Shown here: piece after piece, positions 1-64,000 of the stretch
Layout: the number at the start of each line of letters is the position of its first letter
Numbering within the stretch: the first letter of the stretch is position 1
Origin: Histomonas meleagridis 2922-C6/04-290x
Taxonomy: Eukaryota; Protista; Parabasalia
NCBI GenBank assembly: GCA_020184695.1
Contig: JAANOX010000029.1
Coordinates: 163,628 to 227,627 of the forward strand
Length of the DNA: 64,000 bases
Direction of reading: 5' to 3'
Notes under the pieces: model-generated
Told to the model about the DNA's origin: nothing
What the model saw: only the letters and a program-made list of their open reading frames with translations
Database searches by the model: none
Made by a program: the position numbers and the translations under genes

Positions 1-2
1 AT

Positions 3-404
3 AATCCAGAACTTAATGGAAAAAATTCAAGAATAAAACCATTTTGTACATCTTACTTCCTTAAGGATGAAAGCGAATTGCAAAATTGTCTCGGCGTTAT
101 GATAACAGATGCACAACCAAATGAACCAGAAGTCCCTGATGAGCCTGATGTGCCTCAAGAACCAGATGAACCTGGAAAGAAAACTGAAGAACCAGAAAAT
201 CCTCCAAAAACAGATAAATCATCCAATATAACAAGTCAAATTACCAACAATAAAAAGGATCACAGCAAATTTTCAAGAGTTGGATTGATTGTGGGAATTA
301 TAGCAGCTCTTGCTGGGATAAGTGCCATTACAGGAGGTATAATCTTTTATATAAAAATGAAAAATGGAAATAACTCAAATGAATTTATTGATACAAGTTT
401 ATAA
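3..404 (+). CDS. 3' part (5'-truncated by window) of a single-pass surface protein: P/E/D-rich stalk, TM helix, short cytoplasmic tail
   Basis: Frame is open from base 3 (NPELNGKNSRIKPF...) into the listed ORF; EPEVPDEPDVPQEPDEP stalk; hydrophobic VGLIVGIIAALAGISAITGGIIFYI followed by KMK; stop in TAAA. Confidence 0.75.
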   Translation, partial: NPELNGKNSRIKPFCTSYFLKDESELQNCLGVMITDAQPNEPEVPDEPDVPQEPDEPGKKTEEPENPPKTDKSSNITSQITNNKKDHSKFSRVGLIVGIIAALAGISAITGGIIFYIKMKNGNNSNEFIDTSL

Positions 405-710
405 AAACTTTTTTTAGAAAATGCATTTATAATTTTTATAAACATAATAATATTCTCATAATTCCACAAACTCGTTTACACATAAAAATTGAATAACAAT
501 GTGATACATATTTTTTTTTGAAATTATGATGATTTTAATAATCTCTTGTATAATTACGTTCAGTAGTTATGTTTTCTTTCTTAGATATGAAGCTATAAAT
601 GTGTTACATTAGATATCTTTTTTGTCAATTTATTTTTTGAACGTAAATAATAATGCAACGAATATTTTCATTCAAATTTTCTTTGTCAGTAATTTTGCCA
701 AATAATTATC

Positions 711-1061
711 ATGAAAGGAGGCAGGTCCAAGAAGGAACATTATGAAATGCATCCTGAGGCAAGAAAAAAGTATGAAAGACGCGACGAAAGGGACTATCCA
801 GATCCTAGAATGAGACCAAGCAAAGCAATGCTGAATAAAATGGATAATCCAATCGAAATGGAATATTATGATTATTATGATCAAGAAGGGTACATGAGCA
901 TGAAAAGTTTAAAGAAGAAGCCAACACGAATGGAAGATCTTATTCCATTTTTCGAAATTGATTATTCATTACCAAAACAAATATTCACTGCAAAGGAACC
1001 AGAAGAAGCATCTCTCGCTGCAGATGGACAACAAAAACCAAAGGCAAAACAAGCTAAATAA
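711..1061 (+). CDS. hypothetical basic/charged protein (116 aa)
   Basis: ATG-started ORF with higher GC than flanks, stop in TAAA; no family recognised. Confidence 0.6.
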   Translation: MKGGRSKKEHYEMHPEARKKYERRDERDYPDPRMRPSKAMLNKMDNPIEMEYYDYYDQEGYMSMKSLKKKPTRMEDLIPFFEIDYSLPKQIFTAKEPEEASLAADGQQKPKAKQAK

Positions 1062-1164
1062 ATTGTCGAACTAATAATTTTTATTTTAAATTGTTGAAAC
1101 AGCCAATGCGCTCATTATCACTCCCACACCGACGACAACATCAATTTTTTTTTTTTTTAATATT

Positions 1165-2148
1165 TCAGTATTTTTCTTCATCAGATTTAAATACATTTTT
1201 TGGTTTCTCAATAAATCCAATTAAAACAGCAAGTGCAATTAGGGTAAGCCCAATAACAGAGATTGAAATTTCCCATGAGCTATATGAATTCCATTCTTTA
1301 AGCCAAAAAATTCCAAGAATTACCCCAACAATTATTTGACCGAAACATACAAAGTTTGCGCCACCTGCACCAAGTTCTTTAATAAGAAACATCATACATT
1401 GAATAGATATTCCAGAAGCAAAAATTCCTAATATTAGAAGCCATATCCAATCAATAACATCTGCTCTAACTGCACATTTATGCATATTATGAGGACCAGT
1501 ACAAATTAGAGTAAAAATCAAACAAAAAATAAAAGAACTTAAATTTTGGATCAATGAACTTATGGTTATATCAACAAGTGGCGTTTTGTATTTTAAAAAT
1601 ACTGCAGCAGCACCAAAAAGAGACATACCCATAAAAATTAAAACATAACTTATAATGGTATCATTTGTTGTGTTTGGTGGTTTTGTGAAAGAAGGAATTG
1701 CATTAAAAGAAACACCAATGAATGCACATCCTAAAGCAGAAAATTTAAATCTGTTGAGTTTTTCATCAGCAAATAAAAAATGGGAAAAAATTTGTGAAAC
1801 AATTGTCGTGAGTGGTCTTGAAATCTGAATAATTGCTGATTGACACCATTGTAATGCAACAGCAATTAATGTATGTGGAATACCAAGGTTAATAAGTCCT
1901 CCAATTAATAAATATATATTAATCATTTTGAAATTTAAATGAGATTTTACTTTATTAAAATAATCTCTTTCGAATAAGCAGCGAAATATTAATATAATTA
2001 AACAAAAACAAAATCCAAATAATATCCTGTACATTACAACCAACTCAGGTGTGAAAGATCTTAATGCTAATGAAGATAATGCTGAAGAAGCTCCAAACGA
2101 AACAGTACAAACAATAAATGAAATTGCAATAGTAAGACTGCATTTCAT
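1165..2148 (-). CDS. EamA/DMT-superfamily membrane transporter
   Basis: 327 aa, ~10 hydrophobic segments, duplicated EamA pattern (FTPELVVMYRILFG; PLTTIVSQIFSHFLFADEK; GQIIVGVILGIFWLKE). Confidence 0.85.
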   Translation of the reverse strand: MKCSLTIAISFIVCTVSFGASSALSSLALRSFTPELVVMYRILFGFCFCLIILIFRCLFERDYFNKVKSHLNFKMINIYLLIGGLINLGIPHTLIAVALQWCQSAIIQISRPLTTIVSQIFSHFLFADEKLNRFKFSALGCAFIGVSFNAIPSFTKPPNTTNDTIISYVLIFMGMSLFGAAAVFLKYKTPLVDITISSLIQNLSSFIFCLIFTLICTGPHNMHKCAVRADVIDWIWLLILGIFASGISIQCMMFLIKELGAGGANFVCFGQIIVGVILGIFWLKEWNSYSSWEISISVIGLTLIALAVLIGFIEKPKNVFKSDEEKY

Positions 2149-2421
2149 ATTAAATGCATTTCCAACTTATATTTTTTAATTACAATCGTATGCTTAACTT
2201 TTTCATTAATCATCTAAGAAATCTTAAGGTTTTCTATAATTTTTGATTAGTTTAATATTAATTGAGTAGTGCTTTTAATCAAATTATATAATTATTTTTG
2301 AACGAGTGCATCTTAATATATATAATAATAATTCAAGTTATTTCATGTTCAAATATTAGTTAATTCACTTAATTTAATAAAGAACATTATAATTTTATAA
2401 CATTTATTATTATATTCTATT

Positions 2422-3429
2422 TCATATCAAAGTTTTTTTGAACAAGTTCAACAAGTTCAATTTCATATTTAATTGATCTTTAGCTTTTCGTGACATTCTT
2501 TTACTTTCGAATATCTTTTTTGTCACGTTCAGTAAGCCCTCCAAAGCTTCTTTTCCATTCTCTACGATCTTATTCATTACGTTTGACAAAAAGCATTTCT
2601 CAGGAATATTCTTTTTGACCCATTCCATTTGTTGCTTTTTTGTCGAATTATTAATGATTTCAGAAAAACTCACAATATTTTCCTCATCAATTTCATTAAT
2701 ACCGGCTGAATCAAGTAATGTGCCGTCCACACTTCGAAATGTGCCACAAAAATCATTTATGGAAAAAACCGCTTCTTCGACGGTTTCGAATCGTGATGAG
2801 TATTTAACTCTCTCATTAGAAAAGAAGGCAACAGGAAACAGATTTTCGATTTCATTGTAACATATGTTAAAGTATTCCTTACAGTCAATAAATCCAAAGT
2901 TAACATTTTTGTCGCCAGAAAATATCTTTGCAACTTTGCGCATTAATATTCGAAAGTCTTTAGTGCTTCGATACCAAGTATTTCCAAATATTAAAATATT
3001 ACATTCACTGGTGTTAATGAACGAATAATATGAAATTGGATTAATTCTATGGATATGGGAATGTGAAAAATTTCGATAATACGATTGAGTTTCAATAAAA
3101 TCTGTAATTGAGTCTGCTGTTCTTGGAAGTGTATATTGAATATATGTTTGATTTTGAAATTCTGGAAAATATAAAAATGTAGGAAGCCCGATTATTGAAA
3201 ATTTGTCGCAAACCCACGAAAAAACATCACAGTTGATGTTCAAAAAATGAATGTTTTTAAATCTTTTTGCAGCTTTGGAAAAATGTGATTGAACATATTT
3301 TGAAAAAAATGATGTTGGTGAATAAAAATTTGCAAAGACAGTGTCATTAGATAAAATCAACTTATCCCAAATTTCTCGTGTTAAATTCAATTCTATAGAA
3401 AGAAAATGATGAAAAAACAACGAAAGCAT
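2422..3429 (-). CDS. secretory thioredoxin-fold (PDI-like) protein lacking CxxC
   Basis: Signal-like N-terminus; VFANFYSP...HFSKAAKRFKNIHFLNINCD...FSIIGLPTFLYF and second TRX-like unit (VNFGFIDCKEY); ATG at 3429. Confidence 0.7.
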   Translation of the reverse strand: MLSLFFHHFLSIELNLTREIWDKLILSNDTVFANFYSPTSFFSKYVQSHFSKAAKRFKNIHFLNINCDVFSWVCDKFSIIGLPTFLYFPEFQNQTYIQYTLPRTADSITDFIETQSYYRNFSHSHIHRINPISYYSFINTSECNILIFGNTWYRSTKDFRILMRKVAKIFSGDKNVNFGFIDCKEYFNICYNEIENLFPVAFFSNERVKYSSRFETVEEAVFSINDFCGTFRSVDGTLLDSAGINEIDEENIVSFSEIINNSTKKQQMEWVKKNIPEKCFLSNVMNKIVENGKEALEGLLNVTKKIFESKRMSRKAKDQLNMKLNLLNLFKKTLI

Positions 3430-4199
3430 TGGATTGAATACAAAAAGTGACAATTCATGAAACTAAAAAATCGAAAACAGATATCTAATTTTGATAATGC
3501 AACTCTTTACGTACATGAAATTTTATTTGTTTTTCAGGTCTATTAATCAAAATCTGATTTTCAGATTTGATTCAACAATATTGTTTTTTTTTTTTTTATT
3601 TTTGCAAAAATGTGATATATGATGATTAGAAAAATGTTTAATTTATACATGAACTTGTTTTTACACAATTTCTTTTGGTTATTAAAAAAATTGAATAAAT
3701 TAATTGATCAATTTTTTTTGTAAAGGACTTTATGCAAAAAAGATTTTTCACTGAAGAGTTATGGCAAGTTTGGATTTTATCCCATAGATAAAGATTTTTG
3801 AATTCTGATAATGCATGTATGATTTTAAACAATTTTGAAGTTTAATGATAAAAAGTTTCTTGCATTTAGTTGGGCTGTTTATTCATGATTTTACAAGTAT
3901 AGTCCATGAAGTAATTTTGAAATTAAGAGATCTTTTTTTTATGTTGTTAATAATATATTATATTTCTTTAGTTTTACACAATGAAAAAATAATGGAAGTT
4001 CGTTGTGCAGAATTTTATCTATTAACGACGTAAAGAAAGTGATGGTCTTATTTAATACATAAGCATTGAGTAATATGTACAACACATTTGTTTTTAACAT
4101 TCATGTGCATTTTTCAATAATTAATATTTGCTTGTTTAAAGTCTTATATTTGCGGATATTTTTATTCTTTTTGGAAGAATACCTTATCACAGTTTTTGA

Positions 4200-5936
4200 A
4201 TGATTATTCAATTATTCTTTATTAAATTAACGTTCGACCATATGTACCTTCGGAAAAAAAGCATTTTTTTTGGCCAGAAAATAAGATTCATACTAACTTT
4301 TATTGTATTCTTCTTTACATCTGAAGTTATTCTTTCTAAATTAATTCCATACCCTCAAAAAATAAAACGGAAAGAACAAAAAATAATAATTGCACGAAAT
4401 CGTATTCCTTCAGTTCCATCAATTTGCACAGATATCAATTCCATACTAATCACTGATGATATCATTTCTATAACATATCCAGAATTACCAACTCAAAACA
4501 AAAATATTTTTAGCTTACATTTCGCTCTAAGAACAACATGGCTTAATCAGCAAATTTTCTTTCCAATTGGTAAAGGGGAAGTTTTATCAATAGATAATAC
4601 CACGTATCAACTTCGATTTTTTTTGCCTGTTCTTGATTATTATGAAGGCGAACTTCTTTGTTCATCATCCGGTATTAACGTATCTGAGTCATATGAAGAT
4701 TTTAAGCCATTTATAAATTCTGCTTATAAAGTTCAATTATCAACTACAAGATTTGCTAATTCCACCGAATATTCACAATTAAAATGTCACCATAAGAATT
4801 CATTTTCAAAGCGTTGGTGCGAATATCAAAATTTAATATTTTTTAATAATCATTTTTATTTTTTCTCGCCTGCCCAATTTCGGTATCCCGAGCCATTTTT
4901 AGTACCAGGAGCAAGAGCTCCTCCATTTGACAAAACCATTGATCGTTTTAATTCGGAACCCATTGTTCTTAATTTCAAAATTTCACAGTTTCCTACTAAC
5001 TTCAAAGAAGTCACTGATTTTAGTTACATCTATGGGACATTTCATAACTATTATATGCTCTGGCATTTTCTATTTGATTTTAGTATCCCATTATGGAATC
5101 ATATTCAATTATTAAAGCCGAATGCAACCATGAATAACAGTCAAGTCTTTGTCCGTAATGATGGCGTCTGGCTATTTCATTGTGTTGCTAATATTTTCTC
5201 ACACAAAGGCATCCAAGTGCTGTCGATCGTTAGAGACACACTTTTGTTACGACAAGGAACCGTTGGCATTGAAAAACTCGAAAAGAACCCCGACCCAAAC
5301 CGCGATTCCAATCAAATGATTTCATTCAAATATGAAGTTAACCGCCAAAATGCTATCGGCTTTCGTGATGCTGTTTTAGAGAGTTTGAAATTCCCTTTAA
5401 ATGCCCGGAAAACTAATGAAAGCAAACTATTAGTGATAATGATAGACAGACAAACTAGTCATCGGCGTATTGTCAATCAAGATGAAGTTGTGGAATTGAT
5501 GAGAAATACATGTGATTTTTGTGATGTGCGATGCATAAAATTTGAGAGCTTAAAGGTACAAGAACAAATTAGTTTGGTTTCAAAGGCTTCTGTACTTGTC
5601 GGGCTGCATGGAAGTGGTCTCGCACATGTAATGTGGATGCATGAAAGTACAGATGAATTTCCGACATATATGATTGAGGTTTTGCCGTTTGGTTATATTT
5701 GCAGAGATTGGTATAAAGTAGCTGCAAATGCTGCTGGCGTGAATTATTATGCGATAATGAATAAGAGGGCGCCATCAAACTCTTCTTCGCAATTGATCAC
5801 TTGTTTTAATTACCCAAAGTTGTGTTCGGAAGTTATATGTCATGATAGTTTGAGAGATCAATGCGTACAGCTGGAATTAAAGACTTTCAATCAAACTTGG
5901 TCAAATATAGTAAGTGAGCTAAGGAAAAAACTTTAA
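4200..5936 (+). CDS. glycosyltransferase family 61 (EOGT/xylosyltransferase-like), type II membrane protein
   Basis: N-terminal TM; HNYYMLWHFLFD, IDRQTSHRRIVNQDEV, EQISLVSKASVLVGLHGSGLAHVMWM, IEVLPFG motifs typical of GT61. Confidence 0.85.
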   Translation: MIIQLFFIKLTFDHMYLRKKSIFFGQKIRFILTFIVFFFTSEVILSKLIPYPQKIKRKEQKIIIARNRIPSVPSICTDINSILITDDIISITYPELPTQNKNIFSLHFALRTTWLNQQIFFPIGKGEVLSIDNTTYQLRFFLPVLDYYEGELLCSSSGINVSESYEDFKPFINSAYKVQLSTTRFANSTEYSQLKCHHKNSFSKRWCEYQNLIFFNNHFYFFSPAQFRYPEPFLVPGARAPPFDKTIDRFNSEPIVLNFKISQFPTNFKEVTDFSYIYGTFHNYYMLWHFLFDFSIPLWNHIQLLKPNATMNNSQVFVRNDGVWLFHCVANIFSHKGIQVLSIVRDTLLLRQGTVGIEKLEKNPDPNRDSNQMISFKYEVNRQNAIGFRDAVLESLKFPLNARKTNESKLLVIMIDRQTSHRRIVNQDEVVELMRNTCDFCDVRCIKFESLKVQEQISLVSKASVLVGLHGSGLAHVMWMHESTDEFPTYMIEVLPFGYICRDWYKVAANAAGVNYYAIMNKRAPSNSSSQLITCFNYPKLCSEVICHDSLRDQCVQLELKTFNQTWSNIVSELRKKL

Positions 5937-6342
5937 ATTATATTGTTTAGTAAAATATTTATGCTTTTATACTTTGAAATAAGTTTGATTTTACTCAAAA
6001 ATAATTTGCACATGATATTAAAACGAAATAATTTATATAAATATTTCAACATATTGAACCAATTCTAATAAAAAATGAAATAATAATCCCCTTTCATTCA
6101 TTATAAACATCAATCATAAAAACATTTTAATTAATATTTGAAAATACTTATAAAAATCCCTAAGTCTAGTTTTGAAATTTGTATTCACATTATACTTTTA
6201 GTAACAATGTTTTCATATGAAGCAGCCAAACTTTTTTGCTGAAACAAAATTCGTAATTCATTTAAAACCAATACCTCTAATAAAAAATATTTTTAACAGT
6301 TTCATGCCATTAAATATTATATTTAGAATTCTATCACATTAT

Positions 6343-7509
6343 TTATTGAGATAAACCTTCAGATTCGAACTTCTGTATTCCGACTTCACGTGATTCTTTT
6401 CGTTCTGGGTAGAAAGGGAAAACGGGTTCAGTTTCGTTTCCATGTGCAGGAGACATTGGCAACAAAATTTCGTTTGGTTTGAGAGGAGTCTTTTGCGCTC
6501 TTTCCCAATACATCTTTCTTGTTTCATCGAATCTTTCAATAGCGTCATTTGAAAATGAGAACCTTCCATAGTCCTTATCAGCCTTACTTTTATCAGCTAT
6601 TGTATGGAAGAGTTGATATGAAAGAGCTGATTCAGGTCTCTTAATATGTCTCATTGACAACTTATTTGTTATCCAATCCCAAACAATACATTCTCCATTC
6701 GCTAAAATCAATGAAATAAAATGTTCGGCTATAATCGAAATAAGATACATTACCATTGGGATTCGGTTGATACAGAAACCGTTAAGATAAATATTTGCCG
6801 ATAGAACGATAGGCGGTTTTACCGCTGTAAAAGCCATTGATGTGATAACCGATGTGTTCGAAAAGACGTTATGTTCGGGTGACTCGATAATTACGCGCAC
6901 AGGTGCGTAAAGAACTATGTCTTTAATAACAACAGTAAATGGAACTCGAAATATAGTGAAGTCACATGAAAGAGAAATATCATTCGCAAGAACAGTTGCA
7001 ATTTGAAGTGATAAAGAATTAGGAAATGGTGGTTCTTCTGTGACAGCTTGTAAAAGCTTAGGTGGATTAGAACCAAAGGAAATGGCAGTGAAATTGAGAT
7101 TCTTAACAAAAAATGGTAATAAACCTTGTAATGTAGAACTTGCAATTGGACATAAAAAATCACTGTATGTATCAGTTATCATTTTGCTATATACGTTCTC
7201 AAAGAGAAGATTAGCAAAATGACAACTTTCACCTCCGCTTGCAACAATTGATTCATTAACCCATTTCTTGAATTGTTCTCTTCTCTCTTGGTCAATGAGT
7301 GGAGCTTTGAATCTACACCATGCTACAGCTATTTCTATAAAGAAGAAAATAAAGAAAGGAAGCTTGACTCCAATTGATAAAAAAAGGCAACCCAAGATAA
7401 ACAATAAAACCCTTAAAAGGAAAAAATTATTGTAAATAAAGTAAACTACCTTTCCAATGCCATAATATTTGATTTCAATCTTTATTCTGTCCTTGAGTTC
7501 TTTTTCCAT
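6343..7509 (-). CDS. membrane protein with probable SMP (synaptotagmin-like lipid-binding) domain
   Basis: TM hairpin then ESCHFANLLFENVY...LNFTAISFGSNPPKL resembling SMP N-terminus; ATG at 7509 chosen over the TTG-start ORF. Confidence 0.55.
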   Translation of the reverse strand: MEKELKDRIKIEIKYYGIGKVVYFIYNNFFLLRVLLFILGCLFLSIGVKLPFFIFFFIEIAVAWCRFKAPLIDQERREQFKKWVNESIVASGGESCHFANLLFENVYSKMITDTYSDFLCPIASSTLQGLLPFFVKNLNFTAISFGSNPPKLLQAVTEEPPFPNSLSLQIATVLANDISLSCDFTIFRVPFTVVIKDIVLYAPVRVIIESPEHNVFSNTSVITSMAFTAVKPPIVLSANIYLNGFCINRIPMVMYLISIIAEHFISLILANGECIVWDWITNKLSMRHIKRPESALSYQLFHTIADKSKADKDYGRFSFSNDAIERFDETRKMYWERAQKTPLKPNEILLPMSPAHGNETEPVFPFYPERKESREVGIQKFESEGLSQ

Positions 7510-7631
7510 TTCGATTTTTGGAACATACGGGGTACCCCTAACCGCAGTATCGTTCCAAAAAAATGCAAAATTATTGGGAATCAATTCGCCCATTAATTTT
7601 TCCATCTGATGTTCCTAACATTCATCCATGG

Positions 7632-8474
7632 ATGCAAAAGCTTACCAATATTGTGCTTTTAATACAGCCTTTAGATATAACTTCAAAATATTTAAAAAAC
7701 GTTGCAACAGCGATTTTCCAACTAAAAAACGAAGCATATAAAGAAATGGAAAGCAAAATAGATAGGTCAGGTTCTGTGTATGATCGGCCTGATTATGTTG
7801 TGAGAGAATGTCTTCGCTTATCCAAAATTCAATTTCTTTTACAATACTGTCGTCAGGTTTCAAAAGGCTTTATGTCTGGTGATTTGGTAATTTCAGATAA
7901 AGGGGAGTTAGTGAATCAAAAAACAAAATTTGATCCTTTTATTACATCAACTTTATTGGTTGAAATCCCAACTTTACTTTGTCTATGTTTCACAGCCAAA
8001 GAAACAGTTGGTATTATAAACATTGATGAATTCATGCAATTTTCATCTGAAATCCTTTCGTATATTCAAACCTGTTCACATCTTTCGATCAACACCACGC
8101 CACCACAACTCACCATTTTTTCTGCCCCTTCCTTTATTCTTAATCAATGTCTCCAAAATTTGTTGAGTTTAAACACTGAACTATTTTTTGTCGAATTTTC
8201 AGAAAAATCGATTTTTAAGCTCCTTACACAAACAGCTGTACGCTCGTCAAGAGAAAACCAGTCAATTCTCTTCGATAATACCATTGAATGCATGTGCTCT
8301 TTCATTCAAGCTTCGCAAAGCGAACCTGAAAGAAAACATTTAATTGAAGATAATGAGTTCGTAAATGCATATAAAACACTTGTGAACGAAGTGATAAACC
8401 CATTGTTAAAGACTCACCCTGAAATGAGAAGTAAGTTTAGGTCAATTCTGTTCTATTCGAGATCTTTGAGATGA
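7632..8474 (+). CDS. hypothetical helical protein
   Basis: Long ORF divergent from SMP-like gene; ATG at 7632 preceded by TTCATCC. Confidence 0.6.
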   Translation: MQKLTNIVLLIQPLDITSKYLKNVATAIFQLKNEAYKEMESKIDRSGSVYDRPDYVVRECLRLSKIQFLLQYCRQVSKGFMSGDLVISDKGELVNQKTKFDPFITSTLLVEIPTLLCLCFTAKETVGIINIDEFMQFSSEILSYIQTCSHLSINTTPPQLTIFSAPSFILNQCLQNLLSLNTELFFVEFSEKSIFKLLTQTAVRSSRENQSILFDNTIECMCSFIQASQSEPERKHLIEDNEFVNAYKTLVNEVINPLLKTHPEMRSKFRSILFYSRSLR

Positions 8475-8943
8475 ATTTTCTTGTTTTTAAACATTAAATT
8501 TAAGTATGTTTTTTTTCCAAAAAATTTGAAAAATACTGTTTTCCAATTCGGTACTATAAATTTTATAACATTACTTGTGTGAACATGCCAGAACCACATG
8601 ATCAATCTTTGTGATACATAATAAAAAAAATTTTGGGAAGTCATTTTTTCTTAAGAAAACTTTTTCATAATTTTATGATCGTTTCTGTGCACAATTTGAT
8701 TTTATCGTTCTTATCGCACGGTAGAATGAATTTAGTATTAAGATATTAATACCATACTAAATGAATAAGTTTTAATAATCATTTTATTAACGCCATTCTT
8801 CGATTGAAGTTCCCTTTCCTAAAATGTTATTATTTCCCGGGAATTCTTATTTTTTATTGGAAAAAATAAACGTATATCGGCCATGAAAATAACCGTCAGT
8901 GGCATTGAAAAAACCTCAAAAATGCCTACGTTTAATTTCAGAA

Positions 8944-9867
8944 ATGAAAATAACAAGATATGAAAAACATCAAAAATTAGGCGAAGGATCCTATGGTGTT
9001 GTATATAAAGCAATAGATAAAGTCACGAATGAAATAGTAGCACTAAAAATTTTGAAATTGGAAAACATTGAAAAAGATGGCATTCCGTCTAATCTTCTAA
9101 GAGAGATATCAATACTCAAATCACTCTCACACATAAATGTCATATCTTTACGTGATGTTTGCACATCAACAGTGCCGATATATCTTGCATTTGAATATGT
9201 TGATATAGATTTAGCACGTTTAATGAATTTAAAAACACATCAATTTCGACCAAGCCTCATCAAATCATATGCATTCCAGATGCTCGCAGGTGTGTACTAT
9301 CTTCACTCACACAGAATCATTCATCGCGATATAAAACCCGAAAATATTTTAGTTTCAAAAAATGGAATTTTAAAAATTTGTGATTTCGGAATGGCGCGAT
9401 ACTTTGCGGTCCCAATGCGGCTATACACTAAAGGGGTTGTAACGCCATGGTACAAAGCACCAGAACTAATACTTGGAAGTTTTTATGAATTGTCAATTGA
9501 TATTTGGAGTATTGGTTGTATATTGTATGAAATGATAACCTATTCGCCGCTTTTTGCTGGCGATAGCCAGTTGGACCAAATGGTAAGAATATTGAAGGTC
9601 CTAGGAACTCCAACTGAAGAAGAATCTCCTGGATTTAGAGAAAAATTCATGAGGACATATAACGTAGAATTGCCTCATTACGAAGGAAGCAACTTAGCAG
9701 CAATGATGAGTGGTGCTGATCCTTTGTTAATCGACTTAGTTTTGAGAATGCTAAGATTTGACCCAATGAAAAGAATATCAGCAAAAGAGGCGCTTAACCA
9801 TCCGTACTTTGATGGTATTATCCCGGAAATGAGGAGAATTTGTTTGGGAACAGAAGCGAAATTATAA
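8944..9867 (+). CDS. cyclin-dependent kinase (CMGC, cdc2-related)
   Basis: GEGSYGVVYKA, VALK, PSNLLRE (PSTAIRE position), HRDIKPEN, DFGMAR, VTPWYKAPE. Confidence 0.95.
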   Translation: MKITRYEKHQKLGEGSYGVVYKAIDKVTNEIVALKILKLENIEKDGIPSNLLREISILKSLSHINVISLRDVCTSTVPIYLAFEYVDIDLARLMNLKTHQFRPSLIKSYAFQMLAGVYYLHSHRIIHRDIKPENILVSKNGILKICDFGMARYFAVPMRLYTKGVVTPWYKAPELILGSFYELSIDIWSIGCILYEMITYSPLFAGDSQLDQMVRILKVLGTPTEEESPGFREKFMRTYNVELPHYEGSNLAAMMSGADPLLIDLVLRMLRFDPMKRISAKEALNHPYFDGIIPEMRRICLGTEAKL

Positions 9868-9944
9868 AGAAATAGATTTGTTTTGTTTATTTGTGTTTGA
9901 ACTGAACGATAGACAATTCTGATTGTAAACATTCAAAAAGTTTT

Positions 9945-10463
9945 CTATTCAAAAAATGCCTTCGATATAACATCAATTGGTTCCGAAAAAATAGCTTTGT
10001 TTCGCTTTTCATTGAACTTATTTCGAGCTCTACTCATTCGCATGTTATTGATTGGTGAAAGAACAAAACCAACAACATTATTGAATATAGACATTGTTAC
10101 GGATTGCATAGCACCACTGAATGCACCAGTAGCAATACCATTTAAACCATTTCGAACCTCCATAAGAGCACCTGTTGCTGCACCGCTAACCACACTTCTG
10201 AGCCATGGAGTTTGAATATGTGGTGCAATGTATGGTTCAATTGTCGAACTTACTATTGACCACTTAGCCATTTCAATTCCATTGTTAAAAGAGTTGTATC
10301 CAAGGTCAGAAATAAATCCTTGTAATTTTTTGCCTGGTGGATTATTCATGAGAGAATGATAAGCTGATGATGCAGCTGTCAAGCCTTGTCCTACGATGAA
10401 ACCATTTCCAACGGAATGGAAAAATTCATTTGAAAAATGTGGAAGAAAGTTGTTGTTGAACAT
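9945..10463 (-). CDS. Tim17/Tim22/Tim23-family (hydrogenosomal) inner-membrane translocase-like protein
   Basis: 172 aa with GxxxG-rich TM segments (GNGFIVGQG; SGAATGALMEVRNG; GAFSGA). Confidence 0.65.
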   Translation of the reverse strand: MFNNNFLPHFSNEFFHSVGNGFIVGQGLTAASSAYHSLMNNPPGKKLQGFISDLGYNSFNNGIEMAKWSIVSSTIEPYIAPHIQTPWLRSVVSGAATGALMEVRNGLNGIATGAFSGAMQSVTMSIFNNVVGFVLSPINNMRMSRARNKFNEKRNKAIFSEPIDVISKAFFE

Positions 10464-10587
10464 TGAAATTGGTCGATTTTAGAGTTAACGTTCGATTCAG
10501 TCTAAATGTTAACGGTCGCATAAATGGCAAAAAGATTTTTATTCAAAAAGTGATATCCTCAATTTTTTCATGCAAAAAGTTTAACAT

Positions 10588-11259
10588 ATGTCCCAATCGT
10601 CTGCATCAGATTTTGCAAAAATTCTAGAAGAACTTACAGACAAACGAAATAAGCTTGCTGAGCGACTTAAAGACCAAAGTGAACAACTAGAAAATATTCG
10701 TAAAAAGAAAGTCGCAATACAGAATTTATTTGATAATCTAAAAAAATCACAAAGAGAGCAAATGCTTAAACTTGAAGAGCTGACAAATGTGGAAAGTCAA
10801 AAAATGAAAGAAACAAAAGAAAAATTTTCAAATGTAATCTCTATTCTGAAAAATGAAATTTTTACATATCAAGGACCACTTAATGAAGAAAAAGCTAATT
10901 ACCAAATGGTTGCAGAACGTTTGAATTTTGTTGTTGAAAGAAGTGAAGAACATAAAGCTAATATTTCAAGAAGAATATCTCAAAACAGATACCAATTAAA
11001 TTTGGTTAAAGCTAAGATGAGAGAAACAAATCAAAGGATAGTTGCTCTTCGGTCATATTTACAGGAAAGTAATCCTGAATTAACAAATGAAGAAATTTCC
11101 AATGCTAACACTCTTGAAGCAATTAAATTAAGTAATAGAAAACTTCTAGTAGAAACTGATGAAAAACAAAAAGAAGTTAATAAGCTTGAAAAAATATGTC
11201 GCCAACTAACAGATCAGAAAAAATTATTAGAAGATCAAATCAAAATGCGGCACCAATAA
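10588..11259 (+). CDS. coiled-coil protein
   Basis: 223 aa heptad-rich E/K/L/Q ORF. Confidence 0.7.
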   Translation: MSQSSASDFAKILEELTDKRNKLAERLKDQSEQLENIRKKKVAIQNLFDNLKKSQREQMLKLEELTNVESQKMKETKEKFSNVISILKNEIFTYQGPLNEEKANYQMVAERLNFVVERSEEHKANISRRISQNRYQLNLVKAKMRETNQRIVALRSYLQESNPELTNEEISNANTLEAIKLSNRKLLVETDEKQKEVNKLEKICRQLTDQKKLLEDQIKMRHQ

Positions 11260-11506
11260 AGCCAACTTTTGGGTTGTTTAAAGGACATTATTTTCATGTT
11301 ACTATATATATTTCCAATGTTGGGAATAGGAACTGCCGATACCAATTTTTTGTGTTTCTTTGTTCGAACACAGATTCTGAATTAATAAACTATTGAATTA
11401 TCTACTTTTGAGCTAAAGACAACGAATTGATTGGGGCACCCTATTGTGATATGTCATTTTGCGGCGGTTTACAATGGGCGTTTTTGACGGTTTTCACTTT
11501 TCAGAA

Positions 11507-12064
11507 ATGGAAGATATTTTGTCTGGAGGAGGAGCCAAATCTATTCCAAGCAATGGACCAACCGACGACCTTTTTGGTGGTTCAAATGGTGGGGCCTCAA
11601 ATGATGATATTTTTTCTGGAAATCCAAGTACAAATGTTGACGATATGCTTGCAGGAACAAATGTGGATGATATGCTTGCTGGTTCAGACGATGATGATCT
11701 TTTTGCTCAGACACCAGAGCCACAGCAACCCCAAGAAGAAGAAAAATCATCTGCATTAGTTGAATGGGAAAAGGAGAAACAAATAGAAATTCAACAGCTT
11801 GATGCCAAAAATGACGCTGCTGATGAAGAAATGAAAAATAAGGCTAAAGAAATCCTTGCTAACTATCATTCCAAATTATCTGAAGCACAAGAGAAAAGAG
11901 CCAAAAATAATCTTGAAGTTGATCAACAATTCATGAGCGACCTTGAAAACGAGCCAAGCAACAAATGGGAAAAAGTTGTTAGCTTCATCGATTTCAATAG
12001 GTCAGATCTCCATCAAAGAGATGTTTCCAAAATGAAAACACTTCTTTTACAACTTAAACAATAA
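11507..12064 (+). CDS. CLC: clathrin light chain
   Basis: Acidic DDLF repeats, SSALVEWEKEK, C-terminal KWEKVVSFIDF...RDVSKMKTLLLQLK; ATG after TTTTCACTTTTCAG initiator-like site. Confidence 0.9.
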   Translation: MEDILSGGGAKSIPSNGPTDDLFGGSNGGASNDDIFSGNPSTNVDDMLAGTNVDDMLAGSDDDDLFAQTPEPQQPQEEEKSSALVEWEKEKQIEIQQLDAKNDAADEEMKNKAKEILANYHSKLSEAQEKRAKNNLEVDQQFMSDLENEPSNKWEKVVSFIDFNRSDLHQRDVSKMKTLLLQLKQ

Positions 12065-12330
12065 AACCAAAATTTGAGATTCTTTATTATTTCAACTTTT
12101 TATGACAAATATATATCAATTCTTTCTTTCAAACAAACGATATATCAAATCTTTCGAACATTGTTAAAGATCAGTACACTACAATGGAATAATATTCTGT
12201 TTTTAATAATAAACACCCAGATGTAATTGTTGACAAAATATAAAATCTCACAATTTTTGATGACTAAAAATGGGGTACCCCTTTCTATCGTTTCCCCCTA
12301 ATTTATTTCGAGACAACATTTTTTTCTTGA

Positions 12331-13974
12331 ATGCCAAAAACGACAAAAGTTGTCGAATTGTTTTCGGCAATAGAGAAATTTTTAGGTGATAATGGAGCAG
12401 GAGATCGAAAAGGGAATTTGTTGATTACTTTATGGAGAATTCAAGGTGAAATTTTATCAATGATTCGTAAATCACCAAATTCATTTTCACCATCAGCACT
12501 CCTCGGCAAGTGGGAACAATTTAAAAAGCAGGTTCAAAAAACTTTAGGAAATTTAGACCAAAATAAATCTGTAAATCAATTATTTACAGATCTACAAAGA
12601 ATCATCTCAAGTACTCATGATAAAGCGCCAACTCTTCCTAATATTAAATCAAAACATAACAATTCTTATATCGGAATTAAAAAAACTGTAAATGAAATCC
12701 AAAAAATGAGCACTTCAAGAAACAGCGGGAATACGCAATTGCTGATAGATAAATTGAAAAAATTCTATGATGATATTCCAAATACATACTCATTATTTTT
12801 TCAGACCACTAGTTTAACTCGAGCTGAAAAAACTCAGGCACAGAACAATGTTAAAAGTATAGTATCTCAACTTATCAAAGTATTAGAATCACCACAATCT
12901 GAGATTTCTGAAATTACAATTCCTTCTGAATTTGATCAAATTTCAGATATAATTAAATCAGAAGAATCTAATAAGCGTTTAGTTTCACCACGTCCTCAAA
13001 CTCCACCACCTATTTCTTCTTTATCCACAATTCCAAATTCCGAAAGACCAAAACGTAAAAACCTAAAATCCTCAACCAAAGTTCTTTCTACACAATCCCG
13101 AACACCACCAGCGCATACTCAAAACTCCAAACGAAAGGGTTCAATTATCTCATCAGCAATTCAATTAAACATACCCAAAACTAACAGTGCTATATTTCAA
13201 GAGAATATGTTACTTAAGAAGCCATGTTCACCATCACTCGAGAAGTTTCAACATGAGTTAAATTCCATCGAGAAAAAAGACGATAAAAACCACATCAAAT
13301 ACGATATCAACGCTCTATTGAAATCTATTGAATCCGATCTTCCACTTTTTGATAGCATTATATCTCTCAAAGAAAAAATTGATTTTTATAATAAAGAAAT
13401 TGATTTATCCAAAAATGAGTTTCCTTTGGAAATGCAACTTATAGAGATCGAGGAAAGCATCTTAGAAATCACTAAAATGAATGAAACTGAGAAAAAAATT
13501 TATGAAACATCAAAATCCTTAAAAGCGATTAATAAAGAATTTGAAGGAAATAAATTCGAAGAAATCGACATCAAAAAATGTTGTGATTCGATATCTCAAA
13601 TAATTAATGAAGTTTCATTATTTCAACCAGAAAATGTTTCAGATTTGGACGAATTCATTTCGACATTAAAATATTTCGAAAGAGAACAAAAAAGAAATAA
13701 TGAAATGACATTAATATTAAACGAGAACAAAATGTTAAAACAAGACATAAAAAGAATAAATGAAAGTATTACAAATATAAACAATGAAAATGAACTAATT
13801 GTTGAACTTGAAAATGTTCAAAAGAAACTTTTGAATTATAATAAATGTTTTGATGAGCTCCAAAACAAGGAAACAATTGTTTTGGATGGGAAAAATGAAA
13901 ATAGAGAAAGTTTGAATAAAATAATACATCAGCTTATACAGAAGGAAATGAAAATCCTCAAAGACCTGAGTTAA
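12331..13974 (+). CDS. hypothetical protein with S/P-rich linker and C-terminal coiled coil
   Basis: 547-aa ORF; no family recognised. Confidence 0.7.
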   Translation: MPKTTKVVELFSAIEKFLGDNGAGDRKGNLLITLWRIQGEILSMIRKSPNSFSPSALLGKWEQFKKQVQKTLGNLDQNKSVNQLFTDLQRIISSTHDKAPTLPNIKSKHNNSYIGIKKTVNEIQKMSTSRNSGNTQLLIDKLKKFYDDIPNTYSLFFQTTSLTRAEKTQAQNNVKSIVSQLIKVLESPQSEISEITIPSEFDQISDIIKSEESNKRLVSPRPQTPPPISSLSTIPNSERPKRKNLKSSTKVLSTQSRTPPAHTQNSKRKGSIISSAIQLNIPKTNSAIFQENMLLKKPCSPSLEKFQHELNSIEKKDDKNHIKYDINALLKSIESDLPLFDSIISLKEKIDFYNKEIDLSKNEFPLEMQLIEIEESILEITKMNETEKKIYETSKSLKAINKEFEGNKFEEIDIKKCCDSISQIINEVSLFQPENVSDLDEFISTLKYFEREQKRNNEMTLILNENKMLKQDIKRINESITNINNENELIVELENVQKKLLNYNKCFDELQNKETIVLDGKNENRESLNKIIHQLIQKEMKILKDLS

Positions 13975-15399
13975 GTTGATATTTGCTGCATTTTTTATAA
14001 TGTAAAATTGTTTTTTAATAAATTTTGTTCTAATTTTTATTGTATATTTAGATCTGAATATGAATTTCATATGTTCAATTATTAAATCCGCAAAGAATAA
14101 AAATCGAATTGGATATGAAATATGTGATACACAACTTGCACAGGTAGAAATTCTATTCCTAGAGGAACAAAAAATGGCTATAAAATGATACAGATGTGTA
14201 TAAAATAACCTTCTCATGTCAAATATGGTTCGAATTAATTTTTATTAAAATCGATTTTTATTGAATATTAAAAAGAAATCTTAATATCTAAACATGTAAA
14301 AATATAAACTACAAATTCATGATAATCATATATATAAATTATAATAAAAAATTCAAAGTATATAACAAGTTATAGAATAAAATATTTAAAATTTAACTCT
14401 TTTTTATTTCGTTGAATAATTAATATTTGAATTTTTTTCCAAGTTTATTAAATTGCTAGTTAATAATATAATTTATATTATTTTCGTTAAGCTTTTGATT
14501 AAATTTTCAAATGACATTTTTTTTAGTCAGTTTTTATAAAAACATTTTCATTTTTTTTCAAGTATCACAGAATATCGAAACTAAAGTTTTTTTCTCAGTA
14601 AGAAACTTATTTTTATCTTCTTTGTTTTGTTTTAAAATCCAAAAAATGGATTATAAATACCAAAAAGGTAAATTCATTTATATATAATATAAAATCTTAT
14701 ATACACCTCCAATAATGATTTAGGAAATGGATATATATGATATGGGTATATTCAAATGGAATACTTAATAGTAAGCTCTTTCAATGCCAAACACTAAAGA
14801 GTACCCTAAACAAACCAGGAACATTTCCATGGAAACCCTGAAATTCTAAAAATATGGCAAGCATGCTTTTTTTGCAAATGGCAGCACATTTTTTAAAAAA
14901 GTAACACTCTATCGGAGCGGTTATTATCGTAATCACAAAAAGTTGTTTTCATATAAAAGTGACTTTTTTGCATTCTTCTCTTAAAACATAATAAAGTTAA
15001 TGTTTCATTTGATTTTTGAAATTCCTTTATGCCACATTTTGATCATTTTTCATTTAAAAATCTGTTAAGATATCATCTTCTTTCTTTCAGTTTTTTGTCT
15101 GCTTCGACAATTTAAATGAGGGAACTATCTGTCACTTTTCATTAAAACATTGCGTTTCGAATTTGTAAGCTTATTTACCATTTTAACTGAATATTAACTT
15201 CATGAAGAAAATGTTCGAATTCAATGAAACTGTTCAAATTCTAATGCGTTACTTTTTTATTTTGGGATTTTTTATATTTTATGAAATCAAATTAAATATT
15301 TAATTAATAAATTGAAAACAAACGAAAAGAAAAAACAGAAAAATGTTTTAATTTTTCATAAATTCTTTTCAAATATTTTATAATGATAATTTTACATTA

Positions 15400-15570
15400 A
15401 TAATAACAAATAAAAATGATTTTGATGATATTGAACAATATCAAAATAAAACGAAATTTATAAATATTTGTGAAGGAATTTAATTAATTCCAAATAATGC
15501 ATTTTCATCATGGTCAACAGTTATTTCCGTGAATTTTGGTGATTCTATATCATCTATTGGAAGTTATGTC
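15400..15570 (+). pseudogene. BspA-type (TpLRR) leucine-rich-repeat remnant
   Basis: Translates as KFINICEGI*LIPNNAFSSWSTVISVNFGDSISSIGSY, TpLRR pattern with in-frame stop. Confidence 0.55.
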
Positions 15571-15729
15571 CCTCTAATAATGATTTCATTTCATCCCTAT
15601 GATTTTATAATTCAAGTAAATCATAGCTACTATTGGTTGTGATCACTTTGAAAACAATGAATAAAAAAGACTCACAACAAACTTCTTTTGTCGAAACTAT
15701 ATATTTTATTTAATATCGCCCAAAATTGA

Positions 15730-16782
15730 TCAATTGAAAACAACAAATTTTTTGTTTTCCCAAGCGTTAGGTTTCCCGTTCTTATTTACAACAACATCTA
15801 GTGATGCAGGAAAAGAAGCATTCTCAGGGAAATTTACATCTGTCAAATCAATTATGTTGAGCTCAGGCAATTGATCCAATTTAGCTTGCCATGTTGACTC
15901 CATCTTTGAGTTCCCTCGAAGATATATACAATTAAGTGACTTACAACTCGAAATCCAAGTTGGAAACATCTTCAAATTTGTGAATGAAAGATCCAAAAAT
16001 TTAAGATTCTTAAACGCTGACTGACAAGGGTTGCATCTACCTAAGTCATTGAATGCTAAAGATAGGAAAACAAGCCCAGGAAAAGCATTGGAATTTAATG
16101 AATTGGGCCATTCACAAAAAGCATTAAAACTGAGATTGATACCATGAAGGTTCTTCCAGTGAAGTTCATTTGGAAGAGATGTAATATAATTATGTGATAA
16201 ATCTAGTGAGATAACATGTTTGGGAAGTGTGGTTAATCCAGATGGAACTTCAGCAAGATTGCAATTCTTAAGGCAAAGGATTCTAACTTTGGAATATTTA
16301 GGTGAGTACTTAAACCCAAAAAACGGAATATAATTTCCGTTAAAATTAATAAAGGTTTTTTCCTTCTTATTACCTTTGTGCTTGAATGGACTTGGATTTG
16401 AGCTTTCCTTGGTATCATTTTTGGAGTCAGTTGGAGTCATTTTTGAATTATCTGAGGATTTTGATTTTTCTTTATCTTTGGAACCTTTAGGACTTTGAGA
16501 CCCAATTTTCATCATTTCCTTACGAACACCTTGAGCCATATCAATTGAGTAAAAGTAATTCCATAGAGAAGGAAAAATTTGATAATCTGTTGATTTTTCC
16601 TTTTTGCTTTTCCTTATAGCTGCAAAATATTGTAGGTTTTCTTCGAAGATTTTTGCAGCAGTTTCGTTATTTTGATTTGGCTCATCTTTTGTTTGTTTTT
16701 TCATTTCTTCAATTCTTAAGTCTGATTTTACGCACTTTTTGTATGAATTTAACGGCCTACAATTGAAAACACTTTTTTTCAT
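15730..16782 (-). CDS. leucine-rich repeat protein with charged N-terminus
   Basis: LxxLxLxxN repeats: ILCLKNCNL, SLDLSHNYI, GINLSFNAF, FLSLAFNDL, FLDLSFTNL, CIYLRGN. Confidence 0.85.
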   Translation of the reverse strand: MKKSVFNCRPLNSYKKCVKSDLRIEEMKKQTKDEPNQNNETAAKIFEENLQYFAAIRKSKKEKSTDYQIFPSLWNYFYSIDMAQGVRKEMMKIGSQSPKGSKDKEKSKSSDNSKMTPTDSKNDTKESSNPSPFKHKGNKKEKTFINFNGNYIPFFGFKYSPKYSKVRILCLKNCNLAEVPSGLTTLPKHVISLDLSHNYITSLPNELHWKNLHGINLSFNAFCEWPNSLNSNAFPGLVFLSLAFNDLGRCNPCQSAFKNLKFLDLSFTNLKMFPTWISSCKSLNCIYLRGNSKMESTWQAKLDQLPELNIIDLTDVNFPENASFPASLDVVVNKNGKPNAWENKKFVVFN

Positions 16783-17389
16783 AAAGAATAAAGCAGACTG
16801 TAAACTGTCAAAAAAGATATCTTCGTAATGAGCAAAACAACATTAATTCCCGCTAATTTTATGTCGCTATTACTTATGTCGCTTACACTATGCTATTACA
16901 TATGAATCTATTTATAAATTTGTTTTATCTTAATATTTAAATCAAATAAATCCCTTTTCATTTGGCAAAGCATTCTCAGGGCTAGATATCAATGTTGGTT
17001 ATTATTTTTTAGTTGGGAACATTAAAATATTAAAAATAAGTACTATTCATGAAAACGAAATTTAAGCAAATTGTCTAACCAAATTTAATTTCATAAAAAT
17101 AGTCAAGGTGTTTTATACATTATGGAGAAAATATGTCTTTGCGATCACATGACGATGATCATTTTAATATAATTTCTCTGGGTTAGTTGTTGTTTAAAAA
17201 TAATCAAGCAGTACTATTTTTGACTCAAACACACATAGCCTAAATTCAGATCTGAATCAGGACAAAGATGAGCAAAAATATTGGATGATTTTTCTGAAGT
17301 TTATGACTTCCCACACTCATTGAAAACTTATCGTACGTTCACAATTAGTGCATTCAAAACTTATCGAAATTAGCAAAACATTTTTAGAA

Positions 17390-18109
17390 ATGGAAAGACC
17401 CTACATTATCTGCCACATGTTAACCGCATTAGACGGTAAGATTACAGGACCTTATATGGATCATCCATATGCAGCACCTGTTTTGAATGCATATGATACA
17501 ATTCAAAAAACTTTCAATTTCAATGCATTCCTTTGTGGTCGTGTCACTATTGACGAAGGTTTCACAAAATTTGAAAAACCTGATCTTGATGAAAATGCAC
17601 CAAAAGTTGAAGAAGGTGATTATGTTGCAGGAGAAAAAACCGAAATTTACTTCTGTGCTGTTGATCCATCAGGGAAGTTAGGTTGGAAATCTAATAATTT
17701 AAAGTATGAGGATTATCCTGAAGCACATATCATTGAAATTTTAACAGAAAAAGTTACTAATCAATATCTTGCATTCCTCCGTAAGATGAAAATATCATAT
17801 ATCATTGCTGGAAAAGAGCATATTGATTGTGAGCTTGCTGCCAAAAAGCTTCTCAAGTTATTTGACATCAAGATTTTGATGGTTGATGGAGGAGGTATCA
17901 TTAATTATTCATTTTTACAAGAAGGAATGCTTGATGAACTTAGTATTTTAATGGCACCAATAGCTGATGGTGAAAATAATACACCAACGCTTTTCGAAAA
18001 ACCTGATTTTGTAACAAAATCTCAAACTTTCCTCTTCAAGTTAAAGGATGTACAAAAGATTGATGGTGATGGTGTTTGGCTCAGATACCTCGTTAATAAT
18101 AAAAAATAA
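17390..18109 (+). CDS. RibD C-terminal/dihydrofolate-reductase-fold protein, bacterial-like
   Basis: MERPYIICHMLTALDGKI, ILMVDGGGIINYSFLQEGMLDELSILMAP, VWLRY: RibD_C family pattern. Confidence 0.85.
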   Translation: MERPYIICHMLTALDGKITGPYMDHPYAAPVLNAYDTIQKTFNFNAFLCGRVTIDEGFTKFEKPDLDENAPKVEEGDYVAGEKTEIYFCAVDPSGKLGWKSNNLKYEDYPEAHIIEILTEKVTNQYLAFLRKMKISYIIAGKEHIDCELAAKKLLKLFDIKILMVDGGGIINYSFLQEGMLDELSILMAPIADGENNTPTLFEKPDFVTKSQTFLFKLKDVQKIDGDGVWLRYLVNNKK

Positions 18110-18188
18110 TTTTACCAATTTTTGTTCCTTATTATTGTTAACGTTCTTCTTATTTTAATGAAAACGGTTTTGGTCGTCCTTTTTACGA

Positions 18189-18344
18189 ATGACTGCTCAT
18201 AAGACCCTTAGAATGAAGCGCATTCTCGCTAAGAAAATCAAGCAAAATCGCCCAATGCCACAATTTATCCGTGCAATGACAGGCGTTCGCCATGTTCAAA
18301 ACCCAATGCGCCGCCATTGGAGGAGAAGGAAGCTTAACATCTAA
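18189..18344 (+). CDS. RPL39: 60S ribosomal protein L39 (eL39), below the ORF-track size cutoff
   Basis: [51 protein letters not shown], 51 aa with eL39 signature KQNRP and RRHWRR. Confidence 0.95.
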
Positions 18345-18437
18345 AATGAATCAATAAAAACGGAAATGTTTTTCATATTTTCTTTCTTTTTAAATTCACA
18401 AAAAAAAAGGTAAGATATATCTTCAGCTGAAAATTTT

Positions 18438-18809
18438 TTAATCAAAAAAAGGGATCATGCCCCAATCATAACCTTTAACGCCCCTCCAGCAACAAATTGT
18501 TATCCACAAAGCATAAAGACCAGGACAAAGAGTTATAAATGAACAGAATGCCAGAGATGATGGTGAATTAACTGTTGAAAATGGACCTATGTCAAGCACT
18601 GATGAAGCCCAGATGGTTACAAATGCAAAACCAAATACGAGAAGACCTATCATAATTGCCATTGATTTTTTGTGTGTTGGTGGAGGAGGATTACCTTTCT
18701 TGAACCAGTCGATTACTGTTCGAAATAAGGTTGATACCATATCATAAAATATGAATTTCCGTGTTTGTTTGGGGTTTCTTCCTTCTTTCATGTCTGCTTT
18801 TATAACCAT
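18438..18809 (-). CDS. TMEM230/TMEM134-like (DUF872) two-TM protein
   Basis: Two TM segments and C-terminal PGLYALWITICCWRGVKGYDWGMIPFFD resembling the family PGxY...GY....IP.F tail; start uncertain. Confidence 0.65.
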   Translation of the reverse strand: MVIKADMKEGRNPKQTRKFIFYDMVSTLFRTVIDWFKKGNPPPPTHKKSMAIMIGLLVFGFAFVTIWASSVLDIGPFSTVNSPSSLAFCSFITLCPGLYALWITICCWRGVKGYDWGMIPFFD

Positions 18810-19050
18810 TGCAACCGTAAAACAAAAAGTGCACAAAATTACCTTTTTTGACTTTGGAAAATTCTTTAAAATCTCCATAATTTTTAATATAAAGAACGAC
18901 CAATTATTCATTTCTGTTCTCTCTATGATCACCTAACTGTAATATTCATTGATTTTTAATTTTTTTTTTTCGATCCAATTTGATGATACTCAAAAATATA
19001 TTAAACGTGTTTATATATATTAAACTCAAAAAAGAAAGATTCAACACTTT

Positions 19051-20229
19051 TTACTTAAGAAATAGCGTTGATGATCGCAAATGTTCGATAAATGATTGTT
19101 TGTTTTTCATTCGTTCAATACTTTCAACACGTGCGAGCATTCCGATTGTTTCACTATTCATTCTGTTATTCTCCATGATAAGGTCCTCTATTTCTTTGGA
19201 CAACTTAGCTGCAGCATCATCGCTATCATCTGCATTTGCTTTTGGTTCAACCGATTTTATAAATGCCGTAAGTTTTGCGTGCTCCTTTTTGAGCTTTGCT
19301 TCTGTCTTTTTTAAGCTTTCATAATATTCCGGCTTAATTAATTCTTCTGCTTCTTTTATTTCAGCAAGAAGTTTGATGACGGTTGGATCGGTGGAGCCGT
19401 TAAAGCTGTCGACCGTTAGTGTATCGGCTTTGGACTTTTTCTCTAAATCTTTGATTTTGGCGTTGATTGCTTCCAACTCAAGCTGCATCTTCTTCTTGCG
19501 ATCAGCAACTTCTTGTAGCGACTGAAGTTCTTTGTCGAGTTCGGCACCTGCTGCAATTGCATCATCTCGTTTCTTTTTTGCTTCGTTAAATTCAATTTGT
19601 TCTTTTGTTTGTGCTGACGCTTTAGGTTGTTGGGATTTCAGCTCAGCATTCTCTTTAAGAAGTTTTTCGTTTTCGCTTTTAAGAGTTTGAAGCATTTTTT
19701 CGTATTTGGATTTTAATAATGCTTTGGCATTTGATCGGGTTGGTGTTGTTGTTTGACTTGATTCAGGACTTCCTGGTGATGATGGCTTCTTGGACTTTGA
19801 TTGGATAATGGATTTGATTGCTTTTTGCGTTTCAGATGGTAATGTTTTAATTCGTTCGAGGCCTTTAGCTTTTTCAGGGCCTTTTAATGAATATAAAATT
19901 AATGTATGTATAAGATCAGGAAGTGCTGTTGGAGAAGAAAGTCGTGCAATTCCTGTGCAATCAAATGTGCTTTTAAGTTTAGCAGCAGCAAATGGTTCTT
20001 TAATTTTCTCTTGGATAGATTTGATATTCTTGAGGCATGTGTACCAATCATCCTTTGAATGATCAACAGTTAGTAATTTTGATGTATCAATTTGACATGT
20101 ATTTTGAAGTTGATTAAAAATAGTGGCAACAGCAAAACCTTCACGAAGGTTGTTGAACGAAGGACAGTTCTCCGGGGTTACTCCTTCAAAACTATAAATC
20201 CAAGGAAGAAGAGAATCATTGCTGGACAT
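19051..20229 (-). CDS. Hook-like protein (divergent calponin-homology N-terminus plus coiled coil)
   Basis: SLLPWIYSF...NLREGFAVATIFNQL...DDWYTCLKNIKSI resembles Hook N-terminal CH domain; long coiled-coil C-terminus. Confidence 0.55.
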   Translation of the reverse strand: MSSNDSLLPWIYSFEGVTPENCPSFNNLREGFAVATIFNQLQNTCQIDTSKLLTVDHSKDDWYTCLKNIKSIQEKIKEPFAAAKLKSTFDCTGIARLSSPTALPDLIHTLILYSLKGPEKAKGLERIKTLPSETQKAIKSIIQSKSKKPSSPGSPESSQTTTPTRSNAKALLKSKYEKMLQTLKSENEKLLKENAELKSQQPKASAQTKEQIEFNEAKKKRDDAIAAGAELDKELQSLQEVADRKKKMQLELEAINAKIKDLEKKSKADTLTVDSFNGSTDPTVIKLLAEIKEAEELIKPEYYESLKKTEAKLKKEHAKLTAFIKSVEPKANADDSDDAAAKLSKEIEDLIMENNRMNSETIGMLARVESIERMKNKQSFIEHLRSSTLFLK

Positions 20230-20559
20230 CCAATAAATGACGATCAAAACCGCTGCATACATTCTTTAAACGGCTTCTTCTCATTGGAAGGTATATTGTT
20301 ACATAACAAATAAATATTTTTTCAAGAAATAATATATCATTCTTATGTCATGTTTAAAAACCACATGCTACAAAAAATAAACAGCTTGATAATTATAATT
20401 TTGATAATAAAATTTTACGATTATATATTAAGGACTCTTTAGTTTCAAATACTATTGAAGAGCCTGTAAATATATGTATATAAAAATTATTTCAAAGTAT
20501 TCATTTGCATTAACACTTTTTATGTAGCTTAATATTTTTTCTATCCATACGAATGAAAT

Positions 20560-21130
20560 ATACAACAAATATTAAAAGAATTATTGTTATTACTACAGCA
20601 TAAACAAAAACAATAAAATGATTTGATTGATTATATTTTTATTTGCTTTGTTTTCATTCTGATTAATATTTGTATAAAATCCAGTGAAATATTCAATTTA
20701 TGCTGAGTATTCAACTACTCTATATTAGTATATGTTGAGCAAAATGCAGAAAGAGAAATAGGCTTCGTAAAAATAATATCGAGAGTAATTGTTTGTGTTA
20801 TTACATATGTAAAAGTACTATTGTATGAAAGGTGTAAAATCGTATGAATATGAGAATGTGTGAGTTTGTAATGGATATTGATTGAGTTCATTTAACAGAG
20901 GTACCTAATACTAAAGGAATTGTAGTCTCCTTTAATAAAAGAATTTGTAGAAATGAATCCTCCCGTATTGCTTGTGCATTTTCTCCCATTGTTATTTTTT
21001 CCAACTGAAGACAAGCATAAAATGCACTACACTAAAATATTATAGCAGATGATGGAATTGTAGAATTTGATAATGAGGCACATCAAAAAGTGCATATACA
21101 AGATATTGCTCCAGATTAATCGAATGTAAG
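20560..21130 (-). pseudogene. decayed BspA-like surface protein gene
   Basis: Reverse strand gives TIPSSAIIF*CSAFYACLQLEKITMGENAQAIREDSF (TpLRR) followed by broken S/T/Y-rich sequence. Confidence 0.5.
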
Positions 21131-21377
21131 AATGTTTATATGCGCAAAATATAAAATATATATCAATGAAAGAAAAGTATCGATGAAAATTTGATAATAC
21201 GGGAAATACGTATGTTAAACCACTTCGTTTCTAAACGAGTTTACTTGAGTACTGAAGAATTTATAAAATCAAAAATAATTATAATTTTAAGCCCAATTTT
21301 TATATTCATAAGCAATATACACCTTACTAAAAAGTTAAACATAAATTTTACTTTATTTTTTATAAATATAAATTTAT

Positions 21378-22664
21378 TTATTTGAAGAAAGGATTTTGTT
21401 CAGCCCATTTTTGGAATGCCACTTTTGCAATTGGTACTTCATCTTTATCTGTAACGAAGACTCTCATTGCGTTTTCAGTGAAATGCGCTGGGACAATACA
21501 CGAAATCTCCTCATCTTTTAAGTAAATAATTTTCTCATTATCCTTTTTCCAAAACAGAATCGACAACAAAGGATGCTTTGTCTTGGACAAACCATACTTA
21601 AATCTCATTGACACAACTCTATACTTATCTCTATCACACTCATTCGAACATCTTAAGATATCATCCACAATCGATTCGCGGGACTTCTGAGAATAACGAA
21701 AACCATTTTCATCATCCGGTTTTATGCGAATTTCATCAACACAACTATATAGTTTTCGACATAAAATTCGTTCAACAAGTTCTTTCGCTTCTTGGCCAAA
21801 CATGCCAAGTTCGCATTGATATAATATATCATCATTTAATGATGAAAATAGCTTCGGATCGTTTAAGGATTCCGAAATTTTCGCTTTGTCGCAGATTATT
21901 GAGAAGATATCTTGAATCATGCACGAAATCGATTGAACGACTCGATGCTTATAAACACGCAAATGCATGTCATTCATGGTATAAAATAAGGACTCAATGG
22001 TTGGGACCTCTGAAATCTTCCATGTCAATTGATCATCGATGACTCGACAATTGAATATAAGTCGTTCATACTCAAACATATGGGAGTTAAGAGATCGACT
22101 ACTATCACGTGAAAGACGATCGAATTTAACGATATCAATGGCTGTTTTATGATTGACTACAACTTGAGATAACCAATGTGGATATTTTTCATAGATATTG
22201 CCATAAATATATTCACAAGCAGCATCAATGACTTCTTTGGAAAAGTTAAGTTGGTATTTGTCAATAATATATCGTAACATTTTGGTTGACATTTCTTTTT
22301 GTGACCATGTAGTATCAATTTCTCGGGCAAATGCACGAAAGGCACTCGAAAATGGGCCACATCCGAGACAATGGCAAAGTGCTGCAATGACAACAGCTTG
22401 TATATGATTTGGTTCAATTTCTAATTTTGGTTGTACTTCAGAAATATGATTCATAAATTTACAAGCTAAATGACAACAACCTAATGAATGTTCAAAACGT
22501 GTATGATTTGCACTTGGATAAACATAAGAAACTGATCCAAGTTGTGTAATCTGTCTAAGTCGTTGAAATTCGCAAGTATCAATAATTTTCCAACAGTAAG
22601 ATGGGATTGTTAATGGACCATAAATGCAATCTTGTGGAGAATGTGTTATCTTTGACTCGCCCAT
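21378..22664 (-). CDS. SAMHD1/dGTPase-like HD-domain protein with degenerate active site
   Basis: IIDTCEFQRLRQITQLG, YVYPSANHTRFEHSLG, LCHCLGCGPFSS, KFDRLSRD, VYKHRVV. Confidence 0.85.
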   Translation of the reverse strand: MGESKITHSPQDCIYGPLTIPSYCWKIIDTCEFQRLRQITQLGSVSYVYPSANHTRFEHSLGCCHLACKFMNHISEVQPKLEIEPNHIQAVVIAALCHCLGCGPFSSAFRAFAREIDTTWSQKEMSTKMLRYIIDKYQLNFSKEVIDAACEYIYGNIYEKYPHWLSQVVVNHKTAIDIVKFDRLSRDSSRSLNSHMFEYERLIFNCRVIDDQLTWKISEVPTIESLFYTMNDMHLRVYKHRVVQSISCMIQDIFSIICDKAKISESLNDPKLFSSLNDDILYQCELGMFGQEAKELVERILCRKLYSCVDEIRIKPDDENGFRYSQKSRESIVDDILRCSNECDRDKYRVVSMRFKYGLSKTKHPLLSILFWKKDNEKIIYLKDEEISCIVPAHFTENAMRVFVTDKDEVPIAKVAFQKWAEQNPFFK

Positions 22665-23045
22665 TCCTTGGAGTACCCCTCTCCGAAACTCAAACCTACA
22701 AAACCGAAAAAAACCCATCAAAAATTTTCAATAAGCAAAAAAACGATCAACTTTTACTTTTTGAATTTCATAAAAATTGATAGACCGATCATTTTTATCT
22801 TAAAATCTGACCATACAAAATTGAGGGGACCGATGTTTTGGTCCAATTTTCTTGAGTTAAACATACAAATACGATTAATATTTTGTATATTTATATAAAA
22901 ACAATTAATGTATGTCTAGTTATGCATTGGAGCTATTAATAAAACATAAAGAAATAAAGATATTTCTGTTTTGCATTAAACCTATGTATATCGTTCTATA
23001 AACAACACAAAACATTCAATTTAAAAATGAACATTTCACTTTTCT

Positions 23046-24644
23046 ATGGAGCAACAACTTCAGTCTCAGGCATCATTAACTGCCCCATCAATGGAAGTGT
23101 TTGACTTTGCCATTGATAAGATCCACGACCCACGTAATGAGAAGATCACTCGTACCCAACTTCTCTCTGAACATGCTGTAAGTTCATTTTTACTCGTATC
23201 TCTTTACCAAAAGCTTTATGGTCGTCACCTTAGAATTGAACACTCTCTTGGAGATGGTTTTTATTATATCGATTCCACTGAAGAACCAATTACCGAGCAA
23301 CAAATTGATGAAATTCGAAAGGAATTCACTCAACTTGTTAACAACGACACTCCTTTAGAGCTTAGCACTATGCCACGAGCAGAACTTATTAAATACTTCA
23401 AGTCAATCAAATGTCAAGATAAAGTCGGAGTTTTAAAGGCATGGCAAGATGCTAACATCCCAATCATTCGATGTGGAGAATTCCTTGATTATGTCATTGA
23501 ACCCATGAGTACCGATAAAAACAGACTTACAATATTCGAAATCCGCAAATATGAACAAGGACTTCTTATGCGGCTTCCAACCATGCTTAATCCAACTTCT
23601 ATCAAAGAGTACAAAGATCCTAAAGTCCTTCATGAGATGTTTAGTGAGTATGCCGCATGGGCCAAATTAACAAATGTCGATTGTGTTTCCAAACTTAACA
23701 ATGCAATCTATACTGGCGAAATCATGAAGATCAAATTAGTTGCCGAAGGTCTTCACGAAAAGAAGATCAGCAAAATTGCATCCAAATTATGTAAGAATTT
23801 CAACTCAAAGAGAGTTATTACAGTTGCAGGTCCATCATCCTCAAACAAGACAACATTTGCCAAGCGTTTAGAAATCCAATTGAACGTCAATGGATATGAA
23901 GCAACAGTTATCGAAATGGACGATTACTTCCAAGACACCTGTAAAATCCCATTCGGAGAGGATGGGCTTCAAGACTTCGAACATATCTCAGCCATGAACC
24001 TTGAACTTCTTGGACAAAGAGTTCATGAATTACTAGAAGGTAAATCAATCCCAAGAAGGAAGTTCAACTTCAAACGTGGAGTCGGCGAAGATAATCCTAA
24101 GCAAAGGCTAAGGCTTAAGCCAAACGCATTTTTGATTCTTGAAGGAATTCATGGATTAAATCCTGAACTTCTTAAATGCCTTGGAACTAGTAATGTTACA
24201 CCTATTTATGTCTCTGCTTTGACCCCGTTGAACATTGATTACAACCATAGGTTCCCGACAAGTGATTTAAGATTGATAAGAAGAATTATCCGTGACCATC
24301 AATTCCGTGGCCAATCACCTAGGACAACAATTAGAAGATGGACAAGCGTTAGAGTTGGTGAAGAAAGGAATATTTTCCCATATCAAGCAAATGCTCAACT
24401 TTTCTTCAATTCTTCAATGGTTTATGAGTTACCAGTTCTTTCGATCTTTGGAAAGGTTTTATTGTCAGAAGCAACAGAACCAAGTAAAGATGAAGATCCA
24501 GACTCACCAGAAGCAATTGAAACCACAAATGAAGCAAGAAGATTGCTCGGATTGCTTAACTTCTTCTATCCATTGTCACCAGAAGTTGCACCTCCAACTT
24601 CATGCATCAGAGAGTTCATCGGAAACTCTGAATTGAAGTACTAA
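23046..24644 (+). CDS. uridine kinase/phosphoribulokinase-family protein with N-terminal ThrRS/AlaRS-like domain (bacterial-type nucleoside kinase architecture)
   Basis: HSLGDGFYY N-domain; AGPSSSNKTTF P-loop, MDDYF, ILEGIHGLNP, DLRLIRRIIRD, GEERNIFPYQ, FNSSMVYEL. Confidence 0.85.
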   Translation: MEQQLQSQASLTAPSMEVFDFAIDKIHDPRNEKITRTQLLSEHAVSSFLLVSLYQKLYGRHLRIEHSLGDGFYYIDSTEEPITEQQIDEIRKEFTQLVNNDTPLELSTMPRAELIKYFKSIKCQDKVGVLKAWQDANIPIIRCGEFLDYVIEPMSTDKNRLTIFEIRKYEQGLLMRLPTMLNPTSIKEYKDPKVLHEMFSEYAAWAKLTNVDCVSKLNNAIYTGEIMKIKLVAEGLHEKKISKIASKLCKNFNSKRVITVAGPSSSNKTTFAKRLEIQLNVNGYEATVIEMDDYFQDTCKIPFGEDGLQDFEHISAMNLELLGQRVHELLEGKSIPRRKFNFKRGVGEDNPKQRLRLKPNAFLILEGIHGLNPELLKCLGTSNVTPIYVSALTPLNIDYNHRFPTSDLRLIRRIIRDHQFRGQSPRTTIRRWTSVRVGEERNIFPYQANAQLFFNSSMVYELPVLSIFGKVLLSEATEPSKDEDPDSPEAIETTNEARRLLGLLNFFYPLSPEVAPPTSCIREFIGNSELKY

Positions 24645-24820
24645 AAACTCTTTTGAAACAATAGAACTTTCTATTGTAAAGTAAAAAGTGACTGATTTTG
24701 ATTTTTGTTTATGTGGTCGAACAAACTTAGTCAAAAGAGAAAATAATTAATTTTCAGAACTTTACTTTGTATTTTTTATCGTTTGAAAATGGATGAAATA
24801 ATTCGTAATTAAAGCTTTAC

Positions 24821-25408
<588 letters not shown>

Positions 25409-25654
25409 TCATATTTCAGAATGAAAATGATCGGCATAATTCAAACACGACAATAACAAACTTGGTTAAAACTGAACGATAAGATATATGCAAGATTTTT
25501 TACTTATATCAATAGCACATTTAAAGATCGAACCTTGGCACATTTCCATTGAAAATTTTTAAGTTTATTTATTATTAACCATGTGCACATATGATACATT
25601 TTAAAATGTTGAAGTAAATTCTTAATCAGTTTTTTTGAATTTAATTTTTTGTTT

Positions 25655-25872
25655 GATTTAACAATTTCTATATGACCATTTTGAGATGCATAAATAAATG
25701 CTGTTTTAAATTATTTAAATAATTTTCAAATATTTTTTAAAAATATGAATTACAAAAATAAATTTCAAATAAAACAAATAAATATCTTTTTTATTAATAT
25801 CAAATCCTTCTTGTTCAAGAGTAATTTAATTATTTCTTTATTACCTTTTTTAGATGCTACTATTTTTACCAT
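25655..25872 (-). pseudogene. ankyrin-module remnant with one 79-nt AT-rich spacer (same family as 26528-27867)
   Basis: ASKKGNKEIIKLL-(1-nt deletion)-EQEGFDINKKD, spacer 25783-25705, then TAFIYASQNGHIEIVK. Confidence 0.7.
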
Positions 25873-26483
25873 TTGATCTTGATTAAATTATAATTAAAAT
25901 ATATTTTAATTTTAAATAGTAAAATTATTTTCTGACTATATTTTCTTCTGTAGTTAACCTAATATCAACTTCAATTTGTGTTACTTTTTCCTCATTAATA
26001 CAGACTAAAAAAAAAAATATAACAAAAAAAATATTGTGGCATAAATAGATATAGAAATTCCGGATCGTTGCGATAAAGGGGAAGAATATATAGTAGAAGT
26101 TTTAGGTTTTTTCGATTATCATAATATCTGGTGAACGTTTAGTCAGAACGTATGACAATGTCACTTTTTAAAATTGAGAAGTTGAACATTTTTTATTAAT
26201 GATCCTCGAGCTCTCACTTACGCATTAACGAACAAAACTGGTTGAGGTGAGCTTCGTATTGTCATCAAAAACGAGACATAATAACTTGAATTTCCTGCAT
26301 GTGAAACATCAGAAAGTTAAACAAAATGAATTTCTTTTGTTTTTGATATCACGTGATACTTTTTCTAAAACCGACAAACCGTTGTCAGATCGATTTGAAT
26401 GGGGGATAGTGCCCATACAATACAAAATAATATTTGTATAACTTGCAAAAAGTGTAAAAAGGTATTTGCCACTTTTTCATGAA

Positions 26484-26527
26484 AAAGTGACAAGTGTCAT
26501 ACGTTCTGTTTAGCCAAACATTTTCAA
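26484..26527 (+). promoter_or_regulatory. AAAGTGAC (M2-like) motif and TTTTCA initiator-like site upstream of the interrupted ankyrin gene
   Basis: AAAGTGAC at 26484-26491; TTTTCAA directly before ATG 26528; AACCGTT (M3/Myb-like) at 26377-26383. Confidence 0.5.
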
Positions 26528-27867
26528 ATGAAAAATAATGGAAATTTTGTGCTTTCAACTGGCAATAGTCAAATTGAAGTAGATAAATCAATTCTTAAAC
26601 AAGGAGGTAATATTAGCGTTGATATTTATTTGATTATTTCAAAATTTATTTAAAAAGTTTGATATTAAAAAACAACATTTCGCAATTGTTTATATTATTT
26701 TATCTCGAGTTTTTTGAATCATCTAGAAATGGTGACATTGGAAAGATCAAATTACTTCTTGAACAAGGAGGAGTTGATGTTAATGCTCGAGACATTAATT
26801 TATTTTATTTAATATTCATTTTAATAAATTAAGATTTTAAAATAATATTTAGAAATTATTTAATATATTTAATACAGCACTTATAATTGCATCAGATAAA
26901 GGTCATGCAGAATTAGTTAAATTCCTACTTAGACAAAAAGGAATTGATATTAATGCGGAAAATATTTATATGTTTTATTTGAAATTTATTTAAATAATTT
27001 TATATTTGAAAATAATATTTGGAAATTAATTAAATTATTTTATACAGCACTTATCAGAGCATCTTCAAATGGTCATACAGAAATAGTTAAAATACTTCTT
27101 GAACATGAAGGAATTGATATTACTTGTTCTGATATACTTTTAATTTATAAAATATTTATAATTATAATTTTTGATTTGAAAATAATATTTGATGATTATT
27201 CAAAATATATGAAAACGCTATTATAAAAGCAATTTATCAAGGGAATACAGAAGTACTTAAATTATTACTACAAAATGAAAAAGTTGATATCAATGCTCGT
27301 TATATTATTTAATTTCATTTTTGGTTTATATAAATTTTTTGATATATCAAAATAACATTTATGATTTGTTATGATTATATGAAACAGCGCTTTGTTTTGC
27401 TTCTCGCTATAAAAACGTAGAAATTGTAAAAATTATACTTGAGCAAAAAGGGGTTGATGTAAATTGTAGAGCTATTTAATATTTTTATTTTATGTTTATA
27501 TTAATTTTTTGGAAATTCTAAGTAATTTTTGGAAATTATTTATATTATTTTCAACACCACTTATGAAAGCTTCTTATATTGGTAATAAAGAAATCGTTGA
27601 ATTACTACTAGAACAGGATGAAATTGATATCTTTGCTCAAGATATATATCAAAATTTTTTAATATTTATTTTATAAAATTAGGATTTGATAAAAATATTT
27701 GGAAATTATATAAAATATTTGATACAGCAATTATGTATGCATATGAGAAAGGTAATACAGATATTGTAAACATATTATTAAAATATGAAAAGAAATATAT
27801 CCCAGAGAAAATGACTTGTGAGCTTTCCAAATATATTGACGAGCTTCAACGTGAAGAACAATATTAA
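26528..27867 (+). CDS. interrupted ankyrin-repeat gene: 8 coding modules separated by seven 80-nt frame-breaking spacers
   Basis: ATG 26528 (MKNNGNF...QGGNISVD); modules start at 26704, 26874, 27044, 27214, 27384, 27554, 27724 (e.g. TALIIASDKGHAELVKFLLRQKGIDINAEN, TALIRASSNGHTEIVKILLEHEGIDITCSD); each module is stop-free; last ends ...QREEQY TAA at 27867. Confidence 0.75.
26624..27723 (+). repeat. 170-nt-period array; spacers at 26624-26703, 26794-26873, 26964-27043, 27134-27213, 27304-27383, 27474-27553, 27644-27723
   Basis: All seven spacers counted as exactly 80 nt, start with AT, share AAAATAATATTTGGAAATT-like motif at the same offset. Confidence 0.9.
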
Positions 27868-27961
27868 ATGATTTTCTTTCCCTAAAATGAAATCCAATAA
27901 AAAACCAAATAAATTTTATCATCGCATTTAAGATCTTAAAAAAATTAATCCTTTATTTTTA

Positions 27962-28510
27962 TTATGATAACATGTCAAAATCATCGAATTCTTCATTGTA
28001 TTCTTTGACGTGAGCCTCGATCTTAGATCCATGAGTCCATTGAATAAAATCTTCCATCTCTTTAGAAACAAGAGTTGCTGGATTGGTTATAACGTCAGGG
28101 CCGATGCGAACATGACCTTGACAAACATATTTATCTGCTTCAGATACTCTTTCGCAAAACTTCAAAGAAACAAGAACAACAGGAAGTCTCCTTTTGCAAA
28201 TGGAGGAAACGTTGATTTTTTCACATTCGGATAATGTTGGAACATTAATTAAACCAAGCTTATATACTCTATCAACAAATCTATTGGTAAGTTCAATCCT
28301 AATTGCATTGTCTGGACTCATTTGACGTATGAAATTTACGAAATTCTGGATTTTCCCTACTAGTCTATTATAATTATGGTATTCGTCAGAACTCTTAAGA
28401 CTGAAACGTGACATAACTTCTCCGACTCTTAGATTGTTTTCTCTTTTCCAGTGGATTAAATTTGTCTTTTTTAAAAGTTTTTGTTCATGAAATTTTAGCT
28501 TTCTTCCCAT
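27962..28510 (-). CDS. IMP3: U3 snoRNP protein IMP3 (S4 domain)
   Basis: MGRKLKFHEQKLLKKTNL...CKRRLPVVLV...QGHVRIGPDVITNPATLVSKEMEDFIQW. Confidence 0.93.
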   Translation of the reverse strand: MGRKLKFHEQKLLKKTNLIHWKRENNLRVGEVMSRFSLKSSDEYHNYNRLVGKIQNFVNFIRQMSPDNAIRIELTNRFVDRVYKLGLINVPTLSECEKINVSSICKRRLPVVLVSLKFCERVSEADKYVCQGHVRIGPDVITNPATLVSKEMEDFIQWTHGSKIEAHVKEYNEEFDDFDMLS

Positions 28511-28892
28511 TTTTAATGGCCAAAAACATGTAGGGCACCCCAAAATTTTGGCACATGGTTGAAAAAACCAATGAAATCTTAACTTTTTTAGGATTTTGGT
28601 AGATATCCTGTGAAATCAAGAAAAAATATACAAACGAAAATCAATATTTTCTTCTTTTAGATGAATAGATACAATTAAAATTATACTTTCGGATTAATTA
28701 ACATGTTTAATTATTCTAATTGTATCACTTACGCTTTTAAAAGTCACAATCATGATTTTAATTTTCTTTAAAATATTAATGTATTTAAATGTACCTGCAT
28801 TAGGAACTATGAAGAAGAATATTTATGTAAAAACTATGAATAAAGTGGTTATCAACAATATGTTTTTTGAATGAAACCCAGGCCAAAGAAAA

Positions 28893-29717
28893 ATGAGCGA
28901 TGGCCATGAGGGGACAGAGGCATTTGTATTTTTACTTAAAATATTCTTTCAAGCGGGTATCCTTTTTCTTGTTTCAATTGTCGTGGTAATATGCGGAGGT
29001 GTTTTTTGGTCAAAAAGTAACATTGGAAACATTAACAACGACTTGCAATCTTTGGTTTCCCTTCCGTTAACGCCTTCCTATGAAAACCCACGTGATATAT
29101 ATATTGTTTCAAATCTAACCAGTCATTCTATTTATGACAATAATAATTTTTCGATTAATTATCCTGTTACTATTTCTACTAGGACTACTATTTCATTCTA
29201 TATCATACATAATATGTTTGGTTATAGCATTAACATGAGTACTCATGTTGACGAAGAAGAAACTAATATTAAAGTTGATTTTAACACAAATCCGGAAAAT
29301 ATCACAAGTATTGAATTCCGATACTTTAATCAACTTGATCTTGATACATCCATATTTAGAGTTGATGGAGATTATTTTAAAGTTTGGTGCCCATCTTCAT
29401 CACTCATTACAAAACATTATGGCATTGACCAAAAATGTTTTGCAGGTGAATATCCAATGAAAATTGATGGTAAGTATACTGTTTCTTACATTGGCGAAGG
29501 CAAAATCTCTGAGACGCAAAATATTATTGATTTTTATAATTCAACGTTCATTCTGAATAATTACATTGACACTCCACAAGCGTTTCTGTGCGCTGGATTT
29601 TCTGGTGAAGCAAGTTCTCCTGCTTGGAAAATAGTAACTATTGTTTTCATTGTGATTTCTTCTCTTGCACTGATAGAGATAATTGCTGTGATTGTGTGCT
29701 GCAATATAAAAGTATAA
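28893..29717 (+). CDS. two-TM membrane protein with large extracellular loop (paralog of 48689-49471)
   Basis: TM near both ends; shares SLPLTPSxxNPRDIYIVSNLT, WCPSSSLIT and EYPMK with the second copy. Confidence 0.75.
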   Translation: MSDGHEGTEAFVFLLKIFFQAGILFLVSIVVVICGGVFWSKSNIGNINNDLQSLVSLPLTPSYENPRDIYIVSNLTSHSIYDNNNFSINYPVTISTRTTISFYIIHNMFGYSINMSTHVDEEETNIKVDFNTNPENITSIEFRYFNQLDLDTSIFRVDGDYFKVWCPSSSLITKHYGIDQKCFAGEYPMKIDGKYTVSYIGEGKISETQNIIDFYNSTFILNNYIDTPQAFLCAGFSGEASSPAWKIVTIVFIVISSLALIEIIAVIVCCNIKV

Positions 29718-29821
29718 CAGCGTATAGCAACACATGTTTAAAATACATTTTCTGTGTTAAGATGAAAGTAATAAAACAAAATGATGAAACGAAAAAATTA
29801 AACTTAAAAAGGTTTAAAGAT

Positions 29822-30184
29822 TTAGTGTAATTTTAATGTAACTGATACGTTTCCTTTCCCAAATACCTTCAATAAATCGCTTTTTGTTACATTATTTATT
29901 TTTCCAATTCTTGTAAAGTTCCAAGAATTATGATCATAATAAATTACAAATGTTGTTCCGAGGTATAAAATTATGTCGCCAGGACCAGTTGAAAATTGTT
30001 CATCATTTGTTGGGAGCTTAGTGCCAATAGGCCCCATTTTTTCCATATTTCCATAATCAGACATTTGAATTGTTAATGGACCCTTTTTCAATAAATCGAT
30101 TAAAGCAGCAGTTGAAGAATTATCAACTAAGTCAGCATTAAAAGTATGGTCGCCAACAACTATGTCTAAAGTTTGGGATAACAT
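29822..30184 (-). CDS. cyclophilin-like fold protein (small bacterial-type family)
   Basis: FNADLVDNSSTAALIDLL...PLTIQMSDYGNMEK...GDIILYLGTTFVIYY...FTRIGKI; ATG 30184. Confidence 0.75.
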   Translation of the reverse strand: MLSQTLDIVVGDHTFNADLVDNSSTAALIDLLKKGPLTIQMSDYGNMEKMGPIGTKLPTNDEQFSTGPGDIILYLGTTFVIYYDHNSWNFTRIGKINNVTKSDLLKVFGKGNVSVTLKLH

Positions 30185-31073
30185 TGAGAAAATGAGGTAA
30201 TAATTTTGGGAGATATCTTCGATAAAATTTGAATCAGATAACCGAAATCCTGTGATCAATTTTTCAAGTCAACTTACGGTTTTAAAACTGAAATTTATCG
30301 AAGATAATTGAATTTTTTGAGTCTATTTTGATCGAAAAAGTAAGATTTTTCAAATTTTTTTATAACAACTTTTTCTCTATTTCAAGCTTTTGACTAAAGA
30401 AAACATACTAACATTTTATTTTATGCAATAATTTTCCTTAATTTCAACTGAAATAAGTGAATAAAAGAGGTGTATCTACATAAATCGTTAAATATTTTAC
30501 AAGGAAAAATTTTGACTCTTTGTGATTATTATGTTTGCTTGAATATTCAATAACATGTTAAGAACATTAAATCATTTGTTCATAAGTTTTTATGAATGCA
30601 CAAAGATGCAAGACTACAATTCCAAAAACAAAATAATTGGAAAATTAAATTCAATCCAATCATATGCTTTTTTAGATTTATCATTTAAGTGAATAAATAA
30701 TAAATATGCTTCAACTATAAACATTTTTTACCTATTATTGAAATAAGCGTAAGAAAGTAAGAACCCCATGTAGACAAAAAATAGTTTTTCACAGCTTCTT
30801 GCTTTATTTCATCTGCCTCTAGTTTAGGAAACTCTCTATAATATTAATTAGCATAATGTAAATCATTTCTCGATTTATTCTCTACAGATAATAAATAAAT
30901 ATATTATTGTAATACAAATGAATCTTTTATTAAGGCAAACCATAAACTCTGAAATAAATATATAATAAAAAATTTCAAATAAAATTGGACTTTATAATAA
31001 TATATATTAAATTTAAACCAAAATAATATCAATAAAACATTAAAAATATTTCTAAAAATTCTATTTACAAAAC

Positions 31074-32414
31074 TTAAAAAGGATAAAAAGTATCTCTTGG
31101 GATACCTCTAATCTTTGGTAGTGGAGGCAAATACCTTTTTGTTTCTGTATCAGCGATTCTATGGAACGACGCAACGAACACGAAATTCTTTGGGCTTGAT
31201 GAAGGCGTACATTCTCTAATTACTGAAACTATTCTATTTTGTGGATTATTCACATTTCCAACATACTCATAAAAGAAATAATATTTCATTAACTCAATCG
31301 GAGAACTAATTCCAGCACAATTATCTCTCATTTGAACCCAATCGTTCTCATACATTGGGTTCGCAGTTCCAAGTTTCGAAAAATATGAAAAACGAGTGAA
31401 ATCTATTGTTGGTGGACTTGTATTAGTTCCATATGTACATCCGCCAATAGTTTCGACACCGAAAAGTAAAGGTGTATAATGTACAGATCCTTCTTCACAT
31501 GTTACACCAAATGGAATTGGAAATGATCCTTTTGTACTTTTTGGCAACAACAATGTGCCATTTTCGACTTGCGCAACAATAATTGGTTGACCATAAGCAT
31601 ATCCAATTTCACCTGATCGTGGAAGTGCATTTGGATTTTGTGATTCGGACTCAAAATGAACATTAACATCTGTAGTATAAACACTTGATGTCGTAGTCGT
31701 ATCATGTGGAACAATAGTTAGATTAACACTAACAAGATCTAATGTTATACTATTATAGAAAAAGATATAGCTAAGACTTTTGGCATAAAGACCACTTGGT
31801 GAATCATATCCAACGATATTATAATTGAGAGGTATATTTTCGGTTGATCGCGGAGACCGTTTAAATTGCGTTTGAATGAAATTTGTTACATCAAGTTGCG
31901 ATGCAGCGAGATCTGTAACAGTACATGTGGAGACTTGAATTGGTTTGAGGAATTGTATTGGAAGGATACGGGAACATTGTGAGTTGATTAATGTTGAAGT
32001 TGGAAGATAAAATATGGTATCATCAGATGTTAATAAACTGTCTCCATAATTATAAGTAGATGATGTTGGAGTAGTTGTAGAGGATGTATCATAAATACTT
32101 TCCGGTTCATATTTTACATTAGCTGATGTAGAATAATGAGTGGTAGATTGTGTACTACGATGATCTGAATTTAAACAAAAGATTTCAGAAAAGGCCCATT
32201 TGTCAAGTGAACCTTTTGTACTAAATCTGCTACTTGGACATCGATTTAACTTGTCTGAATAAAGTGGATATGAATCATCATTTTGTGTGGAACAATCTTC
32301 ATCACATGAGCAATTCGCATCACAAACACCATTGTTAATATCGCAAGGGCAGTAACTGTTGGAAATTACAAATTCCTTTGTGAAAATGCTTGTGAATAAA
32401 ATCACTAAAAACAT
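31074..32414 (-). CDS. TCTN: tectonic family (DUF1619) ciliary transition-zone protein
   Basis: Signal peptide; CPCDINNGVCDANCSCDEDC N-terminal motif; SGEIGYAYGQP; C-terminal PRDTFYPF. Confidence 0.85.
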   Translation of the reverse strand: MFLVILFTSIFTKEFVISNSYCPCDINNGVCDANCSCDEDCSTQNDDSYPLYSDKLNRCPSSRFSTKGSLDKWAFSEIFCLNSDHRSTQSTTHYSTSANVKYEPESIYDTSSTTTPTSSTYNYGDSLLTSDDTIFYLPTSTLINSQCSRILPIQFLKPIQVSTCTVTDLAASQLDVTNFIQTQFKRSPRSTENIPLNYNIVGYDSPSGLYAKSLSYIFFYNSITLDLVSVNLTIVPHDTTTTSSVYTTDVNVHFESESQNPNALPRSGEIGYAYGQPIIVAQVENGTLLLPKSTKGSFPIPFGVTCEEGSVHYTPLLFGVETIGGCTYGTNTSPPTIDFTRFSYFSKLGTANPMYENDWVQMRDNCAGISSPIELMKYYFFYEYVGNVNNPQNRIVSVIRECTPSSSPKNFVFVASFHRIADTETKRYLPPLPKIRGIPRDTFYPF

Positions 32415-32591
32415 TTTTTTGCTTTAGATTAAAAACGTTTTTCATTTAGGACACCCCAACAATAGCAGTTTTTGAATAAAGCGTATCGGATATGTAAAAT
32501 GTATTGTTTTTGATCGTTAAGTGTAAATATAATAACGACAGGAAATTTCAGCGTAAAATGGCGGTTGCTGTTACGGGCTGGTAAATTTGCA

Positions 32592-33269
32592 ATGAAGAAA
32601 ATGAGTGGTATAATCAAGAAAAAAGGCCGACATGCTATGCAAGGTTATAAAGACAGAGAGTTTGTTGTCGGTGAAGACGGATATTTTCGATATGGTCCCC
32701 CTGGAGACAAAAATAAATGGGTAAAAAAAATTAAGTTATCCGATATATCAGAAATTGAACCTTACAACAACCCAGAAATAGCTCATTGTTTTATAATAAC
32801 CAAGAGAGATGGCCGTATTCTATATTTCGCAGCACAAACAGATCAAGAAAAATGGAATTGGATCACAGGTTTTCGCGAAGCTGTATTAATTAACGTATCG
32901 CCAGAATGGTCTCCTGTTAATGAAGTATCATTCTATAATAGTCATCAAAAATTTATAGCGTTGCTCAAATTATCCAAAGTTACAATGACAAACATTTGGA
33001 GATGGCGATATTTTTACATTGATGAGTACGAAATAACTTATTTCGCTGATCCAACACTTGGTGAAAAGCTTGGAAGATTCAAAATATCAAATGTAACCAA
33101 TGTAAAGCAAATCACCAATAAGCATGGACGCGATCTTTTGCTTCAAGTCGATGTTAAGCTTCCTGGAAAGCGCTCATATTTCTTTTCTCATCCCGATACA
33201 GATGCTCTTGAAGAATTTTACAAGATTGTGAACATTGAACGTCCGAAAAAGAAAATGAAGTTTTGGTAA
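32592..33269 (+). CDS. tandem PH-domain protein
   Basis: Two PH units: ...LYFAAQTDQEKWNWITGF and WRWRYFYI...YFFSHPDTDALEEFYKIV. Confidence 0.75.
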   Translation: MKKMSGIIKKKGRHAMQGYKDREFVVGEDGYFRYGPPGDKNKWVKKIKLSDISEIEPYNNPEIAHCFIITKRDGRILYFAAQTDQEKWNWITGFREAVLINVSPEWSPVNEVSFYNSHQKFIALLKLSKVTMTNIWRWRYFYIDEYEITYFADPTLGEKLGRFKISNVTNVKQITNKHGRDLLLQVDVKLPGKRSYFFSHPDTDALEEFYKIVNIERPKKKMKFW

Positions 33270-33603
33270 GCACATATACATCCTGAATAAATTACTCGGG
33301 TTTTTAATATTTATACAAGAACTAATAAAAATATAACGCCGATAAATACAAAATCAATATTTTATACAAAAGTGGCTATACGAAAAACCGTTTAATACAT
33401 TTTTTTGATGGTGCACAACATTGAGTGTGCGTTGGGATAATTTTACGTGATTCAAACATTTGTTGCAACTTTGGAAAGAAGAGAAACAATATGCGTTTGT
33501 ATATAGATCTATTAAATGTCTCAGTTAATAATCAATTTTCTAAAATATTTTGTTCATTACTAAAATATATCCTTGTATGAGAACACTATCATCCTTGAAA
33601 AGT

Positions 33604-35022
33604 TTATTTTGGTTTCTCTTCTAATTTTGGTAGTAATCTCATGATAGTTTTAACTATGAACTTTTTTGGATCTAAAATACAAATAATCGCTACAAAGAAA
33701 GCAATAACAGCCAAGTAAGCACTTGTCATATAAATAATCCCAGTGTATTTAAATATTTTCTTGTCTATTCTTACTTGGTACACTTTTGATGAAATGTTAT
33801 CTGAAATGAATTCATCTCTCATAACGTATTCGCCGATAGAATCCAGAGCGAACGTTAACGAATAACCGCTCGCATGAAATCTTGCTGAACCAGTTACTTG
33901 ACTAACCAAGTTTGCTGTTTTTTGCGCAAGGTTACATCTGTCATCATATTCTGTATTACCAAATGTTATTAATAAATCTGTATCTGATGATGCAAAAAAT
34001 TCTGGTTTATACATTTCTCTTCCTGCAATAAAACCTATTCTACCAAATTTTGTGTCAATAACAAGCATGTCCTTGAGACAAAGTCTCCAGAAAGTGAATT
34101 TATCTGCAGATTTGCTGAGATATCGAGTTATGACACTTTGATTAGGGAAAATAACCGAAACGGTTTTAAATGTATCAAAAAAGTTTGCAAAAGTTACGAT
34201 TGCTTGCGTTTTGGATGCAATGTTCTGGAGTTCGATTGTTTTGTTTTCATAAAGTGGTTTTGCAAAAACAATTATATCACTTTTTGGAAATGATGATTGA
34301 TTCATGAAATAATTAGAATCATAAACTGATGTTATATCTATGTAAGAAGGAGGGATATGTACATGTGTAAAGTATCTGCCAATGTGATATATAAGAAATA
34401 TTGGAATAATAATTTTGAATATTGTCCAATGAAGATTTTTAGGAACAAGATGACTGTTGTGATAGATTGAAACAAGAGAAACAATAAATCCAATGATAAA
34501 GGCAAGCCCTGCTGGCCCTAAAAAATGAAGTGGAATATATGTGATTTGTGGAGATGTGGAAGAAAATGTTGAAATATGTGTCATTATTCCAAGGGAATCG
34601 AAAATAGAGAGTAGCTCGCTACATCCTGCAAGTAAAAAAGGAAATAATAAATATGGTATTTTTGATGATAGTCCATATCGCCTAACAGCGATTTTATCTA
34701 AAACAATTACGGAAAAATATACCACCACTCTTAAAACATCTGAAAAAATATTACTTCGTGAACTTATTGGGGAAATTGATATGTATGCAGAAAGCCAGCA
34801 AGAAAATGTAAAAACACCCAAAAATGCAAAAAGCTGAAATTTTTTGAGGGTTCTTGTGTATTCTATAAGAGAAACAATCGTGAAAAAAGTTGTTAAAATT
34901 GATGAATGAACATTTGTTGCCAAGATAATAAAACAAGAAATTGAAAAAATACGAACTGCGTGAAAGAAAAAATTCCTATTTTTTGTTTCAGGACCAAATA
35001 AAATTAAGGAAAGAACATTCAT
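33604..35022 (-). CDS. multi-TM protein with degenerate nitrilase/CN-hydrolase domain (apolipoprotein N-acyltransferase-like topology)
   Basis: ~7 N-terminal TM (LGPAGLAFIIG), soluble domain SDIIVFAKP...GRIGFIAGREMYKPEF...DTDLLI, C-terminal TM. Confidence 0.5.
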   Translation of the reverse strand: MNVLSLILFGPETKNRNFFFHAVRIFSISCFIILATNVHSSILTTFFTIVSLIEYTRTLKKFQLFAFLGVFTFSCWLSAYISISPISSRSNIFSDVLRVVVYFSVIVLDKIAVRRYGLSSKIPYLLFPFLLAGCSELLSIFDSLGIMTHISTFSSTSPQITYIPLHFLGPAGLAFIIGFIVSLVSIYHNSHLVPKNLHWTIFKIIIPIFLIYHIGRYFTHVHIPPSYIDITSVYDSNYFMNQSSFPKSDIIVFAKPLYENKTIELQNIASKTQAIVTFANFFDTFKTVSVIFPNQSVITRYLSKSADKFTFWRLCLKDMLVIDTKFGRIGFIAGREMYKPEFFASSDTDLLITFGNTEYDDRCNLAQKTANLVSQVTGSARFHASGYSLTFALDSIGEYVMRDEFISDNISSKVYQVRIDKKIFKYTGIIYMTSAYLAVIAFFVAIICILDPKKFIVKTIMRLLPKLEEKPK

Positions 35023-35337
35023 TTTTGAGCACTTTTTAATAAAACATATTTGTGCACTTTTTTATGAGCAAAGCTTCAATGAGAATAATAGCGTGTGCGT
35101 TATGCTAAAATTAAAGTAGATGTAATAAATGTAAACAATAATATTAATGTTGACAAGAAAAAGTAAACTCCCTTTTGACTTCTTTTCGCTCGAAATACTA
35201 ATGAAGAATTTATGAACCACTTTATACTTAAGCAGCCCATATGTATGCCAATTGAATTTTTTTCATTTAGCTATTGTATGACGAAAAATTTCAATAATTG
35301 AACAATTTATTTTAATTTTATTAAATAACAACAAATT

Positions 35338-38300
35338 TTATTTATTCTCGTACACAATTCCCGTTTCTTCACCATATTTAATTTTAGTTTTCTTATGTTC
35401 ATTTTTAGTTGGTACCAATTCCTGATTTTCGCTTTGGAACTTTCTTCTTGCGATTTCCAATTCTTTTTTCTTTTCTTCTGATTCTTCTTCTTTGACTTCG
35501 ACCTTTTTAATTTTTTCGTTTTCATCTTTTTGTTTAGTTTGTTTTATCCAAACGTTCAAATTCGATTTTGCCATATCCACCAAAGGTTTCAACTTTGGGC
35601 AAAACGAATTAGTTAATTCGAGTAATGGGATACAAACACCAGTATAAAACCCTATTTGACTTTTAGCCTTATCCAAATGTTCTCTATCATTCATTGGCGA
35701 AGTATATTCCATTCCATTTGCCTTTTCTAATTCTCCTTGTCTAAAGAATTCCTCGCATAAAATATCACATAATCTATTAGCGACATCGAATTTTCGTGCA
35801 ACGTTTGATACGTCAGCACATTTTAAAAGTAATTGCATAAACATTAAACGACCTTCATCAGATTCCGTCCATTTATTTGCCTGAATTTTTTTAGCGTTTT
35901 CTAGTATGACGAAATGTTTTGCCATATCAGTAGCCAATATTAACGAAATAAACAAATTCCATATATAAGTTAAATCGGTATCAGACAAAGATTTAAAGAG
36001 ATTACATTCGTCTTTTGTTAAAATTGATATTGATACTGTACAATGATGTGTTTCCATAACACTATTGTTCTTAAATAAGATACCTAATGGCGTTTGAGCT
36101 TTAACATTATAAGAATTAGAAAAGCCATCATGATTAGCATCATGACATACAGCAGCTATTATCATTCCTAATATTTCTAATGACGTAAACACGTTTTCTA
36201 AATCAGTTGAATATAATTCATATGAAATAAATTGAGTTACATCAACTGCATGCATCCAATTATGATATGGAACTTGATTATACGATTCACGAATATTATA
36301 AATGAAATGATAAAATACTTCATTAGTGATATGATATATATCAAATAAATGAAAATGATCAAATAAATTAAACATAATCTTGACTAAGCCAATCCCATTA
36401 AAATTACAAATATCAAAGTTAATCGAATATAAATTCGACTTTTGTTCATCAGATAATATAAGCTTTTCAGGAATTCCTGATTCATTTCGTTCATTAGTAG
36501 TGATCCATGTTTGCATTTCAACTTCCATTGATCCAAGTTTAGCAATGTTTTTGAGTCTACTTCTTTCTAATGATATAGATAAGAAAACGGAATAACTTTC
36601 GAATAATTTTAAGTCATCAAATGTGAACTTTTGTAATGACTTTTTCCATTGCATCATAACACATCCCATTACTGCTCGATCAGATGAAACTATTGGAACC
36701 ATCATTAATGATTTTTCGGGTACTAAGTCATCGTTTTGTAAGATACTTTCTTTAGTAGAAATTACATTTTCGATTAATACTTTTCGTTCATTTTCTTCTT
36801 GGACTATTTCATCATCTAATTTTGGTACTTTCCCTTGAAGTAACTTTTGGATAATTGCTTTTTTAACTCCTAAGTTATCTTCTGATTCTTGTTGTAGTTT
36901 CTTTTGTTCTCGTTTGATTTTCGCTTCGATATCTTCATCAGTAACAAAAGGAGTAAAATTAATTCCATTGTTTTCGATCATAAACATTTGCGCTCGAACT
37001 GCACCGACAACTTTTCGAGTATTTTTCAGGATTTCTTCAATTAACTTTTTAATCGTTTGTGGCTGTGATAATGAATAAGAAATATCTAAAAATGAACGTA
37101 ATTGTAATGACAAATCAATTGACGCTCTATATAATCGTGCATTTTCAATCGAAATACCAGTGAATATATTAAATATTTTGATCATTCGTTCATCTTCTTC
37201 AGTAAATACTCCATCTAACTTATTAATCATTTCAACAACACCTGAAATTGCTCCTTTCTCATCAAATATTGGTACACATAACAATGTTAAAGTTCGATAA
37301 CCTGTTGCTAAGTCTGTCGCTCGATTAAATCGTGGATCTTGATAAGCATCTTGAATATTTAATATTTTTCCAGTGGTTGCTGTGTACCCAACAATACCTG
37401 CATGAATTGGGACTTCAATAGAGTTTGTTAAGCCGCCTTGAAAACTTGTTACAAGTTTATCACGCGTGTCATTGACCATAAATAATGAACAACGATCAGC
37501 GTTAACTAAGTCACAAGCTTTGTTCATAATGTTTGGGATTAATACGTCCATTTTAAGTTCTCCTGATAAACTTTCGGCAACTTCAAGTAACGCTGCAAGT
37601 CGCTTTTGCTTCTGTAATGAGTCTTTTAATAGTTGATGATTCTTTTCGATTAATATTGAACTATTTAACGATGCTATAACATATGGCGATATTTTTACAA
37701 GGATTTTCTCATCATGATCTGTAAAGAATTGTGGTATACGTTTGCCTCGTAAGACTATCGCATAACATCGTGGTGAATCTGGATCACGAATTGGCATTGC
37801 TAACACTGAATGTTCTCCATTCCCATCTATTTTTTGCTGATATGATGAATGGACTTTTTGCATTAAACATGAGATAGGTATTTGATTTCGTAATGAAAAC
37901 CCTGCAATGCCACTTTCACTGGACTCTATCGGAACGGCTTCCTTTGAATTTTGATCGTACTTCACAATTTTGTTAGTTTGTGTGTCAATTTCCCAAATTT
38001 CTGCACCCCTACAACCGAATAATCTTGTCAATTTTTCTGTCGTGGATTCAATGAATTTGCGAAGTCTGGAAGTTTGAACGATACTGGAAATGAAAACGTT
38101 ACTTACAACTGGTTGAAATAACCATCTTGAATAAGCTTTACATTTAGATTGGAAATATTCAACAAATTTTTCATCTTTTGATGTAAATGGCATTGAACTA
38201 GGACTTCTTATAACTTGAATTACTGCAACAACATTTTCATTAATATCAAATAATGGAAAACATAAAACTCGTGAATCAGGATGATAAAGATTCTTCTCTA

Positions 38301-38976
38301 ATAATGGCAAATATGCAATATGATTATGTGCGACATCAATATTTACAATTTTACGGGAAAATTGTGTGTATCCGACTATGCCTGATCCATGTGGACAACT
38401 TGCTGTAGTAGATGGACAATATAAAAGTTTAACAGATGATACGTCATGATAAAAGAGAACAGTTTCAGCAAGAAAATATACATTTAATGTTGATTCAATT
38501 AATCGTGGTAATGAAACTGTTGGTGATCCAATAACAATTTTATCAAAAAGTGCTTCCATTTGAAGATGTTCGGTAAGTTCTTTATTGGTGTTTGATAATT
38601 GTGGTAATGGATTTTCTTCTAAAAAATTCATATTTGTAATTTCCCGATTTGATGTGTTTTTTTGTGCTGACATTGGTTGATTATTGGTTTGAGGATCACG
38701 TGTAAGCATATATGTCTTTGAATTTTGGACAGGCTTTCCTTTTAATTTTTGGATTTTTTCAATTCTTTTGTTAGTAAGTTTCCGTGATAAATAAGGAGTA
38801 AATTGATCAACTGGCTGTGGTGGTGGATTCGTATCATTGTAAACTGGTACAAGTGGATGTGCTTCTGTGATTACAATTGATGTTATTGGTTTTAAAGCAA
38901 GAAGATCTTTGACAAGTGATTTATCTTTTTCGCCTTTATGATTTAATTTTTGTAAAATTTTGAAATTAGAAGTCAT
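35338..38976 (-). CDS. class I cyclic-nucleotide phosphodiesterase with multiple GAF domains
   Basis: GAF motifs (ADRCSLFMV, GIVGY, DPRFNRATDLATGYRT, NKLDGVFTEED) and PDE motifs YHNWMHAVDV, HDANHDG, LILATDM, KCADVSN, EEFFRQGE, SQIGF. Confidence 0.95.
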   Translation of the reverse strand: MTSNFKILQKLNHKGEKDKSLVKDLLALKPITSIVITEAHPLVPVYNDTNPPPQPVDQFTPYLSRKLTNKRIEKIQKLKGKPVQNSKTYMLTRDPQTNNQPMSAQKNTSNREITNMNFLEENPLPQLSNTNKELTEHLQMEALFDKIVIGSPTVSLPRLIESTLNVYFLAETVLFYHDVSSVKLLYCPSTTASCPHGSGIVGYTQFSRKIVNIDVAHNHIAYLPLLEKNLYHPDSRVLCFPLFDINENVVAVIQVIRSPSSMPFTSKDEKFVEYFQSKCKAYSRWLFQPVVSNVFISSIVQTSRLRKFIESTTEKLTRLFGCRGAEIWEIDTQTNKIVKYDQNSKEAVPIESSESGIAGFSLRNQIPISCLMQKVHSSYQQKIDGNGEHSVLAMPIRDPDSPRCYAIVLRGKRIPQFFTDHDEKILVKISPYVIASLNSSILIEKNHQLLKDSLQKQKRLAALLEVAESLSGELKMDVLIPNIMNKACDLVNADRCSLFMVNDTRDKLVTSFQGGLTNSIEVPIHAGIVGYTATTGKILNIQDAYQDPRFNRATDLATGYRTLTLLCVPIFDEKGAISGVVEMINKLDGVFTEEDERMIKIFNIFTGISIENARLYRASIDLSLQLRSFLDISYSLSQPQTIKKLIEEILKNTRKVVGAVRAQMFMIENNGINFTPFVTDEDIEAKIKREQKKLQQESEDNLGVKKAIIQKLLQGKVPKLDDEIVQEENERKVLIENVISTKESILQNDDLVPEKSLMMVPIVSSDRAVMGCVMMQWKKSLQKFTFDDLKLFESYSVFLSISLERSRLKNIAKLGSMEVEMQTWITTNERNESGIPEKLILSDEQKSNLYSINFDICNFNGIGLVKIMFNLFDHFHLFDIYHITNEVFYHFIYNIRESYNQVPYHNWMHAVDVTQFISYELYSTDLENVFTSLEILGMIIAAVCHDANHDGFSNSYNVKAQTPLGILFKNNSVMETHHCTVSISILTKDECNLFKSLSDTDLTYIWNLFISLILATDMAKHFVILENAKKIQANKWTESDEGRLMFMQLLLKCADVSNVARKFDVANRLCDILCEEFFRQGELEKANGMEYTSPMNDREHLDKAKSQIGFYTGVCIPLLELTNSFCPKLKPLVDMAKSNLNVWIKQTKQKDENEKIKKVEVKEEESEEKKKELEIARRKFQSENQELVPTKNEHKKTKIKYGEETGIVYENK

Positions 38977-39159
38977 GATTTTAGATAAAGCGAAGATTGA
39001 TAACGGTTAATACGTTTGTTAACGTAAATTAACAAATGTAATCAAAAGTGCTCGCCGTTAATGTAACGTTCTCAATGTCGCGTTGTGGTAAAATCTTGAT
39101 TTTAAAATTTTCAATGGCAATTTTTTTTGGTCAAATGTCGGGGTGGCCCTGATTTACAT

Positions 39160-42100
39160 ATGGTTTTTTACTTGCTGTTTTTGTGCCATGCAATGGCGGA
39201 AATAGAAAAAGTAAGCGAACCAAAGCTTGAAAATATTGTTTCTCGTTTCATACATATCTCGAATTCAATCAAAGAATCTGCTAAAAAAATTTCAGAAAAA
39301 CTTTCATTCGAAATCATATTTCCTTTTGATCTCCCTAATAATACAAACCAAACAATGCCTTCTGTTTCTAGTATTAATGAAAACATAAGTGAAACTAAAA
39401 TAAATAATGATGATAATCAAATGGAAAATATGGAAGAACAAAATCAAAATGATACAAACATAGATGAAATTAATAAGCCAGGTATTGTAATTATTTCCTC
39501 ATTCTATGAACAGGAAAAACAAATAAATGCAGATAATAATCAAATTTCAAACGAGAAAGAAACAAATCAAGCTAAGATTCAAGAAATAAAAAATGCGGCA
39601 ATAGAAAATATTCAAAATGAATCATTAATTGCCAATATGTCAGAAGAAATAATTAATGAAAATCCAAATGAAACCATGGAAATGAACTATACGCATTTGG
39701 AGAATGAATTAGTGAACCAAACAATGATAAGTGAACCAAATGAAAGCGAAAATATAACATTTAATGTTAAAGAAGAAAATAATTACACAATTTTAGTCGA
39801 AGAAACAATCGACAATTCAATAAATGAAACAGAAGAAAACAATAATACTCTTTTAAATGAAATAATAGAAGAAGAAAACAATACTCTTTCAATCGAAGAA
39901 GAAAATAATTACACAATTTTAGTCGAAGAAACAATCGACAATCCAATAGATGAAACAGAAGAAAACAATAATACTCTTTTAACTGAAGAAATAGAAGAAG
40001 AAAACAATACTCTTTCAATCGAAGAAGATAATAATCACACTCTTTTAGAAGAAACAAACAATACTCTTATGACGAATGAAACAGAAGAAAACAATAATAC
40101 TTTTTTAACTGAAGAAATAGAAGAAGAAAACAATACTCTTTCAATCGAAGAAGATAATAATCACACTCTTTTAGAAGAAACAAACAATACTCTTATGACG
40201 AATGAAACAGAAGAAAACAATAATACTTTTTTAACTGAAGAAATAGAAGAAGAAAATAATACTCTTTCGAAACAAGAAGACAATTGCGCTCTTTTAATTG
40301 AAGAAACAGAAAATGAAACTCTTTCAATAGAAGAAGAAAGTAATCACACTCTTATAGTAGAAACAAATAATACTCTTATGACGAATGAAACAGAAGAAAA
40401 CAATTTCACGCCTTTAGTAGAAATAAATAAAACTCTTTTGATTGAAAAAGAAAGTAATAATACTCTCTCAACTACAGAAGAAGAAAGCAATTTCACACCT
40501 TTAGTAGAAGAAACAGAAAATGCACCAGAAACTAATAAAACTCTTACGACTGAAGAAAGCAACACCACTCTTTTTATAACGGGAAATAATACACTTTCAA
40601 GCAAAACAGAAACTAATTATACTCTTACGACTGAAGAACGCAACAAAACTCTTTTTATAGATGAAAATGACACAGTTTCAACAGATAAATTTGAAGAAAC
40701 TAATGATACTCTTTTGATTGATGAAGAAAATGATAATAAAAATACTCTTTTAATGGAAGAAACCAGCAACACTCTTTTAAATGATGAAAACAATTCCACT
40801 CTTTCTGTAGATGAAAACAACACAGTTTCAACAAATAGAACAGAAGAAGACAATAATACTCTTTCGATTGAAGAAGGAAATGATAATTATATTGTTCCAA
40901 TAGATGAAAATACTCTTTTGGTTGAAGAACATAATTGTACTCTTTTTGTAGATGAGAACGACACACATTCAGATAAATTTGCAGAAACTAAAAATAATTT
41001 TTTGATTGAAGAAGCAAATAATGAAACAGTTTCGACAAAAGAAAACGAAACTCTCATAGAAAGTAAAACAGAAGAACATAACAATATTCTTTTAACAGAT
41101 AAATTCGAAGGAAATGATTCCACTTTAATAGAAGAAGAAAATAATAAAATAATTTTAAATCAAGAAAATAACGATACGCTTTTAATAGAAGAAACAAAAG
41201 AAGAAAATAATACTCTGTCAGCATATATCAAGAATACTCTTTCTAAAGATGAAACAGAAGAAAATAAAATGCATTTAATGTATAGCAATGAAACTCTTTC
41301 AATTAATAAAACAGAAGAAGATGACAGTGCTATCTTAATAGAACAAGATGATGCGCATTTGTGCGATACAATAAATAACTCTCTTTCAATAGAAGAAAAC
41401 GATATCACACTAACAGAAGAAAATAAATACTCTCTTTTAGTGGAAGACAATAAAACTCTTTTAACAGATAAAACTGAAGAAAATGATATACATTTAATAG
41501 AAAATGAAAATAATTCTCTTTCTACAGAAGAAACTGAAGAAAATGATTCATATTTAATAAAAGATGAAAATAATACTCTTTCAATAAAAGAAAATGATAT
41601 CACACTAACAGAAGAAAATAATTACTCTCTTTTAGTGGAAGACAATAAAAGTCTTTTAACAGATAAAACAGAAGAAAATAATTACTCTCTTTTAACAGAT
41701 AAAACAAACGAAAACGACAATGTTTATATAATAGAAGAAAACAACCACAGTATTTTACCAGAAGACGAACAAATTCTCTCAAAAGATAACACTGAAGAAG
41801 TTGATCTAAATAATACAAATAAAGAAATAACAGAAGAACAAACAGTAAACAATGAAACAATGGCACAAACATATGAAAATGTTCAACTAATATTAAATAA
41901 AGAAGCAGAAGAACTCGAAACTTGTAATGAAATAACAGAAGAAATCAAAGAAACACAAACAGATGCAAATGAAGAAATACAAATAGAAAATTCATTTGAA
42001 GCGCAAACAAATGAAGAACTTGAAACAAAACGAAATGAGGAAAAGCAGACAGATGAAAATGAAGAAATTAAAGCAGACATAAATGAAGAAGTACAAACAA

Positions 42101-43032
42101 ATGCATTTGAAAAAACTAAAACAGATCAAATCGAAGAAACACAAACAGATATAAGTAAGGAAGTACAAGCAGATGCAAATGGTGATTTGCAAGCAGAAAT
42201 TACATTGGAAGAAACTCAAGAAGATAACAAAGCAGAAGAAGCAGATGAAATTAATCAATCACAAGCAGAAATTTCACAAGAAGAAATTTCTACAGATGCC
42301 AAAGCTGACACAGAAGAAACAGATGAAATTAATCAGTCACAAACGCAATTTCAGATAGATACAAACGAAGCGCCAGCCGAAAGCTCATCCACCGAAGAGT
42401 CCGAAGCCATATCCGTGTACCGCTTTCCGGAGACTCTGAGTTTCCAAGTCGCGTCTCATCCGCACCTCATTGACGCCGCGCACTTCCGCAGCGTAAGCGC
42501 AACAGATCAAATTCGACTTCTCAAAGATATTCTTCACTCCGAAATTTCGATATTCGAAAACATGCAAAAAATGTTTAATATTACGAATTATCAATACGAA
42601 CTCCCTCTAATTCTAAAGACCATCCGCACTAAGGCATCACGCAGACGCATTCACAGAAGCATCAAAACAATGCCAAAGTTCTTTCCGCAGTTTAAAGATT
42701 CGCCAATTCCAAAAGATTTCAACAATTTATGGTACTTAGATAACATTAAAGGAAGGCTTCGTTTTAACAACGGAAATAATTTTTATAACGTTTCGAAAAT
42801 CGTTTTCCAGAAAACTGTTATCCAATCGTGTTTACTTAAAAAGTTTTCTGTTTCAGCAAAATTGGAAAATGATGTGACGAAAACGATAGCGGAATTTTCA
42901 ATGGGAGACGATCAATATGAATTCAATCTCCCGGATGTTGTTCGCTTGAGAACAATATATATTAACATATTAGATAACTTCGGAAATGAAACAGGAAGTT
43001 GTGTGCCTGATGTTGTATTTTACGGTAATTGA
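39160..43032 (+). CDS. secreted/membrane protein with ~1000-aa acidic E/N/T repeat region and C-terminal SUN-like beta domain
   Basis: Signal-like MVFYLLFLCHAMA; EENNxT repeats; C-terminus ILDNFGNETGSCVPDVVFYG resembles SUN-domain end (SNWG...TC...VHG). Confidence 0.6.
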   Translation: MVFYLLFLCHAMAEIEKVSEPKLENIVSRFIHISNSIKESAKKISEKLSFEIIFPFDLPNNTNQTMPSVSSINENISETKINNDDNQMENMEEQNQNDTNIDEINKPGIVIISSFYEQEKQINADNNQISNEKETNQAKIQEIKNAAIENIQNESLIANMSEEIINENPNETMEMNYTHLENELVNQTMISEPNESENITFNVKEENNYTILVEETIDNSINETEENNNTLLNEIIEEENNTLSIEEENNYTILVEETIDNPIDETEENNNTLLTEEIEEENNTLSIEEDNNHTLLEETNNTLMTNETEENNNTFLTEEIEEENNTLSIEEDNNHTLLEETNNTLMTNETEENNNTFLTEEIEEENNTLSKQEDNCALLIEETENETLSIEEESNHTLIVETNNTLMTNETEENNFTPLVEINKTLLIEKESNNTLSTTEEESNFTPLVEETENAPETNKTLTTEESNTTLFITGNNTLSSKTETNYTLTTEERNKTLFIDENDTVSTDKFEETNDTLLIDEENDNKNTLLMEETSNTLLNDENNSTLSVDENNTVSTNRTEEDNNTLSIEEGNDNYIVPIDENTLLVEEHNCTLFVDENDTHSDKFAETKNNFLIEEANNETVSTKENETLIESKTEEHNNILLTDKFEGNDSTLIEEENNKIILNQENNDTLLIEETKEENNTLSAYIKNTLSKDETEENKMHLMYSNETLSINKTEEDDSAILIEQDDAHLCDTINNSLSIEENDITLTEENKYSLLVEDNKTLLTDKTEENDIHLIENENNSLSTEETEENDSYLIKDENNTLSIKENDITLTEENNYSLLVEDNKSLLTDKTEENNYSLLTDKTNENDNVYIIEENNHSILPEDEQILSKDNTEEVDLNNTNKEITEEQTVNNETMAQTYENVQLILNKEAEELETCNEITEEIKETQTDANEEIQIENSFEAQTNEELETKRNEEKQTDENEEIKADINEEVQTNAFEKTKTDQIEETQTDISKEVQADANGDLQAEITLEETQEDNKAEEADEINQSQAEISQEEISTDAKADTEETDEINQSQTQFQIDTNEAPAESSSTEESEAISVYRFPETLSFQVASHPHLIDAAHFRSVSATDQIRLLKDILHSEISIFENMQKMFNITNYQYELPLILKTIRTKASRRRIHRSIKTMPKFFPQFKDSPIPKDFNNLWYLDNIKGRLRFNNGNNFYNVSKIVFQKTVIQSCLLKKFSVSAKLENDVTKTIAEFSMGDDQYEFNLPDVVRLRTIYINILDNFGNETGSCVPDVVFYGN
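39770..41760 (+). repeat. intragenic degenerate tandem repeats (GAAGAAAACAATACTCTT family)
   Basis: Repeated EEENNTL / ETEENNNT units, including a near-perfect ~126-nt duplication (about 39955-40080 vs 40081-40206). Confidence 0.85.
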
Positions 43033-43535
43033 ATAAAATTGTTGTTAATTTTAGATGTTTTTAATCAATTATCTTGGAAAGTTAGAGCAAATATATATGA
43101 GAAATAAAACACCAACAGATGCATGTGCATCGAATTGAATGACGCAAAATAAGAAAAATATATTGTCAAATTTAAAATTACAAAATATGAAAAAATATTG
43201 TACATATTGTTGTTTGTTTATGATAAGTTTTATATTGCAATGTAAATGTGACGAGTACACATTGATTAGTAGAAAATTTGGGTAAAAAATGTTGGTTGGC
43301 TTTCTATAGCACTTTGAATATAAATCCGATAATTTTTAATTCATTCGATTCTATCGTTGAGATTTTTCAGATGGATGTAAGCGACTTTTTTCCATTTAAC
43401 GGTCACTTGGAACAAAATTAAGTAACTATAATTTTGTAAAACAGTCAAAAAAATTATTGCGGGTTGAACCACACAATTTTCAAAGCTTAACTCCAATTCG
43501 ATTTGAAAAATTCCCAACATCCATTCAAAACTCAA

Positions 43536-45803
43536 ATGATAAACAACACGAAAAGCAAATCACTCCAATTTGGCTTTTCAAATGCATATCCATATGCAAA
43601 AAGCTTACCCTCACTCAAACCATTACTCAACCATTTCGTTTGCAAAAATTTTTTTAAAAAACATTTCAAATTTTATGGATTGTTTTTTATTTTAATATCT
43701 TCTATTGTAGCAAATGTAATTAATCTTCAAGTTAAATATGAAGATAATCATGTTTTACTCAATTGGACAGGATCTCATATAGATCACAATTTAACATATA
43801 AAGTTTATTCACAAAGAAATGAATTATATTGGCATCCAATCAGTTTATTCGATTTTGCTACCACAAAAAACATAAAAGTACTTAATGTATATCCGAAAAC
43901 AGGTACCGAGGTTAATTTTGTATATAAAACTCAACCAACAGAGAATAAAACACTTCATCTTTCAGCCATTCTTAAAGTATGGGTTGAAGGAGGTAGTTAT
44001 ACATATAATGGAGAAAATTTTGATTTTGAAAGTTTAGGAATGAATTTTGAAACAAAAGAAGAAATTATAAGTGTTACTCCAATATCAAGTAGTGATTTTG
44101 AATTAATGAGTTTAGAAAGTATAATAAATTATGATATTATTGTTATTGGTTTTATGGATATGAATGGCGGACCTTATTGCCAATCGTATAGTGAAACAGT
44201 TCAACGTGTTTGGCAATATATTGATCTTAACTATAGTGTTTTATTTGGCCATGATGTTGTTGGTTATTTTTATGGGAACTCTTTTGGTTATGGACAAATT
44301 GCAGATAAATTCGGAATCAAACTTGGTTCAGCAACATGTAATGTTAGTGGCTATTGTTCAACAGGTACAATATCGACAAATTGGAATCATTTTTCTAAAG
44401 AAATTAAAGTAACTAATCGAGGTTTAGTTACAAATTATCCATACTACATTCCATCTGATGTTTCCTTACCAATTAATTTAACGCATACAAGTTCAAATGC
44501 TGCATTTGGTGATGTTTGGGTTGAATTAGGTGAATTTGAAAATCCAAATTTCGGAAATTTTACAGAAATAGAAAACTATGAATGGACACTTGATGGATAT
44601 TCCGGAACACGATATGGTAATCCGCATTATTACTTGACAACATATAAAAACACCGCAATGATTCAAACAGGACATTTATTAGGTAGTGCGACATTATATG
44701 AAAGACAACTTCTTGTAAACACTATTTATTATTTATATCAAAGAACATCACTTCAATATGGATATGATAATTCAGTCGAAACGCCAAAATTAAATCCACC
44801 AAATATAACCCGAATTGAAGGAGAAAGATCAATTGAAATTAACACAAGTAATAATTATGAAACCGCAACAATTTACTATAAAGTCGTAGCTTACACAACA
44901 AATGAAATTAAATATGAATCATCACCAACACAATTTAATCTTACAACATTTGTCAAAAAATATTATTACATTATTGATGAAAATGAAAACACGAATATTA
45001 CAAAAGAAAACTTAAATGAAGATCAAATAACAAATGGAACAATAACAAATATTAAAGATGGAGATCTTCATGTTCATGTTGCATCAATTGATAACTATGG
45101 AATATTAAGTGGTACATCACATATCTTTATCACAAAAGAACTATCAACATTAACATTCACTAAATCAAATACATATTCACAAACGAATACTATTACTAAA
45201 TCAAATACACCCACTGAATCGAATATTAATAAAGAATCATACACTTATTCAAAAACATTTTCAGGCTCAAACATAATTTCCAGCACATATACTTCAACAT
45301 TTCCAATTGATGCCAGTGTTTCACATTCATTTATCCTTCTGCAACAAAAAACATACACCAAATCAATTACAATTAAAACAATGTATTATTCATATTCATA
45401 TACGAAATCTTTAACTAATTCATATTCGCATATTTTTATTTATACAGAGTTTATTTATTATGAATATGACTATGTTATATATTCCTATTTAAGAACATAT
45501 TATTCCGATTTCTTCACTTTGGTTTATTACGAATTTAATCAAGCAAATGATACAATAAGTACTAATGTTTTGATAGGTATAGTATGTTGTTCATTTGCAA
45601 TTGTTTTGATTATTATCGGAATAATTATATATCTATATAAAAAAAATAAAAATAAACAAAACACCAAAAGTTCTTCAAACTTCGGAAATAATATTGCGGC
45701 TGACAAGAAATTTGATGAACAAATGCAAGACCTTGAAAACGATGAGAAAGGCCTAAGCGAAAGTATTGCCAAATTCTTTGGTGAAGGTGATAAATGGATC
45801 TAA
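43536..45803 (+). CDS. single-pass surface protein with bacterial-like extracellular domain, S/T/Y-rich stalk and C-terminal TM
   Basis: KVLNVYP, YDIIVIGFMD, VLFGHD, YPYYIP, HYYLTTYKNTAMIQTGH; stalk TxTxSxT; TM VLIGIVCCSFAIVLIIIGIIIYLY then KKNKNK. Confidence 0.75.
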   Translation: MINNTKSKSLQFGFSNAYPYAKSLPSLKPLLNHFVCKNFFKKHFKFYGLFFILISSIVANVINLQVKYEDNHVLLNWTGSHIDHNLTYKVYSQRNELYWHPISLFDFATTKNIKVLNVYPKTGTEVNFVYKTQPTENKTLHLSAILKVWVEGGSYTYNGENFDFESLGMNFETKEEIISVTPISSSDFELMSLESIINYDIIVIGFMDMNGGPYCQSYSETVQRVWQYIDLNYSVLFGHDVVGYFYGNSFGYGQIADKFGIKLGSATCNVSGYCSTGTISTNWNHFSKEIKVTNRGLVTNYPYYIPSDVSLPINLTHTSSNAAFGDVWVELGEFENPNFGNFTEIENYEWTLDGYSGTRYGNPHYYLTTYKNTAMIQTGHLLGSATLYERQLLVNTIYYLYQRTSLQYGYDNSVETPKLNPPNITRIEGERSIEINTSNNYETATIYYKVVAYTTNEIKYESSPTQFNLTTFVKKYYYIIDENENTNITKENLNEDQITNGTITNIKDGDLHVHVASIDNYGILSGTSHIFITKELSTLTFTKSNTYSQTNTITKSNTPTESNINKESYTYSKTFSGSNIISSTYTSTFPIDASVSHSFILLQQKTYTKSITIKTMYYSYSYTKSLTNSYSHIFIYTEFIYYEYDYVIYSYLRTYYSDFFTLVYYEFNQANDTISTNVLIGIVCCSFAIVLIIIGIIIYLYKKNKNKQNTKSSSNFGNNIAADKKFDEQMQDLENDEKGLSESIAKFFGEGDKWI

Positions 45804-46070
45804 TACATAATATATATACATTAATAAAGTTGTTTTGCTGTTGATATCATCGATCAAGCACTTTTTTGTTGATTTTGAAACATTTATATAAAAGTGACAG
45901 ATCTGACTGAGAGGCCGTTAAATTATCATGCAAACAGTTTTACAAATTTAATGGTGAATCAATTGGCAACAACTTTGTACAATATCAAAATAATATTAAA
46001 GAAATATTTAAAAGTTAATGAAAAGCAGAAGGTTCAGTTAGATAAAAAAAAAGAGAAATTTATGAATGAT

Positions 46071-46556
46071 TTATTGCAATGTTCTCCGACGCATTTGGTG
46101 GCCATTTCGTATTAAAAATAACTTTGCTCTTCTTGAAACGTCTGCATCAAGTTTCCTGGTTTCTATCATTGATTCAATATCATCAAAAGAATAAATCGAT
46201 GCCATCTTCTTTACCAATTTTTCGGATTTGTGGTCGATTGCTACTCTCATTATATAAATTAATGAAGCACAAACCAATAAAGGTAAGAAAAATTGCTTCC
46301 ATACCAAGAACATTGGGAACAAGAACAATGATAACAAGAACGCCATTCTAAGCATGAAGTTCATTTCGTCAGGAACATAAAACAAAGCACCTGATTTTGA
46401 TGCATTTCTATATCGAATATTTTGATTTCTTTTTTTATTAGGAACAATTGGTCTATATCCTCTTTGTTGCATGGATGATTGTGGATTACTCATATATGAG
46501 AATGAAGATTTTTTTGCATCAACAAATTCATAAAATCTTTTTGAATGCAAATTCAA
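46071..46556 (-). CDS. hypothetical small membrane protein
   Basis: 161-aa ORF with two-TM hydrophobic hairpin. Confidence 0.6.
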   Translation of the reverse strand: MNLHSKRFYEFVDAKKSSFSYMSNPQSSMQQRGYRPIVPNKKRNQNIRYRNASKSGALFYVPDEMNFMLRMAFLLSLFLFPMFLVWKQFFLPLLVCASLIYIMRVAIDHKSEKLVKKMASIYSFDDIESMIETRKLDADVSRRAKLFLIRNGHQMRRRTLQ

Positions 46557-46678
46557 TGTGCATTCAAAAATTCAATAGAAAAAACGTTTTTTTTCATTTG
46601 ATGTTTTCACATCAAAATTAATTAACGATTAATCAACAAAATAAAAGTTTTCTTCACGTCTCAAAATCTGTTTCTTCT

Positions 46679-47863
46679 TTGATAAAAGGAAAGAAAAGCG
46701 GCGCAAGAGCACTTGAAAATTTAAGTAATACAAAAAAATTACCGATAAATGAGAAATTTGAAACATTTGTTGAAACTCATTTTTTACTTGAACAAATTGA
46801 AGATGAACAAAAGATTGGAATGAACAATGTATCATTTATTAAGACTAATGATAAAGCTCAAGAAATCGAAAACAAATATTATTTTTCAACTGTATCATTA
46901 CTTTCAACCAAACGAATAGAAGAAAACATTTTTCATATCATCCAAAAGAACATCATAAAGTTCATGTCAGGCTCTAATTTTTTACTTGTTTCTATTAATT
47001 GTCATGTAATTAATTTTTCTCATATAATTTCATTCATATTGACCACAAACAATGAATTACAATCAACGCAACAAAAGAATTATTACATTGGAAGCGAAAA
47101 ACTTGATGAAACATTTCACCCTCTGAATAACATAACAATAATTTCAACATTTAATTCATATTTTGGTATTATCGAGTTAACAGACGACAATGAAATCATT
47201 GAACTTTCGAAGATAATATATCAAATCAAAAACAAATCGAAAAATATCATAACAAATAACAATAACTTTGACGAAATATTAAAATTCATAACAAATAATT
47301 GTTCGATAATTATATTTCTTCAATCATCAGATGAAAATTATTGCAAATTGTTTTGTAACAAATCGAAAACTTCGTTTGTCCAAGAAATTAATGATAAAAA
47401 CAAAAGCGAATTCGAAGTTGAACCATTTTATGAAAATTGTTATAATGAAGAAAAATGTAAAAAAATTTTGAAGTTGATGAAAAAGTGCCAAAACGATAAA
47501 ATCCAAAAACTGAAAAAAAATTCTCAAATTAAAGAATTAAAACTAAAAATAAATGAATTGAAAAATATTAACAAAAATATTAAAATGGAAATAGAAGAAA
47601 TGAAACAAAAAATAGATAATATCGAATACGAAAATAGAAAAATAGAAGAAGAAAATAAATGTTTAAGAAATAGAAATTGCGAATTGTATAAAAACTTCGA
47701 TAAAATATTAAATGATACTGAAGAACTCAAAATTAGAGAAATAGATGAAATAAATCAAATGAATAAAAAGTTCGAAAGGTTCATCGCAGAAAACGGGAAA
47801 AAGTTAAGTAAATGCATAAAGAAGAAAGAAAATGTGAACTTGAGCAACTTAAAGTTTATGTAA
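46679..47863 (+). CDS. hypothetical N/I/K-rich protein with C-terminal coiled coil (possibly very degenerate kinesin-like)
   Basis: 394-aa ORF; coiled-coil tail; no intact P-loop seen. Confidence 0.5.
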   Translation: MIKGKKSGARALENLSNTKKLPINEKFETFVETHFLLEQIEDEQKIGMNNVSFIKTNDKAQEIENKYYFSTVSLLSTKRIEENIFHIIQKNIIKFMSGSNFLLVSINCHVINFSHIISFILTTNNELQSTQQKNYYIGSEKLDETFHPLNNITIISTFNSYFGIIELTDDNEIIELSKIIYQIKNKSKNIITNNNNFDEILKFITNNCSIIIFLQSSDENYCKLFCNKSKTSFVQEINDKNKSEFEVEPFYENCYNEEKCKKILKLMKKCQNDKIQKLKKNSQIKELKLKINELKNINKNIKMEIEEMKQKIDNIEYENRKIEEENKCLRNRNCELYKNFDKILNDTEELKIREIDEINQMNKKFERFIAENGKKLSKCIKKKENVNLSNLKFM

Positions 47864-47906
47864 ATAATTAGTAAACATTAAAACATTTTGTGAATTGCGT
47901 TTAATG

Positions 47907-48478
47907 ATTTGTAAATATTTAATGTAAATAATAAATAATTTGTAAATATTTAATGTAAATAATAAATAATTTGTAAATATTTAATGTAAATAATAAATAA
48001 TTTGTAAATATTTAATGTAAATAATAAATAATTTGTAAATATTTAATGTAAATAATAAATAATTTGTAAATATTTAATGTAAATAATAAATAATTTGTAA
48101 ATATTTAATGTAAATAATAAATAATTTGTAAATATTTAATGTAAATAATAAATAATTTGTAAATATTTAATGTAAATAATAAATAATTTGTAAATGTTTA
48201 ATGTAAATAATAAATAATTTGTAAATATTTAATGTAAATAATAAATAATTTGTAAATGTTTAATGTAAATAATAAATAATTTGTAAATATTTAATGTAAA
48301 TAATAAATAATTTGTAAATGTTTAATGTAAATAATAAATAATTTGTAAATGTTTAATGTAAATAATAAATAATTTGTAAATGTTTAATGTAAATAATAAA
48401 TAATTTGTAAATGTTTAATGTAAATAATAAATAATTTGTAAATATTTAATGTAAATAATAAATAATTTGTAAATGTTT
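47907..48478. repeat. 31-bp AT-rich minisatellite, ~18.5 copies
   Basis: Unit AATTTGTAAAT(A/G)TTTAATGTAAATAATAAAT; exact 31-nt period checked from 47911 to 48469. Confidence 0.95.
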
Positions 48479-48688
48479 TATGTTATGAGTGTAAAGAATA
48501 AATAATTTATGAATGAAATCCCATCGGTGAATCATAAAATTTTATTTGTTGATCTGATTCATATATATAGTATAATTCTCAATTTTTTTTTGATAATATG
48601 ATGAGACACAAGGTTATTAATTAATGAAAATATCAAAAAAGTAAACCTTAAAATGATATTTAATACAGTTATAAATATTTTTCCTTGC

Positions 48689-49471
48689 TTAAAGGAGAAC
48701 ACAACAAAATATCAACAAACCCTCGATCAATGAAAGAGGAAAGGCCACAACACCGACAATGGTTACTATTTCCCAAGTATAGTCCTTATCATAATTGATA
48801 ATGTTTGCCAAAAACACTTCTGGAATTTCAATGTAATTATTTGGAATAAATGTCGAATTGTAAAATTCCAAAATATTTTGTGTTTGTGAGAGTGTAGCAC
48901 CACCAATGTATGAAATTGTATATTTGCTGTCGAATTTCATTGGATATTCACTTGTACTACATAACTGATCAATGTCATTGTATTGGGTAATAAGTGATGA
49001 AGATGGACACCAAGCCCTAAAATATTCACCAGCCCTAAGAGGGGATGAATCGATTTTAAGATCTTCAAAATTTTGATATTCAATAATTGTTAGATTTTCA
49101 CGATTTGTATTGAAGCTGACATTAAAGTTATTCACATTTTCACCATCAATAGTAATTTTGATATCATAGCTAAACATGTTGTGTATGATATAAAACGAAA
49201 AAAAACTACTTCCAGACACACCTGGATAATTAATTGAAAACTTATTATCACAAAAAATAGATTGATTGGTTAGATTTGAAACTATATATATATCTCGCGG
49301 ATTGTCAGTAGATGGTGTTAACGGAAGTGAAACCATGGATAATAATTTTGGATCAAAGTTCAATCTCCCCCAAAACACACCTCCACATATGACCATAATA
49401 ATTGAGCCGATACCTGTTATAATTGACTGAATAAAAAAGCCGAAACAAATGTCTTCAGGATAATAACACAT
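48689..49471 (-). CDS. two-TM membrane protein (paralog of 28893-29717)
   Basis: MVSLPLTPSTDNPRDIYIVSNLT, WCPSSSLIT, EYPMK shared with paralog. Confidence 0.75.
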   Translation of the reverse strand: MCYYPEDICFGFFIQSIITGIGSIIMVICGGVFWGRLNFDPKLLSMVSLPLTPSTDNPRDIYIVSNLTNQSIFCDNKFSINYPGVSGSSFFSFYIIHNMFSYDIKITIDGENVNNFNVSFNTNRENLTIIEYQNFEDLKIDSSPLRAGEYFRAWCPSSSLITQYNDIDQLCSTSEYPMKFDSKYTISYIGGATLSQTQNILEFYNSTFIPNNYIEIPEVFLANIINYDKDYTWEIVTIVGVVAFPLSLIEGLLIFCCVLL

Positions 49472-49554
49472 TGTTATTAAAAGCTTATGCCAAGGAATTC
49501 AACAGAGAACTTCCAACCAATTATTCTCACAAAAAATAGCGAAGTAAAGTTAAG

Positions 49555-49730
49555 AATTTTATTTAACGTTCATTCTTGTTATTTTCTTTTTTATTGACTC
49601 CGGAGCGATCAGGAAAATATTTCATAAATTCATTGAGATCACCGCCAAAGCTGCTGCTTAAATCTTTGAATTTTTTTCTTCTTTCTTTGTCCAAGCACAA
49701 TATTTTCTTCCAGATTGACCCATTTCTTCA
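49555..49730 (-). pseudogene. Myb-like domain remnant
   Basis: MGQSGRKYCAWTKKEEK-(frameshift in A-run)-FKDLSSSFGGDLNEFMKYFPDRSG resembles WTxEE...FG....I...FP.RS. Confidence 0.4.
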
Positions 49731-50192
49731 TTAAGGCTTCAAAAAGTGGATCCTTCTCAATGAAGTAAATAAACCTTACAATTGTAATAAATTATTTGAA
49801 TTTTCTTCATAAAAAGTGCCATCATGCTCAAGAATTTTTTCAACATCAGTTATCCTGAGTCTGATCTTTTTATAGAAAGAATTAGAAGATTCGAAACAAT
49901 TAAGTTTTTACAATATTGAGTCCAATTCCAATCTTTATGTGATAAGTTCTTAAGGAAGACTTATGCATGACTTTTTGAGACTTGAAGATTATGATTATTA
50001 TGAAGATTCTCCTTTAAAATTATTTCGCTATGCCATTGAGAGAGATTGAAGCTTCAATGGTTTTCTATTGACCAAGAATCTATAGTTTTATAAGACATGT
50101 CACTCAGAAAATGTTTTTTCACGATTCTTTTACTGAATAAAATTCTTTTCTCTTGTTTATAATAACGTTCAACTATTAAACGGTGTTCATCA

Positions 50193-52289
50193 ATGAATGA
50201 AATGACGAAGCTTCATGAAGGGAACACTCTTTCCCACAAACCAGTTATCGATTCAGAGCGTTCTAGACTTCACCATCAGTTAATGACTGTACACAATGAT
50301 CAGTTGTATTATCTTGGACCAAACGGACTTTATTCATTGACATATAACTCAAAAGAATGGAAAAAGGAAGCTGATCCACAATTTTCAATAGAAAGTGGTC
50401 ATTCTATGACTTCTACACCACATGGAATTGTCGTTTTTGGAGGCAATGTTAGTGGAAAAACAATATCTGATGCATGGATTTTTGCAGTTGATAGGTGGCG
50501 TGCTTTTACACATGATTTGGCTCCACGTGCTTATCACAGTTGCACTTGGATACCAACAATGTCATCAGTTTTATTATCTGGAGGATCTTTTGATCATAAT
50601 GTTTATCAAGATTTTGTTCTTCTAGATCTAAAATCAGGAAAATCCAAAACAATTCCTTTATCAACACCTTTACCATTCTCTCATCATACAGTCACATATG
50701 TATCAGGTACCCAAGTTTGTTTATATGGAGGAATTCATGCTAACAAAGCAGAAAATCGAAACATGTATTTGATTGATCTTTCAACGGGCGAAGTCACAAT
50801 AATTGATTCTCCATATTTATATCCAGCACGTAGGTCACATCATGCCTCATTATTCTTTGGTAACTTGTTTATCACTGGAGGTCTTTCACAATCGGTCGTA
50901 TCAAGTGATGCTCTCATATATATTTTTGAGCATAATGTATGGCTTAATCTTGAATTTTCCACATCAATCGAATCGTCACTCTTTGTGTTTCCAATGAAGC
51001 GTGGTATCTTTTTCATAGATGAAACGGGCCAAAATTCCACTGTTCTTTACTACAAATCAAACGAGGAACCGTTTACGGGGGTTGACGATCCGAAGTACAT
51101 TGAATTTTTGTCAAGTTTACTCGACATCAATTCCAAGAAGCAAAAAACGTCACCTTTAATTATGGCAGCTCAAAAGGCCCGACGTTTTCTCTCACAAGAA
51201 AAGCTCAACATGTATTTAGAGATTGAAAAGTTCTATCATAAAGACATATTAGAAGATACAGCAATTGCGATCACATCACATACCAAAGAAAAAGATATTC
51301 TTAAAAGGTTAATCAGCACCTTAAAAAGCATCCAACAAACGCAAGGATCGAATTCTGTTCACTCTGAAATTGATATTTATGATTTAAATGAATATAAAAA
51401 ACGATGTTCTGAGTTATGTACATCGATAATTACATTGAAAACAGAATCCAAGAAATCGATAATGAGATCGAAAGAAGAGCTCGAAACTCTTTATACTGAA
51501 ATTGAAACATTATCGGAGAACATTAACATACCAAAAATTACATATTCGAATGACATATTATTTAAAGCATCATTAAATGACTTATCGCAAATTGATGAAG
51601 AAATCACTAAAGCTAAAAGCGAATTAGAGAAATCGCAACAATTAATTAATGAAATCCATTATAAAAGTGATAATACATTACATGACGCAATTACTATTTA
51701 TGAACGAATTGATACATTCGAACTTGAGCGTTATAAATGTTCTCAACGAACTCAAACATTAACTAATGAATATATCAAATTATTAAAGCAAATAATAGAT
51801 TTACAATCAGAACGACTTCATATCTATGATAAACATAACATTGATAAAGTTAAAAAAGAACAAAAAATCGTTTTGTTAATCGATAAAATTGAACAACTGA
51901 TAAACAATGAAAGAGATTATACAAATGGAATAACAAACATCATTGCAAACATTAAAAATAGAATCATGAAATTAACAGACGCAATACCACACGCAAATAA
52001 AGAAAATATTTCGGCACAAATCGAAAGTTTGTGTAACGCGTTCTCTAATTTAACAAGAATTCATAACGTAATGGCTGTGAAGGTCGACGAAAAAGATGTA
52101 ACTTTGCGATTACCAATGTTCGATGAGGTAAATGGCGCATTGAATAAATGGACGCAATCGGTGCAGTTAAATGCGCGAGTCGATAATTTGGAAAATGATA
52201 ATAAAAGAAGCGGCGGATCGTGGGGATCATTGTATACGCAAACACAGAATTTGTTGGATTTAATAGAAGGAAAAGCGAAAGAAAATTAA
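50193..52289 (+). CDS. Kelch-repeat protein with C-terminal coiled coil
   Basis: GHSMT...VVFGG, PRAYHSC...LLSGG, SHHTV...CLYGG, ARRSHHA...FITGG. Confidence 0.85.
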   Translation: MNEMTKLHEGNTLSHKPVIDSERSRLHHQLMTVHNDQLYYLGPNGLYSLTYNSKEWKKEADPQFSIESGHSMTSTPHGIVVFGGNVSGKTISDAWIFAVDRWRAFTHDLAPRAYHSCTWIPTMSSVLLSGGSFDHNVYQDFVLLDLKSGKSKTIPLSTPLPFSHHTVTYVSGTQVCLYGGIHANKAENRNMYLIDLSTGEVTIIDSPYLYPARRSHHASLFFGNLFITGGLSQSVVSSDALIYIFEHNVWLNLEFSTSIESSLFVFPMKRGIFFIDETGQNSTVLYYKSNEEPFTGVDDPKYIEFLSSLLDINSKKQKTSPLIMAAQKARRFLSQEKLNMYLEIEKFYHKDILEDTAIAITSHTKEKDILKRLISTLKSIQQTQGSNSVHSEIDIYDLNEYKKRCSELCTSIITLKTESKKSIMRSKEELETLYTEIETLSENINIPKITYSNDILFKASLNDLSQIDEEITKAKSELEKSQQLINEIHYKSDNTLHDAITIYERIDTFELERYKCSQRTQTLTNEYIKLLKQIIDLQSERLHIYDKHNIDKVKKEQKIVLLIDKIEQLINNERDYTNGITNIIANIKNRIMKLTDAIPHANKENISAQIESLCNAFSNLTRIHNVMAVKVDEKDVTLRLPMFDEVNGALNKWTQSVQLNARVDNLENDNKRSGGSWGSLYTQTQNLLDLIEGKAKEN

Positions 52290-52941
52290 AATGTAATAAA
52301 TAAAAAATAATTTTATTATTTTGTGCTGAATGAAAATTCGTAATAATAAATAGAGGAAGTTCTAATTGATATATCGAAAGTTTAGAAAAAAAAAATTGAA
52401 AATAAATGAAGACAATTAATAAAATTCTTTCAATCTTAGATACACAAGCTGATTTTTTGAATTGAATTCAATTTTTATTCAATTTTGATCAATGCAAAAC
52501 GATTTATCACATTCAATTTTTTATTTTAATTTCACTTGGCGTAAAGCGTCACTTATCGAAAAAATTTGAAAGCATAAACTATACAATAATTCAATGGAAA
52601 CGACCGTTATGCCCTGGTAATACGATTCCTCACAAATATTTTGTATAATGGGACTGAAAATAATAAGGTGTACTCAATAGATTTCCATTAAACTTTAAGA
52701 GTAAATAATACTATGAATAATAATTAATATTTTGTTGCTATGAATTTTTCATCATTTTTTTCACATTATTATCATCAAATTATATGAAAATCATACAATG
52801 AAATATGATATAAAATATTCTATTTATCAAATTTTGATTTATATAATAATAATATTAATCAAATTTAATGCGTTGATAATAATATATGAAGACAAACTGA
52901 ATTTAGGAAATGTTTATTTCAATATTTAAATATTACATCTT

Positions 52942-53500
52942 TTATCCTTTAGAATCTTTTAATTTTGTTATGTCGTCACATTTATGATGTTGAATTTTGT
53001 CTGCAAATAATCGAATAATTTCTGCATTTTTCTTTTTTGATGCTATCATAAGCGCTGTTTTATATGTTTATAAGTAATTCCAAATGTTTATATGAAATTT
53101 CATATTTTTTCAAAATATTTTAAATAAAACAAAAAAATATCTTTAGCATTGATATCAATTCCTTCTTGTTCAAAAAGTAATTTAACTATTTCTATATAAC
53201 CTTTTTGTGATGCAATCATAAGTGCTGTCTCAACTAATCAAAATAATTTCCAAATATTATTTTGAAATATAAAATTATTAAAATAAATTTCATTTTTAGC
53301 ATTAATATCAATTCCTTCTTGTTCAAAAAGTAATTCAACTATTTCTATATGACCATTTGAAGATGCATTCATAAGTGCTGTCTCAACTAATCAAAATAAT
53401 TTCCAAATATTATTTTGAAATATAAAATTATTAAAATAAATTCTAAATAAAACAAATAAATATTTTTAGCATTAATATCAATTCCTTCTTGTTCAGGATG
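52942..53500 (-). pseudogene. 5'-truncated ankyrin-module array with 80/63/80-nt spacers (same family as 26528-27867)
   Basis: EQEGIDINAKN [53461-53382, 80 nt] TALMNASSNGHIEIVELLFEQEGIDINAKN [53291-53229, 63 nt] TALMIASQKGYIEIVKLLFEQEGIDINAKD [53138-53059, 80 nt] TALMIASKKKNAEII...KDSKG*. Confidence 0.85.
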
Positions 53501-53821
53501 ACTGATAATTTTTCAATTGATTTTAAATTATCATGCAAAGGGGAAAAAAGTACCGTTGAAAAAATTCAATAATAAAAAAACTGTCATTCCATTTAAAAAA
53601 GTTATCGTTAGAAAGTTTTGTATTGTTTGTACCAATATATGGCTGAATGTGCATTCACTTATTGAAAATAACTCATATACGACAATTACATGAATATGCC
53701 ATCAATAATATATTCGAATTTTTTTGAGTTTATCAATATTTTCGATTGATTTGAAGAAAATTTAATATCAAGATTTTATATAATCAAATAAAACAAGTAA
53801 TATTTCATTATTTCTCAAATA

Positions 53822-55029
53822 AAGTATTCTTCAATAAGTTTCCCACGTAAAGCTATCAAATAACTTCCGCAGACAAGGAACATGCTGGCGACAAAAACAA
53901 CAATAAAAAGAAGGCAGGAAATAGCAAAATGGATATACCTAGGGTATTCAGATATGGACATCCAACGGATGACTGGTCATGACCACAAGACTGTAAAATT
54001 GGTTCGAAAAATGATTAAAGATGGGGAAGACATTTGCTTTCAAAAAACAAAACTTGGAGCCCCGACAAAAATTACGACAGAACTCCTGGAATTTGTTGAT
54101 GATATGACGAAAGAAAATCGACGATTATCAAATCTTTCGTTATCAGTCTTTGCTAACCAATCTGAAAAATTCAACAACATTATAAGCGAATCTACCATCA
54201 TGATAGCGAGAGAAATTCTAGAATATCGATTCAGCTACCCATTGATTTCATTTGCACTTACTGAGAAACAGAAAAGCGACCGTTTATTGTTTGCACAAAA
54301 GCATTTGCAGCTTGGAACCGACTGGACAAAAGTGCTGTTCACAGATGAAAGCTACTTTTGGCTCAACGAGGATCATCGACCTCTTTATCGAGAAAAAGGC
54401 GAGAAATGTCCTGAAGTTATAGTTAGTGAAAAAAAATTCCCAGATAAGGTTTTGGTGTTTGGTGGGATGTCTTCCCAAGTCAAAACAAACCTCATCATTA
54501 TTGAAAGAGGGACCATTGACCATGTTTCCTATGTAGACGAACTGATAAATGGAAGCGGTTTGATACCGCATATGAATGAAGTCTATGGAATCATGGGTTG
54601 GATTTTAATGCAAGATGGAGCAACCGCTCATACTTGCAGAGAAACTATAGATTACTTAAGAATGTACGTTAACATTCTAGAAGACTGGCCTACAATGAGC
54701 CCAGATCTCAATCCAATTGAGAATCTATGGGCGATTATGAAAAGAAAAGTTTATGAACTTAGACCGAAAACCATTTGTGAGCTCTGTGCTGCGATATTCG
54801 AAGTCTGGAAAAGCATCTCCCCTGAAATGCTTCAAAATCTTGCAAACTCTATGCAAGACAGACTGCAACAAGTTATTCGCAATAATGAAAATCATACCAA
54901 CTACTAAAAAAAACAAATAAATTTTGAATTCTTCAATAAATTTCCCAAACAATAGAACTTTTTAATAGAAGTGCGAGGGTTATTGGCCTAAAAAAGTGTA
55001 TCGTTCGGGAAACTTATTGAAGAATACTT
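53822..55029 (+). mobile_element. IS630-Tc1-mariner DNA transposon, 1208 bp, perfect 23-bp TIRs, TA target duplication
   Basis: AAGTATTCTTCAATAAGTTTCCC at 53822-53844 and its reverse complement at 55007-55029, each flanked by TA (53820-21, 55030-31). Confidence 0.92.
53882..54907 (+). CDS. Tc1-type DD34E transposase, intact ORF
   Basis: HTH N-terminus; VLFTDES, LMQDGATAH, WPTMSPDLNPIENLW; 34 residues between second D and E. Confidence 0.92.
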   Translation: MLATKTTIKRRQEIAKWIYLGYSDMDIQRMTGHDHKTVKLVRKMIKDGEDICFQKTKLGAPTKITTELLEFVDDMTKENRRLSNLSLSVFANQSEKFNNIISESTIMIAREILEYRFSYPLISFALTEKQKSDRLLFAQKHLQLGTDWTKVLFTDESYFWLNEDHRPLYREKGEKCPEVIVSEKKFPDKVLVFGGMSSQVKTNLIIIERGTIDHVSYVDELINGSGLIPHMNEVYGIMGWILMQDGATAHTCRETIDYLRMYVNILEDWPTMSPDLNPIENLWAIMKRKVYELRPKTICELCAAIFEVWKSISPEMLQNLANSMQDRLQQVIRNNENHTNY

Positions 55030-56291
55030 TAATTTCTGAATTTTCAATTACTTAATAGATCGAGATATTATTCTTAGTTTTATTAATCATGAATGCACAA
55101 TGTATTTATATATTATATATTCATAAATATCAAGGTTGTAGGAAGATCGCTATATACGATTATAATCTGATTATAAGTTATTGATATCATTTTACATGTT
55201 CAAGCGGTTCGAAGTCAAATTTGAATGAGTGGACGTATAAAAATCACGCAATCAGCTCGTATCGTTCTCAGAGACAATTTCAGAATAAAGCTTGCTCAAG
55301 AAACGGTGATATCGAATCAAATTCGGAAAAATAGAGAAATCAACATCATAACATTAGATGTCAAATAAATTGAAAAATGTAATATATTTGAAATTTGAAA
55401 GCACATAAGTAATATGAGATAAAAGGAATCGATAAATGTATTTCAAGTTAGTATTTTAAAGATAATTTGCAAATTGCATTTGTATAGATATTTAATCGAT
55501 AAAATTGAACATTTTGCTAATATAGGGTAATGAAAATAAATAAAAAAATCATCAAATAAATTCAATGATCAAAAATCGGTTTTTTCAGAAAAAAAATCAT
55601 AGTCGTTTCAAGATATTTCAAGAATATGTACTTACACAGAAACTATTTTATCGATAATAAATTATTAATCAGGTTAGATAAGTAAATCATTAAGGTATTA
55701 CAAAAATTATCACATCATTCATTTTTTTAATAAATCCATAAATTCAAGAAAATCAAGATTTCATATAATTATTTGGAATAAATAACAAATCAGGATTCTA
55801 TGATGAAATATCAATATTTTTATTCTTTAACGAACCAAGAATTTTAATTTGGATGTTCCCAAATTACAATGATGTAGATAAATAACGTATCTTTCCGAGG
55901 AAAGGGTAAAATTTTGATAATATTTACCATCATTCAAATTTGCTTTTATCGTCACTAATCGTTACTGCTATCGTTTGATATAAATCATGCAAAAGTCGAT
56001 TTTTGTCACTTTTAAAATGAAAGAATAGATTTATCTCGTGATAATTATGATATTATATTTAGATTTGTATTAATCATAGATGCAACTATGCATATATATT
56101 ATATATTCATGATATCAATATCGTAGGATGATCGCTATTTACGATGGGTGGAAATCATAAGTCGAGTTTAATATATAGGAAATAGTAAAAAACCGCTGTA
56201 ATCGGCCGAATATGCATTCAAAAAGTTTGATGGTGATGGAATTAGAATGGGACCGTTAATAATCTGAACAAACGGACGACTTATTTAGGAA

Positions 56292-56948
56292 ATGAGCCGT
56301 GTAAATTCTTCTTATAATAAAAAGCTTGACGAAGAATTCCCTTCTTTTTCGTCGCTTCCAAAGCGTAACCAACACCCTAATAATGTTACGCATCCACCAC
56401 CTTCTGCTTCCTCAGCTCCTGTTTCAAATCAACCAGAATCAATAAAGAAACCAATACCACAGCCAACTTTGTTTCAGCAATTAAATGCTTTTGGTATAAA
56501 ATCACCAGAAGCAATTTTTCAATCAGATCTCAGTCAACAAGATTTTGCTTATGCCCTTTCTTCTTCACAAAATCTTATACCAGACCCTCCTTATGACATG
56601 ATGCCAACGGTAGATTCTAATAATTCACATCCAAATGGTTATCCACAGAAACCACTACAACAGCTTCTTCAACCAGAAACAATGCGAAAATATGATTTAT
56701 CAACATTGTTTTTCATATTCTATTACACAAAGAGTTCTATAACCAGATATTTCGCAGGAAAAGAGTTAAAAAGAAGAGATTGGTTATTTGATACAAATTT
56801 GCAGATTTGGTTACGGAAAGCTGCAGAACCGACAGAAAAAACATCAGAGTATGAGCTAGGCAAGTTTGAATACTTCGATCCAAATGACAGATGGGAGATT
56901 CAAACTCGGAATCAGTATAAACTCATATATAATGATATTAGTAATTAA
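56292..56948 (+). CDS. NOT2/NOT3/NOT5 C-terminal (NOT-box) domain protein, CCR4-NOT complex
   Basis: KYDLSTLFFIFYY...RYFAGKELKRRDWLF...W...GKFEYFDP...WE. Confidence 0.85.
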   Translation: MSRVNSSYNKKLDEEFPSFSSLPKRNQHPNNVTHPPPSASSAPVSNQPESIKKPIPQPTLFQQLNAFGIKSPEAIFQSDLSQQDFAYALSSSQNLIPDPPYDMMPTVDSNNSHPNGYPQKPLQQLLQPETMRKYDLSTLFFIFYYTKSSITRYFAGKELKRRDWLFDTNLQIWLRKAAEPTEKTSEYELGKFEYFDPNDRWEIQTRNQYKLIYNDISN

Positions 56949-57148
56949 AAAATAAAAACAAAAATAAGCAAAAAATACCTATTTATTCACTTTGAAATTT
57001 GATATAATTTTTGAGTCAACTAAAATATGAGAAAAATGAAAATTAAACAGTAATAAATTTTTTTAAGTTAATGAGAAAAACAAAAAAGATCATCACATGA
57101 AAATAAAGCTATAATATATTTTATTTTTTTGAATTTAAGATAACAAGA

Positions 57149-57221
57149 ACCTCCGTAGCTCAACGGTTAGAGCATAGGACTTTTAATCCTGGGGTTGCGG
57201 GTTCGAATCCCGTCGAAGGTG
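57149..57221 (+). tRNA. tRNA-Lys(UUU)
   Basis: Cloverleaf: acceptor ACCTCCG/CGAAGGT (one C-A mismatch), D-arm GCTC/GAGC, anticodon arm TAGGA-CTTTTAA-TCCTG, T-arm GCGGG-TTCGAAT-CCCGT; followed by T-run. Confidence 0.9.
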
Positions 57222-57224
57222 AAT

Positions 57225-60200
57225 TTTTTTTGTTTTTTTGATGGAGAGTTCTATTTTTGCTGAGAATTCGCCTTTAGCTCCGTTACAGGGAGAGGAATCG
57301 AATGATACCCTTTTCTCAAAATTCGAATTTTCATCAGATAGATTATTTGGAAATTCAAAACTTCAGACGAACAATTTTACAGGAATAGAGGGTCATACAT
57401 CTGAATTACGATCAACAAGAAACGAATCTTTAATTACGAATAATTATGAAGATATTTACATTTTAAAGTTCGACCATGTACTACAAGATAAGATTAATAT
57501 ATGGGATATTAATGAAAATTATTATAGAGATAACAAAGAAATTATTACAGATCGAACATTACAAAACTTTTTACAAAATTATATAATTAATAAAGATTTT
57601 CCCAACAAAGAAGAAATTAAAAGAACTATTATCAAAGCAATCAAGAAACAAATACCAAAGCCTAACATTTGGTTACAGCAAAATTTATTATTAATTCATA
57701 ATTTTTTAAATTTCCCAATTTCTCAATTATTCAAATTAAATGAGTTTCGTGAAATTCCATTACTCGAACCATTTTGTTGTTCATTAGTTCCAGAATGTAA
57801 TTTTTTCACAAAAGATTTTCAAATACTATCAAAACATTTATCAGAAGAACATGATATTGACCCTAATCAAGAATTACTCTTTCACGAAAGAATCATACAA
57901 AGATTATTGACTAAAAACAAATATATTATAAAATCAAAAAATTATAAAAGATTCTGTCCGTTTCCAAATTGTTATAAAATTATTTCTAACAATTTTGAAT
58001 TAATCAACCATATAAATCAAGACCACAGTTCAGAAATAATTATAAATTCTTTACAAACCGTCGGGTTATTTTGGACGTTAATCTTTTCATGGACAAAAAC
58101 TTACGGAAAATTACCGACAGCATTAAATTTATTAAAAACACAAGTTGATTTTTGGAATATTCAATAATATTAATCCAGATGCTTTGGAGAGAAATTTATT
58201 TAATTAATGAACATTATGAAAACAAAGATTTTACTGAAATTGATTTACCATATTGGATATTAATCATCGAACAAAATAACATCAATATTGAGATCCCGAA
58301 TATATGTTCTTATCGAGGTTTAATTTTACCACCAGATACTTTTCGAATTATAAATAAAACATTATCAATCAGACCTGACACATTACAATTCTTAAATAAC
58401 AAAATTAGACTAAATAAAAACATTTCTCATGTTACACAAGTTAAACAATATCCAATTAATGTTCCTAATTTCTCTATTACACAGAAAAACATAAATTGTG
58501 ATTTACCAGTAGTAAAAGTTAAAGAAAAAATTATTGATATTCCAGACTTCAAAATCAATAATGAAGAAATTAATGTCGTTATACCTTATTACAATAAAGA
58601 AGACAAGTTAATTACAATTCCTAATTTTAAAATTAATAAAGAAAATTATTTAATACCAATTCCTAAATTTAAGAAAAAATTGGTACCTATTAAAATACCA
58701 GAGTATGAGAAACAAACAGAAAATTTTATAATTCCAATACCTAATTATCAACAAGAAGATTTCAAAATAGACATACCGAATTACCAACAAAATTTACAAA
58801 ATTATACAATACCAATACCTCAATACAACCAAGAAAAACTTTTTTAGTTAATATTCCAAATTATCAAAATCAAATACAAAACATTAATATTCCAATACCA
58901 AACTATCAAAATCAAGTACAAAATATTAATATTCCTATTCCGTATTACAATGAAGGAATTGTATACCATTTAATATTCCACAGATTAAAGTTAATGAACA
59001 AATTATAGAAATACCAAAAATTAAATTTGTAGAAAAAGATATCAATTTTCCAACACCAAACTATAATTTACCCAATATTAATATCAATATAAATCTAAAT
59101 AATAACGAAACTCAAAATCAAAATAACAATGATAATCAAAATCAACTAAACTCAAATATTACAACCTTAGGATTCAATAACAATAATATTCCACAAGAAA
59201 ATCAAAATCAAATCAATAACATCAATTTAAATAATAATAATAATAATAATCACAATAATGGAAATAATAATAATATTAATGATGAAGAAGATTTAACACC
59301 AGAAAATTTATTAAATGATATTAGAAATGCGAATACTAAAGAAGAAATTAAATTAGTAATTAATAAATGGAAGAATAAAGATTTAAACGAGAACTTATTC
59401 ATGTGCAATAATAATAGATTTAAAATACCAATTTTAAATATTATAGCATTCGAAAAAAGTTGGCCAGGTGTAGGACCTTTTGTATGTACACAAGGAGATG
59501 GAGAAGCATTTACATGTGTACCTCATTTGAAATATCATGAGAAACAAATACATAATAAAACATTTCCAGGTTGTACAATGTTAGAATTTCTAAACTTTTT
59601 AAGTTTAAAAGATAATTATTGGGAACAAGTTAATTTACAAGACCAACATCAAAGTTATCATAAGAATCTTTATTTTTGCTTCTGTCCAAATTGTGATTAT
59701 TTTACTATTATGAATCAGGGTTCATTTTCTTCACATATGAAAACCAAACACAAATATATAGTTGATAAAAAATCAGAAATAGGATGGATTTGGGCGACTA
59801 TTAAATATTGGATAAATCAAGTTAATAGAACACCAAATATTAAAGAATTAATGAAAAAAAGAAATGGTTTATAATGTGGTTATTGTAAAAAGACAATTAC
59901 AGCTAATGAAGGAAATATAAAATTACATGCATTTTCAATGCATAGTGATTCAAGAATAAAAGGTACAATTATTACAAAACAAAAGATTAAAATTAAATCC
60001 ACAATATTTAGAATCCTGTTACAAGAACAAATTGATGAGATTGAAAATGAAATTAAAGTTCAAGAACAATTAACAGATGATAACAATAATAATCACTTCA
60101 ATGATAGAAATATTATTATTAATCAACAAAATAATGGAGAAATTAATAGAAATAATAATATTATTATACAAAATCAAGATCAAAGAGTCATTCAACAAGA

Positions 60201-63200
60201 ACAACCAAATAATCAAGAAGTACAACAAAATAATAATCTAGAACAACAACGAGAAGAACAACTAAATAATAATCAAGAAGAACAACAAAATAATAATCAG
60301 GAACAACAACAAGTAGAAAATATAAGAATGACTCAAGAAGAACAACAAATTATTTTAGAAGAAAGAAATAATTTATTAATAAAATGTAGAAAATGGTTAA
60401 ATAGGGTAGAAATAGAAGAACAAAATGAGATTCATTTACCTAAACTTACTAAAAACTTTAGACAAAAACTTATTTATCCCAATCAAAGAATGTATGAAAA
60501 ATAAAATAATTCCAATATTAAAGAAATGTTTACCAATAAATGAAAGTGAAACAGAATGGATAATCTTTGAAGGAGGATTAGCCAAAATGAATTTATTAAT
60601 TAGAAAAACTATTAGAAAAACTTTACATATTCCTTTAGAAAAGATGTTAGATAAATCTATCAAGAAGAATAAAATCACAGATAGAAAAAAAGATACAATT
60701 AGAAGACAAAACAATATAATTAGAAATTTATCAGAAATTACTAGTTATATTAAAAGGATTATAGAATTAAAAGATAAAACACCTACACAAACTATATTAA
60801 ATACTATTTCAAGTATTGAAATAGAAATAGTAAATATTTTAAAGAATACTAATAATGATATATTAAATAAAATAATTGGAGGAAATAACATTGAATATAT
60901 TCGAAACATTATTAATGATAATCCAGAACATAGAGAAAATAGATTAAATTATATTTCAGCTACATTAGAAAATATTCAACAAGATAATATGAATATTATA
61001 TCAAAGAAATATAAAAATATAACTCAAAACATGTATCGAGAAGATCCAGTTAGAGCTATCAGATGGTATATATTAAATGATCCTATACCAGAATGTGATT
61101 TAAATATAGAAGAAGTTGGGAATTATTATAAAATACAATTTGAGAAAATTGCGAATTTTGAATAACCAAAAGAAAATAGTTTATGGGACTTAAAAGAAAT
61201 GATTGACGAATAAAATAGAGATTTTTTATTAAATAATCTATTAGATAAGGATTTAATTAGAAATTCAATAAGATCAAGATCAAATATGGCTGCTAATGGT
61301 CCAGATGGAATTGGAAATCCTATATGGAAAATAGATATTAAATCAACTACTAAAATTATTAAAATGATTAATGAACAAATAATTAAATTCGGAAAATTTC
61401 CACAAACTTTAAAGAATTCGAAAACAATATTATTATATAAAAAAGGTGATCCAAAAGAAATTAAATCTTGGAGACCTATATCAATATCAAATACATTGTA
61501 TAGAATTGTAATGTGTCAGATATCAAAGATTATCCAAATTATAAATCAAAATTGTAACTTCATTAATCATGTACAAAAAGGATTTAAAGCTGGTATTAAT
61601 GGTATTTCAGAACATATAGCAACTATAAATGAATTAATTTCTGAAGCTAAAAGAAATAAATCTTCAATCATTATTACTACACTAGATTTTTACTAATGCT
61701 TTTGGGTCTGTTCCTCAGAAAGCTATTTTATGCAGTTTAAAGAAAAGAGGATTCCCAACGAAATTTATAGAAGCAATTAAAGACTTATATGATAATTCTT
61801 ATACTACTATCAAAGTTGGAAATAAAAAAACTGAACAAATTAAAATAAATAGAGGTGTAAGACAAGGATGTCCTTTATCACCTTTATTATTTAATTTATG
61901 CTTAGAACCTTTATTAAAGAAAATCCAGATTAAACATAAACTAGATGGTGTTCCAATTAATACAAATGATAATGAGGTAATATATTTTAATATTCAAGCT
62001 TATGCTGATGATATAGTCTTGATTTCTCAAACCCCTGAAGGTATGCAAAACATGTTAAATACAGTAGAAAAGTTCTGTAAGAAGAATGATATGTCAATGG
62101 CTCCACAAAAATGTAAAACTTTAAGTTATATTAAAGAAAATAATCGAAGAGTTACATTAAATTATAAATTACAAATTCAGAATGAAAATATTCCTAATTT
62201 ACCTTTATTAGAAGCTTTAGAATATTTAGGTTCATCTGCAGTAATTAAATAAAAAGGTAGTTTTGATCATACTAATATTAGATTATATAAAAATTAAAAA
62301 TGAAATCATTAAAATTATGAAATCCTCATTAAAATTTAATCAAAAGATAGATGTGATAAAAAGAATGATTCTTCCTGAAATAGATTTCGAATTATTAAAT
62401 GGTTATTGTTCAGAGAAAGAATTAAATAATATTGATACAATGATTAAGAAATTAATTATGAAGGATTGTAAAACTAATAGTTTACCTAAAGAATTATTTT
62501 ATACTAAATGGAGTGATGGAGGTTTAGGATTACCAAAATTATGGGAAAGAGCTAAAACTTTACAAATTAAGAACTTCCTAAATATTATAAAATCTTTTGA
62601 TCCAAATTCTAGGAAATTATTCAGACAATCTTTTATTAATGAAATAGATTATAGAAAGATCGAAAAAGATTACAATTCACCCTATTTAAATATTCCAGTT
62701 GATGAGAATAATATAATTACACAAATTAGTCAAAGCAGAACAAATTGTTTATTCTCAAGGACAATTAAATCTTTAGCCAAATTAAAAATTGGTATGAAGA
62801 TGAACTTTAATAAAGAAACTGCTAAAATATGGGACAATAATTCAAATGATATTAATAAAATAATAGTTGATGAAACAAATATATTAAAAGAATTAAATAA
62901 TATTATTAAAAACAGACATGGAGAAAAATTAAGAGCAAAACCTATCAAAGGTCACACATTTAACACATTACAAAATTCTCCGTTATCCAATTTCTTCATT
63001 GGGAATTATAAAGCTCCAACTGCTGACTCTATTATACATTTCGCCGTAGTTTCAAGAACAAATAATTTGCCTACAGGCGAAATTTTGTATAAAAATGGAA
63101 TCGGCGATGGAATTTGTCATAAATGTAATAACAATTACAATGATTCCCTCATGCACAGATTAAATGGTTGTATTAATTTAAGAAATAAATATACTATTCG

Positions 63201-63983
63201 ACATAATGCAATCATTAAAGAAGTATTAAAAGAAATTAAACCAAATAATAATATTATATTTAATTATGATAGGCCAATCAGTAAAAGAAATATAAGATTA
63301 GAAGGAAACTCCAGAAATCTTAAACCGGATGTATGGTGGTTTTCCAGTAATTATCAAAATCTTAAAATTATTGAAGTAACGTCACCATATGGTCAATTAA
63401 CTGACGACCCAAATAGTAATGAAAGAAAATCAACTTTAGAGTTAAGAAGAATAGAGAAGATTAACAAGTATAGACAACTAATTGAAGATTGTAGGAATAC
63501 ATTTAACGTCCAAGTGGAATTTTATGTTATAGTAGTATCCTCGTTAGGTGCAATTCCTGAAGAAACAATTCATGAATTAAAACTATTATATAATAATGAA
63601 AGAACAGCGAGATTAGTAGCAAAAAGATGTTCAGTAGCCGCTTTAAGAGAATCTATGTTGTTATTATATAAGAGTTTTAAAGAGTATAACGTACTACAAA
63701 ATAATAATGATACTACTATTAACATTCAGCCAACATCATCAAATGAAGAAGATTCAATCGATGATTTACAAGAAGATGTTGGTGTAAATCAAGAAGAACT
63801 TGTTGACGAAAATGTTGAGGATGGGTTAGGGCATCCCCAACATGACGATCAATAAAGTCCTTAAAAAAAACCGACGAGATTTGGTTTATGAATAAAACAA
63901 GAGTCAAAGTGAAGTAGAATAAGGCGGTCGCGTCTATAATTAAAGATAATATCACTAATAACATACGATAATGAATAAACAAG
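57225..63983 (+). mobile_element. RLE-type (R2/NeSL/CRE-like) non-LTR retrotransposon inserted at the tRNA-Lys 3' end, with disrupted ORF
   Basis: RT motifs GPDGI, WRPIS, QKGF, DF(T)NAFGSV, GVRQGCPLSPLLF, AYADD (62001-62012); CCHC CHKC...HRLNGC, RHNAI, KPDVW, IIEVT, K..KY endonuclease; flanked by direct repeat TCCCGTCGAAGGTGAAT (57208-57224, 63984-64000). Confidence 0.92.
57241..63855 (+). pseudogene. fragmented single retrotransposon polyprotein (zinc fingers, IPxY repeats, RT, RLE)
   Basis: ORF-track pieces 57238-58167, 58152-58847, 59401-59874, 59938-60504, 60425-61165, 61286-61696, 62019-62252, 62263-63855 join via frameshifts and in-frame TAA stops. Confidence 0.85.
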
Positions 63984-64000
63984 TCCCGTCGAAGGTGAAT

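Follow-up and report, generated by a model that had tools for sequence, protein, structure and literature searches.

A broken R2-like retrotransposon in Histomonas meleagridis from a family probably specific for tRNA-Lys(UUU) genes

In the genome of the parabasalid poultry parasite Histomonas meleagridis, assembled from an attenuated strain, a tRNA-Lys(UUU) gene (57149-57221) adjoins an insert that ends in a second copy of the last bases of the gene. What is the insert, and how did the tRNA gene stay whole beside it? The original prediction was a non-LTR retrotransposon with a restriction-like endonuclease (RLE) that targets this tRNA gene and leaves it intact. We analyzed the 64,000-nucleotide stretch of DNA containing the locus (the window) and the other copies in the assembly. 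The features of the locus are as follows.

57149..57221, + strand: intact tRNA-Lys(UUU) gene (ARAGORN; Rfam RF00005, 67.7 bits; 12-gene comparison)
57208..57224, + strand: left 17-bp repeat, tRNA T60 to G73 and trailer AAT
57225..63983, + strand: retrotransposon of 6,759 bp, sense strand A-rich, without LTR, terminal inverted repeats or poly(A)
57225..57240, + strand: element 5' end, T7-G-T7-G
57241..58167, + strand: first piece of the ORF, an N-terminal extension that carries zinc-finger module A (FOXP-CC zinc-finger match, 2e-07)
58593..58958, + strand: coding repeats of 36-42 nt (~12-14 aa, IPxY/F-type)
59401..59943, + strand: zinc-finger module B, whose fingers lie near 59677 and 59875
60208..60349, + strand: Q/N/E-rich low-complexity linker
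60425..61165, + strand: pre-RT domain, common to all relatives (E 1e-10 to 1e-40 against relatives)
61286..62249, + strand: reverse transcriptase (RT), motifs NAFGSV, QGCPLSP and YADD (RVT_1 1.8e-36 on the C153 copy)
62263..63114, + strand: thumb/linker region
63115..63171, + strand: CCHC zinc knuckle, C-x2-C-x9-H-x4-C
63199..63558, + strand: restriction-like endonuclease, motifs RHN, KPD, IIEV and EKxxKY
63856..63983, + strand: 3' UTR of 128 nt, ending in AATAAACAAG
63984..64000, + strand: right 17-bp repeat, an orphan piece of tRNA 3' sequence with which the contig ends

As predicted, the upstream tRNA is complete, being called whole by both ARAGORN and Rfam. Among the 12 genes compared, the copy in the window is one in which C5 faces A68. 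The predicted repeat is also real: the 17-mer TCCCGTCGAAGGTGAAT occurs in the whole window only at 57208-57224 and 63984-64000, with no occurrence expected from 100 shuffles. It runs from T60 (the last T-loop base) through the 3' strands of the T-stem (61-65) and acceptor stem (66-72) to the discriminator G73, and takes in AAT of the trailer. The 17-mer is the sole terminal repeat of the element. Repeat analysis of the window found neither LTRs nor terminal inverted repeats in the element, ruling out an LTR retrotransposon or a DNA transposon. The end of the window at 64000 coincides with the end of contig C29.

The element begins with a T-run resembling a Pol III terminator, directly behind the tRNA. 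Its 5' UTR is 16 nt and the first ATG, at 57241, lies 16 nt past the left repeat, in agreement with the prediction. Its 3' terminus, ...GAATAAACAAG, lacks poly(A), also as predicted. The N-terminal region is of a DNA-binding type, its two modules together holding four to five fingers of the C2H2 type. Module A has fingers near 57775 and 57955 followed by a W-rich motif, and module B is a duplicate of it (E 2e-05). Rfam found no ribozyme, the tRNA being its only match, and the 3' UTR folds no better than shuffled sequences (z = -1.29).

The RT, CCHC and PD-(D/E)xK-type motifs expected between the repeats are present, and profile comparisons with solved R2 proteins back them. Among PDB entries R2 proteins score best (2.7e-43), ahead of LINE-1 ORF2p. 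A profile of the family matches R2 at 1.8e-165, starting N-terminal of the RT, and the CCHC and RLE part forms a separate stretch in which profile positions 741-999 match R2 residues 919-1165 (i-E 1.1e-39). The 31 relatives show no variation at C607, C610, H620, C625, R635, H636, P677 and D678, and almost none at K721/K724. No Pfam match to an APE endonuclease (Exo_endo_phos) was found at E<=0.1 in the ORF pieces scanned, some short stretches between the pieces falling outside that scan. An Ulp1-type protease domain is found in some NeSL/Utopia members; PF02902 had no match in any ORF piece. At the level of sequence, these matches confirm the insert as an RLE non-LTR retrotransposon of R2-like architecture. 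FastTree groups the family with Histomonas and metagenome proteins in a clade that has 29 rows and a support of 100. In this tree, built without a labelled reference set, the clade is the weakly supported (80) sister of a group with arthropod R2-like and Ulp1+RT proteins. No Trichomonas proteins were among the matches listed. A scan of metagenomes found only distant non-LTR elements (22-34% identity), with a tRNA in none of the 60 scanned.

We then asked where the family resides in the genome. It occupies eight loci, and all eight 5' ends lie directly behind a tRNA-Lys(UUU) gene, one of them decayed. The readable 3' ends, four internal to contigs and one at the start of C155, all carry the 17-mer followed by unrelated flanks; C153, C61 and C14 are among the contigs concerned. 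On C14, what follows the 17-mer is the 5' end of another copy, a head-to-tail stacking. The junctions fall at the same tRNA nucleotides in 8/8 5' ends and 5/5 3' ends, while upstream flanks are unrelated between loci except for two old duplications. The genome-wide element search found no copy away from tRNA-Lys(UUU), and the predicted site-specificity stands. Of the 12 tRNA-Lys(UUU) genes that are intact, seven hold a copy: 7/9 of those with A59 and 0/3 of those with G59 (exact p ~0.045, calculated from the gene counts). Nine genes belong to the targeted subtype, two of them empty, and all nine have the trailer AAT while differing in their other flanks. None of 16 further matches at 88-89% identity, presumably the other lysine isoacceptor, was next to an element in the element search. 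At one empty site, on C17, a likeness to the T-run was ruled out as an element remnant, having no BLAST match. Copies truncated at the 5' end are typical of target-primed reverse transcription; among the copies here we saw no clear ones, and the partial copies are 3'-truncated or rearranged. We consider it highly probable that the insert is a dead member of an R2-like, single-ORF RLE non-LTR family inserting only into tRNA-Lys(UUU) genes.

The element is dead in that its frame is broken. The predicted ORF does start just after the left repeat, but it is not continuous: in the window it is split into at least eight pieces in three frames, with the RT broken by a frameshift near 61687-61696. A search for an intact master copy in this assembly found none; frameshifts and stops disrupt all three full-length copies, that of the window included. 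No copy is open throughout, yet wherever the frame of one copy is interrupted another copy reads through, a pattern that suggests a single ancestral ORF of ~2,200 aa. The lesions include several one-base indels in homopolymers, and many are stop codons or indels spanning 2 to 68 bp. Between two copies pN/pS is ~0.2 over the RT-to-RLE part, suggesting purifying selection there and past activity of the family.

The same genome encodes sister families with open RT-RLE frames. These related elements end at the same T-loop position in other tRNAs, verified for tRNA-Arg(ACG) with a 14-nt tail. A pattern search for more 3' junctions gave mostly noise in this AT-rich genome and one extra junction, on C45. 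The RT-RLE parts of the sister families (tRNA-Arg(ACG) on C227; the further junction on C45) are 49-51% identical to that of the tRNA-Lys family. In all three families AATAAACA(A)G stands directly before a tail matching the family's own tRNA. The sister families share the element end, the T-loop junction and the T-run start (T-run/G/T-run/GATG in the tRNA-Arg family, as in the tRNA-Lys element) while differing in tRNA target, in their 14-nt tails and in a shorter N-terminus, which in the relatives begins at module B.

Insertion is likely to proceed as follows. The N-terminal C2H2 zinc-finger modules would recognize the DNA of the tRNA gene, and the C-terminal endonuclease would nick the antisense strand opposite T-loop positions 59/60. 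Reverse transcription, primed at the nick, would begin at the exact 3' terminus of the element RNA, which lacks poly(A). A cut in the sense strand 17 nt downstream, after the trailer AAT, would then yield the 17-bp target duplication. The cut positions and their order are those that the junction geometry would imply under target-primed reverse transcription and by analogy with R2. As the element itself starts with a T-run, the duplication could exceed 17 bp by a few T. In the resulting order, visible in the sequence, the whole tRNA gene is followed by the element with T7-G-T7 first, then by 17 nt of orphan tRNA sequence and lastly by the former terminator. The T7-G-T7 start can terminate Pol III. 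Since insertion restores the target, a later copy can insert ahead of an earlier one, as in the stacking on C14. With 12 T-runs of at least T5 on the sense strand, including both T7 runs at the very start, transcription of the element by Pol III read-through is implausible.

Could the right-hand 17-mer instead have been copied from the RNA of the same element, as a read-through tail that brings along 3' tRNA sequence from the donor locus, the insertion falling just past the trailer AAT and duplicating few target bases or none? R2 RNA does carry downstream target sequence. All right-hand copies have AAT or AGT, whatever the downstream flank, and the AAT shared by the nine genes of the targeted subtype amid otherwise differing flanks would fit as well. 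However, the two empty genes have AAT without a trace of the element, so that AAT is most simply native. The conserved end before an own-tRNA tail in three families is what is expected of a duplication starting at a fixed nick. We regard such an RNA-derived tail as quite unlikely.

An assembly artefact might be suspected, as the second repeat of the window lies at a contig end and the assembly, according to the genome paper, was made from Oxford Nanopore (ONT) reads with Illumina polishing, with which the single-base homopolymer indels would agree. But this structure is also present in the interior of contigs C153 and C61, and the many lesions of 2 to 68 bp and stop codons speak against it; that both the repeat and the broken frames are artefacts is very improbable. 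Still less credible is a spread of copies together with their tRNA genes by segmental duplication, without repeated site-specific insertion. Upstream sequence is indeed shared by C79a and C79b (96% over 400 nt) and by C154 and C61 (85% over 150 nt), but the remaining upstream flanks and all downstream flanks are unrelated, and of the C79 pair one gene is empty and the other occupied. The purifying selection apparent in the RT-RLE divergence between copies is, moreover, expected of an actively copying lineage. Site-specific insertion with target duplication thus remains our preferred reading.

R2 targets 28S rDNA and inactivates the unit that it hits. The tRNA-Lys family resembles R2 (R2Bm and R2Tg; 8gh6, 9dou, 9nl2/3) in what is probably a single ORF, in the domain order of zinc fingers at the N-terminus, then RT, linker, CCHC and RLE, in its precise 3' junction without poly(A) and in a multicopy RNA gene as target. 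It differs in that the target is not 28S rDNA and is kept whole through the 17-bp duplication, in an ORF roughly twice as long, in a 5' UTR of only 16 nt with no ribozyme found by Rfam, and in forming a clade of its own in the tree. The TRE elements of Dictyostelium also use tRNA genes as safe landing sites; they are of the APE type and land at a distance from the gene. The Dada elements, which share this use of tRNA genes, are DNA transposons (PMC8869645).

That tRNA-targeting RLE lineages are already known, as the prediction had stated, is borne out by published elements. NeSL-1_TV of Trichomonas vaginalis is an RLE non-LTR element reported as specific for tRNA-Pro (Kojima & Jurka 2015, PMC4640811). 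Compared by description only, it shares with our family a parabasalid host, the RLE type and tRNA-gene specificity, but its target is tRNA-Pro and not tRNA-Lys(UUU). The planarian LIN15_SM (tRNA-Arg) and LIN25_SM (tRNA-Glu) are NeSL-related RLE elements with tRNA specificity in an animal host (PMC4640811). In the legible part of S6 Fig of that paper, LIN15_SM joins its tRNA further 5', with no sign that the tRNA is kept whole. Our literature search, which covered papers as distinct from the Repbase and Dfam catalogues, found none on the tRNA-Lys(UUU) family or its target. As tRNA-specific RLE elements are already published, we rate the tRNA-Lys(UUU) family as a well-documented new family of a known type and not as a new mechanism.

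A broader proposal, which we hold to be unlikely, is that the Histomonas elements are a distinct RLE clade that repeatedly switched tRNA targets (Lys, Arg) with constant 59/60 cleavage, rebuilding the tRNA and supplying their own Pol III terminator. In its boldest form, target choice would be set in part by a read-through tRNA tail of the element RNA that pairs with the nicked target, or by a swappable zinc-finger module; if true, retargeting would be simple.

The family also corrects the annotation of the genome. According to the genome paper there are only 23 retroelements, with a combined 2.6 kb; the full-length copies of this one family, three in number, already make up ~20 kb, partial copies excluded. 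With closely related proteins directed to different short DNA targets, the tRNA-Lys and sister families offer useful material for retargeting R2-type enzymes in gene insertion. The tRNA-Lys family itself provides a clean natural case of a tRNA gene as a safe harbour, its sequence kept and a new terminator supplied.

The R2-like element in the window lies directly behind a whole tRNA-Lys(UUU) gene and between the only two exact occurrences of a 17-mer, TCCCGTCGAAGGTGAAT, in the window, where none is expected by chance.

57149-57221, tRNA-Lys(UUU), called by both ARAGORN and Rfam
57208-57224, left 17-mer
57225-63983 (+ strand), R2-like non-LTR retrotransposon
63115-63558, CCHC and restriction-like endonuclease (RLE) motif residues
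63984-64000, right 17-mer

Given the tRNA call, the 17-mer spans T60 (the last T-loop base), the 3' strands of the T-stem and acceptor stem, the discriminator G73, and three trailer bases (AAT). Between the two 17-mers lie 6,759 bp, which start with T7-G-T7-G, have an ATG next at 57241, and end in ...GAATAAACAAG without a poly(A) tail. Terminal repeats other than the 17-mer were not found in the element. These features bear out the original prediction of a bracketed element, lacking poly(A), with a start codon shortly after the left repeat and an upstream tRNA left intact.

The tRNA before the window copy has an acceptor-stem mismatch, C5 facing A68. C5 is elsewhere confined to three empty tRNA-Lys(UUU) genes of the G59 type while the window tRNA agrees with the targeted type in its 3' part (A59, AAT), making it the sole mixed-type gene among 12. 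The C5 could be a point change or a product of gene conversion during insertion.

We searched the H. meleagridis assembly (43,133,364 bases, 281 contigs) with the element. Copies of more than 90% identity are present on contigs C29 (that of the window), C153, C61, C154, C237, C79, and C14, and an old copy with 76% identity is also on C61. All seven younger copies start directly behind a tRNA-Lys(UUU) gene and AAT (GAT on C154), and the old copy sits behind a decayed tRNA-Lys relic. This search turned up no copy elsewhere than at a tRNA-Lys gene, so the first refuting condition originally set, insertions at unrelated sites, did not apply, and the copies uphold the proposed site-specificity. The upstream flanks are unrelated, two old duplications excepted. 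Behind the 17-mer at the element's 3' end, C153, C61, and C155 each have a different flank; C14 has the first 165 nt of a further copy there, stacked head to tail. Collecting the copies and their junctions had been suggested as a check on the prediction.

The genome encodes 12 intact tRNA-Lys(UUU) genes, seven occupied by an element and five empty. All three G59 genes, which have a different trailer, are empty, and seven of the nine A59 genes with an AAT trailer are occupied. Two genes on C79 (113642-113714 and 127387-127459) form an inverted duplication, 97% identical over 574 nt. Homology stops about 12 nt past the 17-mer, with one gene empty and the other followed by a rearranged element array. 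At the occupied loci on C154 and C61, the 150 nt immediately upstream of the tRNA genes are 85% identical, a sequence likeness that points to an older locus duplication.

The window ends where C29 ends, and C29 therefore contains nothing beyond 64000. C155 opens, at positions 1-34, with the element's final 17 nt and the 17-mer, and then runs into unique DNA. It probably continues C29 or C237, the latter of which also ends within a copy.

The predicted reverse transcriptase (RT), CCHC, and PD-(D/E)xK-type motifs were confirmed. An open frame of 877 aa kept in the C153 copy matches Pfam RVT_1 (1.8e-36), and its best structural relatives are solved R2 proteins (2.7e-43). A profile of 31 relatives matches R2 in two stretches (1.8e-165), the second of which (i-E 1.1e-39) spans the R2 CCHC knuckle and restriction-like endonuclease. 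The CCHC residues, RH, PD, and lysines are invariant or nearly so among the 31. An apurinic-like endonuclease domain had no match at E<=0.1 in the protein pieces scanned.

The N-terminal half has two zinc-finger modules, duplicates of one another, with repeats of about 14 aa between them. Relatives start at the second module, so the first ~750 aa are an extension particular to this family. A metagenome protein of 594 aa shares 70-82% identity with the element's middle part (second module and pre-RT domain), indicating a close relative exists beyond this assembly.

Identity among the three full-length copies is 96-97%, and 31 indel events separate them, some single-base in homopolymers, which could be Nanopore errors, and others 2 to 68 bp. 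None of these three is intact, each being broken across several frames. Wherever one copy is broken, at least one other is open, a sequence pattern that points to an ancestral single ORF of ~2,200 aa. Between copies, pN/pS is ~0.2 in the RT-to-RLE region (62293-63852) and, with replacement-site differences as frequent as silent-site ones, ~0.9 in the N-terminal extension (57241-58146), both from small counts. The low RT-RLE value indicates part of the divergence dates from when the lineage was functional.

The outcome can be read from the sequence: the tRNA gene is whole, a T-run belonging to the element follows it, behind the element comes an orphan tail of 17 nt, and copies can be stacked. 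If the element works as R2 does, the antisense strand would be nicked opposite 59|60 of the T-loop, priming cDNA synthesis at the exact 3' end of the RNA, and the sense strand would be nicked 17 nt downstream. Less probably, the right-hand 17-mer is instead the copy of a read-through RNA tail; we favor its origin from the two staggered nicks. Pol III read-through was also considered as the source of the full element RNA and is implausible because the sense strand carries 12 runs of T5 or longer.

Sister elements have similar junctions, one of them confirmed at another tRNA. An element on C227 (locus L025, 2500-2920), 49% identical in RT-RLE, stops at the T-loop of tRNA-Arg(ACG): its end, ...AATAAACAG, directly adjoins a tail made of the final 14 nt of that tRNA. 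About 290 nt beyond is a full tRNA-Arg(ACG), then another element start with a like T-run and GATG. A third such junction, adjoining an RLE match, is at C45:130503-130539 (-), with ...AATAAACAA then TCCCTGCGGGACCA and a T-run. With FastTree, the Lys, Arg, and C56 families and one metagenome protein group together (support 99), nested in a well-supported group of Histomonas and metagenome proteins apart from arthropod R2-like and Ulp1-bearing proteins. Our metagenome scan for relatives found only distant elements, without tRNAs.

Elements specific for tRNA genes have been reported, NeSL-1_TV of Trichomonas vaginalis for tRNA-Pro and the planarian LIN15_SM and LIN25_SM for tRNA-Arg and tRNA-Glu, respectively (Kojima and Jurka 2015, PMC4640811), whereas the Lys family targets tRNA-Lys(UUU). 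The H. meleagridis genome paper lists just 23 retroelements totaling 2.6 kb (Palmieri et al. 2021, PMC8529796), leaving the Lys family unannotated there. Our literature search, whose reach did not extend to Repbase and Dfam, gave no publication on non-LTR elements of Histomonas. The Lys family is real and well supported and, judged against this literature, a new family with a new target among the tRNA-specific RLE elements, a kind already known.
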